Of a stretch of DNA of 64,000 nt, positions 1 through 64,000 are shown one piece after another; the stretch's first letter is position 1; each line of letters starts with the position of its first letter. Source of the stretch: a virus. The position numbers were made by a program, and so were the translations under genes. Where the stretch lies: the IMG/VR virus record IMGVR_UViG_3300023213_000167, positions 762 to 64,761 of that record; one strand, given 5' to 3'. The notes under the pieces were generated by a model. That model made no database searches, was not told where the DNA came from, and saw only the letters and a list, made by a program, of their open reading frames with translations.

Positions 1-960
1 TTGGAGTTGGAGCACCTCCCGGAGCAATACGGTATGGAACGTGGCCGCTTTGGCATCGAGGAGGCCGCCGCCGGGCGTGCCGCCACAAAGTTTCCATACG
101 AAGTAAAGGGGTTGGAGTACGAGGAATTCCGGCGCGGCAAGGAAAAAGAGTTTGCCGACCGCATGACCGCACTTGGACCGAACGCCACAGACGAGCAGCG
201 GCGCCAGGTGCTGCAATCTTACGTTCCCTACTTCCCTCAGGCCAGTTGGGCGCGCGGCGCGTTGTTCGGTAAGCAAAATACCGCGGAGCAGGCTATTGGC
301 GAGATCATGGATAAGGTTAGTCGCGGTATGCCCCTAAATGAGCGGGAGCAGTGGATTCTTGAGCAATGGGGCGCGAGCAAGGCCCATAATTTCCAGAACG
401 AGTTTCATCAGCAACAATTGTTGGACCGTGTCCAAAACGAAGCTTCCATCGCCGTAAACAAGATGGGTGCAGGTTTCGGTGGGTGGGAAACACAGTTCAC
501 GAACCCCGCAGATCTCATGGCTGTACAGCAATATCTTACCGCGCGGGAAGCCGCCGTGCGTGCGCGACAACTGGGCCTGCCTGAGAACATGATGCCGATG
601 CCTACAGAGGAACCTCCGGCATACCGTGACTGGCGGCAAAAGGGCGCACAGGAACGCAGTGACAAACAGTACGGAGAGCGTCCGTGGGGCCAATTCTTTG
701 CCCCCCGTCCTATCGCACCCGACGTTGGTCCTGAAGGACCAGTGGGTCCCCGGGGCGCTCCCGCGGTTATGAATACACGGACTGGCGGAGCCGCCGGTGC
801 GGCTGGCCCGACTACCCGTGCCTTCCCTGGCCCAGGACACGCTCATCCCGTAGGCAGCACCTTCACATCTCCTGTCCGCGTATTTGACCCCAAGATGGGG
901 CCCGGTACCCTTCCGGCTGGCGCGCCATTGCCGCCCGGCGCCACTGTAATTGGCCGATAA
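1..960 (+). CDS. Internal virion/ejection protein, 5'-truncated
   Basis: ORF open from the window edge. Q/E/A-rich helical protein with G/P-rich tail, overlapping the start of a 1095-aa gene; the position matches podoviral ejection genes. Confidence 0.5.
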   Translation: MELEHLPEQYGMERGRFGIEEAAAGRAATKFPYEVKGLEYEEFRRGKEKEFADRMTALGPNATDEQRRQVLQSYVPYFPQASWARGALFGKQNTAEQAIGEIMDKVSRGMPLNEREQWILEQWGASKAHNFQNEFHQQQLLDRVQNEASIAVNKMGAGFGGWETQFTNPADLMAVQQYLTAREAAVRARQLGLPENMMPMPTEEPPAYRDWRQKGAQERSDKQYGERPWGQFFAPRPIAPDVGPEGPVGPRGAPAVMNTRTGGAAGAAGPTTRAFPGPGHAHPVGSTFTSPVRVFDPKMGPGTLPAGAPLPPGATVIGR

Positions 961-3900
961 TACCGGAGGCGTCATTTGGGATAACCCGCCAGGTCAGGCG
1001 CCCACGCCTGGGCCGCAGGGGGTCATATGGGATAACCCGCCCGGCCAGCCCGGCGCTGCCGGGGCTGGCCCCACCAGCGGGGTTATCTGGGATAATCAAG
1101 CCAACCCCAGCCCACTGACCGCCACCATGGCAGGGGAGGAAACGGGGCTCCTACCGGTGCTGAAGGAGATGTATGGCGCCAGTCGGCTCGGCGCTCCGCC
1201 GTGGCATCCCATGCAATCTCTGGCGGGGCCTGGGGGCACGGTTTACCCCGCAGGCAAGGCGCTCGATGTTGCCGCGGGTGCGGCGGACATCTTCACCCGG
1301 CCTATGCTGGCGTTGCCTAACATCATCATGCATGGCGCGAAGCAGGGTGCCGCTTCCCTTGGTGCACCCCCGTGGTTACAAACCGCCGCGGAGGTGGGCG
1401 CCGGTGTCAGCGTTCCCGGCCTGCCTATTATCAAAGGCCTGCAGTACCTGGGTCGCGCGGGGCGCGTTGCCGGGGCACTGGGGGAGACTGCCTCGGCCGC
1501 CCGACCGGCAGCCGAAGCCGCGGCCGTACGTCCGGGCGCGGCAGCGGCGGATTTGGAGACCTCTAGTCTACGGGATCGTCTGTACGCCTGGCAAAGCGTG
1601 CCACGTGGCAAAGTGGCAGACCCCGTGCAGGGCGACATGCTGAAGCGTTCCGACATGGCGGACCGCATCGCGCGCCAAATGGTGCGTATGAAGACCACCG
1701 CGGAAGGTGAACAGATTCCCTTCCCCATGACAGAGACACCCATTCCTGGCGGTAAGGGGCGCGTAGACGTGGAGTTCACGCCTCCCGCGCAGCAAGAACT
1801 TCCGCTCATGGGGCGCGGAGAAGGCACGCCACCCGGAGAGCCTCCTGGACGCGTCGGCGGCGGCGGTCCTAAGCCGCCTCCTGTACCTCCGGACGATATC
1901 CCTGGCGCCAGCAACGCATACAAGGGTCGCGGCCTGTGGGGCGGCACGGTAAGGGATGCCGTAGAGAATTTCTTCGGCCGCATCCCTGGCATGGCCAGTT
2001 TAAAGGGTCAGCTGGTACCCAACTACATGAAGGACCAGGAAGCCATCAGCCTGAGCCGGGAGTATGAGGGCAGCCATGGTCTGGCACAGCTTATCGCGGA
2101 TGAATCTCGGAAGGAAATGAAGGCCGCCCTAAAGGGCAGTGACCTCACCGAGAAGGATCTTGGCATGGCCATCAAGGGTGATCCCCAGGCCAGCCCCGCG
2201 GCCCTGCGGGCAGTGCGGGAGTGGCGCGCGGAGATTGACAACAACACCCGGGAGCTGATCAGCCGCGGCTATAAGCCGGAGGAATTGCGTGCCAACATCG
2301 GTACCTATGCCCGCCGGGTATATCTGCGCGACATCATGCATGGAGGGTACCACCCGCGCGCGGAAGACCTCGCGGATGCCCGTGCGTATCTGCAAAAGAG
2401 TCTTATGTTCGAGGGCCGGGCGGCCACGCCCGCGGAGATCGAGGGTGCGATCCAGCAAATTCTCAGCCCTAACAGTTCTGTCACTTATACGCTTGGCGGC
2501 GTTCGTATCCCTATTGGCCCCCTCATCGAGAGACAAAATATTCCGGAACCTATCCGTCGGCTCATGGGTGAGGTCCAAGAAGGCAGTTACCTCACCGCCC
2601 GCACCATCTTTGACCAGCGGAAGCTTATTGCCGCCGACGACCTGTACCGGACCTTGGCTAAGACACACGCCAGCAGCACACCTTTGCCGGGCTATACGCC
2701 GCTACCTAACACGTGGAACTACGGGCCCCTAAAGGGGCTATACGTACCTAACCGGATCTTTGAGGACCTCAAGGCATTCGGGACCTTCGGCAGAGATGAT
2801 GAGACGGCGCGCATGTTCACCACGTTCTACTTCAATATGCTAAACGGGTTCAAGGCCGCGCATACCATCTTCAACCCGACGACCCACATACGCAATATCG
2901 TGGGCAACGTAGCCTTCGCGGACTTCGCCAACGCCAATCCCATTTATCCCTGGAACTGGCGCTACTACAAGCAAGCAGCTGATGCCATCCGCCTCGGCAT
3001 CTACAGCCCGGAATTTGTGGAAGCTCTGAAGGCCGGGGCCATCGGGGCGGAGGCTTACGGGCGGGAGACACTGTGGGCCCGCGACCTTGCGACCGGAGGG
3101 AGTAAGAATATCTGGGAGTCCATTACCAAGGCTGTAGGCGACGTGCCGCGGTACGTGACGGAGAAAAGTAAGTTGGGCGCCCTGTACAACAATGAGGACC
3201 GCCTGTTTAAGCTGGCGTCCTACATGAAAGCACGCGCCGGGGGCATGGACCCCCGTGCAGCCAGCAACCTGGTGAACAACTGGTTCCCCAACTACGCCGA
3301 GGTGGGGAAGCTGGTTGCCGCGGTGCGGGGCAGCCGCAATACACGCGGGGCCAACTTCATGGCCACCGCGTTGGGCAATCCTTTCGCATCGTTCAGGGCG
3401 GAGGCTACCCGCATCGGGTATAACGCCTTCTGGCAACACCCGGTGAAGTTCTTCAAGTGGATGGCCCTGCCCAGCCTTATGTCCTACGGGGCCGCCGCGG
3501 CCACCGGCATGAGTATCAGTGACATGCGACGTATGTATAGTCAGTTGCCCTCCTACCTACAGCAGCCAAGTACAGGCATGGTGGGGTTCAGGGATGAGAA
3601 GGGCAACCCCATGTTCATTGACTTCACCAACTTCCACTATCTGGGAAGTATCCTGGGGTACAATCCGAGAACCCCGGGTCTGGAAGCCATTTGGGGGCGC
3701 GATGCATTATGGCGTGGAACTGGGGCAGGACTCATGAATGAGTTTGCCACAGGCAACCCGCTACTGGGCGGCATGTTCTCTGCACTAAATAACGTGAATC
3801 TGTTCAGCGGGCGGCCGTTGGTGCATACCTGGGACCCCACCGGCACGAAGCTGGCGGGCTATGGCGGGGAGCTAGCACAAACCGTAATACCCCCGTGGAT

Positions 3901-4237
3901 GCCCGGTGGCAACAAGTTCCGTGAGATGCAGCAGGCGTGGCGGGGCCTACCGGGGCGTTATGGTCAGACCCGGTCCTTTGGACGGGCAGCGGCGGGCGAG
4001 ATGCTGGGGATGCAGTTCATCCCGATAGATGCGCAAATGAAGCGGTGGAACCTAGCCCGCGAGCGTGGCGAGACCATGGAAGCCAAGCGAGAACTGTTAC
4101 ACGTCATGTCTGACGTGCATCTCACCCCGGAGGAACGGCGCACGCAGGCGCGTGAGCTATTAGAAATCATCCGGGAACAGCTGAAGCCCCGGCCGGTCAG
4201 CAACGCGGCCAACATCCAATTCCCCGTCGGAGGTTAG
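950..4237 (+). CDS. Large internal virion (ejection/DNA-delivery) protein
   Basis: 1095 aa with a low-complexity N-terminus carrying 3 GVIWDN repeats and a helical C-terminal half. Size and position before the tail fibres match T7 gp16/P22 gp16-type genes. Confidence 0.6.
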   Translation: MADNTGGVIWDNPPGQAPTPGPQGVIWDNPPGQPGAAGAGPTSGVIWDNQANPSPLTATMAGEETGLLPVLKEMYGASRLGAPPWHPMQSLAGPGGTVYPAGKALDVAAGAADIFTRPMLALPNIIMHGAKQGAASLGAPPWLQTAAEVGAGVSVPGLPIIKGLQYLGRAGRVAGALGETASAARPAAEAAAVRPGAAAADLETSSLRDRLYAWQSVPRGKVADPVQGDMLKRSDMADRIARQMVRMKTTAEGEQIPFPMTETPIPGGKGRVDVEFTPPAQQELPLMGRGEGTPPGEPPGRVGGGGPKPPPVPPDDIPGASNAYKGRGLWGGTVRDAVENFFGRIPGMASLKGQLVPNYMKDQEAISLSREYEGSHGLAQLIADESRKEMKAALKGSDLTEKDLGMAIKGDPQASPAALRAVREWRAEIDNNTRELISRGYKPEELRANIGTYARRVYLRDIMHGGYHPRAEDLADARAYLQKSLMFEGRAATPAEIEGAIQQILSPNSSVTYTLGGVRIPIGPLIERQNIPEPIRRLMGEVQEGSYLTARTIFDQRKLIAADDLYRTLAKTHASSTPLPGYTPLPNTWNYGPLKGLYVPNRIFEDLKAFGTFGRDDETARMFTTFYFNMLNGFKAAHTIFNPTTHIRNIVGNVAFADFANANPIYPWNWRYYKQAADAIRLGIYSPEFVEALKAGAIGAEAYGRETLWARDLATGGSKNIWESITKAVGDVPRYVTEKSKLGALYNNEDRLFKLASYMKARAGGMDPRAASNLVNNWFPNYAEVGKLVAAVRGSRNTRGANFMATALGNPFASFRAEATRIGYNAFWQHPVKFFKWMALPSLMSYGAAAATGMSISDMRRMYSQLPSYLQQPSTGMVGFRDEKGNPMFIDFTNFHYLGSILGYNPRTPGLEAIWGRDALWRGTGAGLMNEFATGNPLLGGMFSALNNVNLFSGRPLVHTWDPTGTKLAGYGGELAQTVIPPWMPGGNKFREMQQAWRGLPGRYGQTRSFGRAAAGEMLGMQFIPIDAQMKRWNLARERGETMEAKRELLHVMSDVHLTPEERRTQARELLEIIREQLKPRPVSNAANIQFPVGG

Positions 4238-4243
4238 TACAAC

Positions 4244-4672
4244 ATGGCTTTGCCCAGCGCGAATATTAGTGATCTTGCACAACTCTCCTACAAGGAGACC
4301 GGCACAGGCATTGTGGGTTCGCTTGTTTGCCCAGCCCCTGGTCAACACTTCACTCCGATAACCAATGTCTCCGGCGCCAATGCCTCCATGCAGCTTAATA
4401 CAGGGGGTTTTGGTGGAATGCGGTGGGTTCTACGCCGCCTCTTCGGTTTCCTCAGCGCCGCGGGTACCGCAACGGTCAGCATACAACACGCAAGTGGCAT
4501 TGTGTGGACGTTACCTAACTTGACATCTACGGCACAGATCAGCCTGATTCCCTCGCCGGATTTGCCAGAGGTTGGCCTTGTCACGCCCAGCGGGTTTGCC
4601 CTTATCATTAACGTTGGCGCCGCCGGTGTAGGCGTCACAAGCACCATCATCATGCTGGCGGACCTTATCTAA
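4244..4672 (+). CDS. Hypothetical virion protein
   Basis: 142 aa, G/A/T/S-rich and beta-like, tightly packed between structural genes. Confidence 0.5.
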   Translation: MALPSANISDLAQLSYKETGTGIVGSLVCPAPGQHFTPITNVSGANASMQLNTGGFGGMRWVLRRLFGFLSAAGTATVSIQHASGIVWTLPNLTSTAQISLIPSPDLPEVGLVTPSGFALIINVGAAGVGVTSTIIMLADLI

Positions 4673-4674
4673 TC

Positions 4675-6135
4675 ATGCCACCTGTATATCTCCCGAACGG
4701 ACAACAAATCGTCCGTGCCTTCACGTTTGATGACACGGGTAGTCACGCCCTCACCCTGGCGGACGACGGGAACATTTATTGGGTCAGTAACCCTATTGCC
4801 CCCACGCCCATTGAGGTACTGAAATGGAACCCGACCAGTGGGCTTCTCAGCATCCAGGGCACAGACGGTCAGAACGCCAGCCTGCGGATTCCACGCTTCA
4901 CCAACGCCACGCTACCTCCAGCAGGAACCACGGGGCGTATTGCGTATACAACGGATGACAACAACTTCCGCATTGACATAGGCAGCGCCTGGCAAAGCGT
5001 CAGCATCTTTAACATTCTGGGCGTCTCCGCCGGTGGTACCGGCACAAACACGTTCACCGCCGGGTATGTCAAGAGTCCGGGTGGCACCACCGCCTTCACC
5101 ACGCAGGCTACGCCCATCCCGGTAGGCGACGGGGGGCTAGGTATCGCCAACCCTGCCGCCCACGCCCTGTTGCTGGGGGAAGGTACCAATCCGGCTAACG
5201 CGCTGGTGCTTATCAATGGTCAACTGCCCATTGGGAGTACGGGGGCGGATCCGGTTGCGGCGACACTAACGGGTACACCTGGCAACCTAACGGTAGCAAA
5301 TGCCGCCGGCAGCATCACCCTTGCGGCGCCCGTGCCCGGTTCAGGACGGCTGTTGTTCTCCTCGGCTACACTGCTGACATTTAAGCCGTTTAATGGAAAC
5401 ATAGTGTTCATACCTGGCACCAGCAAAGCATACACCATCCCACAGGCGGGAGTGCAAATCGCAAACACCAATGTCTCCGTTGGTGGCGTCGCTGGTCAGA
5501 ACCTGGCAGCCAACACGACGTACTGGCTGTACTTGTTCGACAGCGCGGGTGCGCTCACGCCTGATTTCTACACCGCAAGTGCCCACACCTTTGATAACAC
5601 AACCGGTTGGGAGATCCGCACGGGCGACAACACCCGAATCTTCATTGGCCTCGTGCGTACAAATGGGTCCTCGCAGTTCGAGCTAGATAACACGTTGCTG
5701 GGCGTTGCATCCTGGTACAACCGGCGCGCGACATCTGCCGTCACCGCAACCTTTGCTACGACCATTACTCCGGCCAACAGCAACGGTGTATGGGTTGAGG
5801 CTTCGTCTATACAGTTTCGCATCAATTTCGTTGCATTCGCTGACGAGGATGTTCTTCTACTTCCTATTGTACCAACAGGTGCTACCACTACTAACTCTGC
5901 TTGGGCAGTTGGACTAGACGGGACAACACCAACACAGGGCGGTATATGGATTGCAACCGCACTCGGCTCCGCAATAAGTCAGAACGGTAGCACGACCATA
6001 CGACCAACAGAAGGATTCCACTTCGCAACAATCATGTACATCGATTTTGGCGGCGGGACCATAAACTTCTTTGGCACCTCGGCACTAGGCTTCTCCGCCG
6101 GATTCACCATGAACCAAATCGTGGTACGCATTTGA
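4675..6135 (+). CDS. Tail fibre / receptor-binding protein
   Basis: 486 aa, G/T/A-rich with fibre-like motifs (GVSAGGTG, PIPVGDGGLG, LPIGSTGADPVAATLTG). N-terminus resembles that of the tailspike at 6715. Confidence 0.7.
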   Translation: MPPVYLPNGQQIVRAFTFDDTGSHALTLADDGNIYWVSNPIAPTPIEVLKWNPTSGLLSIQGTDGQNASLRIPRFTNATLPPAGTTGRIAYTTDDNNFRIDIGSAWQSVSIFNILGVSAGGTGTNTFTAGYVKSPGGTTAFTTQATPIPVGDGGLGIANPAAHALLLGEGTNPANALVLINGQLPIGSTGADPVAATLTGTPGNLTVANAAGSITLAAPVPGSGRLLFSSATLLTFKPFNGNIVFIPGTSKAYTIPQAGVQIANTNVSVGGVAGQNLAANTTYWLYLFDSAGALTPDFYTASAHTFDNTTGWEIRTGDNTRIFIGLVRTNGSSQFELDNTLLGVASWYNRRATSAVTATFATTITPANSNGVWVEASSIQFRINFVAFADEDVLLLPIVPTGATTTNSAWAVGLDGTTPTQGGIWIATALGSAISQNGSTTIRPTEGFHFATIMYIDFGGGTINFFGTSALGFSAGFTMNQIVVRI

Positions 6136-6548
6136 TAATGACGCTTACCGATCAGCTCATGCGCGACGAGGGCGTGGTGTTACACGCCTACCGGGACGCG
6201 TTGGGCAACCTGACCATAGGCGTTGGACATAACCTGGATGCCAAGGGTATCAGCCACCGCGCAGTCATGGTGATATTGGCGGACGACATAAATGATGCCC
6301 GTCATGACCTGGTTGCCGCACTCCCGTGGGTGACCAAGCTAGACATGGCACGGCAGGATGCGCTGACGAACATGTGCTTCAACATGGGCATTGTAGGGCT
6401 GCAGGGTTTCACCAACATGCTGGCGGCGCTTCAGGCGGGAGACTGGGCGACGGCAGCACGGGAGGCCCTGCAGAGCAAGTGGGCCACGCAGGTGGGCGAA
6501 CGTGCCACCCGCCTAGCACACCAATTCGAGACAGGCACGTACCAATAA
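6132..6548 (+). CDS. Endolysin, GH24/T4-lysozyme-like muramidase
   Basis: Catalytic E-8x-D-5x-T pattern (RDEGVVLHAYRDALGNLTIGVGHNL), plus RQDALTNMCFNMG and SKWATQVGERA motifs. Confidence 0.9.
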   Translation: MIMTLTDQLMRDEGVVLHAYRDALGNLTIGVGHNLDAKGISHRAVMVILADDINDARHDLVAALPWVTKLDMARQDALTNMCFNMGIVGLQGFTNMLAALQAGDWATAAREALQSKWATQVGERATRLAHQFETGTYQ

Positions 6549-6558
6549 GGAGACAGAT

Positions 6559-6711
6559 ATGGTAGACGTAGTTCTACACGCAGTAGGCGCGGTAGCGTTG
6601 GTATTGGGCGGCGGATATGGTGGATACAAGGTTGGCCGGAAGGTCGAGGCCAAGGCGCAGGCGGCGCTTCGCGCGGCCGCGGCCGTTGTGGACGCAGTTA
6701 AGAAAGCGTAG
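6559..6711 (+). CDS. Small membrane protein (50 aa), not in the ORF track
   Basis: AAGGAG RBS then ATG; MVDVVLHAVGAVALVLGGGYGGYKVGRKVEAKAQAALRAAAAVVDAVKKA; fills the gap after the endolysin exactly. Confidence 0.6.
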   Translation: MVDVVLHAVGAVALVLGGGYGGYKVGRKVEAKAQAALRAAAAVVDAVKKA

Positions 6712-6714
6712 TAA

Positions 6715-8427
6715 ATGCCCCTTAGAGAAGATCAGTACGCGCCAAACGGGCGGTGGTTTATGCCCGCCATCAGTTTTTCCACTGATGATAAGTACACCAT
6801 CACCCGTGATATTAATGACCGCATTGTATTCGTCGGTAATTTTAATACTAACCCTGTTGAGGTCATGGTATGGGATCCCGCGACTAATTTTGTGACTTTT
6901 GGCGGGCCAGTAGGGTTGCCTGTGTACATAAAAGCCTCCTTGCCTGCTTCTGCGACTGATGGCGCATTGGCGCGCGTCAGCGATGATATACGTGGAATTT
7001 GGGCCTTCTCGGCCGCAAAAGCGGGCTGGGTTTCGGTTACTGGAGTCGCAAACGTTCAAGACTTTGGCGCCGTGGGCGATGGGGCGACGGACGACTCCAC
7101 GGCGATCCAGAACGCGATCAACGCGGCCCCAACTGGTGGGACTGTTTATCTTCCGGCTGCCACTTATGCCGTTGCGACCGGACTGACGATTAACGGATCA
7201 CAAGGCGTCGCCAAACTAGCCGGTTCGGGCTCGGGCGCGGACGGCTCGACAACGATCAAGTTCACCGGCACAGGCGCAGCCCTCACGATCGGCAGTGCGG
7301 CCAATCCGGTCAATGGATTTCTCGTCGAAAATCTTCAGGTTAACGTCCCTTCGGGACAGACCGGGGTCAGGATTTTCCGCAGTTTGCGCGTTCATGTCCG
7401 TGACGTGCGCGTGCAACTGGCTGGGAGCGGCACTGCCTTTGAATTGGACGGCAACGGAGTCCAAAACTACTTCAACTACCTTGAGCATATCGAAGTCACG
7501 AACACGACCCAAGCCCATCCCTACCTCGGCAAGGGCGTGTGGATTCACAATGAGGGCAACTCCAACGCTCTCATCAGCGGTGTCATTCAGTGGGTCGACA
7601 CCGGCATCCAGATCGAAAAAGGAACCGGGACCGCCGCGTCGCAAAATCTCGTCCAAGCAACAGAAATACAGCACTTCGAGACATTCGGGATCAACCTGCC
7701 CGCTTCGGCCACCGGGACGGGGAACATCTTTATCAACAACGCGATTGAGAACGTCGGCGGCCTTGGGACGGGAATCAACATCGCTGATACAACCGCGCCA
7801 GCAACATTCCTCCTTGGGAATAGCTATAGCGGGCTCGCGACCAATCTCAACGATCTGTCGGATAATACGGCATTTCGACAGACGATGCAGTTTGATATTG
7901 ATCGCCAGCGATTCGCGAACATGATCTTCGAGTATCAAGCGGCGACCGGATCACGGATTCGTGGGCAGCGCTGGTCTAGAGCCGCCCCTTCCGATCAGCA
8001 AACCGACGTCATTGGTAATCCCCTCAGGCTGTTTCACGCGGCTAATACCACAACGCCGGGCCTTCAGACGAACATCGACGGGAGCAACAACCCCTTTATC
8101 ATCGCATCCCACGGACTCAACATCGTAACCTACAGCGCCTCCATGACACCCAATGCCACGCCGGGGCGCACGCAACGGATCAGCGCGACCGATGGGAACG
8201 CTTTCACGATCAACAACCCGACGAATAGCCAAGTCGGTGACATTCTCATCGTGATGATCCGCAACACGTCCGGCGGAGCGCTCGGAGCGGCAACGTTCGC
8301 AGCAGGCTACAAACTCGGCGCCGCGTGGGTGCAGCCAGCCAACGGGTTTAGCCGGAGTATCCAGTTCCTCAACGATGGCACTAATTGGGTCGAGGTCAGC
8401 CGAGCGGCGGCGGACGTGGCGAACTAA
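6715..8427 (+). CDS. Tailspike / depolymerase with pectin-lyase-like beta-helix
   Basis: NVQDFGAVGDGATDDSTAIQNAINAA...GGTVYLPAATY cap motif followed by N/G-rich beta-helix repeats. Confidence 0.85.
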   Translation: MPLREDQYAPNGRWFMPAISFSTDDKYTITRDINDRIVFVGNFNTNPVEVMVWDPATNFVTFGGPVGLPVYIKASLPASATDGALARVSDDIRGIWAFSAAKAGWVSVTGVANVQDFGAVGDGATDDSTAIQNAINAAPTGGTVYLPAATYAVATGLTINGSQGVAKLAGSGSGADGSTTIKFTGTGAALTIGSAANPVNGFLVENLQVNVPSGQTGVRIFRSLRVHVRDVRVQLAGSGTAFELDGNGVQNYFNYLEHIEVTNTTQAHPYLGKGVWIHNEGNSNALISGVIQWVDTGIQIEKGTGTAASQNLVQATEIQHFETFGINLPASATGTGNIFINNAIENVGGLGTGINIADTTAPATFLLGNSYSGLATNLNDLSDNTAFRQTMQFDIDRQRFANMIFEYQAATGSRIRGQRWSRAAPSDQQTDVIGNPLRLFHAANTTTPGLQTNIDGSNNPFIIASHGLNIVTYSASMTPNATPGRTQRISATDGNAFTINNPTNSQVGDILIVMIRNTSGGALGAATFAAGYKLGAAWVQPANGFSRSIQFLNDGTNWVEVSRAAADVAN

Positions 8428-8428
8428 A

Positions 8429-8896
8429 ATGAGCTTTCTAACATGGTTATCGGGAAGTACCCCCGGCGGCGCGGTAGGCGAAGCCGGCGCCAAAGTTATA
8501 GAGGGCCTCGGTCAGACTATTGAGGGTCTGATTGAGGAATGGCATCTACCCCCCGCACAGGCGCAGCAATTCCTGCTGGCGTTCAAGCAAGCGGAGCTAC
8601 AGTATGCTCAGGCCTATCTGAATGACGTGGAGGGCGCCCGGCAAATGCAGGCCGCGACGCACAGCTATGTGCCCGGGGCGCTGACGTTGTTAAATGTGAT
8701 TGGGTTCTTTGGTGTGATGATATACGGAGCTTACCACGGGTTGCCGGCTACTAATGAGTTCATGATCATGGTAGGCGCGCTGGTAAATGGGTATGGCATG
8801 GTGCTCAGCTTCTGGCTAGGCAGCAGCCGATCTTCTCAGTCTAAAGACTGGATGCTGTGGCGCAGTACGCCGAGTGGCAACGGTAACGGCAAATGA
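8429..8896 (+). CDS. Holin-like membrane protein
   Basis: ATG 1 nt after the tailspike stop; two C-terminal hydrophobic segments and an LSFWLGSSRSS motif typical of 3TM-holin-like phage proteins. Confidence 0.6.
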   Translation: MSFLTWLSGSTPGGAVGEAGAKVIEGLGQTIEGLIEEWHLPPAQAQQFLLAFKQAELQYAQAYLNDVEGARQMQAATHSYVPGALTLLNVIGFFGVMIYGAYHGLPATNEFMIMVGALVNGYGMVLSFWLGSSRSSQSKDWMLWRSTPSGNGNGK

Positions 8897-9111
8897 CGGT
8901 AGTGTGGCTGCTGGTGGTCTGGCTAACCTATGGCAGCGCGCCCGACACACTATACTTTGAACAGTATGAGACGTGCAAGGCCGCCCGGGAAGAAGTGATA
9001 TATAAGCTCAGTAGCACCGATCAGGACAGCTTTGCCTTTAGTGGACCCCCGTATGGAGGGGTCAGCAAATGTACGAAGATAGAGGTGGAAAGGGTCCCCC
9101 GCCGCACCTGA
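8893..9111 (+). CDS. Small signal/TM-anchored protein
   Basis: 72 aa; ATGA overlap with the holin-like gene; hydrophobic N-terminus then FEQYETC. Confidence 0.55.
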   Translation: MTVVWLLVVWLTYGSAPDTLYFEQYETCKAAREEVIYKLSSTDQDSFAFSGPPYGGVSKCTKIEVERVPRRT

Positions 9112-9236
9112 CGGCACACCCCGTCAGCGAAGGCACCGCGGGGGTGTTTCACGCTGTTATTGCGGCGCTGTACTTATTCGCCCTGTGGTACCACGCCATG
9201 GCCGCGTGGCGCCACCTAAAGGAACGGGTGCGGTAA
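9069..9236 (+). CDS. Small membrane protein (55 aa), not in the ORF track
   Basis: GGAGG about 9 nt upstream of ATG; MYEDRGGKGPPPHLTAHPVSEGTAGVFHAVIAALYLFALWYHAMAAWRHLKERVR; stops just before the terminator. Confidence 0.5.
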   Translation: MYEDRGGKGPPPHLTAHPVSEGTAGVFHAVIAALYLFALWYHAMAAWRHLKERVR

Positions 9237-9238
9237 AC

Positions 9239-9273
9239 AAAAAAGGCCCCGGGGCAAATGCCTCGGGGCCTTT
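9239..9273. terminator. Intrinsic terminator at the convergent junction
   Basis: aaaaaa-ggccccgggg-caaatg-cctcggggcc-ttt; 10-bp stem with a U6 tract on the minus strand and U3 on the plus strand. Confidence 0.8.
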
Positions 9274-9322
9274 CGTACATATGGCGCAGGTGTTGTAGTT
9301 TGGCTAGTATACTATATATATA

Positions 9323-9562
9323 TTACCGCGATTTCAGCGCCTGCAGGCGCCGATTGACTTCCTCCTGTGAACTGTACTGCGCGGGTGTGACGATGAGACG
9401 GGGTTCCTGTTGCTCCCTCTCTTGTTCATACAGCGTCACGGCGTTGCTCAACAGGACAGCTACAAAGTCCCCGTGACTCGCGTCGTTATCCCCCTTGAGG
9501 CGTAGGATGCGTTCCCACAGGGGCCACTCCACCAGCAACCGTATCTCCCGGTAGCGGGCCAT
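9323..9562 (-). CDS. Small putative DNA-binding protein (ribbon-helix-helix-like)
   Basis: 79 aa; REIRLLV strand followed by two helices (WPLWERILRLK; HGDFVAVLLSNAV). Confidence 0.4.
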   Translation of the reverse strand: MARYREIRLLVEWPLWERILRLKGDNDASHGDFVAVLLSNAVTLYEQEREQQEPRLIVTPAQYSSQEEVNRRLQALKSR

Positions 9563-9875
9563 TATGTTCCTCCCAGGCGTGCTTAGTCATCACCGAACCA
9601 CTGTATTTCTCCAGCATGATGTCCCGCAGCTCGTTCTGAATGTGCTCCAGCTCGTGTAGCAGCACGTACCGCTGGACCGGAAGCGGCAAGGTCTGATCTA
9701 TCACAATCATGCACTGTTGCTTTGCGTGACTGTATATGCTCAGGCCGTCGCAGTCCTCCATCAAGGCCTGTTCTGATTTCGGGATTCTCTTTACTTTCAC
9801 CCGCACACCCGGCAGGTGAATGTACTTGGGAATCGGCCAGTCTCCGTACCACGTTGCGTGTTTGGGTCGCGCCAA
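9486..9875 (-). CDS. ImmA/IrrE-like zinc metallopeptidase
   Basis: CDGLSIY...IVIDQTLPLPVQRYVLLHELEH: HExxH with the typical upstream I-x-I...R-x-x-L-x-HE context. Confidence 0.65.
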   Translation of the reverse strand: MARPKHATWYGDWPIPKYIHLPGVRVKVKRIPKSEQALMEDCDGLSIYSHAKQQCMIVIDQTLPLPVQRYVLLHELEHIQNELRDIMLEKYSGSVMTKHAWEEHNGPLPGDTVAGGVAPVGTHPTPQGG

Positions 9876-10033
9876 GTAACGTCACCACCTCAACCTTAGT
9901 ATCAAGTTCATCCACTCCGTATACCCGCCGCAGTAACCATACCCCCACCTCACGGAAGAATGCCAGGGCATCTTTCGCAGGCAGGTCCGCGGCAGCCTGG
10001 CGGCATACAGCCCACCACAGGCGCGCGTACCCG

Positions 10034-10561
10034 TCACGTGCCTCCGTTGGAGGTACTGTCTTCAGCAGCCAGCTGCTGTTGGGGGGCAGGATGACCATTT
10101 ATCAGGTACTTCGAAAGAACACTGTGTTTTAACCTATAAGCCTCATTCCCCGACAAATACCGGTCTATTACCGTGGCCAAGATGGCCGCGTCCTTCTCAT
10201 GCTCAGTCCAGCGTGAGCTGCCGCGCGGTGCCTTGGCCTTTTTCATGTGTGCCCACAGACAATATACGGGCACCTTCCGCCCCCGCCAGTACCCTATGAT
10301 AGCTCCGGCCACGTGCGCCAGAGGCAGCGCAATACGGGCAAACGTGCCCTGATATCCTACCTGTTCTACCACCACCACATCTGGGTTGACAGCTATGTAG
10401 GCATCCAGCTGATTCAGGACAAACTTGACCGCGTCGCCAATAGGAACCTTGCCCTTGCCGGGCGTAACCCAGGTGACCTTCCATATGATCTTCCCGTCCT
10501 GCAACAGCGCCACGCCCGTGTTGCGTAGACCCGGGTCAATCCCCAGGATTAGGCGGGCCAT
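10034..10561 (-). CDS. ruvC: RuvC-like Holliday junction resolvase
   Basis: ILGIDPGLRNTGVALL, VVVVEQVGY and HEKDAAILA acidic motifs. Confidence 0.8.
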   Translation of the reverse strand: MARLILGIDPGLRNTGVALLQDGKIIWKVTWVTPGKGKVPIGDAVKFVLNQLDAYIAVNPDVVVVEQVGYQGTFARIALPLAHVAGAIIGYWRGRKVPVYCLWAHMKKAKAPRGSSRWTEHEKDAAILATVIDRYLSGNEAYRLKHSVLSKYLINGHPAPQQQLAAEDSTSNGGT

Positions 10562-10820
10562 AAACGTCTCCGTTCTCCGCGCACTTACGGTCCTCGTAGG
10601 GCGCGGCCACGCGGCGGTAGAACTCCTGCTTCACGTTCTCCAACACGCCCGTGAGCTCCGCAATGGTGGCATAACAAGGATTCGTATGCCAGTGTTCCAT
10701 GATGAGCTTGGTGATGATGTAATTCAGGCGCCCGGGGCTGCGCCAGATACCATTCTGATCCAGTAACTGGTACATATCGCGGGCAATGGGGGGGCGGGCC
10801 TTCGCGGGTATGTAAGGCAT
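10536..10820 (-). CDS. Conserved phage hypothetical protein
   Basis: MPYI...GRLNYIITKL...GVLENVKQEFYRRVAAPYEDRKCAENGDVY, a motif recalled from many phages. Confidence 0.65.
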   Translation of the reverse strand: MPYIPAKARPPIARDMYQLLDQNGIWRSPGRLNYIITKLIMEHWHTNPCYATIAELTGVLENVKQEFYRRVAAPYEDRKCAENGDVYGPPNPGD

Positions 10821-10890
10821 TAATTAAATATCAACCAGCCAGCAAAGAAGAAGAACATTAGGACAAGTGCTACTATAAGCACTTCTTCCC

Positions 10891-11271
10891 TCATGACGCG
10901 GACTCCCCCCACGGATCACCAGGCAGGTTGTCGTTCTCGCCCAGCGCCTTCTTTACTTCTTCCTCCTCCGCCTTACCCATGAGGGCTGCCTCCACGGGAG
11001 TCAGGCTGGTGATTTTCTCCCGGTTCACCAATAGGTAGGTGACACCGTCCTTGGGAAAGCTGACAATCTTCTTATGCCCCCCGTCGGCCTGTATGATATA
11101 GCCCACGTAATAATAGGCGGGGCCCGCCGGGAATTCCGAAATTAGTTCCAGGTCATCCACGGCAAACACCGTAGGGTGTGCCATGAATCCTCCGCCCCTG
11201 TTCACCATCAAAATGTACTTGCCTGGGTCGGTCTCCAGAGGCGGCTCTATCATGAATACATTCTTAGCCAA
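10891..11271 (-). CDS. Hypothetical protein
   Basis: 126-aa ORF, co-directional and tightly packed. Confidence 0.55.
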   Translation of the reverse strand: MAKNVFMIEPPLETDPGKYILMVNRGGGFMAHPTVFAVDDLELISEFPAGPAYYYVGYIIQADGGHKKIVSFPKDGVTYLLVNREKITSLTPVEAALMGKAEEEEVKKALGENDNLPGDPWGESAS

Positions 11272-11503
11272 TCTTCATATCCTCCACGTCCAGCGCGGCC
11301 AGCAGGCGGCGCTTGCCCTCAGGACTTAGCGGCCATCCATGTATACGCATTCGCCACCGGTCGTTCTCTATCTTGCGCAACGAAACGTTATCAGCCACCA
11401 CGGTAAGCGGCCCCACACACAGTTCATTTTTCCCATGTTTCTGGCTCGGGGCTAGCCAATTCCATATATGCATCCAATCCTCCGCGGATACCGTAACCTT
11501 CAC

Positions 11504-11863
11504 CTACGTCTCCTTAAACCGGTCCAATACCGCGGCCGCGGGGCCGGGCAGCGGCCGGTCATCTACGATGAAACCGCCCTCCACCGCATCAGCCAGTATC
11601 GCGGCACAGGCGATGATGTGCCCCAGGTGCGGGTAGCCGCTGTCAGCCGCGTTATCCTCACGGTCCCGCAGGGCCAGTAGGTGCCGCTCCATGGCATCCA
11701 GGTAGATGGTGTACTTCACCTTCTTGTCGCGCCAGTTGTAAGGCCCATACTTGGCCGCCCCATTTTCCATGGCCTTAGCTCCGTATATCTTGCCTGCCGC
11801 GGGCAGCAGCCCCACCTGTACTTTCTTGATCCCTATCAGGTCTTTGGGATTACTCTGGTCCAC
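11504..11863 (-). CDS. dATP/dGTP diphosphohydrolase-domain protein (DUF5664-like)
   Basis: NPKDLIGIKK...GAAKYGPYNWR...DAMERHL...DSGYPHLGHIIAC. Start re-called to the GTG at 11863 because the longer track ORF overlaps the upstream gene. Confidence 0.85.
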   Translation of the reverse strand: MDQSNPKDLIGIKKVQVGLLPAAGKIYGAKAMENGAAKYGPYNWRDKKVKYTIYLDAMERHLLALRDREDNAADSGYPHLGHIIACAAILADAVEGGFIVDDRPLPGPAAAVLDRFKET

Positions 11864-12239
11864 CGTCAAGTCTTTCAAAGCAAGCTGACCAGCTAGCAAA
11901 CCTAGTTCGTGCAAGGTAGTGGTATCCGTTACGCAAAGGCCCGACGACCCATATTGGTACGCCTGCGGCCAGGGCTGCCCCCATCTCGGCATCGGATCCG
12001 CCAGTACTGCTGCGGCGGATTGTGTCCACGATAACCAGGTCTGCATTAGCTGCCTCAGCAAGGTCACGTCGTGCCTCCGCGGCCGCGTGATCGGGTATCC
12101 ACACGCGGGATGTCTTACGTTTACGGATGTTTAGCCAGGACGCCTGGACGTCATACCCATAATCCCGGCGGAGGCGGCGGGCCACCTTACGTAGCTCAAA
12201 GCGGCGCGGGAAACTACCCGCGATGTATACACGTGTCAT
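11850..12239 (-). CDS. Nucleoside 2'-deoxyribosyltransferase-like protein
   Basis: RVYIAGSF...RDLAEAANADLVIV...GGSDAEMGAALAAGVPIWVVG; start re-called to the ATG at 12239. Confidence 0.8.
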   Translation of the reverse strand: MTRVYIAGSFPRRFELRKVARRLRRDYGYDVQASWLNIRKRKTSRVWIPDHAAAEARRDLAEAANADLVIVDTIRRSSTGGSDAEMGAALAAGVPIWVVGPLRNGYHYLARTRFASWSACFERLDGGPE

Positions 12240-12379
12240 TCGAATTTCACAATCTCCCCGGGCGTGTGGGCCCGGACCTGTGAGATAAGGTGCGGGTAAA
12301 CCTGGGTCAACCCACACCGTGGGCACCACCAGCGGCAATGGTCCATCCAAAGGGCAAAGCCGTCATGGTTGCACACCAT
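12236..12379 (-). CDS. 47-aa zinc-ribbon protein, not in the ORF track
   Basis: MVCNHDGFALWMDHCRWWCPRCGLTQVYPHLISQVRAHTPGEIVKFE; ATGA overlap with the next gene. Confidence 0.55.
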   Translation of the reverse strand: MVCNHDGFALWMDHCRWWCPRCGLTQVYPHLISQVRAHTPGEIVKFE

Positions 12380-12386
12380 TTTAGGG

Positions 12387-13241
12387 TCATCCGGCATCGG
12401 GTTGTTTGCCAAGGTACTTCAAAATATAATCATGTTGGAGTTCATATTGTCCGTCGGCGACGTACTTCACGCAGGTTTGGCGCATTACCGCCCGGCCTGT
12501 GTTGATACGGCCGCTGAAGGTCACCGCAAGGTAGGAGGGAAGGAGCGGGGGATACCCCCGGTCCTCCGCGTAGCCGGTACGACTGTCGTACGCGGACCCG
12601 CATATGTACTGGTGCCGCAGCTTGGTACGCACCTTACGGTTGACATTGTCCACTTCCAGCAAGGCCGCGGGCTGCAAATCGATCGCCACGTGGCTGTGCG
12701 CCGTGAAGATGGCGTCAGCGTTTATGTACTTACCAAAGTCCTCCGCACGCTTAATCTTGGCAGCCAGCGGCGTGCCGCTGTCTATCCCATGATGGAAGAA
12801 CATATCGTAGCTAGACCGATTAATGACCACATTAGCGAAAGTGCTAATCCCAAGGTAAGGGAGACCCAGTCTAAGACACAAGTTTTGGTCGAAGCTGAGC
12901 CCAGTTTCCTTGTAAATACGATTCCCGTGATTACCGCGGACGCCAAAGAGGCCCCGGTCGCGAATAGGCTGAAGAATGTCAATCAGCGCCTCCATCTGCG
13001 CCTGCGGGCTCAAGAGCTGGCCGTACACGTCACCCTTGCTCAGCTTCGTGACGCACTCCCCGCCGTCGCCCATGTACACCCAACGCGCCCCGGGGTCTTC
13101 CTTTATACGGCCGAGATGCTCTCGTATAAACTTCATGTCACACTGCGGACTACCTAGGTGCATGCACGCCAGGGGATACAGGGTAAGTTCTGGCTGATCC
13201 CCTAGGTCCTTGGTTTGGAAGTTGAAATGAATGTAAGCCAC
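12387..13241 (-). CDS. Calcineurin-like metallophosphoesterase
   Basis: CMHLG, MGD, GNH, HHG and AHSH motifs; GTG start overlapping the upstream TAG. Confidence 0.8.
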   Translation of the reverse strand: MAYIHFNFQTKDLGDQPELTLYPLACMHLGSPQCDMKFIREHLGRIKEDPGARWVYMGDGGECVTKLSKGDVYGQLLSPQAQMEALIDILQPIRDRGLFGVRGNHGNRIYKETGLSFDQNLCLRLGLPYLGISTFANVVINRSSYDMFFHHGIDSGTPLAAKIKRAEDFGKYINADAIFTAHSHVAIDLQPAALLEVDNVNRKVRTKLRHQYICGSAYDSRTGYAEDRGYPPLLPSYLAVTFSGRINTGRAVMRQTCVKYVADGQYELQHDYILKYLGKQPDAG

Positions 13242-13639
13242 TAAGCTAAAACCTTTTCTTTCACCGCGGCCCATTCGTCAGCCGGGATTTGTGCGTACCG
13301 TTTGTTCGCACCTACGGCACCCATCCCGCGCTCCGCGCGCAACGCACGGTAGTGCGCGAACAGGCTACCTATCATGGTGAATGCCGTGTACACTGCAACG
13401 GCCGCAAGGGTCAATGGGACGCCGTAGCGGCCAGACATAATGTTTTGGAAAGCGGTGAATACGAAGATGGTTTGAAGGAACCACACCCCGTTGCTTTGCA
13501 GCGCGGCCAGGGCGTGGCGTTTCAGGGAGCCACTGTTACGCGCGCGGCTCACAAAGGTGAAGGCGTAATTCTGCCACATCAACACTACCGGCCACAGCAG
13601 CCAGAACCACGGGGAATGTGGGTCACTCAGAAAGCTCAC
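13241..13639 (-). CDS. Membrane protein
   Basis: 132 aa with about 3 hydrophobic segments. Confidence 0.6.
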   Translation of the reverse strand: MSFLSDPHSPWFWLLWPVVLMWQNYAFTFVSRARNSGSLKRHALAALQSNGVWFLQTIFVFTAFQNIMSGRYGVPLTLAAVAVYTAFTMIGSLFAHYRALRAERGMGAVGANKRYAQIPADEWAAVKEKVLA

Positions 13640-14796
13640 TAGTCCACCACCTCGTCATAACTTTCTGCGGCGACACCCACTTCCTTGAACAGCCAGCCTC
13701 CGGCGCGTATCAACGTACTGGTGTAGCCCTTATGGGGCCGGTGACGGTTCTTCACAATGTGACACTCCGAGGCGTTGTCATACGCCGGAATCAGCTGAAT
13801 GCCTACATCGGCGCTATACTCAATCTCGCCGGTCTCCTTAAACGCCCCTATGCTGGCGACGCTGTCGTAGTGGGCGCGGCCCACCTCGCTGATTAGCAGG
13901 ACGTGGTACCCCCGCTTCTTGAGGTACTCAAGGCGGTGGATCCACTTGTCGAGCCCCGTGCGGCGGTACTCCACGCTGCCCGGGAGTTTTTGGACCGAGT
14001 CGACGATGATGAGAGCAGGAGGAGTAACGGCCCCAAGATCAGAATCAAGGGTGCGGATAGAATCACGATGATACAAGTTATGGGTACGCTCAACAATTCG
14101 AGCATGATTACCCCTAAAAATCTGGGCGGTTCGGTCCATAGCCACCGCAAAGCCATTCTCAAAGTCGTACACCAATACCTTCATGCCCTGCGCGACATCC
14201 AGGGCTACCTGCCAGGCGAGCGTTGACTTTCCTGCGCCAGGCTCTCCAGCAATTGCCCAAACTCCGTAGAGACCGCCGGTTTTTGCGGTGAGGATGGGGA
14301 GGGAATTGACGGCAACTCCCCTTGGGGTTTCTGGGAGGCCTTGCGCGATGCGCGCGCTGACGGATTCGAGCGTCGCCGTGACGACGCTTTCTTGTTGGAG
14401 GAGCGAACATATGAGGCCAACGTCGAGTGTTCCTTTCTGCAACATGCCGCCTGCCTCGTTAATGAGGTCACACAACAGTTGCTTGTCACGTACCCGCTGC
14501 AGTATGTCCTTGACCGCGATGCCCGCGCCTGCGCGGGACACCTCGTCAAGGTAGCCCTTCATTAGCTCCCGGGCGGCTCCGTGGACTTCCACACAGTTGA
14601 GGTACACCGCCTTGAAGTCATACGGGGGATGGGCACCCGTCTCGTCAAGCGCCGCGAGCGTGTACAATACCAGGCGTCCGGGCTTGCTGAGTTCACTGGG
14701 ATCAACGATATCCCGGTCCGCAATCCCTTTGATAACCGCGTGGAGGAGGGCCTGTTCCAGCTCAAGACTTAGGGGGAGTCGCTTTCGGACGGCGAT
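13639..14796 (-). CDS. dnaB: DnaB-like (SF4) replicative helicase
   Basis: Walker A GEPGAGKS, Walker B LIIVDSVQ, ETGEIEYSAD and IVKNR. The frame is open 43 codons upstream of the track's TTG and encodes a DnaB-like N-terminus; start placed at ATC 14796 (uncertain). Confidence 0.85.
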   Translation of the reverse strand: MAVRKRLPLSLELEQALLHAVIKGIADRDIVDPSELSKPGRLVLYTLAALDETGAHPPYDFKAVYLNCVEVHGAARELMKGYLDEVSRAGAGIAVKDILQRVRDKQLLCDLINEAGGMLQKGTLDVGLICSLLQQESVVTATLESVSARIAQGLPETPRGVAVNSLPILTAKTGGLYGVWAIAGEPGAGKSTLAWQVALDVAQGMKVLVYDFENGFAVAMDRTAQIFRGNHARIVERTHNLYHRDSIRTLDSDLGAVTPPALIIVDSVQKLPGSVEYRRTGLDKWIHRLEYLKKRGYHVLLISEVGRAHYDSVASIGAFKETGEIEYSADVGIQLIPAYDNASECHIVKNRHRPHKGYTSTLIRAGGWLFKEVGVAAESYDEVVD

Positions 14797-15548
14797 TTCT
14801 TTTCTCCGGGCGGGCCGACGCGGCGGTCCCAGCGGGGATCTCCGTACCGGCCGGCGGGTTTACACTTGTCCCAATAGGGGCAGTTGTCATATCCACAGAT
14901 GTATTCCTGACACAGGGGCAATGTGCTTGGATCGCGCGCCGCAATGGCGTTCTTGAGCAGCTGTACATGCTCACGTACCACCGCGCGTAGGGACACCAAA
15001 TCATCTTCCGAGATCCGTAGTCTATACGCACGAAATGCGGGCGCTGTCTTGCCACTTGTGTCCCTCAGGTTCAGCAAAAGGATCCATAGCTCAGCTTCGG
15101 TCTTGTTTTTGGCTGCCATGTACAGTAGCAGCTGGGAAATATATGCGCGCAAATCGTCTGTGGTGCGGGGTTCCTTGAAAAAGCGCGCGGACTTGAATTC
15201 GGCAACTTCCCCGTCACGGTCCCAGTCCACGCTGTACCAGAAACCCATATCTTCGCTGTAGGTGCTACCGGTGTCAGTCTTACTGAGATCAACCTTACCC
15301 TCCATTGCCCCTAGGACAAAAGAGTGTAGGACCTTACCAATAAGAAACGTAGGCACCTGACGATCAGTGTAAGGGGCAGGTTCCAGGTACTTCCAGAACG
15401 CCTGTAGTGGGTTGAGCAGATCGCTGGCATGAATGCCTTCCGCACGGCTTGAGTCTTGCGACTCAAGCCATGCACGGCTTGCGTCCCTTAGGCGGGCTTC
15501 CGCCGCGGTATTGCGCGACAGACGTAGGGACGCGGGGAGAGAGATCAA
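14769..15548 (-). CDS. PD-(D/E)xK exonuclease (Cas4/RecB-like)
   Basis: HASDL...GKVLH...SVDWDRDGEVAEFKS...QLLLYM and a C-terminal Cys cluster CQEYICGYDNCPYWDKC; start re-called to TTG 15548. Confidence 0.75.
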   Translation of the reverse strand: MISLPASLRLSRNTAAEARLRDASRAWLESQDSSRAEGIHASDLLNPLQAFWKYLEPAPYTDRQVPTFLIGKVLHSFVLGAMEGKVDLSKTDTGSTYSEDMGFWYSVDWDRDGEVAEFKSARFFKEPRTTDDLRAYISQLLLYMAAKNKTEAELWILLLNLRDTSGKTAPAFRAYRLRISEDDLVSLRAVVREHVQLLKNAIAARDPSTLPLCQEYICGYDNCPYWDKCKPAGRYGDPRWDRRVGPPGEKKSPSESDSP

Positions 15549-16022
15549 CCTACGGTGCCTGTAGCTCCGGCACAGGAGTGCCATGGGTAGCCTCGGCAGG
15601 TTCGCCCCAGGCCACACGCTGGCAGGGCAGCAACTCAAACTCACCCGGCTGTATGACACCCTCCTCCAGGTACTCGACAATCTTGGCGTTTGCGTTATAC
15701 ACCAACGCGTCACATTCCGCCTTATCCGCTACAATCACGGCATCAGCGACTGCGCCAAGGTTTAGCAACACGGCAATGAACACCTCTACCAAAGGTTAGT
15801 TACCTCCTGACAAATAATTGAACACGTAAACACTAACCCAGATACCTACACCCGCGCCGAAGCCCCAAATGAGGCCGCCGGCCACGTGCGCGGCGATTGT
15901 CTTAGCTTGCGAGACGAGGTTTGCTAGCATTGTCTGTACCGGCCAGTTTCCGGATAACCCGGGTGGCCGCGGCTCCTTTCGCCTTGATTTTCACCTTGAT
16001 ACCGCTTTCGGGTTTAGACATC

Positions 16023-16358
16023 TTAGTCATCGCCGAAGATGTTGGCCGGACCGTCAGGATCATCGCCAAAGGGGTCATCCTCAATGGCCTTGGCTGAGGT
16101 CTTGGCCTTGGGCACGTAGGGGTCGCTCACGTCGGCCGATAGGCTGTAGCGCGGGCCCTTGCCTTCATCATTCTTCCACAAGAAAAACGCAATGTCCTTC
16201 TTGCCCTGCATGGCTTCCTTCAGCTTGGCCACCAGCCCGCCGAGGTCGGCGTGCTTGATGGAGCCCACCATGAGGTTGGGGCGCTTGGTACGGAAAAAGC
16301 CGGTCAGGCGGACACTGGTGGTCTCACCCTTCCGGGGGGTTGTCTTTGCGAAAGCCAT
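16023..16358 (-). CDS. ssb: Single-stranded DNA-binding protein (putative)
   Basis: 111 aa, beta-rich basic body with an acidic tail (EDDPFGDDPDGPANIFGDD), located in the replication cluster. Confidence 0.55.
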   Translation of the reverse strand: MAFAKTTPRKGETTSVRLTGFFRTKRPNLMVGSIKHADLGGLVAKLKEAMQGKKDIAFFLWKNDEGKGPRYSLSADVSDPYVPKAKTSAKAIEDDPFGDDPDGPANIFGDD

Positions 16359-16484
16359 CGGCTCTCCTTTTAGCTTTGTTTGCGCGGATTGCGCGTTCGC
16401 GGGGGGTGTAAGGTGGGCAGGTATGTCGCGCCAGGCTGAAGGCCTCCTCCCCGCAGCGCGGACATATAGGAAAAGGATCGGGGG

Positions 16485-19055
16485 TCAGTTCCTCGCGTAC
16501 CAGCCGTACCAATGCCAGTTGGCCTTGCTCCCCGTGCGCAGTGGCACGTCAAAGCCGGGCGCTAACTCCTTGAGAAGGCTGACGTTTTTCATGGTTTCGG
16601 TAATAAGCTCCTGGTCCCGCGTCAGGCGGTCAGGATGCAAATCGACTACCAGGTCGTCGTGGACTTCATTGAAAAGCAACGAGACTGGTATTTCGTTGCG
16701 TATTATACCACAGTCCGCGGGGTTTGTCAAGTACTTTTTTCGGACCGTCAGCAGCATGTCTAGCCAGCTACCGTAGGTCATGTGCGCTTCTTTTATTAGC
16801 GCGGCTTCGACTGCCACCAGGGCCGCCCCCGTAACATCCGCGGCCAGGGATTGAACAGGGAAGTTAATTGCCTGGTTAAGCATGTGACCAAAACCTTCGC
16901 TACGTCGGCCGTCTGGGCAGGGCAAATGGCGGACGCGACCTGTAAGACTCCGGACAGACTGGTGTCGGAGTAGTTCATCCTCTCGTGCATGCATATAAGC
17001 AACAACGTGAGGAATGAGTCTAAGGTAGGCCCGTCGAAGGTGATCTGTACGGTCGACGTGCTGGTCCCAGATGCTGTCGAACCTGATGCCGTTATTCCAC
17101 AATTGTTGGGACATTTTAGGAGTTTGCATATTGTAATGAACTCCGAGGACAATTCCTTTGGCTCCACGATATTCTGGTGTCCCTTCCTTTATTTCGTAAC
17201 CCCACATATCCTTAGCAATTCCGATATACCCACTGCCATGATCGCCAAAATGGTGATTAAGATAAGGCTCCTTAGCAAGGAACCCCAGAACCAGCGGCTC
17301 CAGCTTACTGTAGTCGTTGTCGGAGACCATTCCTCCCGGCCATCTACTGCAAATGATTTGACGTACAGCCGGCGTCCAATTTTGACTGTTCGGATTTGAC
17401 GCCGAGCGCCGCCCGGTTCGCGCGCCCAGAGGGTTGAAGTGAAAGGGCAAAAGCGCGACTGGCGTATCTGCCACAGTTCCCACGGGTCGCAGATACCGGT
17501 CAAGTCCGACAACGTTTGTGGAGTGCAGCTTTTCAATGGCATTGTATTTCAGTAGTGTCTCGACGACATGATGCGGAGGAAGGTTTCGTAGGCTTTCCTT
17601 CGAGACCGACGCCAGGCCCGTATCCGTCTTACCAGGGATTGACAGGCCCAGCCGAGTATAAAGCAGATCACGGATGTGATTATCATTGGTGGGCTTAAAC
17701 TCCGTCATGCCCGCCGCCCAGGCTGCCTTACTCAGCTGGTCAGACAGGGCAAGCAGCTGCGTCTCCTGAGACGCGCGTAATGCGTTTAGTACGTTTAGGT
17801 CGACGAAGGCTCCCGTGAGGGACATCCGCTCCAAAGTACAAGCGACCCGGTGTGTGAACACCACCAGCCGCCGCTGACGTGCCAAGGCGAGCATGGCGCC
17901 GTATTTGGCGGCGATATGATAGCTGGCCCAGGCGTCCCGTACACAACGGTCCATACGTAGGTCAGCGGGGACAAGGGACATGTCATGGTTATTACCTTGT
18001 AAGATGGTTTTGGTACGATACTTCCAGGGAGGAGTGTTGGTGAAACTCAGTAGCTGGTCTTCAAGCTCATAGCTGAGGTCGTTCTCGTCTACCATGCGAG
18101 CCAACAGCAGGCTGTCTAACAGGCGCTCCCCGGTCAGCCACTCTTCTTTCAGTGGTAGCCCGGCATCATGTAACTGTTGTAGCTCTCCGGCAGCGCTGTG
18201 TCCACCGAGGTAAGTCGCCCCTTCAAGGCACGCGCGGAAAACTTGGAAGTCATCTTCGGCGGCAGCCGCGCAGTTGCCGTCAGTGGCCGCGACGGATAAC
18301 ACACGATCAGCGGTGTATTCTGTATCGACGAAAATGACTTTGCCGGGAGGGGGCACCGCGGGGATGAACTCCACGGCGGGCTCAAGCGTAAAACGCTTAA
18401 GGTCGTCGAGGATGCGCTGCCGGAGCGGGAGGGCGCCGCGCAGTACGGCGGCGGGATGGTAGGTTACGAAGGCGGGAGGGACGGATTCACCAGGTAATCC
18501 TGGGATGGGGAGGGGTCGTCCGCGGCTGTGGGTAACGTTGTTGTCCCCGTTGTTGGTGAGGGAACGCAAAGCCGTTCCACCCACCGCAAGAATCGCGGAC
18601 GGCTCAAGGATGACAATAGCTCGGAGAAGAAACGGTCGGCAGGCGCGCACTTGCGACATGCTCGGAGTTTGATTGTCGCGCGGACGGCACCGGATGGCGT
18701 TGACAAGCGCAACGTCTCGGTCGTCATATCCTGCCTCTCGCCACAGTTGCCGCAGTAGTCGACCGCTTCGGCCTGTAAATGGTCTTCCCGTACGTTGGTC
18801 TTCATCTGCACCGGGGGCTTCTCCGATTAACAACAGTTTCTTGGTCCAACCCTGTGGCACGAACGGCCGCATGAAAGGCGCGGCACACGCACTGAATAAC
18901 GCACACTTCTGGCACTGTTCCCGCTCTGGCGAAGCCAGAGACAACTGTTCGGGAATGAGGGCGGTGTACTTTGGCTTCTTTAGACGGGGTACCCGGGGTC
19001 TATTGACGCCAGGTAGTTCGGATGTATCTGTCGCCGCAACTGCTTCTTGATCCAA
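16485..19055 (-). CDS. polA: Family A DNA polymerase with N-terminal family-4 uracil-DNA glycosylase and 3'-5' exonuclease domains
   Basis: UDG4: CQKC, GEAPG, NAIRCRP, YHPAA. Exonuclease: VDTE. Polymerase: TGRRSASNPNSQN, DYSKLE, RGAKGIVLGVHY, NFPVQS, VHDD. Exact start uncertain. Confidence 0.95.
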   Translation of the reverse strand: MDQEAVAATDTSELPGVNRPRVPRLKKPKYTALIPEQLSLASPEREQCQKCALFSACAAPFMRPFVPQGWTKKLLLIGEAPGADEDQRTGRPFTGRSGRLLRQLWREAGYDDRDVALVNAIRCRPRDNQTPSMSQVRACRPFLLRAIVILEPSAILAVGGTALRSLTNNGDNNVTHSRGRPLPIPGLPGESVPPAFVTYHPAAVLRGALPLRQRILDDLKRFTLEPAVEFIPAVPPPGKVIFVDTEYTADRVLSVAATDGNCAAAAEDDFQVFRACLEGATYLGGHSAAGELQQLHDAGLPLKEEWLTGERLLDSLLLARMVDENDLSYELEDQLLSFTNTPPWKYRTKTILQGNNHDMSLVPADLRMDRCVRDAWASYHIAAKYGAMLALARQRRLVVFTHRVACTLERMSLTGAFVDLNVLNALRASQETQLLALSDQLSKAAWAAGMTEFKPTNDNHIRDLLYTRLGLSIPGKTDTGLASVSKESLRNLPPHHVVETLLKYNAIEKLHSTNVVGLDRYLRPVGTVADTPVALLPFHFNPLGARTGRRSASNPNSQNWTPAVRQIICSRWPGGMVSDNDYSKLEPLVLGFLAKEPYLNHHFGDHGSGYIGIAKDMWGYEIKEGTPEYRGAKGIVLGVHYNMQTPKMSQQLWNNGIRFDSIWDQHVDRTDHLRRAYLRLIPHVVAYMHAREDELLRHQSVRSLTGRVRHLPCPDGRRSEGFGHMLNQAINFPVQSLAADVTGAALVAVEAALIKEAHMTYGSWLDMLLTVRKKYLTNPADCGIIRNEIPVSLLFNEVHDDLVVDLHPDRLTRDQELITETMKNVSLLKELAPGFDVPLRTGSKANWHWYGWYARN
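16702..16730 (-). promoter_or_regulatory. Consensus sigma-70 promoter inside polA
   Basis: Minus strand reads aaaaaagtac-TTGACA-17 nt-TATAAT with an extended -10 TG. Confidence 0.8.
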
Positions 19056-19191
19056 ATAATGTCACTCGGGATAAACAAATCGGGGTTAGCTTCAAAAATA
19101 CGCAGGGCCAGCAACCAGTGCTTGTCTTCACATGCCTGGCTGAATTCACGAAGTATGGCCCGGCGCTGCCGGGGCTGTAGGGGCGTCTTTG

Positions 19192-19353
19192 TCATGGGCC
19201 TTCCCAGCACGCAGATGCGGTCCGCTCACCCACGACAAGTCTTATCTGGTTACAGTCATGAAAGCTATGAAAGGGCCCAATCACGCTGTATCCCGAATAC
19301 CCAGACGTCCACGCCATGAACCACCAAGCGATTACTATTGCAGTGTATCTCAT
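19192..19353 (-). CDS. 53-aa signal/TM-anchored protein, not in the ORF track
   Basis: MRYTAIVIAWWFMAWTSGYSGYSVIGPFHSFHDCNQIRLVVGERTASACWEGP; ATGA overlaps on both sides. Confidence 0.55.
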   Translation of the reverse strand: MRYTAIVIAWWFMAWTSGYSGYSVIGPFHSFHDCNQIRLVVGERTASACWEGP

Positions 19354-19533
19354 ACACGCTCCTTGCCCAGCGCCGCCTGTATCCTAAGCAGCTTCGACTG
19401 GGCGATACTAAGCAGCTTTAGGATTTCCTGCCGCGCGGCGCGCTCGCGGTCGAGGGTGGCAAGGAAGCGACTTGCCTGCCACCAGTAACCAGGATGATCA
19501 CGCATCTCCTGCAACTCAGCGTCTGAATACGGC

Positions 19534-19875
19534 TCAACCATGTCCTTTGTCCAAAACGGTGCGTACGTTGTCCAGGATGTTGAGCAAACGGCGGATCTCT
19601 CCCTTACAGTAATCGGCATCGGCGCGGGCTACACGCAGTTCCCCCCCCGTATTGTTCAGCTTCCCCTGTGACTGCGCCAGGGTGGAATTCAGCTTCTGTA
19701 CAACTCCACGCAGTCCATCGCGCTCCAGCTGTACCGATTGCCGTAGGGCACGTTCCGAGCTATACGAGCTTGTATAATTTGTATAAGCCTCGATCCGTTT
19801 CTCTGCCTGGGCTTCTCTCAACGCGACCTCTAAGGTAGCAACGCGCGCGTCTAGCCTGTCCAGATACGCTTTCAT
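19534..19875 (-). CDS. Coiled-coil hypothetical protein
   Basis: 113 aa with heptad-like L/E/R/Q pattern. Confidence 0.55.
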   Translation of the reverse strand: MKAYLDRLDARVATLEVALREAQAEKRIEAYTNYTSSYSSERALRQSVQLERDGLRGVVQKLNSTLAQSQGKLNNTGGELRVARADADYCKGEIRRLLNILDNVRTVLDKGHG

Positions 19876-20324
19876 GGCAGGTTCATTCCTTTCGGTACCT
19901 GCACGCGCTGGCGGAACATCCAGCGACGGGCGGGGGCGTTGGTGGGCCGCCGGTGAAGCGGCCCGCGGTTACGGAACAACACCACGCTAAAGGGTGGCGG
20001 CTGGTAAGTGTGTCCTTCCCACTTTAGCTCCGTGGGGGTACGGTTAGTCCACACGACAAGGGCACAGTCTGGCTTGCTGCCGGGGGTGGTATCCCCGTCA
20101 TAATGCCAGTCGCTCGCCGCGGGAGCGGCAATTGTCGTGCGCCGTACCTCCGCGTGAAGGGCATCGCTGTACCAGCCGCGCTTCCAGTGTATCGGGCCGT
20201 GCGCGGGGTCGACATGAGGCTTCAGACCTGCCTTCGCCGTCAGCTCCGTAAGCTCTCTGCCGATCACCCGTGCACGCCATTCGGAAGGGAGGTATTTGTC
20301 TTTCAGGACGATGTACGGAATCAT
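19872..20324 (-). CDS. 2OG-Fe(II) dioxygenase-like protein
   Basis: WHYDG (HxD), PPPFSVVLFRN, distal LHRRP and RWMFR in double-stranded beta-helix order; GGAGG RBS before the ATG at 20324. Confidence 0.6.
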   Translation of the reverse strand: MIPYIVLKDKYLPSEWRARVIGRELTELTAKAGLKPHVDPAHGPIHWKRGWYSDALHAEVRRTTIAAPAASDWHYDGDTTPGSKPDCALVVWTNRTPTELKWEGHTYQPPPFSVVLFRNRGPLHRRPTNAPARRWMFRQRVQVPKGMNLP

Positions 20325-20967
20325 GTTGCCGCCTCCACCCCATTGTTCAAGGCCGAAGATCATCACCATCTCCAAAACACGCAGATGCGGCCAAGGATTA
20401 TAGCCCACCTGGCGGTAGGATCATGATATAAGAACCACCACCGCCAGCGTGGCCAAGTGGTGATTCCTAGCTTAATGACCAAAAATCATACCCCATCTCG
20501 AATGGCCAAATCATCCCCCGCCCCAACCAAGGTCGAACGTCAACGCCCAGGTGTCCGGGTCATGATGATATGTGAAGAACCAGTGCATGATTATCCGGCT
20601 TCCTTTGCGCGTAGCCGCTCAGTCAAGTCCTTGACCATTGCCAGGGCGTTGTCACGTTGCTCCTTCAGGCTTTGTAGCTTGTGAAGGACGTTCAACGTCT
20701 CCACCTCGAACGCATCCGCCCGACTCTTCTGATACTCGCGCATCCGCTCCACCTGGATCAACTCCCCGCTGAGCCGGTGACAATTCGGACACCCAGGCGT
20801 CGGTAACTTGGATATAGATGTCGTAGATTCCGCCGTCGGTTTGTCGTTTTCGGTAGTCATTCAGCAACTCACACAAGCTGAGTTCCAGCTTGTCTAGGTC
20901 CTCACCGTTCAAGTTATCCATGAGCATCAGCCGGGCCACCATGACCCGGAAGCTGTTATCGTTGGCG

Positions 20968-21741
20968 TCAGGAGGCGGTGTATCCGCTAACATCGGCATT
21001 GTTGGCGTTCTCCACGAGGGGGTACATGTCCTTTAGGTAGCGTCCGCGGGCCAGGTTGGGGATATCCGCCAGGTCATCGTATGGCTGTACCAAGATCAGC
21101 TTACACGCGATCCCCCGGCTGGACAGCCAGATTAGGATGGCCGACATAGCTTCCTGGCCGTTACTGTCTGCCACCAACCCGCACATTTTATCACGAAACA
21201 GCTTCGCTGTCAAGTCCAAACTTTGCTCAGGGGGCCGCAGGCCCATGAGGGCAACGCCCATGAAGCCATGCCCGGCGGCAGCCAGGGCGTCCATTGGACC
21301 CTCGGCGATGATGACCGTATTGCGCCGGTTGGCCCGCGGCAGCGGCGCCGGGAGGGGCCACACTACCACGATGGCGTCACCCCGCGGGGCAAAGGGGCTC
21401 ATGTAGCGGATGGGCGGGGGGGCTATGTGCGTGTTATCTAGGAGGTGGACGCTGCTTTCGCTACGCCCGTCTTTCTTCTCCATGAGACGCGCCTGCCAGT
21501 ACAAATTACCCCCGGTAGCCGTGGCTGGGATGACGATACGAGGATTCGCGTCACCGGCATCCCAGGACGGGTACCAACCGTTCTGCCGTGCTGTGTCAAA
21601 GCTGAGCTGCCTGATGCCCAGGTATGACGCCATCAACGCCCACGAGGACACCGTGAAGCAGCCACGCGGCATACTGCTGGAAAAGGGGCGGTCCTTGGTG
21701 CGCGCGCTTTCGCGCGCTTCGTGTGTGTCATCTTGGCTCAT
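20968..21741 (-). CDS. DNA primase, TOPRIM domain
   Basis: RIVIP...YWQAR...RYMSP...IIAEGPMDALAA...GVALMG...VADSN...DDLAD. Confidence 0.8.
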   Translation of the reverse strand: MSQDDTHEARESARTKDRPFSSSMPRGCFTVSSWALMASYLGIRQLSFDTARQNGWYPSWDAGDANPRIVIPATATGGNLYWQARLMEKKDGRSESSVHLLDNTHIAPPPIRYMSPFAPRGDAIVVVWPLPAPLPRANRRNTVIIAEGPMDALAAAGHGFMGVALMGLRPPEQSLDLTAKLFRDKMCGLVADSNGQEAMSAILIWLSSRGIACKLILVQPYDDLADIPNLARGRYLKDMYPLVENANNADVSGYTAS

Positions 21742-22045
21742 CTGCGTTCCCTGACTGGTACCACTGCGTGGTAGGGCGGAATATCGGTGCATTTACGTCA
21801 AGCAGGCGTTCCCTTGACGACCGGCCGGGCGCATCGGGGTACTTTGCCATGTCCTCCGCACTGGCCAGGGCATAGTACAAATCGTTGCAGACTAGGCACT
21901 GGACTTGCTGCCTGTTAATACGGACGTACTGCTTGCGATGCGCGGTATTCCCGCAGGGAGGCAGATCCGTTGGAACAGTCTTGGCTTCTACGGACGGGGT
22001 ACCTAGCGACTGTCCGTAGATACTGTCGACGATTTTATCCGTCAT
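21728..22045 (-). CDS. Zinc-binding protein upstream of the primase
   Basis: GGAGG RBS; C-x4-H...CLVC; overlaps the primase start. Confidence 0.5.
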   Translation of the reverse strand: MTDKIVDSIYGQSLGTPSVEAKTVPTDLPPCGNTAHRKQYVRINRQQVQCLVCNDLYYALASAEDMAKYPDAPGRSSRERLLDVNAPIFRPTTQWYQSGNADEPR

Positions 22046-22061
22046 GAAGCCTCCGCCTGCA

Positions 22062-22400
22062 TTATTGGTCATCGGTACCTGTATCGTCTGGCTCGTCGTC
22101 AAGGCCGAAAAGTTCGGCTTCGGTGGGCTCTGATTCCACCACCATGTCGAGCTCTGAAAGGACATCATAAACCTCGTCTGTCACTGTTTCCAATATGTCA
22201 ATCTGGTAATCGCCTAACTCGTCGTACTCCTCTGTGATTACGCCTACCTCGTACAATCCGTGGTAGACGGCTTCACGGATACGCTCCTTGTCAAAGAAAT
22301 CAGCGATGCTCAACTTGATCACCTTACCTATGTCATGCATCTTGTCATGCAGCCCCGGTGGTACATATGGTTCACCCGGGGTGCCTAGCTTGTCATGCAT
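22062..22400 (-). CDS. Acidic hypothetical protein
   Basis: 112 aa, D/E-rich, first gene after the 22457-22485 promoter; CAGGAG RBS. Confidence 0.6.
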   Translation of the reverse strand: MHDKLGTPGEPYVPPGLHDKMHDIGKVIKLSIADFFDKERIREAVYHGLYEVGVITEEYDELGDYQIDILETVTDEVYDVLSELDMVVESEPTEAELFGLDDEPDDTGTDDQ

Positions 22401-22456
22401 GTAGTGTGTACTCCTGTTCCTGAACTACTACACTCCCGTCCCTTCACTACAACCCA

Positions 22457-22485
22457 ATTATAGCATGTTTCAGAGCGGTTGTCAA
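22457..22485 (-). promoter_or_regulatory. Consensus sigma-70 promoter driving the replication operon
   Basis: TTGACA-accgctctgaaacatgc (17 nt)-TATAAT, extended -10, intergenic. Confidence 0.9.
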
Positions 22486-22494
22486 GAGAAATCT

Positions 22495-23250
22495 TTACCC
22501 CTTGCTCCCATTCACGATACCGGCGTGGTGTGCTGTACTCACACCCGCTATTTGCGTCCAGGGCTTGGCCGCGGGGAATTTCCCATCGTGCCACAATGCC
22601 TTCAGCTTGGCGGCAGCTTGCTGGACATACCCGGCATCTACCGGCTGGATGCTATGTTTGGGCATCTTGGGCGGGACCGCGGCGTAATTCCCCGCGTTCT
22701 TCTTCCAGAACGCCGCCGTCTCCTCCACGTACGCGGCCTGGGTGTCGATGATACCTTCTAGCATACGCCAGGGATCTGTCTCCCCGTCCCAATACAGCCC
22801 GATGCGGCACAGCAGCGCGTAGGTGCTGACGTGGACGCTGGTGGTCAGCCACGCAGGGTCTAGGTACAACACGCGCCGGTCGCTGTGGCCTTCCACGTGC
22901 GCCCAGGTAGTAGGCGAAATGTCTGCCTTCTTCTCCCAGGCGTGCAGGAAGTCAATGAGTCGGTTCAGGTGCTCGGCACCCATACGGGGGCTGCCCGTCA
23001 GCTGTATCTCCAACGGGAAGCGCGGCAACTTCAGGTCCAGCTGCCCGGGCGCGTACTTCAGGCCGTAGATGGCGGCTTCCTTCTTGTGGTGCTCCGCCCA
23101 TATGATGTCCTGTAAGTAGTCCTTGCACTGCACCGGGAACATCAGCTGTTCATGCTTGGCGTTCAGCCAGGCGAACTTGCAGTGCAGGCCGCTGATTTGG
23201 TTGTACGTCACATTGGGGTGCGCCTTGACGGTAACTGTCTTAACGCCCAT
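22495..23250 (-). CDS. Hypothetical protein of the amidoligase cluster
   Basis: About 250 aa (FAWLN...FPVQCKDYLQDIIWAE); start overlaps the ATP-grasp stop. Confidence 0.55.
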   Translation of the reverse strand: MGVKTVTVKAHPNVTYNQISGLHCKFAWLNAKHEQLMFPVQCKDYLQDIIWAEHHKKEAAIYGLKYAPGQLDLKLPRFPLEIQLTGSPRMGAEHLNRLIDFLHAWEKKADISPTTWAHVEGHSDRRVLYLDPAWLTTSVHVSTYALLCRIGLYWDGETDPWRMLEGIIDTQAAYVEETAAFWKKNAGNYAAVPPKMPKHSIQPVDAGYVQQAAAKLKALWHDGKFPAAKPWTQIAGVSTAHHAGIVNGSKG

Positions 23251-23959
23251 TGACTCCCACGCCTCCCTTGTTTCGATAGAAATCGTGGATGGCCCGGGCG
23301 TACACCTGGATGGTTCCGCCCTCCAGCCCCGGGGCACTATTGACCTCAAAAACGACAAATCCGCCATCCGGCTTCACTCCTATGTCCACGGCCCCAAAGT
23401 CGTAACCTAGCGCCTTACAGGCCTTGTGGCAGGCATCCCTGAGGCCACGCGGGGGATCGTATCCGCCATAGGACAGCTTCCAGCCCGCATTGTGGGCGCG
23501 GAACCGTGGGTTAGGCACCTTACCCTCTTGTGGCACCTTCTTGGCGAGGCGCAACGAGGTCCCGTGGAAGCTATGAACCCTGTATTCCGTGTGCGTGGGG
23601 ACGTACTGGACGTAGTAGTCCCCGGTGGTACGCCCGGACAACAGGTCCTTGGCGCGCTGGTGGTTGTCCACGCGGGCGAGCCACCCTGCCCGTCGCTCTC
23701 GCGAGAAGGGAGGGACGGGTACCCCGCCCGTCTGTAGCTTACTTAGCTCGTGGTACTTGTTCCCGGCCCGGTGGGGGTTCAGCAGGCGCCCCCGTAGGCC
23801 CCCCGGTAGGCCCTCCCCCCATCCCACGAACACGTCTGAGGAGTTCCCCGAAGGGCACAGGCGCTTCGCCCGTGTAGCGCAGCCACCTTCGATACCATTT
23901 AGGGCGGCGACGAGTTCCTTGGCGCCCATGCTTCCACGACGACATACGATGTATATCAT
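23240..23959 (-). CDS. ATP-grasp ligase (RimK/YheCD-like)
   Basis: NKYHEL, EYRVHSF, RAHNAGW, ALGYDFGAVDIG and VFEVNSAPGL motifs. Confidence 0.9.
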   Translation of the reverse strand: MIYIVCRRGSMGAKELVAALNGIEGGCATRAKRLCPSGNSSDVFVGWGEGLPGGLRGRLLNPHRAGNKYHELSKLQTGGVPVPPFSRERRAGWLARVDNHQRAKDLLSGRTTGDYYVQYVPTHTEYRVHSFHGTSLRLAKKVPQEGKVPNPRFRAHNAGWKLSYGGYDPPRGLRDACHKACKALGYDFGAVDIGVKPDGGFVVFEVNSAPGLEGGTIQVYARAIHDFYRNKGGVGVNGR

Positions 23960-24281
23960 CCTTTCCTCACAAGTATGATGGTAACCAGGACGATGAGACC
24001 CATCCACACTAGGAACACAATATCACCTCCGTCAAGACACATGCCCAACACCTCCCACAACGATTTTGACCAGATTTGATAATGTTTACTAGAGTGTTAC
24101 GTACCACCTAAGCACAGAGGACAGCCGGTCTGCTTGTACCGCTTCGTGGCAGGCGGTGGCATGCTCACCCACCACACCTTAACCTCAGGGTCGTACCGAC
24201 CGTGCTTCTCGGCGTGGCAGGTAACTACCCACCACACCTTGCGCCGGCCTCCGTAATGCTCACTGCCCTTGGGCGGCTGGC

Positions 24282-24731
24282 TCACAGATTCGCGCTCCAC
24301 AACACGACCAGATTGGTCGTCTTGGGGTTACGAAACTCCCCGAGCCGCTTCCACCCACTTTCCTCCAGCAGCTTGTTCTCCGCCGCATTGGTGGACAGGA
24401 CCGTGGCCAGCATCATGCCGTACCTCAGACGCCGGGCCGCTTCCATACGGGTATTCAGCAAAACACTGCCGATACCCTTCTTACGAAGGTCTTCCGCAAT
24501 CTCCGCGTGGAAGCTCACCACCACGCCGCAACAGCCAGGTAGCTGCTGCAGGCCGAAAGTGGCGATGTTGCGAGATTCGGTACGTACATCGTACACGCCA
24601 GGCTCGCCACGGCGCTCCACGATGTACGTGTAACCGATACCGGCGGCATCTAGCGACGGTCTACGGCGCATCAAGGCGCCGTTTAGCTCGTGGAGAGGAT
24701 CTGCCTCGGGAACTCCGCTGATCTTACCCAT
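24282..24731 (-). CDS. GNAT-family acetyltransferase
   Basis: AEDLRKKGIGSVLL (acetyl-CoA motif A), TVLSTNAAENKLLEESGW; AGGAG RBS. Confidence 0.8.
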   Translation of the reverse strand: MGKISGVPEADPLHELNGALMRRRPSLDAAGIGYTYIVERRGEPGVYDVRTESRNIATFGLQQLPGCCGVVVSFHAEIAEDLRKKGIGSVLLNTRMEAARRLRYGMMLATVLSTNAAENKLLEESGWKRLGEFRNPKTTNLVVLWSANL

Positions 24732-24799
24732 GTTACGTCTCCTTTCGCTTCCCCTGATGGTATCCGGGGTCCTTGCCACAGGACTCGCAGCCGCACGTC

Positions 24800-25135
24800 C
24801 TAGTCTGAGTCTTCACTCCCGGTGTTCTCTGCTGTCGGCGGCTGAGGCCCTTCCTGCATCGCAGTTGGTTTGGCATAGTCGATGGTCTCCCTGTCGTCCC
24901 CACATGGTGGGAACAGTACGTGAGCAATGATACGAACGTCCCTGATCTTGGACCACTTAACACCACCTATGGCGCCGGGATACCTGGCTTTCAGCGTCTT
25001 CCGGCTCCACAGGCTTTTGCAATGAAACTCGGCGTTTTGCAGTCCCTCGCTGAAATAGTCCAGCATCCACCGTTGCCCCCCGCCGGGCGGATCACACGTG
25101 AACCACACGCCGTATCTGATTACAGGATCAGCCAC
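24800..25135 (-). CDS. Hypothetical protein
   Basis: 111 aa; AGGAGG RBS before the GTG. Confidence 0.55.
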   Translation of the reverse strand: MADPVIRYGVWFTCDPPGGGQRWMLDYFSEGLQNAEFHCKSLWSRKTLKARYPGAIGGVKWSKIRDVRIIAHVLFPPCGDDRETIDYAKPTAMQEGPQPPTAENTGSEDSD

Positions 25136-25144
25136 GATGCCCTC

Positions 25145-26194
25145 CTAAACCAGCAGCGTCCGCCACGCGACGGTTTGGATCGACGTGCACGGACGGAACC
25201 AATTCTCACGGTTCCGCTCAATGACTTGCAGTGCCTTATCGATATCCTGGCAATCGCGCGTGATGAGGATGCGCGGACGCAGACTTGCCAGGCGATCGAT
25301 AAGCTGTTGCCGGTACGAATCGTTGGCCGGTACGCCCTGTGGCTGTTGCTTCTCGGAGCCCGGTCGGTTCTTCACGGCGCTGGCGCTGATGATATCCCAA
25401 TTCACCAATGTGATCTTGGCTAACGCGAAGTACGCGTAGGCCAGCCAGGGATGCGTCAGCCAGGTGGACGGGATGCGGTATTCAATGTGGAAGTACACGC
25501 CGCCCTTGGGGTTCACCGGGTGGTCACTGGCCATGAGACGCACCGGATCACCATTATTCGGACCGTACTTCATGTTACGAGTGATCCGCAGCGGCCACAG
25601 CTGGCACCACATCTCCAGTGGGTACAGCAGGTAGTTCATGGTGAGAATGTACTTCATGGCGCTGAATCGCCGGTAGTTTGCCGCCTCAGCGCCATACCGC
25701 TCCATCGCGTTGACCGTCTCGTCATCAACGTTGTCGGGTACTGGCTTGGTCATGTTATACTGCTTCCAGCCCAACAGAGTATCGTGATAGTAGCGGTTAG
25801 CTTTGCTTGCGACACGTGCCAGGTCCGGGTCGTACACCCAGAACGTGGTGTGGATATGCCCGCCGAGTGGCTCTCCGCTTGTCACGCCCTGCACCCACGG
25901 ATGCGCCAACAGTACCACGTCACGCATGTTCTTGGTGCGACTTAGGAAGTTCTCGGTCTCGGCCAAGCCGTACGCAATATCTAACATATGCCGCCGGATA
26001 TTGTGCGCCGGAGGCGGGCGCAACTCCGCCGTGGCCGCGTGGTTATCCGTGCCGATGAACGAATTCAGTGCCTGCGCCTTGTTAGGGCTGATGACCGTAC
26101 TGGCCGGGATGATGTACGGACTCCATTCCTTAACTCGCGCGAACACGAATTCAGGATCGCTCCCTATTTTGTACAACAGCAGGGATCTACTCAT
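25145..26194 (-). CDS. phiEco32-like COOH-NH2 ligase type 2 (copy 1)
   Basis: IGSDPEF, IGTDNHAATAELRP, PLGGHIH and HIEYRIPSTWLTHP. Confidence 0.85.
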   Translation of the reverse strand: MSRSLLLYKIGSDPEFVFARVKEWSPYIIPASTVISPNKAQALNSFIGTDNHAATAELRPPPAHNIRRHMLDIAYGLAETENFLSRTKNMRDVVLLAHPWVQGVTSGEPLGGHIHTTFWVYDPDLARVASKANRYYHDTLLGWKQYNMTKPVPDNVDDETVNAMERYGAEAANYRRFSAMKYILTMNYLLYPLEMWCQLWPLRITRNMKYGPNNGDPVRLMASDHPVNPKGGVYFHIEYRIPSTWLTHPWLAYAYFALAKITLVNWDIISASAVKNRPGSEKQQPQGVPANDSYRQQLIDRLASLRPRILITRDCQDIDKALQVIERNRENWFRPCTSIQTVAWRTLLV

Positions 26195-26430
26195 GGATCA
26201 TACTCCTCGCTGTACAGAAACACCTCCACCTTGCCCTCAGCCTTATCTACATACCACTGTAGGTGCGCGCCGCAGCCGTGGATACGCGTTCCTCCGTGGT
26301 AGTCCGGGAGTAAAACGTAGCCCGTGGCCGGGATCATGCAGAATGTCTTGAACGGATTGCCCGCCAGGTCGCGCGCGGTTCCTACTTGCCACATGCAACG
26401 ATAACTCCGTGACCCGGGAAAAAGTCCCAT
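26191..26430 (-). CDS. Hypothetical protein
   Basis: 79 aa; ATG 5 nt after a palindrome copy; ATGA overlap with the ligase. Confidence 0.55.
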   Translation of the reverse strand: MGLFPGSRSYRCMWQVGTARDLAGNPFKTFCMIPATGYVLLPDYHGGTRIHGCGAHLQWYVDKAEGKVEVFLYSEEYDP

Positions 26431-26435
26431 GTCGT

Positions 26436-26451
26436 GTCAACCTGGGTTGAC
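26436..26451. repeat. Palindrome copy 1, GTCAAC-CTGG-GTTGAC
   Basis: Read directly; lies in a 22-nt intergenic gap. Confidence 0.9.
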
Positions 26452-26452
26452 G

Positions 26453-27172
26453 TCACAACGTCTTGAATCGGCCCATGAGATTCTTGAGCTCCACGCGGCC
26501 AGGCTTGGGCGGTTGCACTGCCATGAGATTGTTTTTGCTGCACGGGAAGCACAGCTGGCCGTTCTGGCTGAGGCGGGCGTTGATCTCATCATAGCTCGGG
26601 GGCCAAGGAATGAGAGTGCCGCACATGGGGCATGGGCGCTCGGCGCAGGCGTTACACAGACTTACCAGGAACCCGCAATTCTCTGGGATGCGGCGCATGG
26701 CGTACATGTTGGCCCACAGCGCATTGGGCGGCAACAGCACGTATGTCTTGCTCTCGATGTTCCACTTGAGAGACAGCGGGCGCTTGTACCGCGCGTGGCC
26801 GCACACCATGCACACTGCGACCGTGAAGTACGACTCGTTGAACATCCGCGCCAAATCGGCGGGCTGGGTATAGGCTGCCAAGTAGGTCACCGGGTCCCAA
26901 CTGTCATCCACATACGCCCGCTCACTGCCATATGACCACAATGCCGCGTGGCTAGGCTCGTGTAACAGCAGGTCCTTTGTCCATACCCGCAGCCGCTCCA
27001 TCAGAGCGGAGCGTAGGTTTGCAGTTGACAGCGATGCGTTGTGCACCAGGAACGCCAGCACCGCGCCCATGTCAATGGGGGCGCCCTGCCGTATCGCCGA
27101 GGCGAACCTCTCGATTTCGCTTACATTGTCCACTAGGGTTCCGCTCCGAAAGCGCATGTTCAGTCCACTCAT
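26453..27172 (-). CDS. Hypothetical protein with CxxC motifs
   Basis: 239 aa; CMVCGH, CNAC, CPMCG and CFPC; ATGA overlap with the GATase. Confidence 0.6.
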   Translation of the reverse strand: MSGLNMRFRSGTLVDNVSEIERFASAIRQGAPIDMGAVLAFLVHNASLSTANLRSALMERLRVWTKDLLLHEPSHAALWSYGSERAYVDDSWDPVTYLAAYTQPADLARMFNESYFTVAVCMVCGHARYKRPLSLKWNIESKTYVLLPPNALWANMYAMRRIPENCGFLVSLCNACAERPCPMCGTLIPWPPSYDEINARLSQNGQLCFPCSKNNLMAVQPPKPGRVELKNLMGRFKTL

Positions 27173-28647
27173 GGGGTTGTAACCACGTCCCGCGGTATGT
27201 CGGACTTGATGTTACAGAACGCACACCGCAATATCCAGGCATTCCACGTCGCCAACCTAGCCCACGCTCCACACCACGGACACAGGTATCCTCCCGACTT
27301 GTAGGCATTAGTAGTGCCTACAAAGTTGCTTGGCAGTGGCATGGTGAGAAGCAGCCACTCGTAGGGCAGCTTGTGATCCAAGGATGTGGTGCCATCCTCG
27401 CGCTGCGCAGCGGGCAGGCGCACGCTGTTGAAGTTGCGATGCCACCACTTCTTCACGCGCTTGTGCGGGCGGAAGAAGCTGTAGCGGTAAACGCCGCCGT
27501 TGTGCTGCGCCATCCGTCGGAAGTTCCAGTGCCCATATGGCGTGGGTACCCTTAGCTGCATCCCATCGCTGCCATTCTCCAGCAAATTGTTGTAACGATC
27601 CGGATCGCAGTTGCGCCAGTCCATCCGGTGCCGATCGAACTCAGGCAGCGGTTTACTGGGGTCACGTTTGTGGCTCACAGGACGCCACGTAATGTCCCAT
27701 GCTTCCTCACTGTACGTCACGCCATCGCTGTACTTGTTGACGCGCTTGGCTTCAGATTCCGAAGGGCCAGTCTCCGTAATCAGGGTCGTGCTCACTGCGC
27801 AAGAGCGCAGTGGCGTGCGGGTGGGAGCGCCGGTCTTCGACACGGAACCCCCATCGTTTAGTATACGATGCTGTCTTCCCACGCCCCGCGTGTGTGTACG
27901 CGGGTGAAAAAAAGGGGAGCGCGTGACCTTCCAGGCACGCGCAAGCTGCTCATTGGGCTCCAGTACCAGAATGTGGTTATTCGGCACTCGTGTCATGGTG
28001 AGGAACCGTATGTTGGCGATGGGTACCGAAGGCAGCCGTCGTCCCGCCACCGCCGCGCTGCTCCAGTACAGGATCTCCTTCTTGGGATCTAGGAACAGAA
28101 AGACGTCCGCCCCGTCCAGCCGCGCCAGCGCGATGCGGTCACGGGAATTCGCGTTCCAAATAGCCAGCGTGGCGCTGCCTTGCAGAATACTGAGGTAGGT
28201 CAGAGCTGTGTCATAGTCCGTGCCCTGAGACAGCACCAACGGCACCGCGGATGTATCCACTTCAGCGGACCTGTGGTCCTTGTCATAGTAGTCCCACAAG
28301 TCATCGTCGTTGGTGATTTGGCCGTTGTGGACAACCACCCACCCGCCCCGTTCCACGGGATGGTTGTTACGGTTGTCCTTGGCCTCTCCCTTTGTCGCCT
28401 GCCGCGCGTGTACCAGGCCGCGTGGGCTAGAGACAATCTTGTCCCACAACCCGCTGTCGCGCCCGATGGTGCTAATTAGGTGCTCGGCAGGCCCCTGGTG
28501 TTTCTTGATCCGGATGCTGGTGCCCTCCTGAAATGCGACACCCGCGGCATCGGTGCCGCGCAGGCGGTTCGCCAACAGCAGCGCCTGCACGTGGCCCACC
28601 GTAGGCCGCGCATCCCCCCAACAATACCACCCTCCGATTCCGCACAT
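27169..28647 (-). CDS. Class II (Ntn) glutamine amidotransferase with C-terminal extension
   Basis: MCGI N-terminal nucleophile, RGTDAAG, HARQAT, NNHP, VHNG and VDT; C-terminal CPWC...CAFC. Confidence 0.9.
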   Translation of the reverse strand: MCGIGGWYCWGDARPTVGHVQALLLANRLRGTDAAGVAFQEGTSIRIKKHQGPAEHLISTIGRDSGLWDKIVSSPRGLVHARQATKGEAKDNRNNHPVERGGWVVVHNGQITNDDDLWDYYDKDHRSAEVDTSAVPLVLSQGTDYDTALTYLSILQGSATLAIWNANSRDRIALARLDGADVFLFLDPKKEILYWSSAAVAGRRLPSVPIANIRFLTMTRVPNNHILVLEPNEQLARAWKVTRSPFFHPRTHTRGVGRQHRILNDGGSVSKTGAPTRTPLRSCAVSTTLITETGPSESEAKRVNKYSDGVTYSEEAWDITWRPVSHKRDPSKPLPEFDRHRMDWRNCDPDRYNNLLENGSDGMQLRVPTPYGHWNFRRMAQHNGGVYRYSFFRPHKRVKKWWHRNFNSVRLPAAQREDGTTSLDHKLPYEWLLLTMPLPSNFVGTTNAYKSGGYLCPWCGAWARLATWNAWILRCAFCNIKSDIPRDVVTTP

Positions 28648-28697
28648 TACGGCCTCCCCCTTCCCGCGCTCATCCGTTAGGGCTGAGCACGCAGTGC

Positions 28698-29756
28698 TTA
28701 GTACCGTGTGATGCCGTGCTCATTGCAGAAACTGCTCCACCCGTAGTTGTCCTTCCACACCAAGTCTAGGGCGCCATCCTGTGGAAGAAACTTGGGTGCA
28801 GTCATGATGGTGTTAGCCTTGTAGTGCCCGGCGAACTCCCCGCTGACCGCGATACGGCCCTCGCCAGTGTTGATGGCGCGGGTAATGGCTTCCTCTGCGC
28901 CCTTGTCGTGCGCCTTCTCGAACACGGGGAAGTCCATTGCGATATCGCGCATGATGCCTAGGCCCAGGTGGCCCACGGCGGGATGCGACCATACCTCGGG
29001 GCCGGGCGTGCGGTACTCAATGCCCACGAATAGCGGCGGATCGCCGTCATAGAATTTCATGGCCGCATCGTATCTCCCGCGCAGCAACGTGTTGCCAAGC
29101 AGGTTCATCCGCTCGGCCTGGGCCTTGTCCCAATACTTCCCATGCTGCTGCATCCGAAACTCCCCGGCCTGGCCGTAAAACTGGCGCCGCGCCCAACTGG
29201 CGGGGGAGGGATACATGCAAGCAAGAGGCACGCCCAGGTGCTTGTCGCACGCCTTGATGTACGTGGCGACGCGCTCCGCATCTCGCATCCAGGCGTAGGT
29301 TCCGGTGAATGCTTCCAGCAAAGGCACACTGATGTGTAGGTGGCCCCCCGCGTATCGGAAGGGATGCGTCATGGCGTCGATGGGCGGGCACTTATACTGC
29401 ACCGTGTAGGCATCCATACTCGGCTCACACCCGAATTGCTTCACGTCGTCGGGCGCATCTATCATGTCCGCTAGGTCTATTTGCACCGTCGGCAGTGCCT
29501 TGACCGCGAAGCCTTTCGCGGCCATCTTTTGCTGCAACTCCCGCAGAGACAGGATGGCGGTCATAGCCACGCTTTCGCGGCAGGTGTACGCAGCGGCGAG
29601 ATTCAACTCCACCGCGTAGCCGTCACGGAAGAAGTGACCGTAGACCGTCTTTGTCTTGTGGTGCTTATCCCCGAACGCCAGATGCGCAGGGGCAGGCTTG
29701 TCCCCCTGGAACAAAAAGTATTCAGGGTCGGTCCCAAAGTAGAACGGGTACGCCAT
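28698..29756 (-). CDS. phiEco32-like COOH-NH2 ligase type 2 (copy 2)
   Basis: FGTDPEY, DGYAVELN, FGCEPSMDAY, RYAGGHLH, RRQFYGQAGEFR and GIEYRT. Confidence 0.9.
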   Translation of the reverse strand: MAYPFYFGTDPEYFLFQGDKPAPAHLAFGDKHHKTKTVYGHFFRDGYAVELNLAAAYTCRESVAMTAILSLRELQQKMAAKGFAVKALPTVQIDLADMIDAPDDVKQFGCEPSMDAYTVQYKCPPIDAMTHPFRYAGGHLHISVPLLEAFTGTYAWMRDAERVATYIKACDKHLGVPLACMYPSPASWARRQFYGQAGEFRMQQHGKYWDKAQAERMNLLGNTLLRGRYDAAMKFYDGDPPLFVGIEYRTPGPEVWSHPAVGHLGLGIMRDIAMDFPVFEKAHDKGAEEAITRAINTGEGRIAVSGEFAGHYKANTIMTAPKFLPQDGALDLVWKDNYGWSSFCNEHGITRY

Positions 29757-30509
29757 TACCGCCTCCTCTTTACTTGTCCGGATCTATCTCCGCCAACATG
29801 TCAATTACCTCACGCTCCTTGAAATAAAAATTGCTACCGAGTTCTACCGGCCATTCCTCGGTTGTGGCGGGCTCCAGTTTGCCTAGCACAGGTACCTTGG
29901 GTGTATCATCCTGCTTATAATGCTCCGGCAACCGGGCGGCATCAAAGGCGCCGGAGCCGGGCCGCATGGCAGGAGGGGCGACGGGTAGTTCGTAGTGCTT
30001 CAGTTCCTTGTGATGCTTTTCACAGCAGAAACGGCAGAAGTCCCCAATGCAGCGGTACCCTGTGACGGGGTTAACCTTGCAGCCCTCGCTGATACACTTG
30101 CCCCAATTCATCGTATTGGCTCTTTCCCATTGGCGGGCGCGGTGATCCTGACGACCATCGGTGTGGTAGCTCTCGTTAGAACGGAAAACCATCCCACGGC
30201 GCCTCATATTGAGTGACGTCGACGAGTCTTCCCAAGCGCGGACCAACCACGCTACTATGCCCCACAGCAGACATGCCAGGACTATCAGTATCCACATTTG
30301 CTGGCTTAGACTCGGCTCCTCCATTGGCTAGTATCGGCAAACTACGCCGCTCCCCCAAGTGCCTGAGTATTCCCTCTTCCAAAGGAATGAATGTGTCTCC
30401 ACAGTTGTCACAATGATACATCCCCGACTCTTCGCAGTCCCCATAAATTTTGGTGAGGTGCTGCGAGGTGTTGCACTGATAGCACTTAATCTCTCCTGCG
30501 TCCTCGCCC

Positions 30510-30953
30510 TCAGGAGGTTTCTGTGGGCTCATACCCCGCGTCCTTCAATACCTTCCGTAGCGCTTGCACCTGCCTCACGGACAGCCGCGTGGTTTCATAA
30601 CCCTTGTCATGATAAATGCTGCGGAAGCGCTTGGGCGGGAACTTCTTGACGCTTTCGACGATGGCCGCGCGCACGCCATTTTTGTTTGGGCAATCGTCTT
30701 CGCCACACGTGCAAACCCCGTTGTAGCCGGGGATATTCTTAGGTATAGGGCGCACAGTGTTGCTGTAGCACCAGACATGCGCGCCCTGGTCATAGCAGCG
30801 CTGCACGTAGGTGTGCGTGTCCGACTCTAGCTCCGCGAGCAGGCGGTAGGCGGGGCGCCCCGTGAGGGCGCGTAGGCAGTGCAGCGTCAGCCCGATGTGG
30901 TCCATGTCCCGCCACTTCTTCAACAGCACCTTCCAGTCCGTGTCCTTAGCCAT
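30510..30953 (-). CDS. Hypothetical protein with SWIM-like Cys motif
   Basis: 147 aa; VCTCGEDDCP. Confidence 0.5.
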   Translation of the reverse strand: MAKDTDWKVLLKKWRDMDHIGLTLHCLRALTGRPAYRLLAELESDTHTYVQRCYDQGAHVWCYSNTVRPIPKNIPGYNGVCTCGEDDCPNKNGVRAAIVESVKKFPPKRFRSIYHDKGYETTRLSVRQVQALRKVLKDAGYEPTETS

Positions 30954-31198
30954 GTTGTCTTACCCCGTCGCGTCGCTTTCGGTGTTCTTCTTGCCAGGGA
31001 CGGTCAGCATCCGGAGGCAACGGAAGTTTCCCCCCTCGACGATGCCAAGGTACCCCGCCTCGTCACAAATGACGACGGCCAGGTCGTCCGTGACTGCCAG
31101 AATCAAAGCTGGGCTGTCCACGCCGATTGGCCACGCATGGCCGGCTTCCCCGGCGACTCGCTGGACCACCCCTCCACAGAAACCCTTGGTCGTAACCA

Positions 31199-31471
31199 TT
31201 ATGCGTCCCCTCCTCCTTCTATGTACAGATCGTGCTCAACCTCGGGGCACCCGTGATCCCACTCATCTCGTAGGAACACCGTGCGCGGCAGCGGATTCAC
31301 CCGCACCGGCTCACAGCGTGAGATGTTTATTTCTTCGCGGTTGTCCTCGCTCATTTCTTGCATCCTCTCGACCAACGCGGTACGCGCCTGCATACATTCA
31401 TCGTAAGACTTGAACACCCTACCTTCTGTGTGCACGGGTAGGATGGAAATGAGAATAACCCATAGTAACAT
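31199..31471 (-). CDS. Small signal/TM-anchored protein
   Basis: Hydrophobic N-terminus then FKSYDEC. Confidence 0.55.
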   Translation of the reverse strand: MLLWVILISILPVHTEGRVFKSYDECMQARTALVERMQEMSEDNREEINISRCEPVRVNPLPRTVFLRDEWDHGCPEVEHDLYIEGGGDA

Positions 31472-31498
31472 GAGCGTTAGCCCTTCTAGACGGTGTCG

Positions 31499-31855
31499 TT
31501 ACTTCTTAGGGCAGGGGCAGGTGCCGCTGTTGCAGTAGCGGTGATCTTTGAACGCTACCCGGTGAAAATTGAGGAACGTCTCGGCGGTGCTGTGATACTG
31601 ACCTCCTTCGCGTGGATGCCGCCACAGGTCGCGGTTACGCGGATGCATTTGGTAACCGTGCCAGATAAGCATCTTGCGCACCCACATGCCTATCTCACGT
31701 GACACGCCGTCTCGCTCAAACGTGCGCGGGCGCGGCGCCACAACAGGATCGACAATGACCTGAGCATCTTCCGGGGGTTGCAGCTTAGCGGCTTTGTCAG
31801 CTAGTTCAGTCTGCCCGCCACGACGCAAACCTTCAACGTAAGCAGCGTAGCTCAT
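31499..31855 (-). CDS. Hypothetical protein
   Basis: 118 aa; AGGAGAGGTG RBS; C-terminal HRYCNSGTCPC. Confidence 0.6.
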   Translation of the reverse strand: MSYAAYVEGLRRGGQTELADKAAKLQPPEDAQVIVDPVVAPRPRTFERDGVSREIGMWVRKMLIWHGYQMHPRNRDLWRHPREGGQYHSTAETFLNFHRVAFKDHRYCNSGTCPCPKK

Positions 31856-32801
31856 GGTGCCACCTCTCCTAACCGAGGAACTCCCGAGGCAACTGGTACT
31901 GTCGTTCCGAGGCTACTACTGAAGATGAACTACGTCAGAGACATCTACAGGTGTCAATTTTCCCAACACGGGCACCACAATAGAGTCGTCCCGTCCGCGC
32001 GGTACGTCAGGGGGAACCTTCTTCCGCAGCGCAGGCAACGCCAACCCACCCGCCACCTTATTAAATGCATGATTAGCAGGGTCCCAATGCTGCTTAGGAC
32101 GGCGCTCACGACGGCTATCGTAATGTACACGGGCCGCGTCTATCCTTTCCCGCGCATCCGCGCGGTGCCCCACGTGTTCACGCGCGTTACCCACGATTAA
32201 GACCGTTCGCTGCCCAAAGCTGGGCAAATGTCAGGATGATGCGGGCCTCCTGCGGAGTCAGCTTGTTGCGCGCCTCTATTTCCGCAAACCACGCACTGAG
32301 AATCTCGTTGGGCACCAGCTTGGGATGTTCCAAAACCTCATAGCATTTCTGCGTAGTGGTGTCATACAAATCCCAATGATCGAAGAAGCTGCCCTCATCT
32401 ATGCACAGCTCAAAGCGCGGCTTCGGTTTTACCTTGGGCATAACACCCCCCGGTGTATGAAGTCACAGTACGCCTTGTTGGCCCGGGACCATTTCCGCGT
32501 CTCCTTACATCCGCTGCACAATCCCTCCGGGTCCAATACAAACTGACCAGCCGTGGAATCAAAGTTGATCTGGACCAGGGACGTATTGCACACCGGGCAT
32601 GGCGGTGCAGCCAGTCCGCGATAGCGCCACCTAGTCCAGAGGTCCAACGCCGGTTCTCCTACTTGCCGAAGCCACCGAGCGGCGAAATGATGCGTGTTCC
32701 GGTGATGATGCTGTGTAAGCCGAGACCCACGAAGCTCAGCGCCATCACGATGACGACAGCAGCTACGAAGATACCTAGTGCCTTGAACACGTGTCCTCCT
32801 T

Positions 32802-32817
32802 GTCAACCTAGGTTGAC
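32802..32817. repeat. Palindrome copy 2, GTCAAC-CTAG-GTTGAC
   Basis: Immediately upstream of an AAGGAGG RBS on the minus strand. Confidence 0.9.
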
Positions 32818-33530
32818 ACGGCGGGGCCGATTCCCCGCCGTGCCGCACAGGAAACGCACACGACACTACCTACACCTACGCCATCACAAAAGGCATTTCG
32901 TGTAGGAGGCAGAGACATTCGCGATCATCCCCATCCGCGACGACCGCCGGGTCCCCTGCCGCGGGCATCACAGGTACGCCGAGGGTGTTACCGCCACGGC
33001 ACCTGTGACCTGCATCCCCGCCCTGTAACCCCACCCGCGCCCATTCTCCCATCCTGAGTTGCGAGTGTCCCCCCTGTTACTTCCGCCGGTAGCAGAAAGC
33101 ATGGGGTTTGGAGCCCCAGAGACCTCTGCGTCCCGGTACTACGTTGGTCAGGCTTTTACGTGTCACCGTAGGGTTACCGGCGACGACCCACCCTCTCTCA
33201 GTGCCCCTTTTGACAGCTTTGGGGCATCCCCTAGCCTGACAAGCGGCGCCGTACAACAGCACCGCCTCCCCAAGTCAGCGTTAGCCTCCCTCGGGGGTAC
33301 CTGGCCCTGGGGTTCTGTGCATCCCGCGAGAGTATTAGTCAAGCGTGGCGCGTGAAACCCCGGCATCCAGTCACTACAGCCGTTTCCAGCCCCCGGCCTG
33401 CGTTATCCTCGTCATGTATCGACGGTACGCCGCAGAACAGCCACCGAAGTAGCCTACCGGGTGCGTACTTTGGCATCGGCGTATAACCCCACCGTCGGGT
33501 GCGTGCGCAGCCGAGCACGCCTCGGATGCG
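32817..33530 (-). ncRNA. Candidate large structured non-coding RNA (~700 nt)
   Basis: No ORF with a credible RBS; many helices including UUCG- and GAAA-capped hairpins and two 8-bp long-range stems; directly follows a tRNA-like element. Confidence 0.5.
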
Positions 33531-33532
33531 TA

Positions 33533-33601
33533 TGGAAGGACTCGGGGGGATTCGAACCCCCAACCGCGTTTGGCGGACGCGCTTTAAGTCACCCTAGTCC
33601 T
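33533..33601 (-). tRNA. Aberrant tRNA-Gly(GCC)-like element with CCA end and no D-arm
   Basis: T-arm GGGGG-TTCGAAT-CCCCC, arm CGCGT-CCGCCAA-ACGCG, 7/8-bp acceptor, then U-CCA; only 12 nt where the D-arm belongs. Confidence 0.5.
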
Positions 33602-34101
33602 ACATCAAGCCAGACCAGGAAAGTCGCGCGCAGGTGGCCCACAGAACTTGACTAGCGTTAGCCCGTCTCTGCTATACCTGCGTCCGAGCCCCGTACAACG
33701 ATATCGTCCGTTACTTCCGCGGGCAATTCTACCAGTCGCGCAGGGGTTTCATGGCCCGCCTCCTTTTCCCAGGGTGCACGCCAGACACCATCCACGCCAA
33801 GTATCATGTCGACAATAGCCGGCCCCGCGCCAGATAGCCAGTCCTCAAAATTACGCGCGGCAATCACGGACTGTATCCCCAAATAACCGTAGCCAAAAGC
33901 CGCGCAATGCGACTGGCGTGAACGTAATGCAGCTTACCTGCGTATAGGGCGTCGTTCTGGGTCTCGATAGCCTGGCGCTCTTTTTCGGTGAACGTTACGG
34001 TGTAGATCACCTCACCACTGGGCGTTGAAGTGCGCTCCATGATACCCTCCCCCCTGTCTATGGTTAAGCCGCAGCCCCGCCTCACCTTTCTGCCTTACTA
34101 T

Positions 34102-34174
34102 TACCAACGGATGGATTTGGACCACCAACCCCCGGGCTCCACGGCCCGGTGCTCTGCCATTGAGCTACGTTGGC
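34102..34174 (-). tRNA. Aberrant tRNA-His(GUG)-like cloverleaf
   Basis: Acceptor GCCAACG/CGTTGGT, D-arm GCTC-AATGGCA-GAGC, anticodon stem CCGGG/CCCGG with an 8-nt loop CCGTGGAG, T-loop TCCAAAT; no encoded CCA. Confidence 0.7.
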
Positions 34175-34412
34175 ATATTGTCGGTAAAGCGGGGCTACGA
34201 CACCCTAATCTTCCATAGCCTCACGGATCATGAGGCCATCGTCGAAATTCAGCCAGTACAGCCGATGCCAGAACGTGTTGGGTATTACCAGCCGCTTGAA
34301 AGGTTTGCGCGCGGGAAGAACGGAGCACTCCTTTCTTTCCTCGCATTTCGCCGAGCGTGAGCCCGACTTGGCGGACCGAGCGGGAAGCCGGCCCGTCGCG
34401 CGCGAACCCTTC

Positions 34413-34601
34413 TTACCCCTCATGGTCAGCGCCCAATCCTCCATTCATCGCGAGAAAGACGCAGTCGCAGCAATCCTCCGGCCCCTCCGCGATGCACTGT
34501 TCGATCAGGTTCTGCCGGAGCTCGAACGGGAGGTTCCGCTCGTCTGTCCCCAACGACTCTGCCACTTCCGCGATAGGGCACACGAAGATTTGCTCTACCA
34601 T
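34413..34601 (-). CDS. Cys-rich microprotein (paralog A, 62 aa)
   Basis: MVEQIFVCPIAEVAESLG...PFELRQNLIEQC...DCCDCVFLAMNGG. Confidence 0.6.
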   Translation of the reverse strand: MVEQIFVCPIAEVAESLGTDERNLPFELRQNLIEQCIAEGPEDCCDCVFLAMNGGLGADHEG

Positions 34602-34762
34602 TGGTCCCCCAACCCCGGCCCGCCGTTCATGGCGAGCCATGCGCACGTGCAGTCATTCCCGCATATGTCGATCATGTCGTGCCGTAGCTCCTCGGGTACG
34701 GCGCTTACGTGCAACCCTAGCTCGGACGCCAACCAGTCTATCGGACACGCGGCAGTTGCCAT
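34595..34762 (-). CDS. Cys-rich microprotein (paralog B, 55 aa), not in the ORF track
   Basis: GGGGAGG RBS; MATAACPIDWLASELG...PEELRHDMIDICGNDCTCAWLAMNGG. Confidence 0.65.
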   Translation of the reverse strand: MATAACPIDWLASELGLHVSAVPEELRHDMIDICGNDCTCAWLAMNGGPGLGDQW

Positions 34763-36710
34763 CCTCCCCTCACCTGCGGTGTTATTGTTGTACTACGCCC
34801 GTGACACACACCAGCCGTGGCCGCACAGACAGCTACCCCGTATAAAGGGCAGTTCGTGCCAAGCGCAGATACAAACAAGGGCGCCACGGGGATACCAAGC
34901 TTTAACCAAGCACGCTACACTTGGCGGGCGTCCTGGCGGCGTTTCCTCTTCTACGCCTGATCCGGCCCATGCTAATAGCGATGGCGACCGTATGTCAAGG
35001 TTGGGGGCACAGTCACTGGCCGCCCCCCGGGCGTTGTACGAGTGTTTACTCCCAATATGCCAGCACGATGGCGTGGCTGGGGTCCACGTATCCTAGAAGC
35101 CACGGATCACTGACCGGGTTGAAGGTGGAGTACATCGGCGCGGCGACCTTGAAGCACCGGAACAGCCCGGTACGGCGGGCTTCCTCATACTTCAGTAGCG
35201 CCTGATCGGGGATGTGGCCGGTGTAGGAGCCGATGTCTTCCCAATCCACGTGCCGGACGTTGAACAGCCGGAACGGAATCGTCTTCCGGATGCGGTCTCG
35301 CAACGTACCGATGTCCATGATCAGTCCGAACTGAGCTTCCGCCAGGTCCCAGCGGCCCCGCGTCTGCTGCCCGGCCAAGTCTTGGCGGATTTCCGCCACC
35401 TTCGCCCTGTCCTCCGCCGCTTCACATGGTGCCGTCTCTACCTTTAGCATCCCGCTTCCTCCTGTGAAAGAAGTTACACCACGCACGGTTGTTGTCGCCG
35501 CCCGCTTCCCCGCCCATAGCTCCATTGAACAGCCCGTTGTTGCGGCGGTTCACTTCGCTGTCACACGCCCCCCGGGTCGCGGCCATGTCTTTGTGATACC
35601 CGCACAATTCTCCAATACCACGGCTGCGGACGGGGTAGCACTCGGGGCAATCTTGTGGGCTCATAGCACCTCCCCGGATGGGATGATAATGTCCGTGATA
35701 CGTGCCTCTGGAGGCAGCGGAGCTGGCGGGTCCGCGTGGTACCTCTGCTCCGCGGCAACGGCCTTGTCGAGCCAGACCAGTGCCGCGGCGTCACGGCCCT
35801 CGTACGCGTCGCGCAGGGCCATCGCGAAGTAGCACTTGGCGCGCGGGGGAAGGTCTCGCACGCCAGGCATGGTCATGAACATGGTGACCGGGATGACGGG
35901 CACCGCAACGATGTGTGGTGGCAACTGTTTCACCAGGTCGTTTCCTTCCATACAGGCTTGCCCACTTCCACCAGGTCACTGCTCCACGGGCAGCCGACAA
36001 CCTTGTCCTCGGCATCTCGCGTGAAGTGCAGCATCATGCGAAAGATACTGGGCCTACTGGTCACCGTCATCGGGGCTAATTGACTACAGCCCCCGCACCG
36101 GCCAAAAGGGCGCCGCGTTAACACCGGCATGGCTTTACCCCTTTCCCCCTGTCCACGCCTCCTCATCTGCAGGGTTCAACAACGGGACGACGGGCGGGCG
36201 TGGGTCGCGCGTCCCCCCATTCTCATAGAACCGTTTCACGACGTCCGCAGACTCTCGAAACTCCACGCCACGGTCATCGTTGCCCGGATGCGGACTGCGG
36301 TACTTCTTCCCGCCCATGAGATTCTTACGCCGTCTCATGCGTACCTCCCCGGCTTACGCCGGCCGTCCGGCAAGTGACACCCGCACGTCAGCAGCGGCGG
36401 GGTGGTCCCCGCCGTGCTGCGCGTTGTATCCCAACGCTTGCGCGCCTTCCCGCGTCCATACACGCGCACCATGTCATGCCACAACGCGCCAAGATACAAC
36501 GTCAGCTTTTGCCGCTCCGCCACGCTCAGCACGTTACCGCACGCACGCGTGGATGATGTCAGCCTTGACCTCGTACAGGATGTTCTTAATCTGAGCTATC
36601 TCGCCGTCGCTGAAAGCCGCGGCGACGCCCGCCGCCGACACCAGGAAGCCAAAGGCCACTCCCGCTATGAACTTTAGCATGTCTGCTCACCTCCTCCACA
36701 CGAAATTCGT

Positions 36711-36726
36711 GTCAACCCCGGTTGAC
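36711..36726. repeat. Palindrome copy 3, GTCAAC-CCCG-GTTGAC
   Basis: About 13 nt upstream of a GGAGGAGGTG RBS on the minus strand. Confidence 0.9.
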
Positions 36727-38113
36727 AGCTGCGGTCCTTCCGCGCAGCTGTCTGTACAACAGCGCCGGTACTCCTGGGTACGGACCCAGGCATACATCAG
36801 CACACACACGAGGATTATCGCCCCCGCGTAGTGTACCCACGTCTCGAATGGGCTACGCACCCGCACGGCTCACCTCCCGCCCGCGATCTCATCCCGCAAC
36901 AGATGAGAAGGTACACAGCCATGCCGCCCGAGGAATCCAGCATACTCCACGACGATTGCTTTGTTCGGGTCGGCACCGTACATCATGTACGCGTGTAACT
37001 CGCCCACGCTGAAGGATTCCCGGCAGTCCATCCACCAGGCACCAACGGTTGCGCCGTGTGCCCATCCGATGTGGAACGCCGACGAGCCTGCGCGCCACTG
37101 CGAGACCAGCACATTCTCCGCGATGACCGGCGGCTCATCACCGGCACACGCGATGCTGGCGAGGACAAATATCGCGACAAGCGCGGCCAGTCCCGCCACT
37201 ACCACAAGTGTTAAACGCTCCGGTTTCATATGCTCTCACCTCCCCCCTCCCAGGTGCAATAGCCCGTAGTGTGCGGCCCCAGGTGCTCTATTTCCTTGGT
37301 GCAAATGCTGCCGTGCTCGCACTCCACCGAACAAAACCCCAACCTACGCCTCATCTCCGCGAAGATGGGGTGGCGGAGAATATGCCCCAATATCTCCTCC
37401 GTGGCGCCCTCGTCTGGATCGTAGTCATCCATCATGGACTCCTCAGATGACGATGGAACCAGTCGTCAACCAGCCTAACCGCGAGCGGAAACGCGCGCCC
37501 CGATGGGCTATAGTACCAGATGGCAAGGATGGGGTAGTACCCCAACGCCGCACAAGACACGGGATACAAGCCACTATGTTCACGTAAGAGGCGTACCGCG
37601 GCGAAGCGGCCACGTAACGCAGCCCCACGCGACGCGTGTTCACAATGATGTGGGCACAGTAGCGACATAGGTCAAGAGGCGGGGGCCGTAGCGGGTTTGT
37701 CATCATCGCCATGTTGTGCCCCTCCCGTGGCCGCCGGGTGATTGTTCGGCGGCGCCTGATGCCGTGGACACCACGTGTAGTAAGGGAGCAAACAATGCGT
37801 CGTGCCTGCATAACACGCGCATGTCCACTCCTTCCTACACGCCGTGTGGATACAGAAGTGCGCCTTCACGCACGCACGTACGCCAACAACCTGCGCCACC
37901 AAGACGCACGCTGCAACGCCTCTCGTTCCAACACGTGCAACCGTTCACGCACGAAGGAGATTGTCCCGTGTAAATCCTTGTCGGTCATCCCGCGGACGGC
38001 CTCAGCCTCACGCGCGAGCCACGAGGCGTCTACGCCCTGCGGTATGTGCGTGACCGTGGCGGGCACCTGTGCCGACAACGCACATTTGCCCCTATGCGTG
38101 AATACCACCCACG

Positions 38114-38545
38114 TCACACGCCGTCCACGACCGCCAGCAGCAGTCGTGCCTCCTTCACCCGCTGATGCGAGACAGCCCGCTGCTCATACACCCGTTTCTT
38201 GGCGCGGTAATCCGCGCACAGGTCCTGCCGTTCAACGCGCGACAAGCCTGACGCCTTGAGGGCGCCATTCAACGCCCAACAACGTGCCGCCTCACGGCTG
38301 TACTTGTCCTTCGGGTTATACTTCACCGAAAAGACAACAGCGTCGGGCACGGTGCACGGTCCCTTGGTATCTGTGCGTTCGCACAGTCCTGGGTGGACGG
38401 TGCACGTCGTGCCTGGACCCGGCGGGTAAAGGCCCGTCGGGTGCGGCATGTCGGGGACGTGGTGCCAGTGCGCGCTGTACAACGTTCCATCCGGCGCGTC
38501 TAGCCTCAAAAGCGTTTCCCCCTGATACTGAGCACGTAGGTGCAA
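38114..38545 (-). CDS. Hypothetical early protein
   Basis: 143 aa; KYNPKDKYSREAARCWAL; GTGA overlap with the next gene. Confidence 0.55.
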   Translation of the reverse strand: MHLRAQYQGETLLRLDAPDGTLYSAHWHHVPDMPHPTGLYPPGPGTTCTVHPGLCERTDTKGPCTVPDAVVFSVKYNPKDKYSREAARCWALNGALKASGLSRVERQDLCADYRAKKRVYEQRAVSHQRVKEARLLLAVVDGV

Positions 38546-38799
38546 TGCGCGACGTTGCTGGCCTTGCCGCTGCCGTAGACGACGTGGACCAGCAGGAATC
38601 CCGCGTCATCCAAAGATACGGGTGGCTCGATAGTGACCGAAGAAACTGCACCGTGCTTGGTGCGGAGGAGCCGATGGGAGGCGGGGAGCAGCTGGTCCAG
38701 CGTCAGGCGAAACTTGTGGGCTACGTCAGCGCGCGTACGGATCTCGATAGCTTGCGTCACCTCTTCTCACCTCCCGCCCGTGAAAAGACGTGCTACCGC

Positions 38800-38815
38800 G
38801 TCAACCGGGGTTTAC
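38800..38815. repeat. Palindrome copy 4, GTCAAC-CGGG-GTTTAC (1 mismatch)
   Basis: Upstream of the GGAGGTGA RBS of the gene starting at 38760. Confidence 0.75.
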
Positions 38816-39245
38816 GTCAAAGGCGCCTCAGTTAAGCCACGCCTTCGCCTGCGGCGAATTAGCCACGACGACCGCGGCCGCGTGCAAGTGTGGTATCAAC
38901 ATGCGCGCCAGCCGACGGTGACATGCAGTATCTCCGCACACAGGATCGCCACATTCCTGTACGGCACAGCCGCACACGAAACACGCGCAACACACGCAAG
39001 GCTCCACAGCCTCACCCGCTTTCCGCGTCAGGGAAGCACGGTCCCGCGTGTGTCCAGGGCTTCCCGCAGCCGGTTACGTGGCATTTGGGCACGTGACAAC
39101 TGCACGTGCATTCGTAGGTGTGCGGATCGTGCGCGTCACCTTCGCTGCGGCCAATGCACACGTCGTGCTGCCCATCCTTACAACGCTGGGTCAGTTGCCT
39201 GTGTACCTGCATCTTCAACGCCATACTGTCTCACCACCTTTCCGT

Positions 39246-39261
39246 GTCAACCTGGGTTGAC
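39246..39261. repeat. Palindrome copy 5, GTCAAC-CTGG-GTTGAC
   Basis: Upstream of the RBS of the gene starting at 39224. Confidence 0.9.
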
Positions 39262-39657
39262 GTTATTCAGGCTCCCGAGACAACGGCGTCCAACGACATA
39301 CACAGGGAATCCGCCGCGGGCGTCCTGGACAGCAGCTGCACCCGCAATACCACACCCACATCCGGGTGTACCGCAAGAGGTACCACCGAATTGGAGCCGT
39401 GGCTATTGCCGGCATACTTTGTCACCGCGAGGGATTCCCGCTTCGGCCACCGCAATGTCAAGCACCAACCGGCGCGCCCCCAACGGCGGATGCGCCAATT
39501 CCCAGGCAATCGTGCGCCCAACCTCGCTCGTGGTTATCACCGTGCGATTCAATTCCACGCCAATGCCGTCCGGATTCAAGCCTTCGGCGTTATACCAACG
39601 ACCGCGCAGCGCCACGCTGATACGCTTTTGCGCCATCGCGCCTCACCGCCTTCCGGT

Positions 39658-39673
39658 GTCAACCCGGGTTGAC
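39658..39673. repeat. Palindrome copy 6, GTCAAC-CCGG-GTTGAC
   Basis: Extends to a 20-bp perfect palindrome; upstream of the gene starting at 39636. Confidence 0.9.
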
Positions 39674-40089
39674 ACTGACGCGCTGCGTCAAAGATGGACA
39701 ACACGAAAAGGGCATACCACGGCCCCACACCGAGGCCATGGTACACCCCACCACGTCATACAACAACACGATACAACAACAACATGGCAAGCTGGCCCCA
39801 CCCTACTGCCAGTGCCAGCCCGGCGCCTACAAACGCACGTGCGCCCCCGCACGCGCAAGCACCGTGCTATCCCACGCCCACGCCGCCCTTAGACGGCGAC
39901 GTCCAGAAGGTCAGCGGCCCGGATTAACCACTCGATCAGCGGCCCGGGCTTACCGTGCGCCACCCACGAAAGGTAACGCTCATACAACTCGTCGTCCCGT
40001 ACATGCGCCACATCGGCGCCGTATCTCCAGCGAAGGCTAGGAACGACGTCCTGCCGATCACCGAGCGGCAACGTACTCACCTCATTCCC

Positions 40090-40340
40090 GCGCGGATACA
40101 CACCCTACTTACACCCCCAACCGAAACAAAGGCGGTTTGGGCGCGTGGCCCGACTTTAACGGGCCGCATCTCTAAGGTACCAAGTATGGCGAAGGTGTAT
40201 CCGCGCTAACGGTGGTACCGTATGTGGTGGCACGCGCGTCCAACCGAAGGGTCCGCACGGCCCGACTTAAACGGGCAGCAAGGCCAAACAGGGGTGCGGG
40301 TCTTCAGACCCACTATTGTTTGCGCTGTGGCGTGCGGTTA
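40090..40340 (-). ncRNA. Candidate structured RNA with twin repeated hairpins
   Basis: 12-bp stem 40090-40101/40195-40206; duplicated hairpin GGCCCG-ACTTWAA-CGGGC at 40147 and 40259, each preceded by CAACCGAA. Confidence 0.45.
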
Positions 40341-40343
40341 GTC

Positions 40344-40359
40344 GTCAACCCGGGTTGAC
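40344..40359. repeat. Palindrome copy 7, GTCAAC-CCGG-GTTGAC
   Basis: Outer edge of the trailer of the 40422 gene. Confidence 0.9.
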
Positions 40360-40367
40360 ACGCAAAC

Positions 40368-40401
40368 GGTTCATGCACTCTTGAGACGGTACGGCCCCGC
40401 G
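40368..40401. repeat. Left arm of imperfect 34-bp inverted repeat (partner 41552-41586)
   Basis: ggttcatgcactcttgagacggtacggccccgcg versus reverse complement of the partner, ggttcgtgctctcttgaggcggtgcggccctcgcg. Confidence 0.85.
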
Positions 40402-40421
40402 CGTGAGCCGCGCCGGGACGA

Positions 40422-41483
40422 CTAGCTCGTTTTCTCCGTTTTGGGCGTGGGCACCAGCTTCATGCACAGCGCCGCGAGCCGCTCCGCCTGAGCCTGCGTC
40501 AAGCTGATACCCTTTTTGGGGGCATTCTTGAGTAGGCCGTCCATGCTGCCCATGAAGGCGAACTTGTTGGCGAAGATGCTCATTTTGTTGCTTTCGTGAC
40601 GATGGGTGGTCGGATTCCACTTCAGCGCCACGATCGACAAGGCTTCCGCCCGTGCCTCGGCGGAGCTGCGTAGCTTGTCGTTGTGCTCCTGGTTCTGCGG
40701 ATCGTCGGCGTTTTCGACTACCGGCTTGACGGCGTTGCGCCACGCGACATGCGTGGTACTCAGCCAGACACCGGCTTGCAGCATGGCAATCGGATCGCCA
40801 TACGCGGCGCCACCGACGAGGACAAATCCCTTCTCCACCCACGTGCGGGTGACTTCGGGAAGGGTGAGACGCTGCGCGTCTGTCAGCTGATCGTTGAGGG
40901 CCGGGAAGTACACGCCTTCCTTCGCGACGCTAGTCCATGCCTGCTTGTGCAGGATGCAACTGGCGATGCGCGCAAGCTGGATGTACCGATTGACCCGCTG
41001 CCGGTACCCGCTGCTGACCAGCGGCTTGGGCTCTTTCGGGGCACGCTTCGATGACGCCACGTACAACTCTTGGGTCTCGGGGTTGGTACCAGCCACGTAC
41101 CGAGTCCCTTCGATTTGGGGGTTGACGTTTTGGTCGATTGTGCCGTAGAACAGAGCGGCCAGCCGTTTCGCCAGAGTGGCGGCGCCTTCCTTGTAGATTG
41201 CGAAGAACTCCGCCAGATCAGCCACGATGGGGGCGGCCAAGTTCTGAGCGTGCGACGTGTCGCTTACGCGGTCAGCCGCGATGTTCTTACCGAGCCGCTG
41301 CTCGATGAGCGCAAGGGCGGATGCCTGCTCTTCGATACGTTTGGCCTGCTCGTCGATGGCCGGAGCCTGTACGTGTGGCCCGGGCGACGTGTCAACCACC
41401 GGCGCCGCGGTCGGCGTCTGCGGTGGCGCAACATCGTCCACGACGACACTGCCGGGCGTGTTAGACTCTTGGGTGGTATTAAT
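40422..41483 (-). CDS. Orphan early protein (339-353 aa) flanked by complementary leader and trailer
   Basis: Largest ORF of the early region; track start GTG 41441 has no RBS, while an in-frame ATT at 41483 follows GAGGT by 5 nt. Confidence 0.7.
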   Translation of the reverse strand: MNTTQESNTPGSVVVDDVAPPQTPTAAPVVDTSPGPHVQAPAIDEQAKRIEEQASALALIEQRLGKNIAADRVSDTSHAQNLAAPIVADLAEFFAIYKEGAATLAKRLAALFYGTIDQNVNPQIEGTRYVAGTNPETQELYVASSKRAPKEPKPLVSSGYRQRVNRYIQLARIASCILHKQAWTSVAKEGVYFPALNDQLTDAQRLTLPEVTRTWVEKGFVLVGGAAYGDPIAMLQAGVWLSTTHVAWRNAVKPVVENADDPQNQEHNDKLRSSAEARAEALSIVALKWNPTTHRHESNKMSIFANKFAFMGSMDGLLKNAPKKGISLTQAQAERLAALCMKLVPTPKTEKTS

Positions 41484-41551
41484 GGCGTACCTCGCGTTTC
41501 GGGTGAGATGTTACCCCGTGCGCGCCAGCCGCGTATGCTGCCGGCTGGTGC

Positions 41552-41586
41552 CGCGAGGGCCGCACCGCCTCAAGAGAGCACGAACC
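41552..41586. repeat. Right arm of imperfect inverted repeat (partner 40368-40401)
   Basis: 30 of 34 positions identical plus a 1-nt bulge. Confidence 0.85.
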
Positions 41587-41635
41587 GCTTACGTTTGTAC
41601 GGGGTTTCACCCGAACGAACCCACCACGTTTTCGT

Positions 41636-41651
41636 GTCAACCCGGGTTGAC
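41636..41651. repeat. Palindrome copy 8, GTCAAC-CCGG-GTTGAC
   Basis: Outer edge of the leader of the 40422 gene. Confidence 0.9.
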
Positions 41652-42442
41652 GTCTTCCCAACGCCACGTGAGGGTGACAGGGATACCGTCCACATGGATT
41701 GTGTGTAGCGCGTACTTACCGGCAGGTACTGCGCGCTGCTGTGTGCTGACGGTGGGACTGTGCGACTGACACATGTGAGGCAGCGGTCTCATGTGTAACC
41801 GCCGCCGCTCCGCGTGCTCGCCGCCGCAGTTACAAGGCCAGTCGTGATACCAGACCGAGCCGGGAAGGAATACTAGGTCACTCATCGCGGCATACCACAC
41901 AGCCGGGACACGGCTGATGGGCGAACCGCGTGCGCGCGAGCACGAGGGCCGCGGTAAGACGTCCGGGGTATGCGCGCGACAGAATGTCGTCGCGTAACTG
42001 GCCGGCCGTCCTACCGATTCCTAGGCGCCGCGCGCGGGTAACGATGTTCCTTACCGGAATGCCGTTACCGCGCCGCGTCTGCATTGTCGGGAATATCCGC
42101 ACGGGCGAAACCCCTTTCCGGGCCCGCCCGGGCGAAACCCCGGACAAACGCTGCCAACGGGGAATAGCCCGTTGGACTACGCACCTATGTGCTCAGTGTC
42201 ACCGGATGCGCGCTGAGTCCAGGGCCGGGATTCTGACGGTAGCGTGGGACTGTGCCGGGGTCGTTAGTCCCCGCGGCCCACGCCGCGTCTGTCGCCGTAG
42301 CCCCCACGCGCGCGGTACTTTGTCCTACCACGCGCGCGGCGCATCCGACGTACTACCGTGCTTTGCATCATTGCTCTGGCGTGCGCTGCGGGTTTGTCCC
42401 GTGACATTTTGTGTCACCGTCCGCCCGCCTGCCTCACCGGGT

Positions 42443-42458
42443 GTCAACCCGGGTTGAC
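42443..42458. repeat. Palindrome copy 9, GTCAAC-CCGG-GTTGAC
   Basis: Left edge of the control region. Confidence 0.9.
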
Positions 42459-42580
42459 AGGACTGCCGCGCCGAGCCTACCGTCCGTTTGTTACATAAAT
42501 GCTCTGGCGGCCAAACACCCCAACGCCTGTGTACTAAACATGTGTTGAGTAGTATGCCCGCGTGTCACATTGGCACAACT

Positions 42581-42596
42581 GTCAACCTGGGTTGAC
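42581..42596. repeat. Palindrome copy 10, GTCAAC-CTGG-GTTGAC
   Basis: Inside the control region. Confidence 0.9.
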
Positions 42597-42990
42597 ACAT
42601 GGGCGTGTCAATCTGTCCCATACCCTTCGGGCCCACATGGGTTGACTAGGCCCACACGTGTTGACTAAACATGTGTTTAGGGGTCCTCCGACGTTCGAGA
42701 GCCGCGGCCGCGCGCGCATGCCTGAAAATCGAGTATGTGACCCAGAAAGGGACCCCCGAATATTTTAAATTTTAGGTACCTTTGCAGGTCATGCCTTTTC
42801 TCCTGATTTATTAAGCATTTACAATACACTGTTTTGCTTAATAAATTCGCGGGGTTGCAGGCCGACACTCGTTTTATGTCGGCGGACACCCCCCTTGTCA
42901 AGTTTATTTTATTTTGTGGCATTTTGCTTACAGCCATTGAGTTTACAGCGCACTTTTGGGGCACTTTTCAGGGTCTTCTTGAAAAAGGTG

Positions 42991-42999
42991 TGGTATAAT
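42991..42999 (+). promoter_or_regulatory. Extended -10 promoter (TGgTATAAT) facing the late module
   Basis: tgtggTATAAT, the same context as the promoter inside polA; no recognisable -35. Confidence 0.65.
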
Positions 43000-43244
43000 A
43001 GGGACAGTAAAGCAAGAAAAGAGGAAGCCGGTAGCAGTGCTGACCGTGGTAGTCCTGACAGTCACCTGAAACCGGTCCTTTCGGACCGGCGGTACGCGGA
43101 AGATACCGCGGAACAACGATACCAGCGAAAGGGGTAAAGCCCGCACGTATAGCACGCACGCCGCTGAGCTGCCCGCCCGGGGGGTTTGTCATGTATGTAG
43201 TTGATTTACCTCTGAGCTGGCGTTCGGCCTGAACGAAGTTCGGC

Positions 43245-43733
43245 ATGACGATTAACGAAATAGATGCTAAGATACCCCAGGTCCGGCGTTTGCTCAGACA
43301 GGGCAGGCGACAGGCAGCTTGGGAGCTGGTAACCCCGCACATACCCCCCCACAGCCCCCTAAACGGCCTCTTAAAACGCTTCCAACGTGAATTAAAGTTA
43401 CTGGAAGTGCCCCGAAAAGGGCCTTCCGCAAGCCTCCCTCCCCCGCGGGAATGGGTCCCCCGTACCCGTCCTGCGAAGCGGTGCCGGTGCGGCAACCCCC
43501 TTCCGCACCGGGACCGGATCTCTCGGCGTCACCACATGTTTATCATGCGCCAGATAGGTCAGGCCCGGTGGCGCTGGCATGATACCACCCCCGAACAGCG
43601 TCGCCTCGCCACGGAGCCTGCTCGGGCTGCCCTTCAGCGGAAACGGGAAGGCGTTGTTTTACAAGCAGTTCACCCACGATTGGTCAAACTCCTAGGAAGA
43701 CAGGGCGCGCTTGGTTTACAAGGACGCGGATAG
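43245..43733 (+). CDS. Basic hypothetical protein
   Basis: 162 aa, R-rich with CRCG; first sizeable ORF after the rightward promoter. Confidence 0.5.
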   Translation: MTINEIDAKIPQVRRLLRQGRRQAAWELVTPHIPPHSPLNGLLKRFQRELKLLEVPRKGPSASLPPPREWVPRTRPAKRCRCGNPLPHRDRISRRHHMFIMRQIGQARWRWHDTTPEQRRLATEPARAALQRKREGVVLQAVHPRLVKLLGRQGALGLQGRG

Positions 43734-43814
43734 GATGTATTGTCCCAACTGCGGACGGGTCTACAACGGTTTGTATTGCCAATATTGTGCTGAGGACTAC
43801 TTCCAGGAATAACA

Positions 43815-44552
43815 TTGAAGGACTCACCCCAGGTTGAGGCATATGACTCCCTAAGGTTTGGTAGGGACTTAGCCGGCTCCCCCTATGGAAGCGCAGCCGG
43901 CCCCATGGCGAAGTATGTCTACATGATACACCATGGGCAAACGGCCCTGAAAGAGAAGCTACACGGCCTCCAGAATGAGCCTTTGGACGCCGCCGGGAGG
44001 GGGCAAGCCGAGAAGGTGGGTGAGCTTCTCGCTGATGTACCCCTCCTACATATCTTTTCCAGTGATCTCAGGCGTTCCCACGAGACATCGGACATAATCT
44101 CCCAGGTAAATCCGGGACATCCTGGGGTGCAGGTCCTACCCTCCCTCCGTCCATGGAATCTGGGGGATGTCGCCGGTCAAAAGCTGGACGCCGCTTTCAA
44201 GAAGCTCCTTGATTATTACCAACATCAGGAGCCTGATACCCCCTTCCCCACCGAAGGTGGGGAGCCCTGGAACAGCTACATGGCCCGCTTCATGCCCATG
44301 CTCAAGACACTCTTTGACGGGGCCGTGAAGCTAAAGCAACAGGGCGTGCTTGGCCTCGTTGGACACTCCCACGGCATGCGGGTTGCGGATGCCTGGGTTA
44401 AGGCCGGCGCCCCGGCCAACTTGTCCCTCCCCGCGTCTTTCCACATCAGCGCGGAGCACCCCGCCGCCCCGGATCACCCCTTGAAGTTCGCGTGGGACGG
44501 GAACAATTGGGCTGAGGAGGCCCTGCAACAGCATGGCAATCGGGGGGCTTAA
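43815..44552 (+). CDS. Histidine phosphatase (phosphoglycerate-mutase-like)
   Basis: MIHHGQT (RHG variant), PLDAAGRGQA, FSSDLRRSHET, LRPWNLG, GEPW and VGHS. Confidence 0.85.
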   Translation: MKDSPQVEAYDSLRFGRDLAGSPYGSAAGPMAKYVYMIHHGQTALKEKLHGLQNEPLDAAGRGQAEKVGELLADVPLLHIFSSDLRRSHETSDIISQVNPGHPGVQVLPSLRPWNLGDVAGQKLDAAFKKLLDYYQHQEPDTPFPTEGGEPWNSYMARFMPMLKTLFDGAVKLKQQGVLGLVGHSHGMRVADAWVKAGAPANLSLPASFHISAEHPAAPDHPLKFAWDGNNWAEEALQQHGNRGA

Positions 44553-44898
44553 CGCCTGGGTAGGTGGCGCGCAGGGGGACCATGGCTGGTCCTCCGGGAC
44601 CCTCCAAGTCAATCCGACGGATGGGACGGTCCTCGCCAGCATCAGCGGGCTTACGGGTGGCAAGTACATGTTCGCCACGTCCGGCTTTGGCACGGCGGGC
44701 TGGACATACGACATCCAGCTACAGGACGTCAACAATACCGTAGTCCAGACACAGCGCCGTAACCCGGGCACCGGGACAGACGACTTCTTGTTCCCCAACA
44801 AGGTCAGTTGCCTGGCCGATTATCAGCTCAAGCTGATTCTGCGGGGGGGCATAACGGGTACCGTGCAAATGTCTATCTTCTTCCAGGAGGTGGGATGA
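44533..44898 (+). CDS. Hypothetical virion-like protein
   Basis: 121 aa, G/T-rich and beta-like. Confidence 0.5.
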   Translation: MAIGGLNAWVGGAQGDHGWSSGTLQVNPTDGTVLASISGLTGGKYMFATSGFGTAGWTYDIQLQDVNNTVVQTQRRNPGTGTDDFLFPNKVSCLADYQLKLILRGGITGTVQMSIFFQEVG

Positions 44899-45083
44899 AG
44901 CGCCTTTGGGCCTATATAAAGGACTGGCTGGACCTACAGCATCCGGTCATATGGCCAGAGAACATATGGACCGCTCCCGCGGTTCTGCCCCTAGTGTCGC
45001 TAGACTGCGGCCATACCCATTGGTCCTACGCCATCAGTCATACAGGTAAAACCCAGTGTAGAGACTGTTACGAGAAGCGGTAA

Positions 45084-45782
45084 GTGCCGTCCCACGTCCA
45101 GACGCAGTTCACCACCGCATCGTCTGTTACATCGGTCTCACTCGTTATGACGGCGACAGCTGGGAATGCGGTAATCGCTAGCTTGCTCCTCTATTTTACC
45201 AACGGGGGTGTGACCAATACCGGGGGTTCTCTAACTCAGACCTTCACGGCGGAACCCGCCGGCGGCCTCATTTTTTACCAATTCGCCAACTATAACGTTG
45301 GCGCCGGGTCTATCACATACTCATTTTCTTGGACAAGCTCGAACTCCGTAAGTCTGTTTCTCACGGAGGTCAGCGGTCTTAAGACAAGTGCGGCTTTCGA
45401 CACGAACTCGGCGGGAGGAACCGTCAGTGCGGGGACAAGCGTTGTATGCGGTTCAGCGACACCGGCGGCAGCGAATGACTTCTCTATTGCCCTACTGCAC
45501 TTGGATGGCAGTGTACCAAACAACAGTTCTGAGACCATTGATAACAGCTTCACCGTCCCGACGAACGGGGACCAGAACCTTTCTGGTAACACCCTCAGAT
45601 GCGCACTCGCCTTCAAGGTAATATCGGCTGCTGTCAATCCGACGTGGAGCTGGACAGGTAGCGCGGATGCGGCGGCTATCCAAGGATTGTACCTGGCGTC
45701 AGCCGCCGTAGCATTTACGCCCGACGAGGACTTCTTCATCCCGCAGGTTTTCGTGCCGGAGACCCACGTAAGTGTCTGGTGA
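45084..45782 (+). CDS. Hypothetical virion/decoration protein
   Basis: 232 aa, S/T/A-rich beta-sandwich-like sequence. Confidence 0.55.
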   Translation: MPSHVQTQFTTASSVTSVSLVMTATAGNAVIASLLLYFTNGGVTNTGGSLTQTFTAEPAGGLIFYQFANYNVGAGSITYSFSWTSSNSVSLFLTEVSGLKTSAAFDTNSAGGTVSAGTSVVCGSATPAAANDFSIALLHLDGSVPNNSSETIDNSFTVPTNGDQNLSGNTLRCALAFKVISAAVNPTWSWTGSADAAAIQGLYLASAAVAFTPDEDFFIPQVFVPETHVSVW

Positions 45783-46011
45783 AATCCTTCCTGACACACG
45801 CGGGCATACGGGCGCCAAGAGACACTGGTTCCTTGGCAACACCGTCCCCACCTTCTGTGCTAACTGTCAGGCGCAGGGGCCGTACGTGGCCGAGGAGAAT
45901 TGCACCTTCGCCTTTTGGCTGTGCAATAACTGTTTCGAGAAGTGGGGCCCCATCGCCGCGACCATGATTTTGCCAGACGAAGCATTGGCGATCGACAAAG
46001 GAGACGCATAG

Positions 46012-46512
46012 ATGCCATTCGTTTACACCGATATCCCCGCGGCTGCGGAGTCAACTACAGCGGCGGGCGTAATGTACACCACCAATGCTGCGGGTGGCAC
46101 ACTTACTGACCATGCGCGGTTTCTCACTGCCGCGGGCCGTCAGGCTATTATCCGGGCATGCTATTTGACGGGCCGGGCCAACGCCGCGACTACTATCACG
46201 GGTATCTCAGTGCGCATCATTCGTCTCGCTACCGCCTCAACGGCGGGCACGGTTGGATCCAGTCGTCCGCGGGACCCTGGCGCACCGGCTGCTACCGTGA
46301 CCTTCAACACGGCGCCCACGATTGGTACCACGGCGACGCTACAGCAAGCGTTTGGTTGCGGCAAGGCGGGTCCGGGGGGATGGGTAGCACAGGACCCGGA
46401 TTCAGGAATCCTGCTTGCGCCCGGCGGCGGAGCCAATGGTAACGCCGACGTAGTCAGTGGCGCGCAGGAAGCTTCGCTGAACTTCGACGCCACGCTAGAG
46501 CATATTGAGTAA
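46012..46512 (+). CDS. Hypothetical virion protein
   Basis: 166 aa, A/T/G-rich; AAGGAG RBS. Confidence 0.6.
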   Translation: MPFVYTDIPAAAESTTAAGVMYTTNAAGGTLTDHARFLTAAGRQAIIRACYLTGRANAATTITGISVRIIRLATASTAGTVGSSRPRDPGAPAATVTFNTAPTIGTTATLQQAFGCGKAGPGGWVAQDPDSGILLAPGGGANGNADVVSGAQEASLNFDATLEHIE

Positions 46513-46515
46513 TTC

Positions 46516-46863
46516 GTGATTCTGTACTGGTGGGTTGGCGATGAAGAGGTCGTCAAACCTGTTAACCTTGATGAGGAAATCCCCCTCTCCTGGCTCCCCA
46601 CGCCGGTACAATACACCGTTCCGTTTCCCCCCGTTTTTTGGCACCAGGATGACGTTGTACGTCTCGTCAGCCTCGACGAGGAAATACCGCTTTCCTGGTT
46701 TCCCGCACCGGTACGTTACCTTGTACCAAACCCGCCCGTTTGGTGGCACGAAGATGAGGTCCAGCCGTTCATCCCCGTCAGTGGCACGAATCGCCGTAGC
46801 CCCGCCGCGCAGTGGATGCGCCGGCTGGAATTACTCGGTCTGAGAGGAAACTTCAACGCCTAA
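46516..46863 (+). CDS. Protein with a 35-aa tandem repeat
   Basis: LDEEIPLSW(L/F)P(T/A)PV(Q/R)Y...PPV(F/W)WH(Q/E)D, twice. Confidence 0.6.
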   Translation: MILYWWVGDEEVVKPVNLDEEIPLSWLPTPVQYTVPFPPVFWHQDDVVRLVSLDEEIPLSWFPAPVRYLVPNPPVWWHEDEVQPFIPVSGTNRRSPAAQWMRRLELLGLRGNFNA

Positions 46864-46900
46864 CGCCGCACCCGAACCTAGTATCCGCGCCTACGATACC

Positions 46901-48124
46901 ATGCGGGGGGACCGCGTGCTGGACCAGCCTTGGTTTGGCAGCAGTCGTCCCTACCAGGATCCCTTGGACTTCCTGATACGGGCCTATCACGCGGCTAGCA
47001 GCGTCCCCCCAGGCATGAAGGAAGGCGTCATGCAAGGCGATCCTAAGGTCATGGCTATGATGGAGGCAGCATCGCCTGGGCTGACGCGCTTCATACAACG
47101 TATTCCTGGCATATTCAATTTTTCTACATACAAGAATTCATTAGAGGCGGGGGCTACACAACTGCGCAAATTTGTGGACAGGGCTCCTCTTAACAGAAAT
47201 GTTGACATTAGGGTTAGCACCACCGGCCCAGGTAGGCTGAAGGGGCTTCCTCAGGACGTAGAGGACCTCATCACAATGGCGCATGAGGGATTACACGGCG
47301 CCTATTATCAGAAGCCCAATGCCACAGGATATCCTCCCGAGAAACATATTTCAGATATGTATAACCATTTTGTGGAAAGGTTTCCTCACCTGAAGGCTTT
47401 CGCGAAATGGAATGAGATGCATGGATTTCCGGAAGCACAGGCGCAAGCAGAAGCCATTGTTGAAGGCATGGCCCACAGCACCGTGAAGGGGACATTAGGT
47501 AGGTCCCCAGTTGCGGGGCCCTTTCCGTATGATACATCCTGGGATCCATCAATTATTGACCGGATGTCCGAGATGAAAATGCCACGCCCAGGTTCTCCGC
47601 TATTCCGCATGAATCCGCCAAACGACCCCTACGAGAACTTTAAGACGCTGGCCGGCGCCAAGCGCAGCGCGGAAGGCGGACATTTTAACCCGGCCACTGC
47701 TAAACAGGTGATGATGGATCCGCACTCAAGTGAGCCATACCCGGGCGTGGCGGGTAGTGACCGGACCCCAATAAGGACCTGGCAGGCTCCGGTCTCTGAT
47801 TTGCAGGCGCAGATCGTAACGGGGCGACAGCCCTTTAAATTCCCTGTAGAACTGGGGGGAGGTAGGCATCCTGATCATTGGGATCGGTACCAGGGACAAA
47901 TACTGGGCACTAATTTAGGTCCTCCCGATTATGCGAGTCCTATGTATAGTGCCATGTCACCAATGGCAGGTCCTAGTGTAAATTGGCCGTGGGCCACGGG
48001 CCGTGAAATCATCAAAGACTTCCTATGGGGCGCGAGCCCCTCGGGCGCGCTGCGACCACCCTCTGCCGGGAGATCCGGCATCCACGGTGTGATAGATTTT
48101 GGACCCTCTACCCCCCAGCCCTAA
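46901..48124 (+). CDS. Hypothetical protein with HExxH zincin-like motif
   Basis: LITMAHEGLHG followed by AEAIVE. Confidence 0.5.
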   Translation: MRGDRVLDQPWFGSSRPYQDPLDFLIRAYHAASSVPPGMKEGVMQGDPKVMAMMEAASPGLTRFIQRIPGIFNFSTYKNSLEAGATQLRKFVDRAPLNRNVDIRVSTTGPGRLKGLPQDVEDLITMAHEGLHGAYYQKPNATGYPPEKHISDMYNHFVERFPHLKAFAKWNEMHGFPEAQAQAEAIVEGMAHSTVKGTLGRSPVAGPFPYDTSWDPSIIDRMSEMKMPRPGSPLFRMNPPNDPYENFKTLAGAKRSAEGGHFNPATAKQVMMDPHSSEPYPGVAGSDRTPIRTWQAPVSDLQAQIVTGRQPFKFPVELGGGRHPDHWDRYQGQILGTNLGPPDYASPMYSAMSPMAGPSVNWPWATGREIIKDFLWGASPSGALRPPSAGRSGIHGVIDFGPSTPQP

Positions 48125-49706
48125 CGTACCGGACGTTCCCACCCAGGAACAGCTTGGCAGCCTCATGTCTGCCTTGAAATGGGTAGGCACGCCCCATCAG
48201 CTGCCTGAGTTTGCGGACCCGGGCCGCGGGGCCTTTTGGATGGGCACGCCTCCCGGCACACCTGGGAAGGAGCCGCATCCCGGCCTACTTGAGTTCAGCC
48301 CCCTTCTGGGCATGATGCCTGGTGCGTCCTCGGCAGGCGCGGCGGGGGAGGCAGCGCCCCGCATCCCACGCCGTGTGCAGCTCACGAATCTTGCCAACCA
48401 AGCCAAGGGGGGCGACGAATCCGCGTTTAACCAACTGTTTAACATGCTGAGCGGGACCGCGCAACGGTTGGCGACACGTTATACCGGCGGTGAGAAGTAT
48501 ACGGGGCGTATGTTAGCTCCCGAAGGGCGCACTGGGGAAATTGTCCCCGAGGTTAATCAGCCATCCGCTTATCACGATGCTCTCAGTGCCGCCAATGAAC
48601 GTATATGGTCAGCACTACAGTCCTTTGACCCCACCAAGGGTGCATTCGGGCCGCATTACTTCCACCAGGCCCGCCAAGGAGCGCGCCGGGCGGCGACTAC
48701 CGCCACAGACATCGCCCCAGTCAGTGAAGACGTCAAGGTGTTAATGCGCCGGATCGAGGCGTGGCAGGACAAGATGGAGGCAGGTACGGCATTGAAACAA
48801 GGGTATCCGTATCGGCCTTCGTTGGATCTCGCCTTTAAACACCTTAAAATTCATCCGGTAGACGCCCAAATGGTCCGGGATGCTTACGCATCTCCTGGTC
48901 ACACCGGCGCCGGCGTGATCCGTCTAGACCAGCCAATTGATACGCGTGGTAGTACATCTGCGCAAGCCCCATTGGAGGAAATAGTAAGCCGTGACGCGCC
49001 AGGTACTCACCGAACAGAAGCTGCAGAGTCGGCCGAAGCGCGCACTCCTGGTATGACAGCTGGGCCTGAACAGGAGCGCCGTCTCAGCAGCGCGCATTCC
49101 GCGCTTCGTCAGGCGCAGCGCGAGTTCCAACGCGACAACGAACGGGATTGGGACATATATAACCGCTGGTTCAACGGTGAAACCATGCGCCAAATTGGGG
49201 ACGTGCATGGTGTAGGCAAGTCGCAGATACAGCGTATCATAGAGAAGACCGAAGCTACCTTGGCCAAACGGGCCCGAGAGCTCGCGGGGGAGACCGATCC
49301 ACGCACGCCCCGCCAGCAGGCGGGCGCCTCCCGCCCACGTGCCGCCGCGCAGCAGCAGGCCTGGGAGACACCAGAGACCGGAGAGATCCCGCCCGGGTTG
49401 CCCCGCCTTAGCGGCGGCAGTGATAGACCTGAATCCTCTGGTAGCTTCCGTGGGCCCCTGTCCCCGGGACAGCGCCACGATTTAGAACAGGCTAATCGTG
49501 TTGGCTCGAAAATTGGAGGGGGTTCGCAGCCATACAATGCGGCGGAAATCGCCCCACAATTGCAACCACAACGATTTCCAGGCGCGGTGTTTTCTCGTGA
49601 TTTGAATATACGTTACCCCTACAACGAGAAAGTTGCTAAACCTTTTAACGACCCGCGAGGTTTTTGGCTGTTCCTGAAATCACTAATGGGGAATTATGGC
49701 ATTTGA
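48099..49706 (+). CDS. Sigma-70-family factor (regions 2, 3, 4) with long N- and C-terminal extensions
   Basis: AKGGDESAFNQL (2.1), IWSALQSFDPTKGAF (2.3), RPSLDLAFKHLKI...IRLDQPI (3) and GETMRQIGDVHGVGKSQIQRII (4.2 HTH). Confidence 0.8.
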   Translation: MDPLPPSPNVPDVPTQEQLGSLMSALKWVGTPHQLPEFADPGRGAFWMGTPPGTPGKEPHPGLLEFSPLLGMMPGASSAGAAGEAAPRIPRRVQLTNLANQAKGGDESAFNQLFNMLSGTAQRLATRYTGGEKYTGRMLAPEGRTGEIVPEVNQPSAYHDALSAANERIWSALQSFDPTKGAFGPHYFHQARQGARRAATTATDIAPVSEDVKVLMRRIEAWQDKMEAGTALKQGYPYRPSLDLAFKHLKIHPVDAQMVRDAYASPGHTGAGVIRLDQPIDTRGSTSAQAPLEEIVSRDAPGTHRTEAAESAEARTPGMTAGPEQERRLSSAHSALRQAQREFQRDNERDWDIYNRWFNGETMRQIGDVHGVGKSQIQRIIEKTEATLAKRARELAGETDPRTPRQQAGASRPRAAAQQQAWETPETGEIPPGLPRLSGGSDRPESSGSFRGPLSPGQRHDLEQANRVGSKIGGGSQPYNAAEIAPQLQPQRFPGAVFSRDLNIRYPYNEKVAKPFNDPRGFWLFLKSLMGNYGI

Positions 49707-49954
49707 AATACTGTTGGGATTCATGACAAGTGCATGGCTATTTACATTGGCTGGCGTGGCATATGGAGGATGGCGGTATGCTTACCTACCTTTTCGTGCC
49801 TTGCGTGCTGATATTACCACCCTTGCCAGAGAAGTGGACGCTTTGAAGAAGGAAGTGGGGCTGCGGAAGGTGGCCGATATGAGCGACGTGGAACAGGCGC
49901 GCCGGGAACGTGCGGCCCGCTGGAACTTCACGGCACCGCCCGTGGGGACTGACC

Positions 49955-50392
49955 GTGCCACGTAAGAAAGACCTCACCGTCGCGGGTATGTTCAGTGATG
50001 TCCCCAAAGTGATTCGTAAGAAGGGGCGCGTGGCAGGTTTCACACACCTCCGTGACCGCATCCTGGACAAATGGGAAATCCTCGCCGCCAAGGCGAATGC
50101 CTATAGCTTGCTAAAACTGGCTATTGAGGCGGACCGCCATGCTATGTTCGCGCAGGTGGCCGAGACTAAGGCGAAGGACAGTTACGATACCGAGCTGTAC
50201 CGAGGTTTGTCTGATTACCTAGCAGGGAAGGTGGACGCGGCTCCTGACGCGACCGGCAAGTACGCCGAAATCCGAAACACGGGCCCCCTGAACATACATC
50301 CCTCCGATGAGGCCCTTGAGGAGCTAAGCGCTCCAGAAGAGGAACATTCACAACATGGCGAACAAGTGCCGAGCGAACCAGTTGGCGCGTGA
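49955..50392 (+). CDS. Hypothetical protein, possible terminase small subunit
   Basis: Basic N-terminus, helical body and acidic tail, shortly upstream of terL; function inferred from position only. Confidence 0.35.
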   Translation: MPRKKDLTVAGMFSDVPKVIRKKGRVAGFTHLRDRILDKWEILAAKANAYSLLKLAIEADRHAMFAQVAETKAKDSYDTELYRGLSDYLAGKVDAAPDATGKYAEIRNTGPLNIHPSDEALEELSAPEEEHSQHGEQVPSEPVGA

Positions 50393-50561
50393 ACATGCCG
50401 GGGCTTTTGTCCCCGGGAAGTGCCAAGCAGGTTTTGACTTTCTGCTCAGTCCCGTAACTACCCACCTTCGCGAGAATGAGCCCGAGGGCAATGACCGCGG
50501 GAGTGAGGCCAATCCATTGCTGTTGCGTCGTACTGACACCAGTATTGATGACGACTAACGC

Positions 50562-50930
50562 ATGGCTATTACTACCCTCCCTCTTGCTGTACCATCTGGT
50601 TATAGTCAATACCAGGATACGAACGTAGGCGCCACTGTCAACACCATCAAGGCGACGGGCGCCACGTTATTCAGTATGGTGATTGACAATACCAGCAATA
50701 CGGCGATTACGTACGTGAAGTTCTTCTTTGTCGCGGCGGGTTCGGTGACGCTGGGTACGACGGGGCCGGACTGGATTGTGCCAATCCCCTCCAGTAAGAA
50801 GATTACGGTGCCCCTGCCCGACGGTCCTGCCTATCCCACGGCGCTGTCCTACGCGGCTGTGACTACCAATGGCACGGCGGGCACCACGGCGCCCACCAAC
50901 CCGGTGGTGCTGACGGTACTGTATACGTAA
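50562..50930 (+). CDS. Hypothetical virion-like protein
   Basis: 122 aa, T/V/A-rich beta sequence. Confidence 0.55.
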   Translation: MAITTLPLAVPSGYSQYQDTNVGATVNTIKATGATLFSMVIDNTSNTAITYVKFFFVAAGSVTLGTTGPDWIVPIPSSKKITVPLPDGPAYPTALSYAAVTTNGTAGTTAPTNPVVLTVLYT

Positions 50931-50932
50931 GT

Positions 50933-52618
50933 ATGACCCGCTCGGAGCGGTATCGGCGGTTCATGGAGCAACTCCGGATCCGTACGGAGGAGGGCACCAT
51001 CGCCCCGTTGAAGTTCACCGAGTCCCAGGAAATCCTTTGGGATGAGGTAGCCCCCGATCTTGATACCGGGGAGCGGCTGTGGTACATCGTCCTCAAGGGA
51101 CGTCAGGTCTACGCAACCACATTCTTTGAAGCATTGGGCTTTACCCGAACCCTCGAAAAGCCCAACACCAACAGCCTTGTCATTGCGCAAGACCTTGACA
51201 GCGCGGTTGAGATCTTTGACATGGTCAAGAGATTCTACGATTTCCTTGCCATGCCGAAGCTTGAGGCGGCCCGTGTACGCGAAGTTATCCTCCCCATCCC
51301 GGGAGGAAACAGCAACTTCAAGGTTGTGTCCGCGGGAACGGCCGCAAAGGGCCGGGGCACGACCAAATCTGTGCTGCACTGCAGCGAGGTGGCCTTCTGG
51401 GAACACCCCGAGGTGCTGCTAGGCCTCAGCCAAGCGTTGCCTGACCTACCGAACACAATGTGGGTCCTTGAGTCAACCGCCAACGGTATGATCGGCCACG
51501 GTGAGATGTTCTATAGACAGTGGAAGGACGCCCAAAGCGGCCTTAGCAAAATGAAACCTATATTCATCCCCTGGTACGTCATGAACAAGTACCGGGAGGA
51601 TCCGGGGGTGCCGGAGGAAGAATGGGACGAGGAAGAAAAGATGTTGATGGAGAGCTGCAACCATCTTGGCCTGGACGAGAGGAGTCTGAGATGGAGGCGG
51701 AACATTATCGTGACGAAGTGTCAAGGCTTCGTCGAGAAGTTCCATCAAGAGTACCCTTCAACCCCATCCGAGGCCTTCATCAGTACCGGCTTACCCGCTT
51801 TCGACCCACTAGCAATCCTGTACCAGGAGAAGTATCTTTGCCGTCCCCGCGTACGGGGGACCTTCGGCTCCCGGGGACAGTTCCTCCCACGTTCTGATGG
51901 AGAGGTATTCATATGGAAATCCCCGCAAGAGGGGCACGACTATGCGATTGGTGTGGACACCGCGGAGGGCTTGAAGGGCGGGGACTTTGCGTGTGCCCAG
52001 GTCATCGACATGAACGATCTGGAACAGGTAGCTTTGATACATGGCCTCATCCAGCCTTTCGAATTCAGCCGGATCCTGAATCACCTGGGGCGCCTATACA
52101 AGGGTGCCATGCTAAATATTGAGATCGCCAGCGCCGGTATCGCCGTGCAAGACTACATGCTGCGCGTGTGGAATTACCCCCGGTACCATCCGTGGCGCGG
52201 GAAGCCCGACCGGGCAGCGCCCACGCAAATGCGCCTATTTGGGTGGAGTACCAATGTCCACAGCCGGCCGCTACTTATCGAGAGTGGCAGGCGCGCCATA
52301 AACAACCGCCTCATCACGTTGCACGACCGTAGTACCGTCGACGAAATCACGCATTTCTCCCGCCAAGACGACGGGAAATACGCCGCTACTGCTGGCCACG
52401 ATGACCGCGTCATGGCCCTGCTTCTCGCGCTACGGAGCCGCGAGGAGAACTTCACGCCCATCAGCCGCCTCGTCATAAGTTCAGGGGCCGTCACGGACCT
52501 GGACGTACGCGGGGTGCGGACGGTGGACGTGTTGGAAGCCGAGCGCGTCGGCCTCCGCCGAGTCCATCAGGACATTAAGAAAAAGGCCCGAGAGGCCGTT
52601 AAACACTTTTGGATGTAG
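50933..52618 (+). CDS. terL: Terminase large subunit
   Basis: LKGRQVYATT (Walker A region), LHCSEVAFW (Walker B), LESTANG, IGVDTAEG and HDDRVMA. Confidence 0.95.
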   Translation: MTRSERYRRFMEQLRIRTEEGTIAPLKFTESQEILWDEVAPDLDTGERLWYIVLKGRQVYATTFFEALGFTRTLEKPNTNSLVIAQDLDSAVEIFDMVKRFYDFLAMPKLEAARVREVILPIPGGNSNFKVVSAGTAAKGRGTTKSVLHCSEVAFWEHPEVLLGLSQALPDLPNTMWVLESTANGMIGHGEMFYRQWKDAQSGLSKMKPIFIPWYVMNKYREDPGVPEEEWDEEEKMLMESCNHLGLDERSLRWRRNIIVTKCQGFVEKFHQEYPSTPSEAFISTGLPAFDPLAILYQEKYLCRPRVRGTFGSRGQFLPRSDGEVFIWKSPQEGHDYAIGVDTAEGLKGGDFACAQVIDMNDLEQVALIHGLIQPFEFSRILNHLGRLYKGAMLNIEIASAGIAVQDYMLRVWNYPRYHPWRGKPDRAAPTQMRLFGWSTNVHSRPLLIESGRRAINNRLITLHDRSTVDEITHFSRQDDGKYAATAGHDDRVMALLLALRSREENFTPISRLVISSGAVTDLDVRGVRTVDVLEAERVGLRRVHQDIKKKAREAVKHFWM

Positions 52619-52647
52619 TCAACGATACCTTGTAGTTAGGAGATAAT

Positions 52648-53193
52648 ATGCCAAAACCATATCCGGTCAGTGGACAAGTATTTGTCCCGGCCATTGCCGT
52701 GGCTCCGTCTGGCGTCAACGGGGGCGTCGTTATCGGCACTTACAGCAACGTTAACTTGACGCCCGCGGTTACGGGCAATGCGATTTTGGACAGCTATGTC
52801 CTACCTGCGTTCGCCCTGGATCGTCCAGGAACTGGACTGTATATCACTGCCTTTGCAACCACGGCGGCGAATGTCAATAGCAAGACGCTGGCCATCAACT
52901 TCGCCGGTACGGGTGCAGTAGGTGTCGCGCCTGTGAATGGAACCGTCATTGTCACACAGGCAACTACTGCCTCCGGTGCCTCATTGCTGGTCGAGGTGTG
53001 GGTCTTCAAGACGGCTGCCAGTGCGCAGACGTACGCAGGCTATGGTACCGCTGGCGCCGCGCTTGCCGCGCCCACTACGGGTACCCTCAGCGTAGCCGAC
53101 ACCGGCGGCATTCAGGTTAACCTGGTTATGAACAATGCTACGGCCGCTGGCGACAGCACCGTGCAGTTCTGGCAGATTCAGTACCTTGGCTAG
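52648..53193 (+). CDS. Hypothetical virion protein
   Basis: 181 aa, A/T/G/V-rich; AGGAG RBS. Confidence 0.6.
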   Translation: MPKPYPVSGQVFVPAIAVAPSGVNGGVVIGTYSNVNLTPAVTGNAILDSYVLPAFALDRPGTGLYITAFATTAANVNSKTLAINFAGTGAVGVAPVNGTVIVTQATTASGASLLVEVWVFKTAASAQTYAGYGTAGAALAAPTTGTLSVADTGGIQVNLVMNNATAAGDSTVQFWQIQYLG

Positions 53194-53877
53194 ACGGTAT
53201 TACGAGCCCCGGTGTGTCTCCGCTGATCCCGACGGAAATCCCTGCGGCGCCCGCCTGGACGCCGTTGGGGAGCGGGATCCCTCCTTCGGACCTAACTACC
53301 GCCCTGGCATGTGGGTCTTCAGGTGCCGGCGTTGCGGCGCGGTCCGCGCCATTGAGAAGGAATTGCTGGGGCGGTACCTGGAGCGTGTATGAGCGAAGAA
53401 ACCTATGTGAGACCCGGAGTCTCGGGAGCAAAAGTTAATGCCAACGCCGAAAATTGGACGTGCGCGTATCCCGGCTGCACCACAGGCGGAAGCCTCCAGC
53501 AACGAGTCGGCCCCGTCTACTACCGCCATCCCTGCTATGGACACGGGCGAGACTACACTCCGGGAAAGGTCGTGGGGATCTATTATATTTGCGGAGCCCA
53601 CTACAAACAGTTCTTCACTGAGCATGGACTTGGCGGAGACCCCGAGTGGCTACGTAGGGCACAGCTCTCGGACGATTACGCCAGAACAGCTACAGTCACT
53701 CCCGCCGAAGGTGCAAAAGGTTTTAGCGACGCTCTCAAGCGGAAGGGGTGACACCCCCTCGCAGGTCATCGACACCATTTGTGTATGGATGGTGGAGAAT
53801 GACATGCCTGCCCAGTACCTGCCGCTTACGGAGGCCCTGGTGTTCTACGTTGATAACTACTTCCTGGACGTCTAAAC

Positions 53878-55794
53878 TTGGCGAATCTGGCAACGCAAGA
53901 TTATCCCGCGCGTAGCGAGGGGCAGGCTAACGTCGAAGACGTTAAGCGTGCCACAACGGAGCGGGAGCTGTGGGAATGGCTTGACAGCCTCACCGACCAT
54001 GCCGACCGCGTGCGCGTGGAAGAGGCCAAGTTCGAGCAGTTCGACCGGTACATGGACATGTACTACGGTCACCACTGGCCCGAAACTATGCCTTCCTTCC
54101 GGCCGCCGGTGGTTGTTAATGAGCTGCGCACGCTGATCTTGAACGAAGCCAGTGATCTCATTGACGCTACGCCGCGTATCTATGTCATGCGTGACCCCAC
54201 CAACGGCCAGCGCGACGAGGATGTAGAACGGGCCCTGCGCGCCATATGGGTACGTGAAGAAGTTGATCTGAAGGTTATGAACGCCATTTGCTGGGCGCTG
54301 ATTCTCGGCACCGGCTTTTTGCGTGTTCAGTGGGACCCGGACGCGGCCAACGGCCTGGGTGACGTCATTGTCAACGACGTCGATCCACGCTTCGTTTTGC
54401 CTGACCCCGACGCGGTGGACGATCACAAGTGGGCCTACGTAATCGTCGAAAGCTTCACCGACATCTCTGAGGTCCGCCGGCTATTCCCGGTCAGCGGCAT
54501 GAAGGTCAAGCCCGAGGACAAGTGGAGCATCCGCGACAAACGGCGCGATGTCCCGGGTACCGTGGGCAGCGCAGGCTTCTACAGCGGCCCCATGAGCAAC
54601 CAGGCGAGCCTGCTGGGCAAGGAGCTGGAAGGGTTCAAGAAAGCACGGGCGCGCGTGCTGGACTGTGTTATCCGTGACGATCGGACCGATATCAAGGTTA
54701 CGGAGGTCAAGGGACCCGATGGCAAAGAAGTCCTTGACGAGGGCGGCAAGCCTAAGCTGGAAATCAAAGAGGTGCCCTTGTATCCCAACGGGCGGCGCAT
54801 CGTGGGGGCAAACGGCGTTATCCTCTTTGACGGTGATAACCCAAATCCTGGTGGCGATTTCGGTATTATTCGAGTTATTCTAGAGCCCACGCTGAACAAG
54901 TTCTGGGGGGAAGGCTTCGTCAGCCAGACCATGGAACTACAATTGGCGGCCGACAGTTTGATGTCGGGGGTTGTGGAGAACGCCAAACGCCTGAATAACG
55001 GCATTGTCAAGGCTACCACCAACACAGGCGTTGACTGGGAATCCTTTGCAGGGATGCCCGGGCAAATTGTCCAGATTAACCAGGGCAGCGACTTCGACAT
55101 CATGTATCCGCACCCCATGCCCCCCGACATGATACAGGCCCCGTGGCAAGCGTTGGACATGCAACGGCGGCTGCTCGGGTTCCCGCAGGCGCGCGCGGGA
55201 GAGTCCGGTAGGGGTAACGTTTCACCGGAGCTTACCGAGACTGAGATCACTCAGGCGCAGGGAGTTACCCGCCTGCGTAGCCGCATGATGTACTTCATCA
55301 TCAAGCGGTTGGCGGAGATGATATTCGCGCGTATGGCCAGCGGGTACATGACCCCGCGGGTCATCCCGGCGGTTGAGGGGGAGCGGTTTAAGCCGGTGCG
55401 CTGGCAGCCCATGGAGCGCCCCGAGCGTTACAGCCTATACATAGATCCTACATCCTTCCAGGTCATGTCCCGCAGCATGCTGAAGCGGTTCGGCCTGGCC
55501 CTGTACAAACTGGGCGCCATCGACCGTCTGGCCTTACTAGAGGCTGTCGGTTGGCCCAATTGGGAAGAGGTGGCACAGCGTATGCAGCAGGCACAAAGTG
55601 GTCAGCCCAAGCCAAAGGTTAGCGTCAGCCTTAAGGGTGAGGTGGACAAGTACGTAGCCACCGACCTGGCCGAGGGTGTGGACCCACGGCCGCACGATAT
55701 GCAACGCCGTCAGCAGTCACAACAAATGCAGTCCACCATGATGTCAGGTGGCGGCCCCGGCGCCGTGATGCCGGGTGGAGGCCCGGGTATTTAA
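53878..55794 (+). CDS. Portal (head-tail connector) protein
   Basis: 638 aa; YYGHHW, PPVVVNELR, GTGFLRVQWD and FWGEG pattern; located between terL and the scaffold. Confidence 0.9.
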   Translation: MANLATQDYPARSEGQANVEDVKRATTERELWEWLDSLTDHADRVRVEEAKFEQFDRYMDMYYGHHWPETMPSFRPPVVVNELRTLILNEASDLIDATPRIYVMRDPTNGQRDEDVERALRAIWVREEVDLKVMNAICWALILGTGFLRVQWDPDAANGLGDVIVNDVDPRFVLPDPDAVDDHKWAYVIVESFTDISEVRRLFPVSGMKVKPEDKWSIRDKRRDVPGTVGSAGFYSGPMSNQASLLGKELEGFKKARARVLDCVIRDDRTDIKVTEVKGPDGKEVLDEGGKPKLEIKEVPLYPNGRRIVGANGVILFDGDNPNPGGDFGIIRVILEPTLNKFWGEGFVSQTMELQLAADSLMSGVVENAKRLNNGIVKATTNTGVDWESFAGMPGQIVQINQGSDFDIMYPHPMPPDMIQAPWQALDMQRRLLGFPQARAGESGRGNVSPELTETEITQAQGVTRLRSRMMYFIIKRLAEMIFARMASGYMTPRVIPAVEGERFKPVRWQPMERPERYSLYIDPTSFQVMSRSMLKRFGLALYKLGAIDRLALLEAVGWPNWEEVAQRMQQAQSGQPKPKVSVSLKGEVDKYVATDLAEGVDPRPHDMQRRQQSQQMQSTMMSGGGPGAVMPGGGPGI

Positions 55795-56355
55795 ATGGCA
55801 GTAACGTTGCTCGCGATTTGTCCCACGTGCCAAGAGATTCGTTACCGTAGCCGCCCTCTCGTGAAAGGAGACCTTCCTACCGCCAATGACTTCACACCCG
55901 TCGGAGAAGGCGTGCCGCCCGCCGCGGGCGATATCCCGATGTGTCACGTGTGCCAAGCTGTCCTTAAGGTGGGACCAGAGGCGCCTATTGATCGTACACC
56001 AAATCCTGGCACACGCCCAATTATCCGCCCCGCGAGTACGGTACCCACACCGGAAACCGTATTTGAAGTGAGGGATGGCGAATCCATTGCGGACATACGC
56101 CAATTCAACGACGGCATCGTCGTATTCACCAACCGCCGCATTGTAAGGCTTCCCCTACTGTGAACGGTGTAAGCATCCGCCGCTGGACAGAGACGGGGGA
56201 TTACTGGGTGGTGGAGGGCAGTGTGGCCGGGACCGACATCAGCGTAGACATTCCCAAAATGTATCTAGAGGGTATGGACAAAGCGCAGCGCGAGATGTTT
56301 GCGCGTGTCAAATTATATCAAATGGCCCGCGCCATGCAAAACAGAGGATAACGAT

Positions 56356-56523
56356 ATGCCCGCAGTCAGTGAAAAACAACGTCGATTTATGGGCGCAGAC
56401 CTTGCACGCGCCCGGGCCGGACAAAAGACCCGTACGGGTATGAATGCCGGCCAGCTACGCGATTTCGCGCGCAAACCTATCGCGCGCGGAGGAGCCCGGC
56501 GATCAAGCCGCGGCTCATATTAA
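56356..56523 (+). CDS. Small basic phage protein
   Basis: MPAVSEKQRRFMGADLARARAGQKTRTGMNAGQLRDFA, a motif recalled from many phage head modules; GAGG RBS. Confidence 0.65.
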   Translation: MPAVSEKQRRFMGADLARARAGQKTRTGMNAGQLRDFARKPIARGGARRSSRGSY

Positions 56524-56755
56524 GGAGAAAATCTAATGGCTAAGAGTCCCGTAGGGATTCCCACGCCGGATCATGGCGGGATGGATGACCCTTCTCTAGG
56601 CTCCGAACAGGTCTTCCTTGGACCTATGTATCAGGGCCCCTATAAGGGCGCATCGTTGGGCGCCTATCCGGTGCGCAATACTAAGGGCGAGAGTGTGATT
56701 GATGTTCACATTCCCGACCCCCTTGGCCTTAAAAAGGCCTAAGGGAGACTAACCT

Positions 56756-57202
56756 ATGCCAATGCCGGGAGCGATGATGCCCGGTGGGCCAGGTGGTGGC
56801 GGTGGTGGTATGCCGCCTGGAAGCCCCGGCGACAACAGCGGTATGGGCGGGCTTGGCCAGGACCCGAACAGTGCGGCCGCACTGTCGGCAATGGACCTGC
56901 TCAGCCCTAAGCAGGCAAATCCCACCGCGGCACTACAGCAGGTAGAGGAAGCGCTTAAGCTCGCGCACCAGTTGGTTGTGTCCAGCATCCCACAAATCAG
57001 CCAGTGGGCCCCTAAAAGTGCCAAGGACCTTCACAGCGCAGGGCGCGCAATCATTCAGGTACTAGAGGAACTACACGTCGACCAGCCTCTCATGCCACCC
57101 CCAGACCTGATGCTGGGTATGCAGCCCGGCCCAGGCGCCGCAAGCCAAATGGGCGGCGGCGGTATGGGCGGAGGCGCGGCAGGCTTTGGGTCGCCGGCGT
57201 AG
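56756..57202 (+). CDS. G/P/M-rich head-module protein
   Basis: 148 aa; low-complexity ends around a helical core; AGGGAG RBS. Confidence 0.6.
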   Translation: MPMPGAMMPGGPGGGGGGMPPGSPGDNSGMGGLGQDPNSAAALSAMDLLSPKQANPTAALQQVEEALKLAHQLVVSSIPQISQWAPKSAKDLHSAGRAIIQVLEELHVDQPLMPPPDLMLGMQPGPGAASQMGGGGMGGGAAGFGSPA

Positions 57203-57273
57203 TCAACCTAGGTACCGTATCACCCCGAGACTGACAACCCTCAGTCGGAACTGCCCGCGAAACAGTCACCCGA

Positions 57274-58062
57274 TTGGCGGATCAGGAGGATAAGATGCCC
57301 TCATTCGAGGAAATCATTGGAGATGACAAGACTTTCACCAACGACCGCAAAGTACTGGTCGGCGACGTGGAAGTCTCATTGGGAGACATTAGGAAGGGTT
57401 ACTTGCGAGACGCGGACTACCGTCGCAAGACGGAAGACGTGGCTAATCGCCGTCGGCAATTCGAACAGGAACGTATCGAGTTTGAGAACCAACGCCTTAC
57501 CGCCGAGCAGCAGTTGGCGGCTATGGCGCAGCAGATTACCCAGCGGCAGCCTGGCGTGACCAAGGATGAGGCTGAGGAGATCCTCGAACGTGACCCTGTT
57601 GCCAAGAGGCTGCGCAGCGAGATTCGCGAAGCAACCGCGGCTGTAAGGGAGATGCAGGAAACCGTCGGTCAGTTGCGACGGGACAGCAAAATGCAGGAGC
57701 AAATGTTCATTGCTGATCAGCACCGCAGGGTGCTAGCAGCCCTGAAGCAGTTTGACCCTGCGTTGGATGAGGATGGCCTGATTAACTACGCGCGTACGCG
57801 TGGTATCCCCCGGCTTGATGACGCATATAAGCTGTACAAGTTTGACGACATCGTCAAAGGTGTGCAGGACAAGACGCGCGAGGAAGCCACCACTACCGCG
57901 TATGAAAAGGCCAAGAAGGATCTAACTCAGCCAGTTGTTCCCGCAACCCGGGTGGTCAAGCCTGCCCCTGACGCGCCGAAGGACTTCGAGGAGGCCGCAT
58001 CCGCGGCTATCAATGACCCAGAGATTCTGAAAGAGCTCTCTCAATGGAGCAGTGTCAGATAG
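57274..58062 (+). CDS. Capsid scaffolding protein
   Basis: KGYLRDADYRRKTEDVA motif and coiled coil, immediately upstream of the capsid gene. Confidence 0.85.
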   Translation: MADQEDKMPSFEEIIGDDKTFTNDRKVLVGDVEVSLGDIRKGYLRDADYRRKTEDVANRRRQFEQERIEFENQRLTAEQQLAAMAQQITQRQPGVTKDEAEEILERDPVAKRLRSEIREATAAVREMQETVGQLRRDSKMQEQMFIADQHRRVLAALKQFDPALDEDGLINYARTRGIPRLDDAYKLYKFDDIVKGVQDKTREEATTTAYEKAKKDLTQPVVPATRVVKPAPDAPKDFEEAASAAINDPEILKELSQWSSVR

Positions 58063-58084
58063 ACGTCGCCCCTTAAGGCGACGT
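58063..58084 (+). promoter_or_regulatory. Intergenic 8-bp hairpin before the capsid gene
   Basis: acgtcgcc-ccttaa-ggcgacgt; no U-tract, so more likely an mRNA stability or processing element. Confidence 0.4.
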
Positions 58085-58100
58085 ACGACGGAGATCTCTC

Positions 58101-59087
58101 ATGGCAGTCGGTGTGAGTGCGTCGCAGCCCCCTGTGACGCTAATCAATACCGCGAACGCCGTGTCGCAGAAGCATTTCCGTCCGGTACTTGTTGACGCCA
58201 TTTTCAAGCCTTCACCGGCTTGGTGGCGGATGACCCGACTGGGTCGCAAGCTACAGGGCGGGGCTGCAATTGTGCTACCGGTGTCTTACGCGGAGGAAAC
58301 GACGGGCGGTGCGTACTGGGGTGCCAACATCCTAGATACGTCCCTCTCGGACAGCATCCAGCCGGCGGAGTGGCAGTGGCGCCATTATTTCCAGGCCATT
58401 GTCATCCCGTATACGGACATTCTGTTTAACGCCGGCCCGGGCCAGGTTATCGACCTGATCAAGGCTAAGGAAGAGATTGCAATGGCCTCGCTGTTGCAAA
58501 AGCTCTCGCGTGCGCTGTGGCATACATCGCCCCAGAACACGACCAACGATCTAGATGACCTCATCGCGGCGATTATTACCACCAACAACACGTATGGTGG
58601 TATCAACCGTGGTTCGGCAGCCAACTCTTTCTGGATCAGCGGTAACGGGTCGGGGCCGACTTCCCTCGGTACTAACCTAACCCTCGCCGCCATGCAGTCT
58701 GAGTACGGCAAGATCACGTTCGGTAATGAAGAGCCGGATACCATTTTGACGACGCAAAGCGCTTACAACGCTATGTGGAACCTGATGGTTGGCAACATCC
58801 GGTACCCCGTCCAGGACGAAGAGACGGCGCGCATGGGCTTCAAGCGGCACCTCGTGTTTAACAACAGCGTGGTGTTGCATGACCAGTTCCTGCCCGCCCA
58901 GGAGATGTTCTTCCTGAACACGAAGTATGTGTGCGTCTACTTCCACCAAGACGATTACTTCGTCATCGATCCGTTCCTTAAGCCGTCCAACCAGCGTGTC
59001 TTGGTCAGCAACATCTTCGTAACCCTCAACGTGTTGGTGAAGAACCCGCGTATGTGCAGCGCGATCACCAGCATCACGAACGGTTAA
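58101..59087 (+). CDS. Major capsid protein
   Basis: 328 aa after the scaffold; GGAAIVLPVSY, EPDTILTT, FNNSVVLHD and FFLNTKY pattern. Confidence 0.85.
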   Translation: MAVGVSASQPPVTLINTANAVSQKHFRPVLVDAIFKPSPAWWRMTRLGRKLQGGAAIVLPVSYAEETTGGAYWGANILDTSLSDSIQPAEWQWRHYFQAIVIPYTDILFNAGPGQVIDLIKAKEEIAMASLLQKLSRALWHTSPQNTTNDLDDLIAAIITTNNTYGGINRGSAANSFWISGNGSGPTSLGTNLTLAAMQSEYGKITFGNEEPDTILTTQSAYNAMWNLMVGNIRYPVQDEETARMGFKRHLVFNNSVVLHDQFLPAQEMFFLNTKYVCVYFHQDDYFVIDPFLKPSNQRVLVSNIFVTLNVLVKNPRMCSAITSITNG

Positions 59088-59102
59088 GGAGGAGGATCAG
59101 AC

Positions 59103-59555
59103 ATGGCTTTCGCAATCACGCGTGTCACCTTTGGTACACCTACGAATTTCGTAGGTTTGTCCATCCCTGGTAACGCCGCATCTGGGGGCCCGACCTACGC
59201 GTCAGGTTCCACCACCGCCCTTGCGGTGGCCGCGGCGGCTACGACTAACGACGCCATCCAGAACATGGGCGTGACCTGTTCAGCCTTCCGTGCGGTGACG
59301 TATCTGCAAAGTGTCGCAGGTACCTCCACTATCTCGGTTGCGCTACAGGTTAGTTCATCTGCGACGTTTGCGTCGGATGTCAATACGGTAGACGTGAAGT
59401 TCGTCAACGCGGCCACGGGCAACGCCTATGTCCTAGAGCTGAAGGGCGAGCATGCGCTCGTCGCTGGCGCTCAGTACGTCAGGCTACAGTACGTGACCGG
59501 GACCGGTACGTCGGCAACGGCGGACGCGGCCTACTTCGCAGCGCCCTCGCCCTAA
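59103..59555 (+). CDS. Capsid decoration/cement-like protein
   Basis: 150 aa, A/T-rich; strong AAGGAGGAGG RBS directly after the capsid gene. Confidence 0.55.
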   Translation: MAFAITRVTFGTPTNFVGLSIPGNAASGGPTYASGSTTALAVAAAATTNDAIQNMGVTCSAFRAVTYLQSVAGTSTISVALQVSSSATFASDVNTVDVKFVNAATGNAYVLELKGEHALVAGAQYVRLQYVTGTGTSATADAAYFAAPSP

Positions 59556-59603
59556 AGGCGAATTGACGGGGGCCGGGGCAACCCGGCCTCCGCCGAGGCA
59601 CGA

Positions 59604-60503
59604 ATGGCGTTACAAGACCTTGTAACCAGTATCAGTCAGCAAATACCGGATCCCAACAATCTGGCGTTTTCGGTCCCGCAGCTCCTTGCTTGGATCAGCG
59701 ACGCCGGGGATACGTTGTGTGCTACGGTACCTGTGGTGCAGGACTGGTATGCCATCCAGGCGCAAACCGGGATGGACATATATCAACTCCCGCAACACAT
59801 ACAAAGCGTGGAACAGGCCTGGTTCGACCTCACGCCCCTTACCCGCACGGCGGAGATCGACGACATCTTCACGACCAAAATCACCGGCCGCAGCTGGTGG
59901 TTCGGGCCCCACAGCATCCACGCGAACCCGCGGCTACACGTCTGGCCGGCGCCCAACCGCACGGGCCTCACCACGACCCTCCTGGCCAATATCACCGCTA
60001 CGGATGGCGCCATTCCCGTGGATAACGTCGGTGTAGTTACGGCCACGTCCGCCAGTGGGTTCAAGGTCTTTGGTTTCTTGCAAATCGATAATGAGATCAT
60101 CCTATACAGGAATTTGCCTGGCACTGGTGGTCCCGGTCCCATCACCAACATACTGCGCGGCCAGGGGGGCACTATCGCCGCGGCCCACACAGCCGGTGCC
60201 ATCATCACTGAGCTTAACATCATGTTCAAATGTACCCGGTTGCCCAATCGGGTCACAGCTACGACCGATTTGCTGGAAGTGCCCCGCGGACTATGGCCAC
60301 TACTTGAGCTGTATGTCCTGGCGCGCGTGCGCAGCGTTGAGCAAGATGAGCAAACCGCCATGATGCTACGGCGGGAGTTTGATCAGATGGTGGAGAAACT
60401 GGCCCAGAAAAGCCAGATTAAGGGACTGCGGCAAGGTATTCAGGTCCGTGCACTGGCCCCCGGCTGGGGAGGACTGTTCCGTGGACGTACATACATTCCT
60501 TAG
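59604..60503 (+). CDS. Head-tail adaptor / tail tubular protein A-like
   Basis: 299 aa; LLAWISDA, YQLPQ, LHVWPAP motifs and position. Confidence 0.7.
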   Translation: MALQDLVTSISQQIPDPNNLAFSVPQLLAWISDAGDTLCATVPVVQDWYAIQAQTGMDIYQLPQHIQSVEQAWFDLTPLTRTAEIDDIFTTKITGRSWWFGPHSIHANPRLHVWPAPNRTGLTTTLLANITATDGAIPVDNVGVVTATSASGFKVFGFLQIDNEIILYRNLPGTGGPGPITNILRGQGGTIAAAHTAGAIITELNIMFKCTRLPNRVTATTDLLEVPRGLWPLLELYVLARVRSVEQDEQTAMMLRREFDQMVEKLAQKSQIKGLRQGIQVRALAPGWGGLFRGRTYIP

Positions 60504-60666
60504 CCACGTACCCTGGAGCATTCTGGTGGGCAATCTGTTGGTCGTGCCCGTGGTGCGCATGGTGTGGAACCTACGCGTGAACCATATTTCTCACATGCAA
60601 GAGTCCCTTGCGCGTATTGAGGCTAAGATAGACCGCCACCTTGAGTGGCATTCGGAGCAAAAGTAG
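60481..60666 (+). CDS. Small membrane protein
   Basis: GGAGG upstream; one TM segment then LARIEAKIDRHLEWH. Confidence 0.55.
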   Translation: MDVHTFLSHVPWSILVGNLLVVPVVRMVWNLRVNHISHMQESLARIEAKIDRHLEWHSEQK

Positions 60667-62252
60667 TGCCCCAGCGTCCTACCGGCCCGCTCATGCCCAT
60701 CCGCCAGACCGACTTTAGCGGAGGGGTCAATGCCGTCACCAACCCCTATGTTGTAGGCGAAAAGCAATTGCAGCGTGTGCGTAACATGCTGCTGGATGAG
60801 CACGGCTCCCTGCGGACCCGTGACGGCTTCAGCGTTATCAGCACCAGCCCGGCCGCCGGACCCATCCTCCTTCGCGGGCTGTTGAATCAGGTGAACGGCA
60901 CGCACAGCGCCTACGCCCTACAGCAGCAGATGAACGGCACTGCTCTTGTCCTGTATGACACCACCACCTCTCCCTGGACGGTTATAAACACCTTCAACTC
61001 TACCGAGTTCCTGCCCCAAAGCGTTACGATGAACAACACAGACATCATCGCGCTGGGGTATCAGACACCCGTCTCCTACAATGGAACCACCACCACGGCC
61101 ATTACTGCAGGGGCCGGGCAAAGCACGCCCCCGGGCGCCAAGCACATAGCGTTTCACCTGGCATCACTGTGGGTGTGGAATACAAACCCGGCGACTACCT
61201 CATCGGATGGCCCCAGCAGCCTGCGGGCGTCGGACGTGAACAACTTCAACAGCTGGCCCAACGCTAGCCAGGCATTCGTCGGTAAGGATGACGGTCAGGT
61301 TGGCATGGGCATGGCCACATATACCATTGCAGAGACCGGTATCAGTCCGACCCAGACCCTGGTGTTATTCAAGAACATTAGCTCTTATCAGGTGCTAGGC
61401 ACATTTGGCGCGACCAACTTCTCCGTCCAGAAGATCAAGACGGACATGGGCTGCATAGCACCCCGCACGATCCAGTTCGTGAGCGGTTTCGGCATTATCC
61501 GCCTGACCCACAAGGGTTTCGCCCTGTTCAACGGCGTGGATGACCGCCTCATCAGTGAGGAAGTGCGGCCTTATATTTACGGCCGGGACGACATCACGGC
61601 TATCAACTTCAGTTCGGTGGACCGTAGCTGGGCCGTGCAAAGTCAGAACCCGCCGCTATATATCGCCGCCTGCCCTGTGAACGGAACCAGTCTGCAGCGC
61701 TACTTCGTGTATGACCTGGTACGTAGGGCATGGACCATATGCGATTTCCCTGTGGACACCTCCTGTCTGTTTCTATACACCACGGCTAATACGCAGCCCC
61801 TCGTCCAGGCAGGCACCGCGGTAACTAACCAGCTACTACAGCTGTTCAGTGGCGCTGCTAACGACAACGGCACCGCCATCAACTGGTCCTTCCGTACACG
61901 AAACTACAATGCGGGTAGCCCCACCGGCCGCGCCTTCTTCAGACGTTTGATATTGGATTTCTTTTTCATTCCCATTGAGACCGTCACGGTCAGCAGCAAC
62001 GTGCTGGGAATCGGCACGCCCATTACCAAGACGGACAGCTTTGACGGCGCGCCACCTTCCGCCCTGTGGGGCACAGGAACGTGGGGTTCCATGGTGTGGG
62101 GGGCAACGGGGGCCGCGGATGGCCGGCAAGATGTAGACATCCTGCGAACGGCCCCATCCATTTACTACGACATCTCCGGCATCGGTCCCGTACGTTTGCG
62201 CGCCCTTGAGACGCAAATCCGAGTCAAACCCTTTACTCGCGCGGTGAGTTAA
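60666..62252 (+). CDS. Tail nozzle / tail tubular protein B-like
   Basis: DFSGGVN...RNMLLDEHGSLRTRDG N-terminus and beta-propeller-like body, about 530 aa. Confidence 0.75.
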   Translation: MPQRPTGPLMPIRQTDFSGGVNAVTNPYVVGEKQLQRVRNMLLDEHGSLRTRDGFSVISTSPAAGPILLRGLLNQVNGTHSAYALQQQMNGTALVLYDTTTSPWTVINTFNSTEFLPQSVTMNNTDIIALGYQTPVSYNGTTTTAITAGAGQSTPPGAKHIAFHLASLWVWNTNPATTSSDGPSSLRASDVNNFNSWPNASQAFVGKDDGQVGMGMATYTIAETGISPTQTLVLFKNISSYQVLGTFGATNFSVQKIKTDMGCIAPRTIQFVSGFGIIRLTHKGFALFNGVDDRLISEEVRPYIYGRDDITAINFSSVDRSWAVQSQNPPLYIAACPVNGTSLQRYFVYDLVRRAWTICDFPVDTSCLFLYTTANTQPLVQAGTAVTNQLLQLFSGAANDNGTAINWSFRTRNYNAGSPTGRAFFRRLILDFFFIPIETVTVSSNVLGIGTPITKTDSFDGAPPSALWGTGTWGSMVWGATGAADGRQDVDILRTAPSIYYDISGIGPVRLRALETQIRVKPFTRAVS

Positions 62253-62812
62253 TGCCCACAATCAGCCAAGGAATACCAGTCCCAGCTACACTTGCTACCG
62301 GGCAAATTGCCCAGGCGGCCGATGTAGTCACGTTATACAACTCGCTGAATGCCTTCGTCATCCCCAGCAGCGTGGGCGTCTTCCAGCAGGGCAACATCTC
62401 AGACACCGCCATCACGCTCACCATCGGGGGAACGGTTAACCAGGACTACACCATCAGTGCTGCCAATAACAAGACGTTGCTGGTATTGCTCACTTTTAAC
62501 TGGAGCACCAGCGGTGCCACCCTGACACCTGCGCTTACCCTGCGGGTGAACGGGGCCGCCGTCAGTGCGGCGCAGACGCTGAATGCTTCTGCCGCCCAAA
62601 GCGGGATGCTGTTTGCCTTCATTGGCCCACATGACGCCAACGCCGCACAGACGGTGCTGGCATGGACGATTGATAGTGGGGGCACGTCGAACCGCTTCGG
62701 GGCGAATGCGAACCTACCCACCGCTACCACCACCTCTGTCGGGGTCACTTTCAGCAATGCTACGGCCGGCACCCTTATTCTGCAGCACGCGCGTATTTGG
62801 CAGGAGGGTTAA
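62252..62812 (+). CDS. Tail-associated protein
   Basis: 186 aa; AQAADVVTLYNSL tail-anchor-like N-terminus. Confidence 0.55.
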   Translation: MPTISQGIPVPATLATGQIAQAADVVTLYNSLNAFVIPSSVGVFQQGNISDTAITLTIGGTVNQDYTISAANNKTLLVLLTFNWSTSGATLTPALTLRVNGAAVSAAQTLNASAAQSGMLFAFIGPHDANAAQTVLAWTIDSGGTSNRFGANANLPTATTTSVGVTFSNATAGTLILQHARIWQEG

Positions 62813-62956
62813 CGTGGACTTCCAAAAGGACCATGGCATGCCGATTATACCCCTGTGCAACTGCGGCCATCCCGAGCCCTACCACGGCAAGTATGGCTGT
62901 ACTACCGGTGACGGGCATAGTGTGTGTAATTGCCGTGAATACGCGGAGCATAACTA

Positions 62957-64000
62957 ATGCCGGTAGACTACGCCAGCAGCATTAACGTCTCTCCGTCCTC
63001 TCCCCTGTTCCAGCCATCTGGCTGGCAGGTGGGCAAGCAACCACTGTCGCTGCCGCCTACCGGTCCGGGTATCACCCTGGACGAGCTTATCCGACAGGCT
63101 ACCCAAATGAACCAGATGGGTGGAGCGGCCGCTGCTACCGGCCCCACTTCCGCGGTGAAATTGGCGTCTACAGGCAACCTGCCAACGGGTAACGTAGGTG
63201 GGGGTGCAACCGGCCAAACCACCGGTGCCACCGCCGCGGGCGGGCCCACGGGCGCGAATGATCCGCTATTGCAGGCGCTGCAGGCCACGGGCCTGGCTGC
63301 CAAACTTGGTGGCGGCTTGCTAAACCAAGCCGGGCAGCCACCGGCCACATCTACGCAGGGTCCAAACATGAGTGTGGCGGGATTGCAGGCTGCGCAAGAC
63401 CTGAACCCCGCCTTTAAGGACTTGAATCAGCAACAGTGGGATTGGCTTAGGGGAGCATTTGGTGACCCCACGCAGGCGGAGATTGAAGGGCCACACGCGC
63501 TGAACACGCAAGACATTAGTAACGTGAAAGGTTTGCAGGCAGATTATAGCCAGCCCTCCGTCGCATCCCGCGTCGCAGGCGGAGCTGGCGCGGGCCTCTC
63601 CGTTGCAGGAGGGGCATATGGGTTGTACACCGGAATCCGAGACGCCGCCAACGCCCGCAGTGAACAGGAGCGTAACGCCGCCATCGCTAACTCGATTGGC
63701 AGCGCTGCCAGCGTAGGCACAGGCGCCGCATCCCTGGCCGGGGTCGGCGGAGACGTTGCACCCGTGGTTGGGGCGGCGATTCAGGGCGGCACCGGCGTTT
63801 ACAATGCCGCAACTGCCAAGGGGTTATCAGACACAGAACGGGCCATCCTTGCAGGGTCTGAGGTGGGCAATGCAGCGGCGGGGTACTTCACCGGCGGCAT
63901 TTTGCCCATCGCGGAAACTGCCATCAGCGCGGCCGGGGGCCCCTCATGGCAAAGCCTACTCGTCAAGGCAATGGATGCACTGGGGCTGAACGAGCACAGT
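62957..64000 (+). CDS. Ejection-protein-like ORF, 3'-truncated, not in the ORF track
   Basis: ATG overlaps the previous TAA; frame read open for 348 codons to the window end; G/A/Q-rich (MPVDYASSINV...GAGAGLSVAGGAYGLYTG). Confidence 0.7.
   Translation, partial: MPVDYASSINVSPSSPLFQPSGWQVGKQPLSLPPTGPGITLDELIRQATQMNQMGGAAAATGPTSAVKLASTGNLPTGNVGGGATGQTTGATAAGGPTGANDPLLQALQATGLAAKLGGGLLNQAGQPPATSTQGPNMSVAGLQAAQDLNPAFKDLNQQQWDWLRGAFGDPTQAEIEGPHALNTQDISNVKGLQADYSQPSVASRVAGGAGAGLSVAGGAYGLYTGIRDAANARSEQERNAAIANSIGSAASVGTGAASLAGVGGDVAPVVGAAIQGGTGVYNAATAKGLSDTERAILAGSEVGNAAAGYFTGGILPIAETAISAAGGPSWQSLLVKAMDALGLNEHS

Follow-up and report, generated by a model that had tools for sequence, protein, structure and literature searches.

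The window analysed here is a 64,000-nucleotide stretch (positions 762 to 64,761) of the 66-kb IMG/VR phage record IMGVR_UViG_3300023213_000167, the genome of an uncultured short-tailed phage with a two-armed podovirus layout. A six-frame profile search revealed one sigma-like gene in the record, an ORF on the + strand at 48099-49706 that encodes 535 aa from a TTG start. The public gene call for the same ORF begins at an ATG at 48165 and gives 513 aa. An earlier reading of this DNA from the sequence alone had reported the longer ORF, and its coordinates and length proved exact. Codon scores were best for the annotated frame across all segments of the ORF, both terminal extensions included. The gene and its surroundings comprise the following features.

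42991..42999, + strand: TGGTATAAT, resembling an extended -10 promoter, close to the head of the rightward arm, which carries the sigma gene
46901..48124, + strand: orphan gene upstream of the sigma gene, whose start it overlaps by 26 nt; 407 aa, with HEGLH and a C-terminal GVIDFGP
48099..49706, + strand: whole sigma-like ORF, 535 aa (513 aa from the ATG alternative at 48165)
48099..48371, + strand: N-terminal Pro/Gly-rich extension, aa 1-91, containing FADPGRGAFW and GKEPHPGLLEFSPLLGMM
48111..48116, + strand: C6 run within the 26-nt overlap, a candidate site at which a +1 shift would fuse both ORFs
48372..48710, + strand: sigma region 2, aa 92-204, with an ECF-like 2.1 helix, an insert, and then 2.2-2.4 with FDPxKGxF...RQ
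48720..48899, + strand: region-3-like segment, aa 208-267, collinear with RpoD/FliA 3.0-3.1 at pattern level only
48900..49076, + strand: long predicted-disordered linker in place of region 3.2, aa 268-326
49077..49289, + strand: sigma region 4, aa 327-397, with the 4.2 helix-turn-helix
49290..49703, + strand: C-terminal Pro/Gly-rich extension, aa 398-535, with the FxDPxRGxFW motif repeated in the last 20 aa
49696..49965, + strand: next gene downstream, 89 aa, its ATG overlapping the stop of the sigma gene; a hydrophobic helix at the N-terminus and then a charged helical tail

Judged by its sequence, the product is a very divergent member of the sigma-70 family, about twice the usual size. The NCBIfam sigma-70 profile TIGR02937 matched aa 109-391 over profile positions 2-164 of 165 (E 4e-8, 33.1 bits) and gave E 2.5e-10 and 34.9 bits in the six-frame search, both scores being lower than the curated cut-off of 42.9 bits. 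Pfam Sigma70_r2 (E 0.004) and Sigma70_r4 (E 0.11) matched at the expected places under their gathering scores, and the sigma factor family phrog_351 matched weakly (E 0.005). All ten of the feature families and all ten of the structure rows listed as Atlas look-alikes of the ORF are sigma factors. A comparison by hhalign with a two-sequence profile reached only E 0.054 and covered region 2.2.

MAFFT alignment with E. coli RpoD, FliA and RpoE was collinear and displayed common 2.1, 2.2-2.4, 3.0-3.1 and 4.2 patterns, with the FDPxKGxF...RQ pattern and the 4.2 helix-turn-helix of the phage protein aligning with all three. The tryptophan pair of RpoD region 2.3 is replaced by His and Gln in the phage protein; RpoE, an ECF sigma, likewise lacks the pair in this alignment. 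Between the 2.1 helix and 2.2-2.4 stand about 25 inserted residues (aa 131-155). The sequence-only reading had recognised regions 2, 3 and 4. Regions 2 and 4 held up statistically, both present in order with the family profile matched, at scores below the curated cut-offs. Region 3 was recovered at pattern level only, as collinearity with RpoD and FliA 3.0-3.1: the region 3 domain PF04539 gave no Pfam match in the ORF at E up to 10, and Atlas look-alikes carry it. Group 3 sigmas (FliA/sigma-28, SigB/F/G) share the sigma2-sigma3-sigma4 order and the collinear alignment, and the structure look-alikes from the Atlas fall in this group. However, Group 3 sigmas lack terminal extensions, whereas the phage protein has an ECF-like 2.1 and a much longer 3.2 linker, and reaches no family cut-off.

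The earlier reading had also proposed a fold prediction with the RNA polymerase core. We modelled sigma aa 85-270 with E. coli beta' 230-340, and the outcome weakly favours the proposed pairing: the ipSAE was 0.48 against 0.01 for the best control, which is to be taken as likeness rather than binding because similar complexes have already been solved. In the calibration of this score, 51 of 78 solved complexes and 2 of 108 mismatched pairs attained the mark, and at 0.60 or under it was attained by only five of those 78 and by all four passing mismatches. Contact agreement between runs was at least 69% and partner pLDDT at least 70. The model may reflect memory of solved holoenzymes. Single-sequence AlphaFold models were poor (pLDDT 43 for the full protein and 47 for aa 85-400), and the matches of such a model in Foldseek against the PDB, helical repeats only, were discarded as meaningless. 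PDB sequence searches with the sigma protein were empty.

Orphan extensions flank the sigma core, the N-terminal one of about 91-108 aa and the C-terminal one of about 140 aa. They had been described as rich in proline and glycine, which their composition bears out (P 17% and G 13% at the N end; G 12% and P 12% at the C end). FxDPxRGxFW occurs twice in the six-frame translation, both times in the sigma protein: as FADPGRGAFW at aa 38-47 (nt 48210-48239) and again at aa 516-523, within the final 20 aa (nt 49644-49703). The N extension also contains the conserved peptide GKEPHPGLLEFSPLLGMM (aa 56-73, nt 48264-48317); two metagenomic proteins that are otherwise unrelated or divergent retain the pattern GTPPGxPGKxPHPGLLEFxPLLG at 65-79% identity. 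No paralogous copies of the extensions or the linker were found elsewhere in the genome. Disordered extensions with conserved short motifs would modulate activity, stability or partner binding and would not form part of the sigma core.

The 407-aa upstream protein carries HEGLH at aa 128-132 (nt 47282-47296), with Glu residues at aa 172-188, 40-55 aa downstream; HExxH occurs five times in 100,160 six-frame residues. Its Atlas look-alikes are zincin families, with scores of 0.78-0.83 that fall short of the lead threshold of 0.9 and TM-by-target values of 0.44-0.65. It had no Pfam, PHROG or PDB sequence match. Its C-terminal GVIDFGP resembles GLLEFSP in the N end of the sigma, and the pattern G[LVIM][LVIM][ED]FxP has just these two occurrences; when the upstream protein was compared with the sigma motif by BLAST, the matches were not significant by themselves. 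The placement of the gene in a virion gene block was correct as to strand, which it shares with the virion genes, and as to its position 1.2 kb upstream of TerL. However, the flanking genes are all orphans to which profile and database searches gave no virion assignment.

A tblastn search of 50,697 phage records found no relative of the sigma, and a word search over 5.8-billion proteins retrieved the sigma protein itself only. Exhaustive phmmer against 1.8 billion representatives returned only one HTH-repeat protein and the two proteins with the N-terminal peptide, both encoded on contigs shorter than 1.2 kb. Neither the protein nor the motif alignment, when scanned against viral, metagenome and genome contigs, gave anything new. 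No comparable gene lies upstream of the terminase in the distant TerL relatives L004, CRP-7 and MW202692, and the homologue of one neighbouring gene is on a 2.3-kb contig without context. Since no relatives come with genomic context, the sigma function is one that we infer. The protein is a singleton among billions of proteins, and general claims must therefore wait for relatives or experiments.

In the replication region, TTGACA-17-TATAAT occurs twice in perfect form and once at 11/12, each time with TG. These sigma-70-type promoters of the replication module indicate that the host holoenzyme is evidently used. In the palindrome-rich 29-44 kb region, no sigma-70 promoter-like site scored above 10/12. 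The suggested contrast between a replication region with consensus promoters and an early region without them stood at this scoring threshold; however, the extended -10 promoter-like site TGGTATAAT at 42991-42999 lies close to the head of the arm to which the sigma gene itself belongs. Being of host type by its sequence, this site would give the sigma an ordinary route to expression after infection. The palindromes were considered as sigma-70-type promoters and rejected, as they have no -10 at the correct spacing. Late promoters were sought through k-mer enrichment, visual inspection and enumeration of motifs with mismatches allowed, the last with shuffles as the control; nothing exceeded chance, and the sequences ahead of the late genes yielded no recurrent candidate motif. 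A search of the large ORFs of the record turned up no phage RNA polymerase.

The most likely reading is a middle or late phage sigma made during infection, and the protein probably turns the host RNA polymerase towards phage genes. A protein with sigma2, sigma3-like and sigma4 parts would be produced during infection of the host, attach to the host core RNA polymerase and switch it to phage middle or late promoters. We lean towards this account as a whole; the time of expression and the target genes are those that we infer. Standing against it are the sub-cut-off profiles, a region 3 without a profile, the loss of the aligned Trp pair and the lack of a repeated promoter motif. To our knowledge, known phage sigmas are 180-260 aa long without such extensions, and the reading leaves the extra 230-250 residues unexplained.

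The role would resemble that of phiEco32 gp36, or of the late activators that other phages encode immediately before terS. The phage sigma gp36 is expressed in the middle phase and drives both middle and late genes (PMC12276001). Like the protein described here, it is encoded by a phage, is distantly related to sigma-70 and has sigma2-like and sigma4-like domains, in its case used with the host core, and both phages have a two-armed podovirus genome and an amidoligase-type cassette (by PHROG matches here). Unlike our protein, gp36 is 214 aa long without extensions or a region-3-like segment, and its gene lies in the replication arm whereas ours is in the virion-gene arm; the two share no detectable sequence similarity. 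RinA/ArpU-type late activators upstream of terS (PMC3152322) occupy the same position before the packaging genes and are a presumed late-operon switch, but they are small, in contrast to the full sigma-type protein of 535 aa found here.

The extensions could also make the product an inactive pro-sigma, from which the N- and/or C-extension is removed, possibly by the upstream HExxH protein, to leave an active sigma of about 300 aa. Consistent with this are the retention of the N-terminal peptide in the two metagenomic proteins, the FxDPxRGxFW motif at both sigma ends and nowhere else, the G[LVIM][LVIM][ED]FxP pattern shared with the upstream C end, and the 26-nt overlap of the sigma gene with a gene whose HEGLH, spaced Glu and weak zincin look-alikes suggest a peptidase. 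In the pro-sigma-E system, the protease gene SpoIIGA lies directly upstream in the same operon. ECF121 BldN and the Bacillus pro-sigma-E and pro-sigma-K carry an N-terminal extension on a sigma core. The N-terminal pro-sequence of BldN is processed, a documented precedent (PMC7826278). However, these proteins have no homology to the phage sigma, whose extensions are disordered and at both ends, and the neighbouring protease is putative. The motifs were identified post hoc, the zincin assignment is weak by Atlas score and sequence matches alike, and the BLAST comparison of the upstream protein with the motif gave no matches significant by themselves. We consider a pro-sigma unlikely.

A degenerate sigma fold that acts as an inhibitor or decoy binding RNA polymerase, or simply as a regulator that binds DNA, appears quite improbable to us. 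The sub-threshold profile scores, the unconserved melting-region aromatics, the insert within region 2, the very long linker and the missing cognate promoter motif would all fit a non-working sigma. Nevertheless, sigma2 and sigma4 are kept in the correct order over the full profile, the tryptophan pair is also lacking in ECF sigmas (RpoE in the alignment), and the record yielded no further sigma and no phage polymerase that could run the late genes.

Alternatively, the sigma, by itself or together with the zincin-like neighbour, might be packed in the capsid and enter the cell with the injected DNA, where it would start early transcription; we regard this as very unlikely. The gene is close to the virion genes on the same strand, its product has disordered Pro/Gly-rich termini, the modular conserved N-terminal peptide could serve as a targeting signal, and the palindrome-rich 29-44 kb region lacks a strong sigma-70-type promoter. 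The neighbour is also reminiscent of the MPTase domains that are invariably fused to N4-like virion polymerases (PMC5512222). The N4 vRNAP and polyvalent proteins with a zincin-like MPTase combine a transcription protein with an HExxH domain in a long multi-part protein delivered at infection; in contrast, the present case has a sigma instead of a polymerase, separate ORFs, a putative zincin fold and a hypothetical encapsidation. The gene precedes the terminase, where late regulators usually sit, and is not among the head, tail or portal-distal ejection-type genes; its neighbours are orphans, and both arms contain host-type promoters. Nothing in the sequence shows the sigma to travel in the virus particle. 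Our literature search found no virion-packaged sigma, and 'sigma' is absent from the survey of polyvalent proteins. It is just as doubtful that the sigma and its overlapping zincin-like protein form a delivered pair, both packed in the capsid and injected with the DNA, with the sigma trimmed at its end-repeated motifs and the host polymerase reprogrammed before phage expression; if true, this would be the first virion-borne sigma factor.

Phage sigma factors are a known route of host transcription takeover, and they are usually small and bare. The present one has roughly 230-250 extra disordered residues, a portable conserved peptide, a motif at both ends and a candidate peptidase gene overlapping its start. 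If the extensions are pro-sequences, docking signals or packaging signals, they would add a new control layer for phage sigma factors, and an orthogonal, switchable sigma for synthetic circuits could follow.

The C6 run in the overlap also raised the candidate of a programmed +1 frameshift that would fuse the 407-aa and sigma ORFs. We rejected this as unnecessary, since GGTG stands nine bases 5' of the TTG at 48099 and a relative (P0005) has its own Met start.

The 535-aa product of the ORF at 48099-49706 (+) very probably belongs to the sigma family. All single-family scores fell below their curated cut-offs and were in mutual agreement. The match to NCBIfam TIGR02937 spanned aa 109-391 and profile positions 2-164 of 165 (E 4e-8; 33.1 bits vs a cut-off of 42.9), and in a six-frame search (34.9 bits) no other gene of this kind turned up in the record. 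Further matches were to Pfam Sigma70_r2 (aa 153-198, E 0.004) and Sigma70_r4 (aa 353-383, E 0.11), both below curated cut-offs, and to PHROG family 351, a sigma factor family (E 0.005). All named ESM Atlas feature look-alikes were sigma factors, as were 10 of 10 structure look-alikes, mostly of the SigB/F/G type with region 3. A profile-profile comparison from a two-sequence profile gave a match too weak to add anything. When aligned (MAFFT) with E. coli RpoD (C-terminal 255 aa), FliA and RpoE and with phiEco32 gp36, the protein was collinear with the three E. coli sigmas. From the N terminus, the aligned parts are a 2.1 helix of ECF-like type, ~25 inserted residues, segment 2.2-2.4 bearing the FDPxKGxF...RQ pattern, a stretch resembling regions 3.0/3.1, a lengthy disordered linker and a good helix-turn-helix for 4.2. 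For sigma aa 85-270 paired with E. coli beta' 230-340, complex prediction reached an ipSAE of 0.48 (best control, 0.01), with at least 69% of contacts common to runs and partner pLDDT of at least 70; because holoenzyme structures are already solved, this lends weak support to likeness to sigma, not to binding. Of 78 solved complexes 51 attained the ipSAE mark, as did 2 of 108 mismatched pairs; at 0.60 or under, those attaining it were only 5 of the 78 and all 4 passing mismatches.

The sequence-only reading, a complete sigma-70-like factor with P/G-rich extensions, was largely right as an observation: the ORF (plus strand, 535 codons from TTG) is exact in its coordinates, the sigma match holds and the composition agrees at both ends. 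The public gene call starts at ATG 48165 and gives 513 aa. We favour the TTG as the likelier start because a helix-like stretch aligning with a relative begins N-terminal of the ATG position; GGTG stands nine bases 5' of the TTG, and the resulting ORF shares 26 nt with the gene before it. On codon score the annotated frame ranked first of the forward frames throughout, though with weak values in the linker and C-terminal extension. From base composition, we estimate a chance of ~1/100 for the 140 stop-free codons past region 4.

Both extensions (N-terminal, 91-108 aa; C-terminal, 140 aa) are Pro/Gly-rich and predicted to be disordered, and no paralogues of them were found elsewhere in the genome. 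Two metagenomic proteins from an exhaustive search share with the sigma only a ~30-aa peptide, GTPPGxPGKxPHPGLLEFxPLLG, followed by a sigma 2.1-like helix in one and unrelated sequence in the other. Judged by these sequences, the peptide is a portable, conserved short motif. Two post hoc patterns, taken as leads, each occur only twice: FxDPxRGxFW in the whole-genome six-frame translation (sigma aa 38-47 and 516-523), and G[LVIM][LVIM][ED]FxP, once near the N terminus of the sigma and once at the very C terminus of the upstream protein.

We consider it most likely, with some reserve, that the protein is a middle/late phage sigma working with the core enzyme of the host. The extended orphan protein would do an ordinary job, directing host core enzyme to phage middle/late genes; what is unusual is the protein, not the job. 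No phage RNA polymerase was found among the large ORFs of the record. The IMG/VR record, of which the window is part, is 66,321 bp, rated linear and ~75% complete. The genome has two arms:

~43.5 to 9.5 kb, leftward: small ORFs, amidoligase-type cassette, primase, helicase, DNA polymerase A, nucleotide enzymes
from ~43 kb, rightward: sigma gene, TerL (large terminase, 50933), portal, scaffold, capsid, then large virion proteins at the window start

The arms converge near 9.25 kb, probably at a bidirectional terminator. A GC-rich hairpin between an A run and a T run is present at 9236-9280. The sigma gene lies ~4-5 kb into the rightward arm, 1.2 kb 5' of TerL. Its earlier placement in a virion gene block stands insofar as it shares an arm with TerL, portal and capsid, but every gene at 44.5-50.9 kb is an orphan, and none of those flanking the sigma is assigned to the virion. 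Phage phiEco32 has the same two-armed layout and expresses its sigma gp36 in the middle phase (PMC12276001); gp36 is 214 aa and lies in the replication arm, whereas the sigma here is 535 aa and lies in the rightward arm, and no similarity between the two was found. Placement before packaging genes matches that of RinA-type late activators, which stand directly 5' of terS (PMC3152322).

Overlapping the sigma stop is the ATG of a translationally coupled 89-aa gene (49696-49965). Its product has a single hydrophobic helix followed by a charged helical tail and may be a small partner tethered to the membrane (anti-sigma-like) or a lysis-type protein. On either side of the sigma gene and TerL are five small orphan proteins rich in Thr/Ala/Gly/Ser (44533-46512, 50562-50930, 52648-53193), beta-rich as judged by eye. 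Several of the orphans at 44.5-50.9 kb, with Thr/Ala/Gly-rich sequences, also look virion-like, which is composition, not evidence. For the orphan at 45084-45782, the Atlas gives many viral look-alike clusters without names (0.97), and a homologue with 41% identity lies on a 2.3-kb contig.

A pro-sigma, with ends trimmed perhaps by the neighbouring HExxH protein, is unlikely, and the leads towards it are circumstantial. The gene for this 407-aa orphan (46901-48124, +) overlaps the sigma start. The protein has HEGLH at aa 128-132, followed 40-55 aa further on by glutamates, and its C-terminal GVIDFGP is similar to GLLEFSP, which is conserved in the N-terminal part of the sigma. Weak look-alikes come from zincin families (M78, M85, M48, SprT, matrixin), none of them at a score where the Atlas is reliable. 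In spoIIGA-sigE, the protease gene is directly 5' of its pro-sigma. BldN is a documented case of an N-terminal pro-sequence (PMC7826278). HExxH also occurs in a second real ORF (LLHELEH, 129 aa), located where the leftward arm ends (9486-9875, minus strand).

Slightly less probable again is a degenerate sigma fold with a non-sigma role. Opposite the two tryptophans in region 2.3 of RpoD, the protein has His and Gln; ECF sigmas commonly lack this pair.

Virion delivery of the sigma, proposed in the sequence-only reading, is unsupported and highly improbable. A survey of polyvalent proteins delivered at infection describes zincin-like MPTase domains as common among them and as always fused to N4-like virion polymerases; it makes no mention of a sigma domain (PMC5512222). 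Our literature search turned up no virion-packaged sigma.

For a middle/late sigma, TGGTATAAT at 42991-42999 (+), an extended -10 promoter-like site near the head of the rightward arm, could drive the gene by host holoenzyme. The promoter scan identified three sites in the replication module:

16702-16730, minus: TTGACA-17-TGnTATAAT, 12/12
21185-21213, minus: same type, 11/12
22457-22485, minus: TTGACA-17-TGnTATAAT, 12/12

All are on the coding strand, inside or between replication genes, with A-rich upstream stretches, and are probably the phage's strongest host-dependent promoters. No sigma-70-type promoter at 29-44 kb exceeded 10/12, and the earlier remark that consensus promoters are absent from the early region and number two in the replication region is thus borne out at the scan threshold, with two 12/12 sites. 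Three methods found no recurrent motif 5' of late genes, searches that would miss one or two late promoters.

A 20-bp palindrome, GTGTCAACCyrGGTTGACAC, recurs about ten times, in the leftward arm only:

26441, 32807, 36716, 39251, 39663, 40349, 41641, 42448, 42586: palindrome copies
38805: degenerate copy

They include TTGACA; sigma-70-type promoters were ruled out because no -10 lies at the right distance and the copies are 10-30 nt 5' of ribosome-binding sites. Next to the last palindromes, at 42630-42690 (+), are two direct repeats, GGCCCACA-n-GTTGACTA, within a ~2.4-kb region of low coding potential between the arms.
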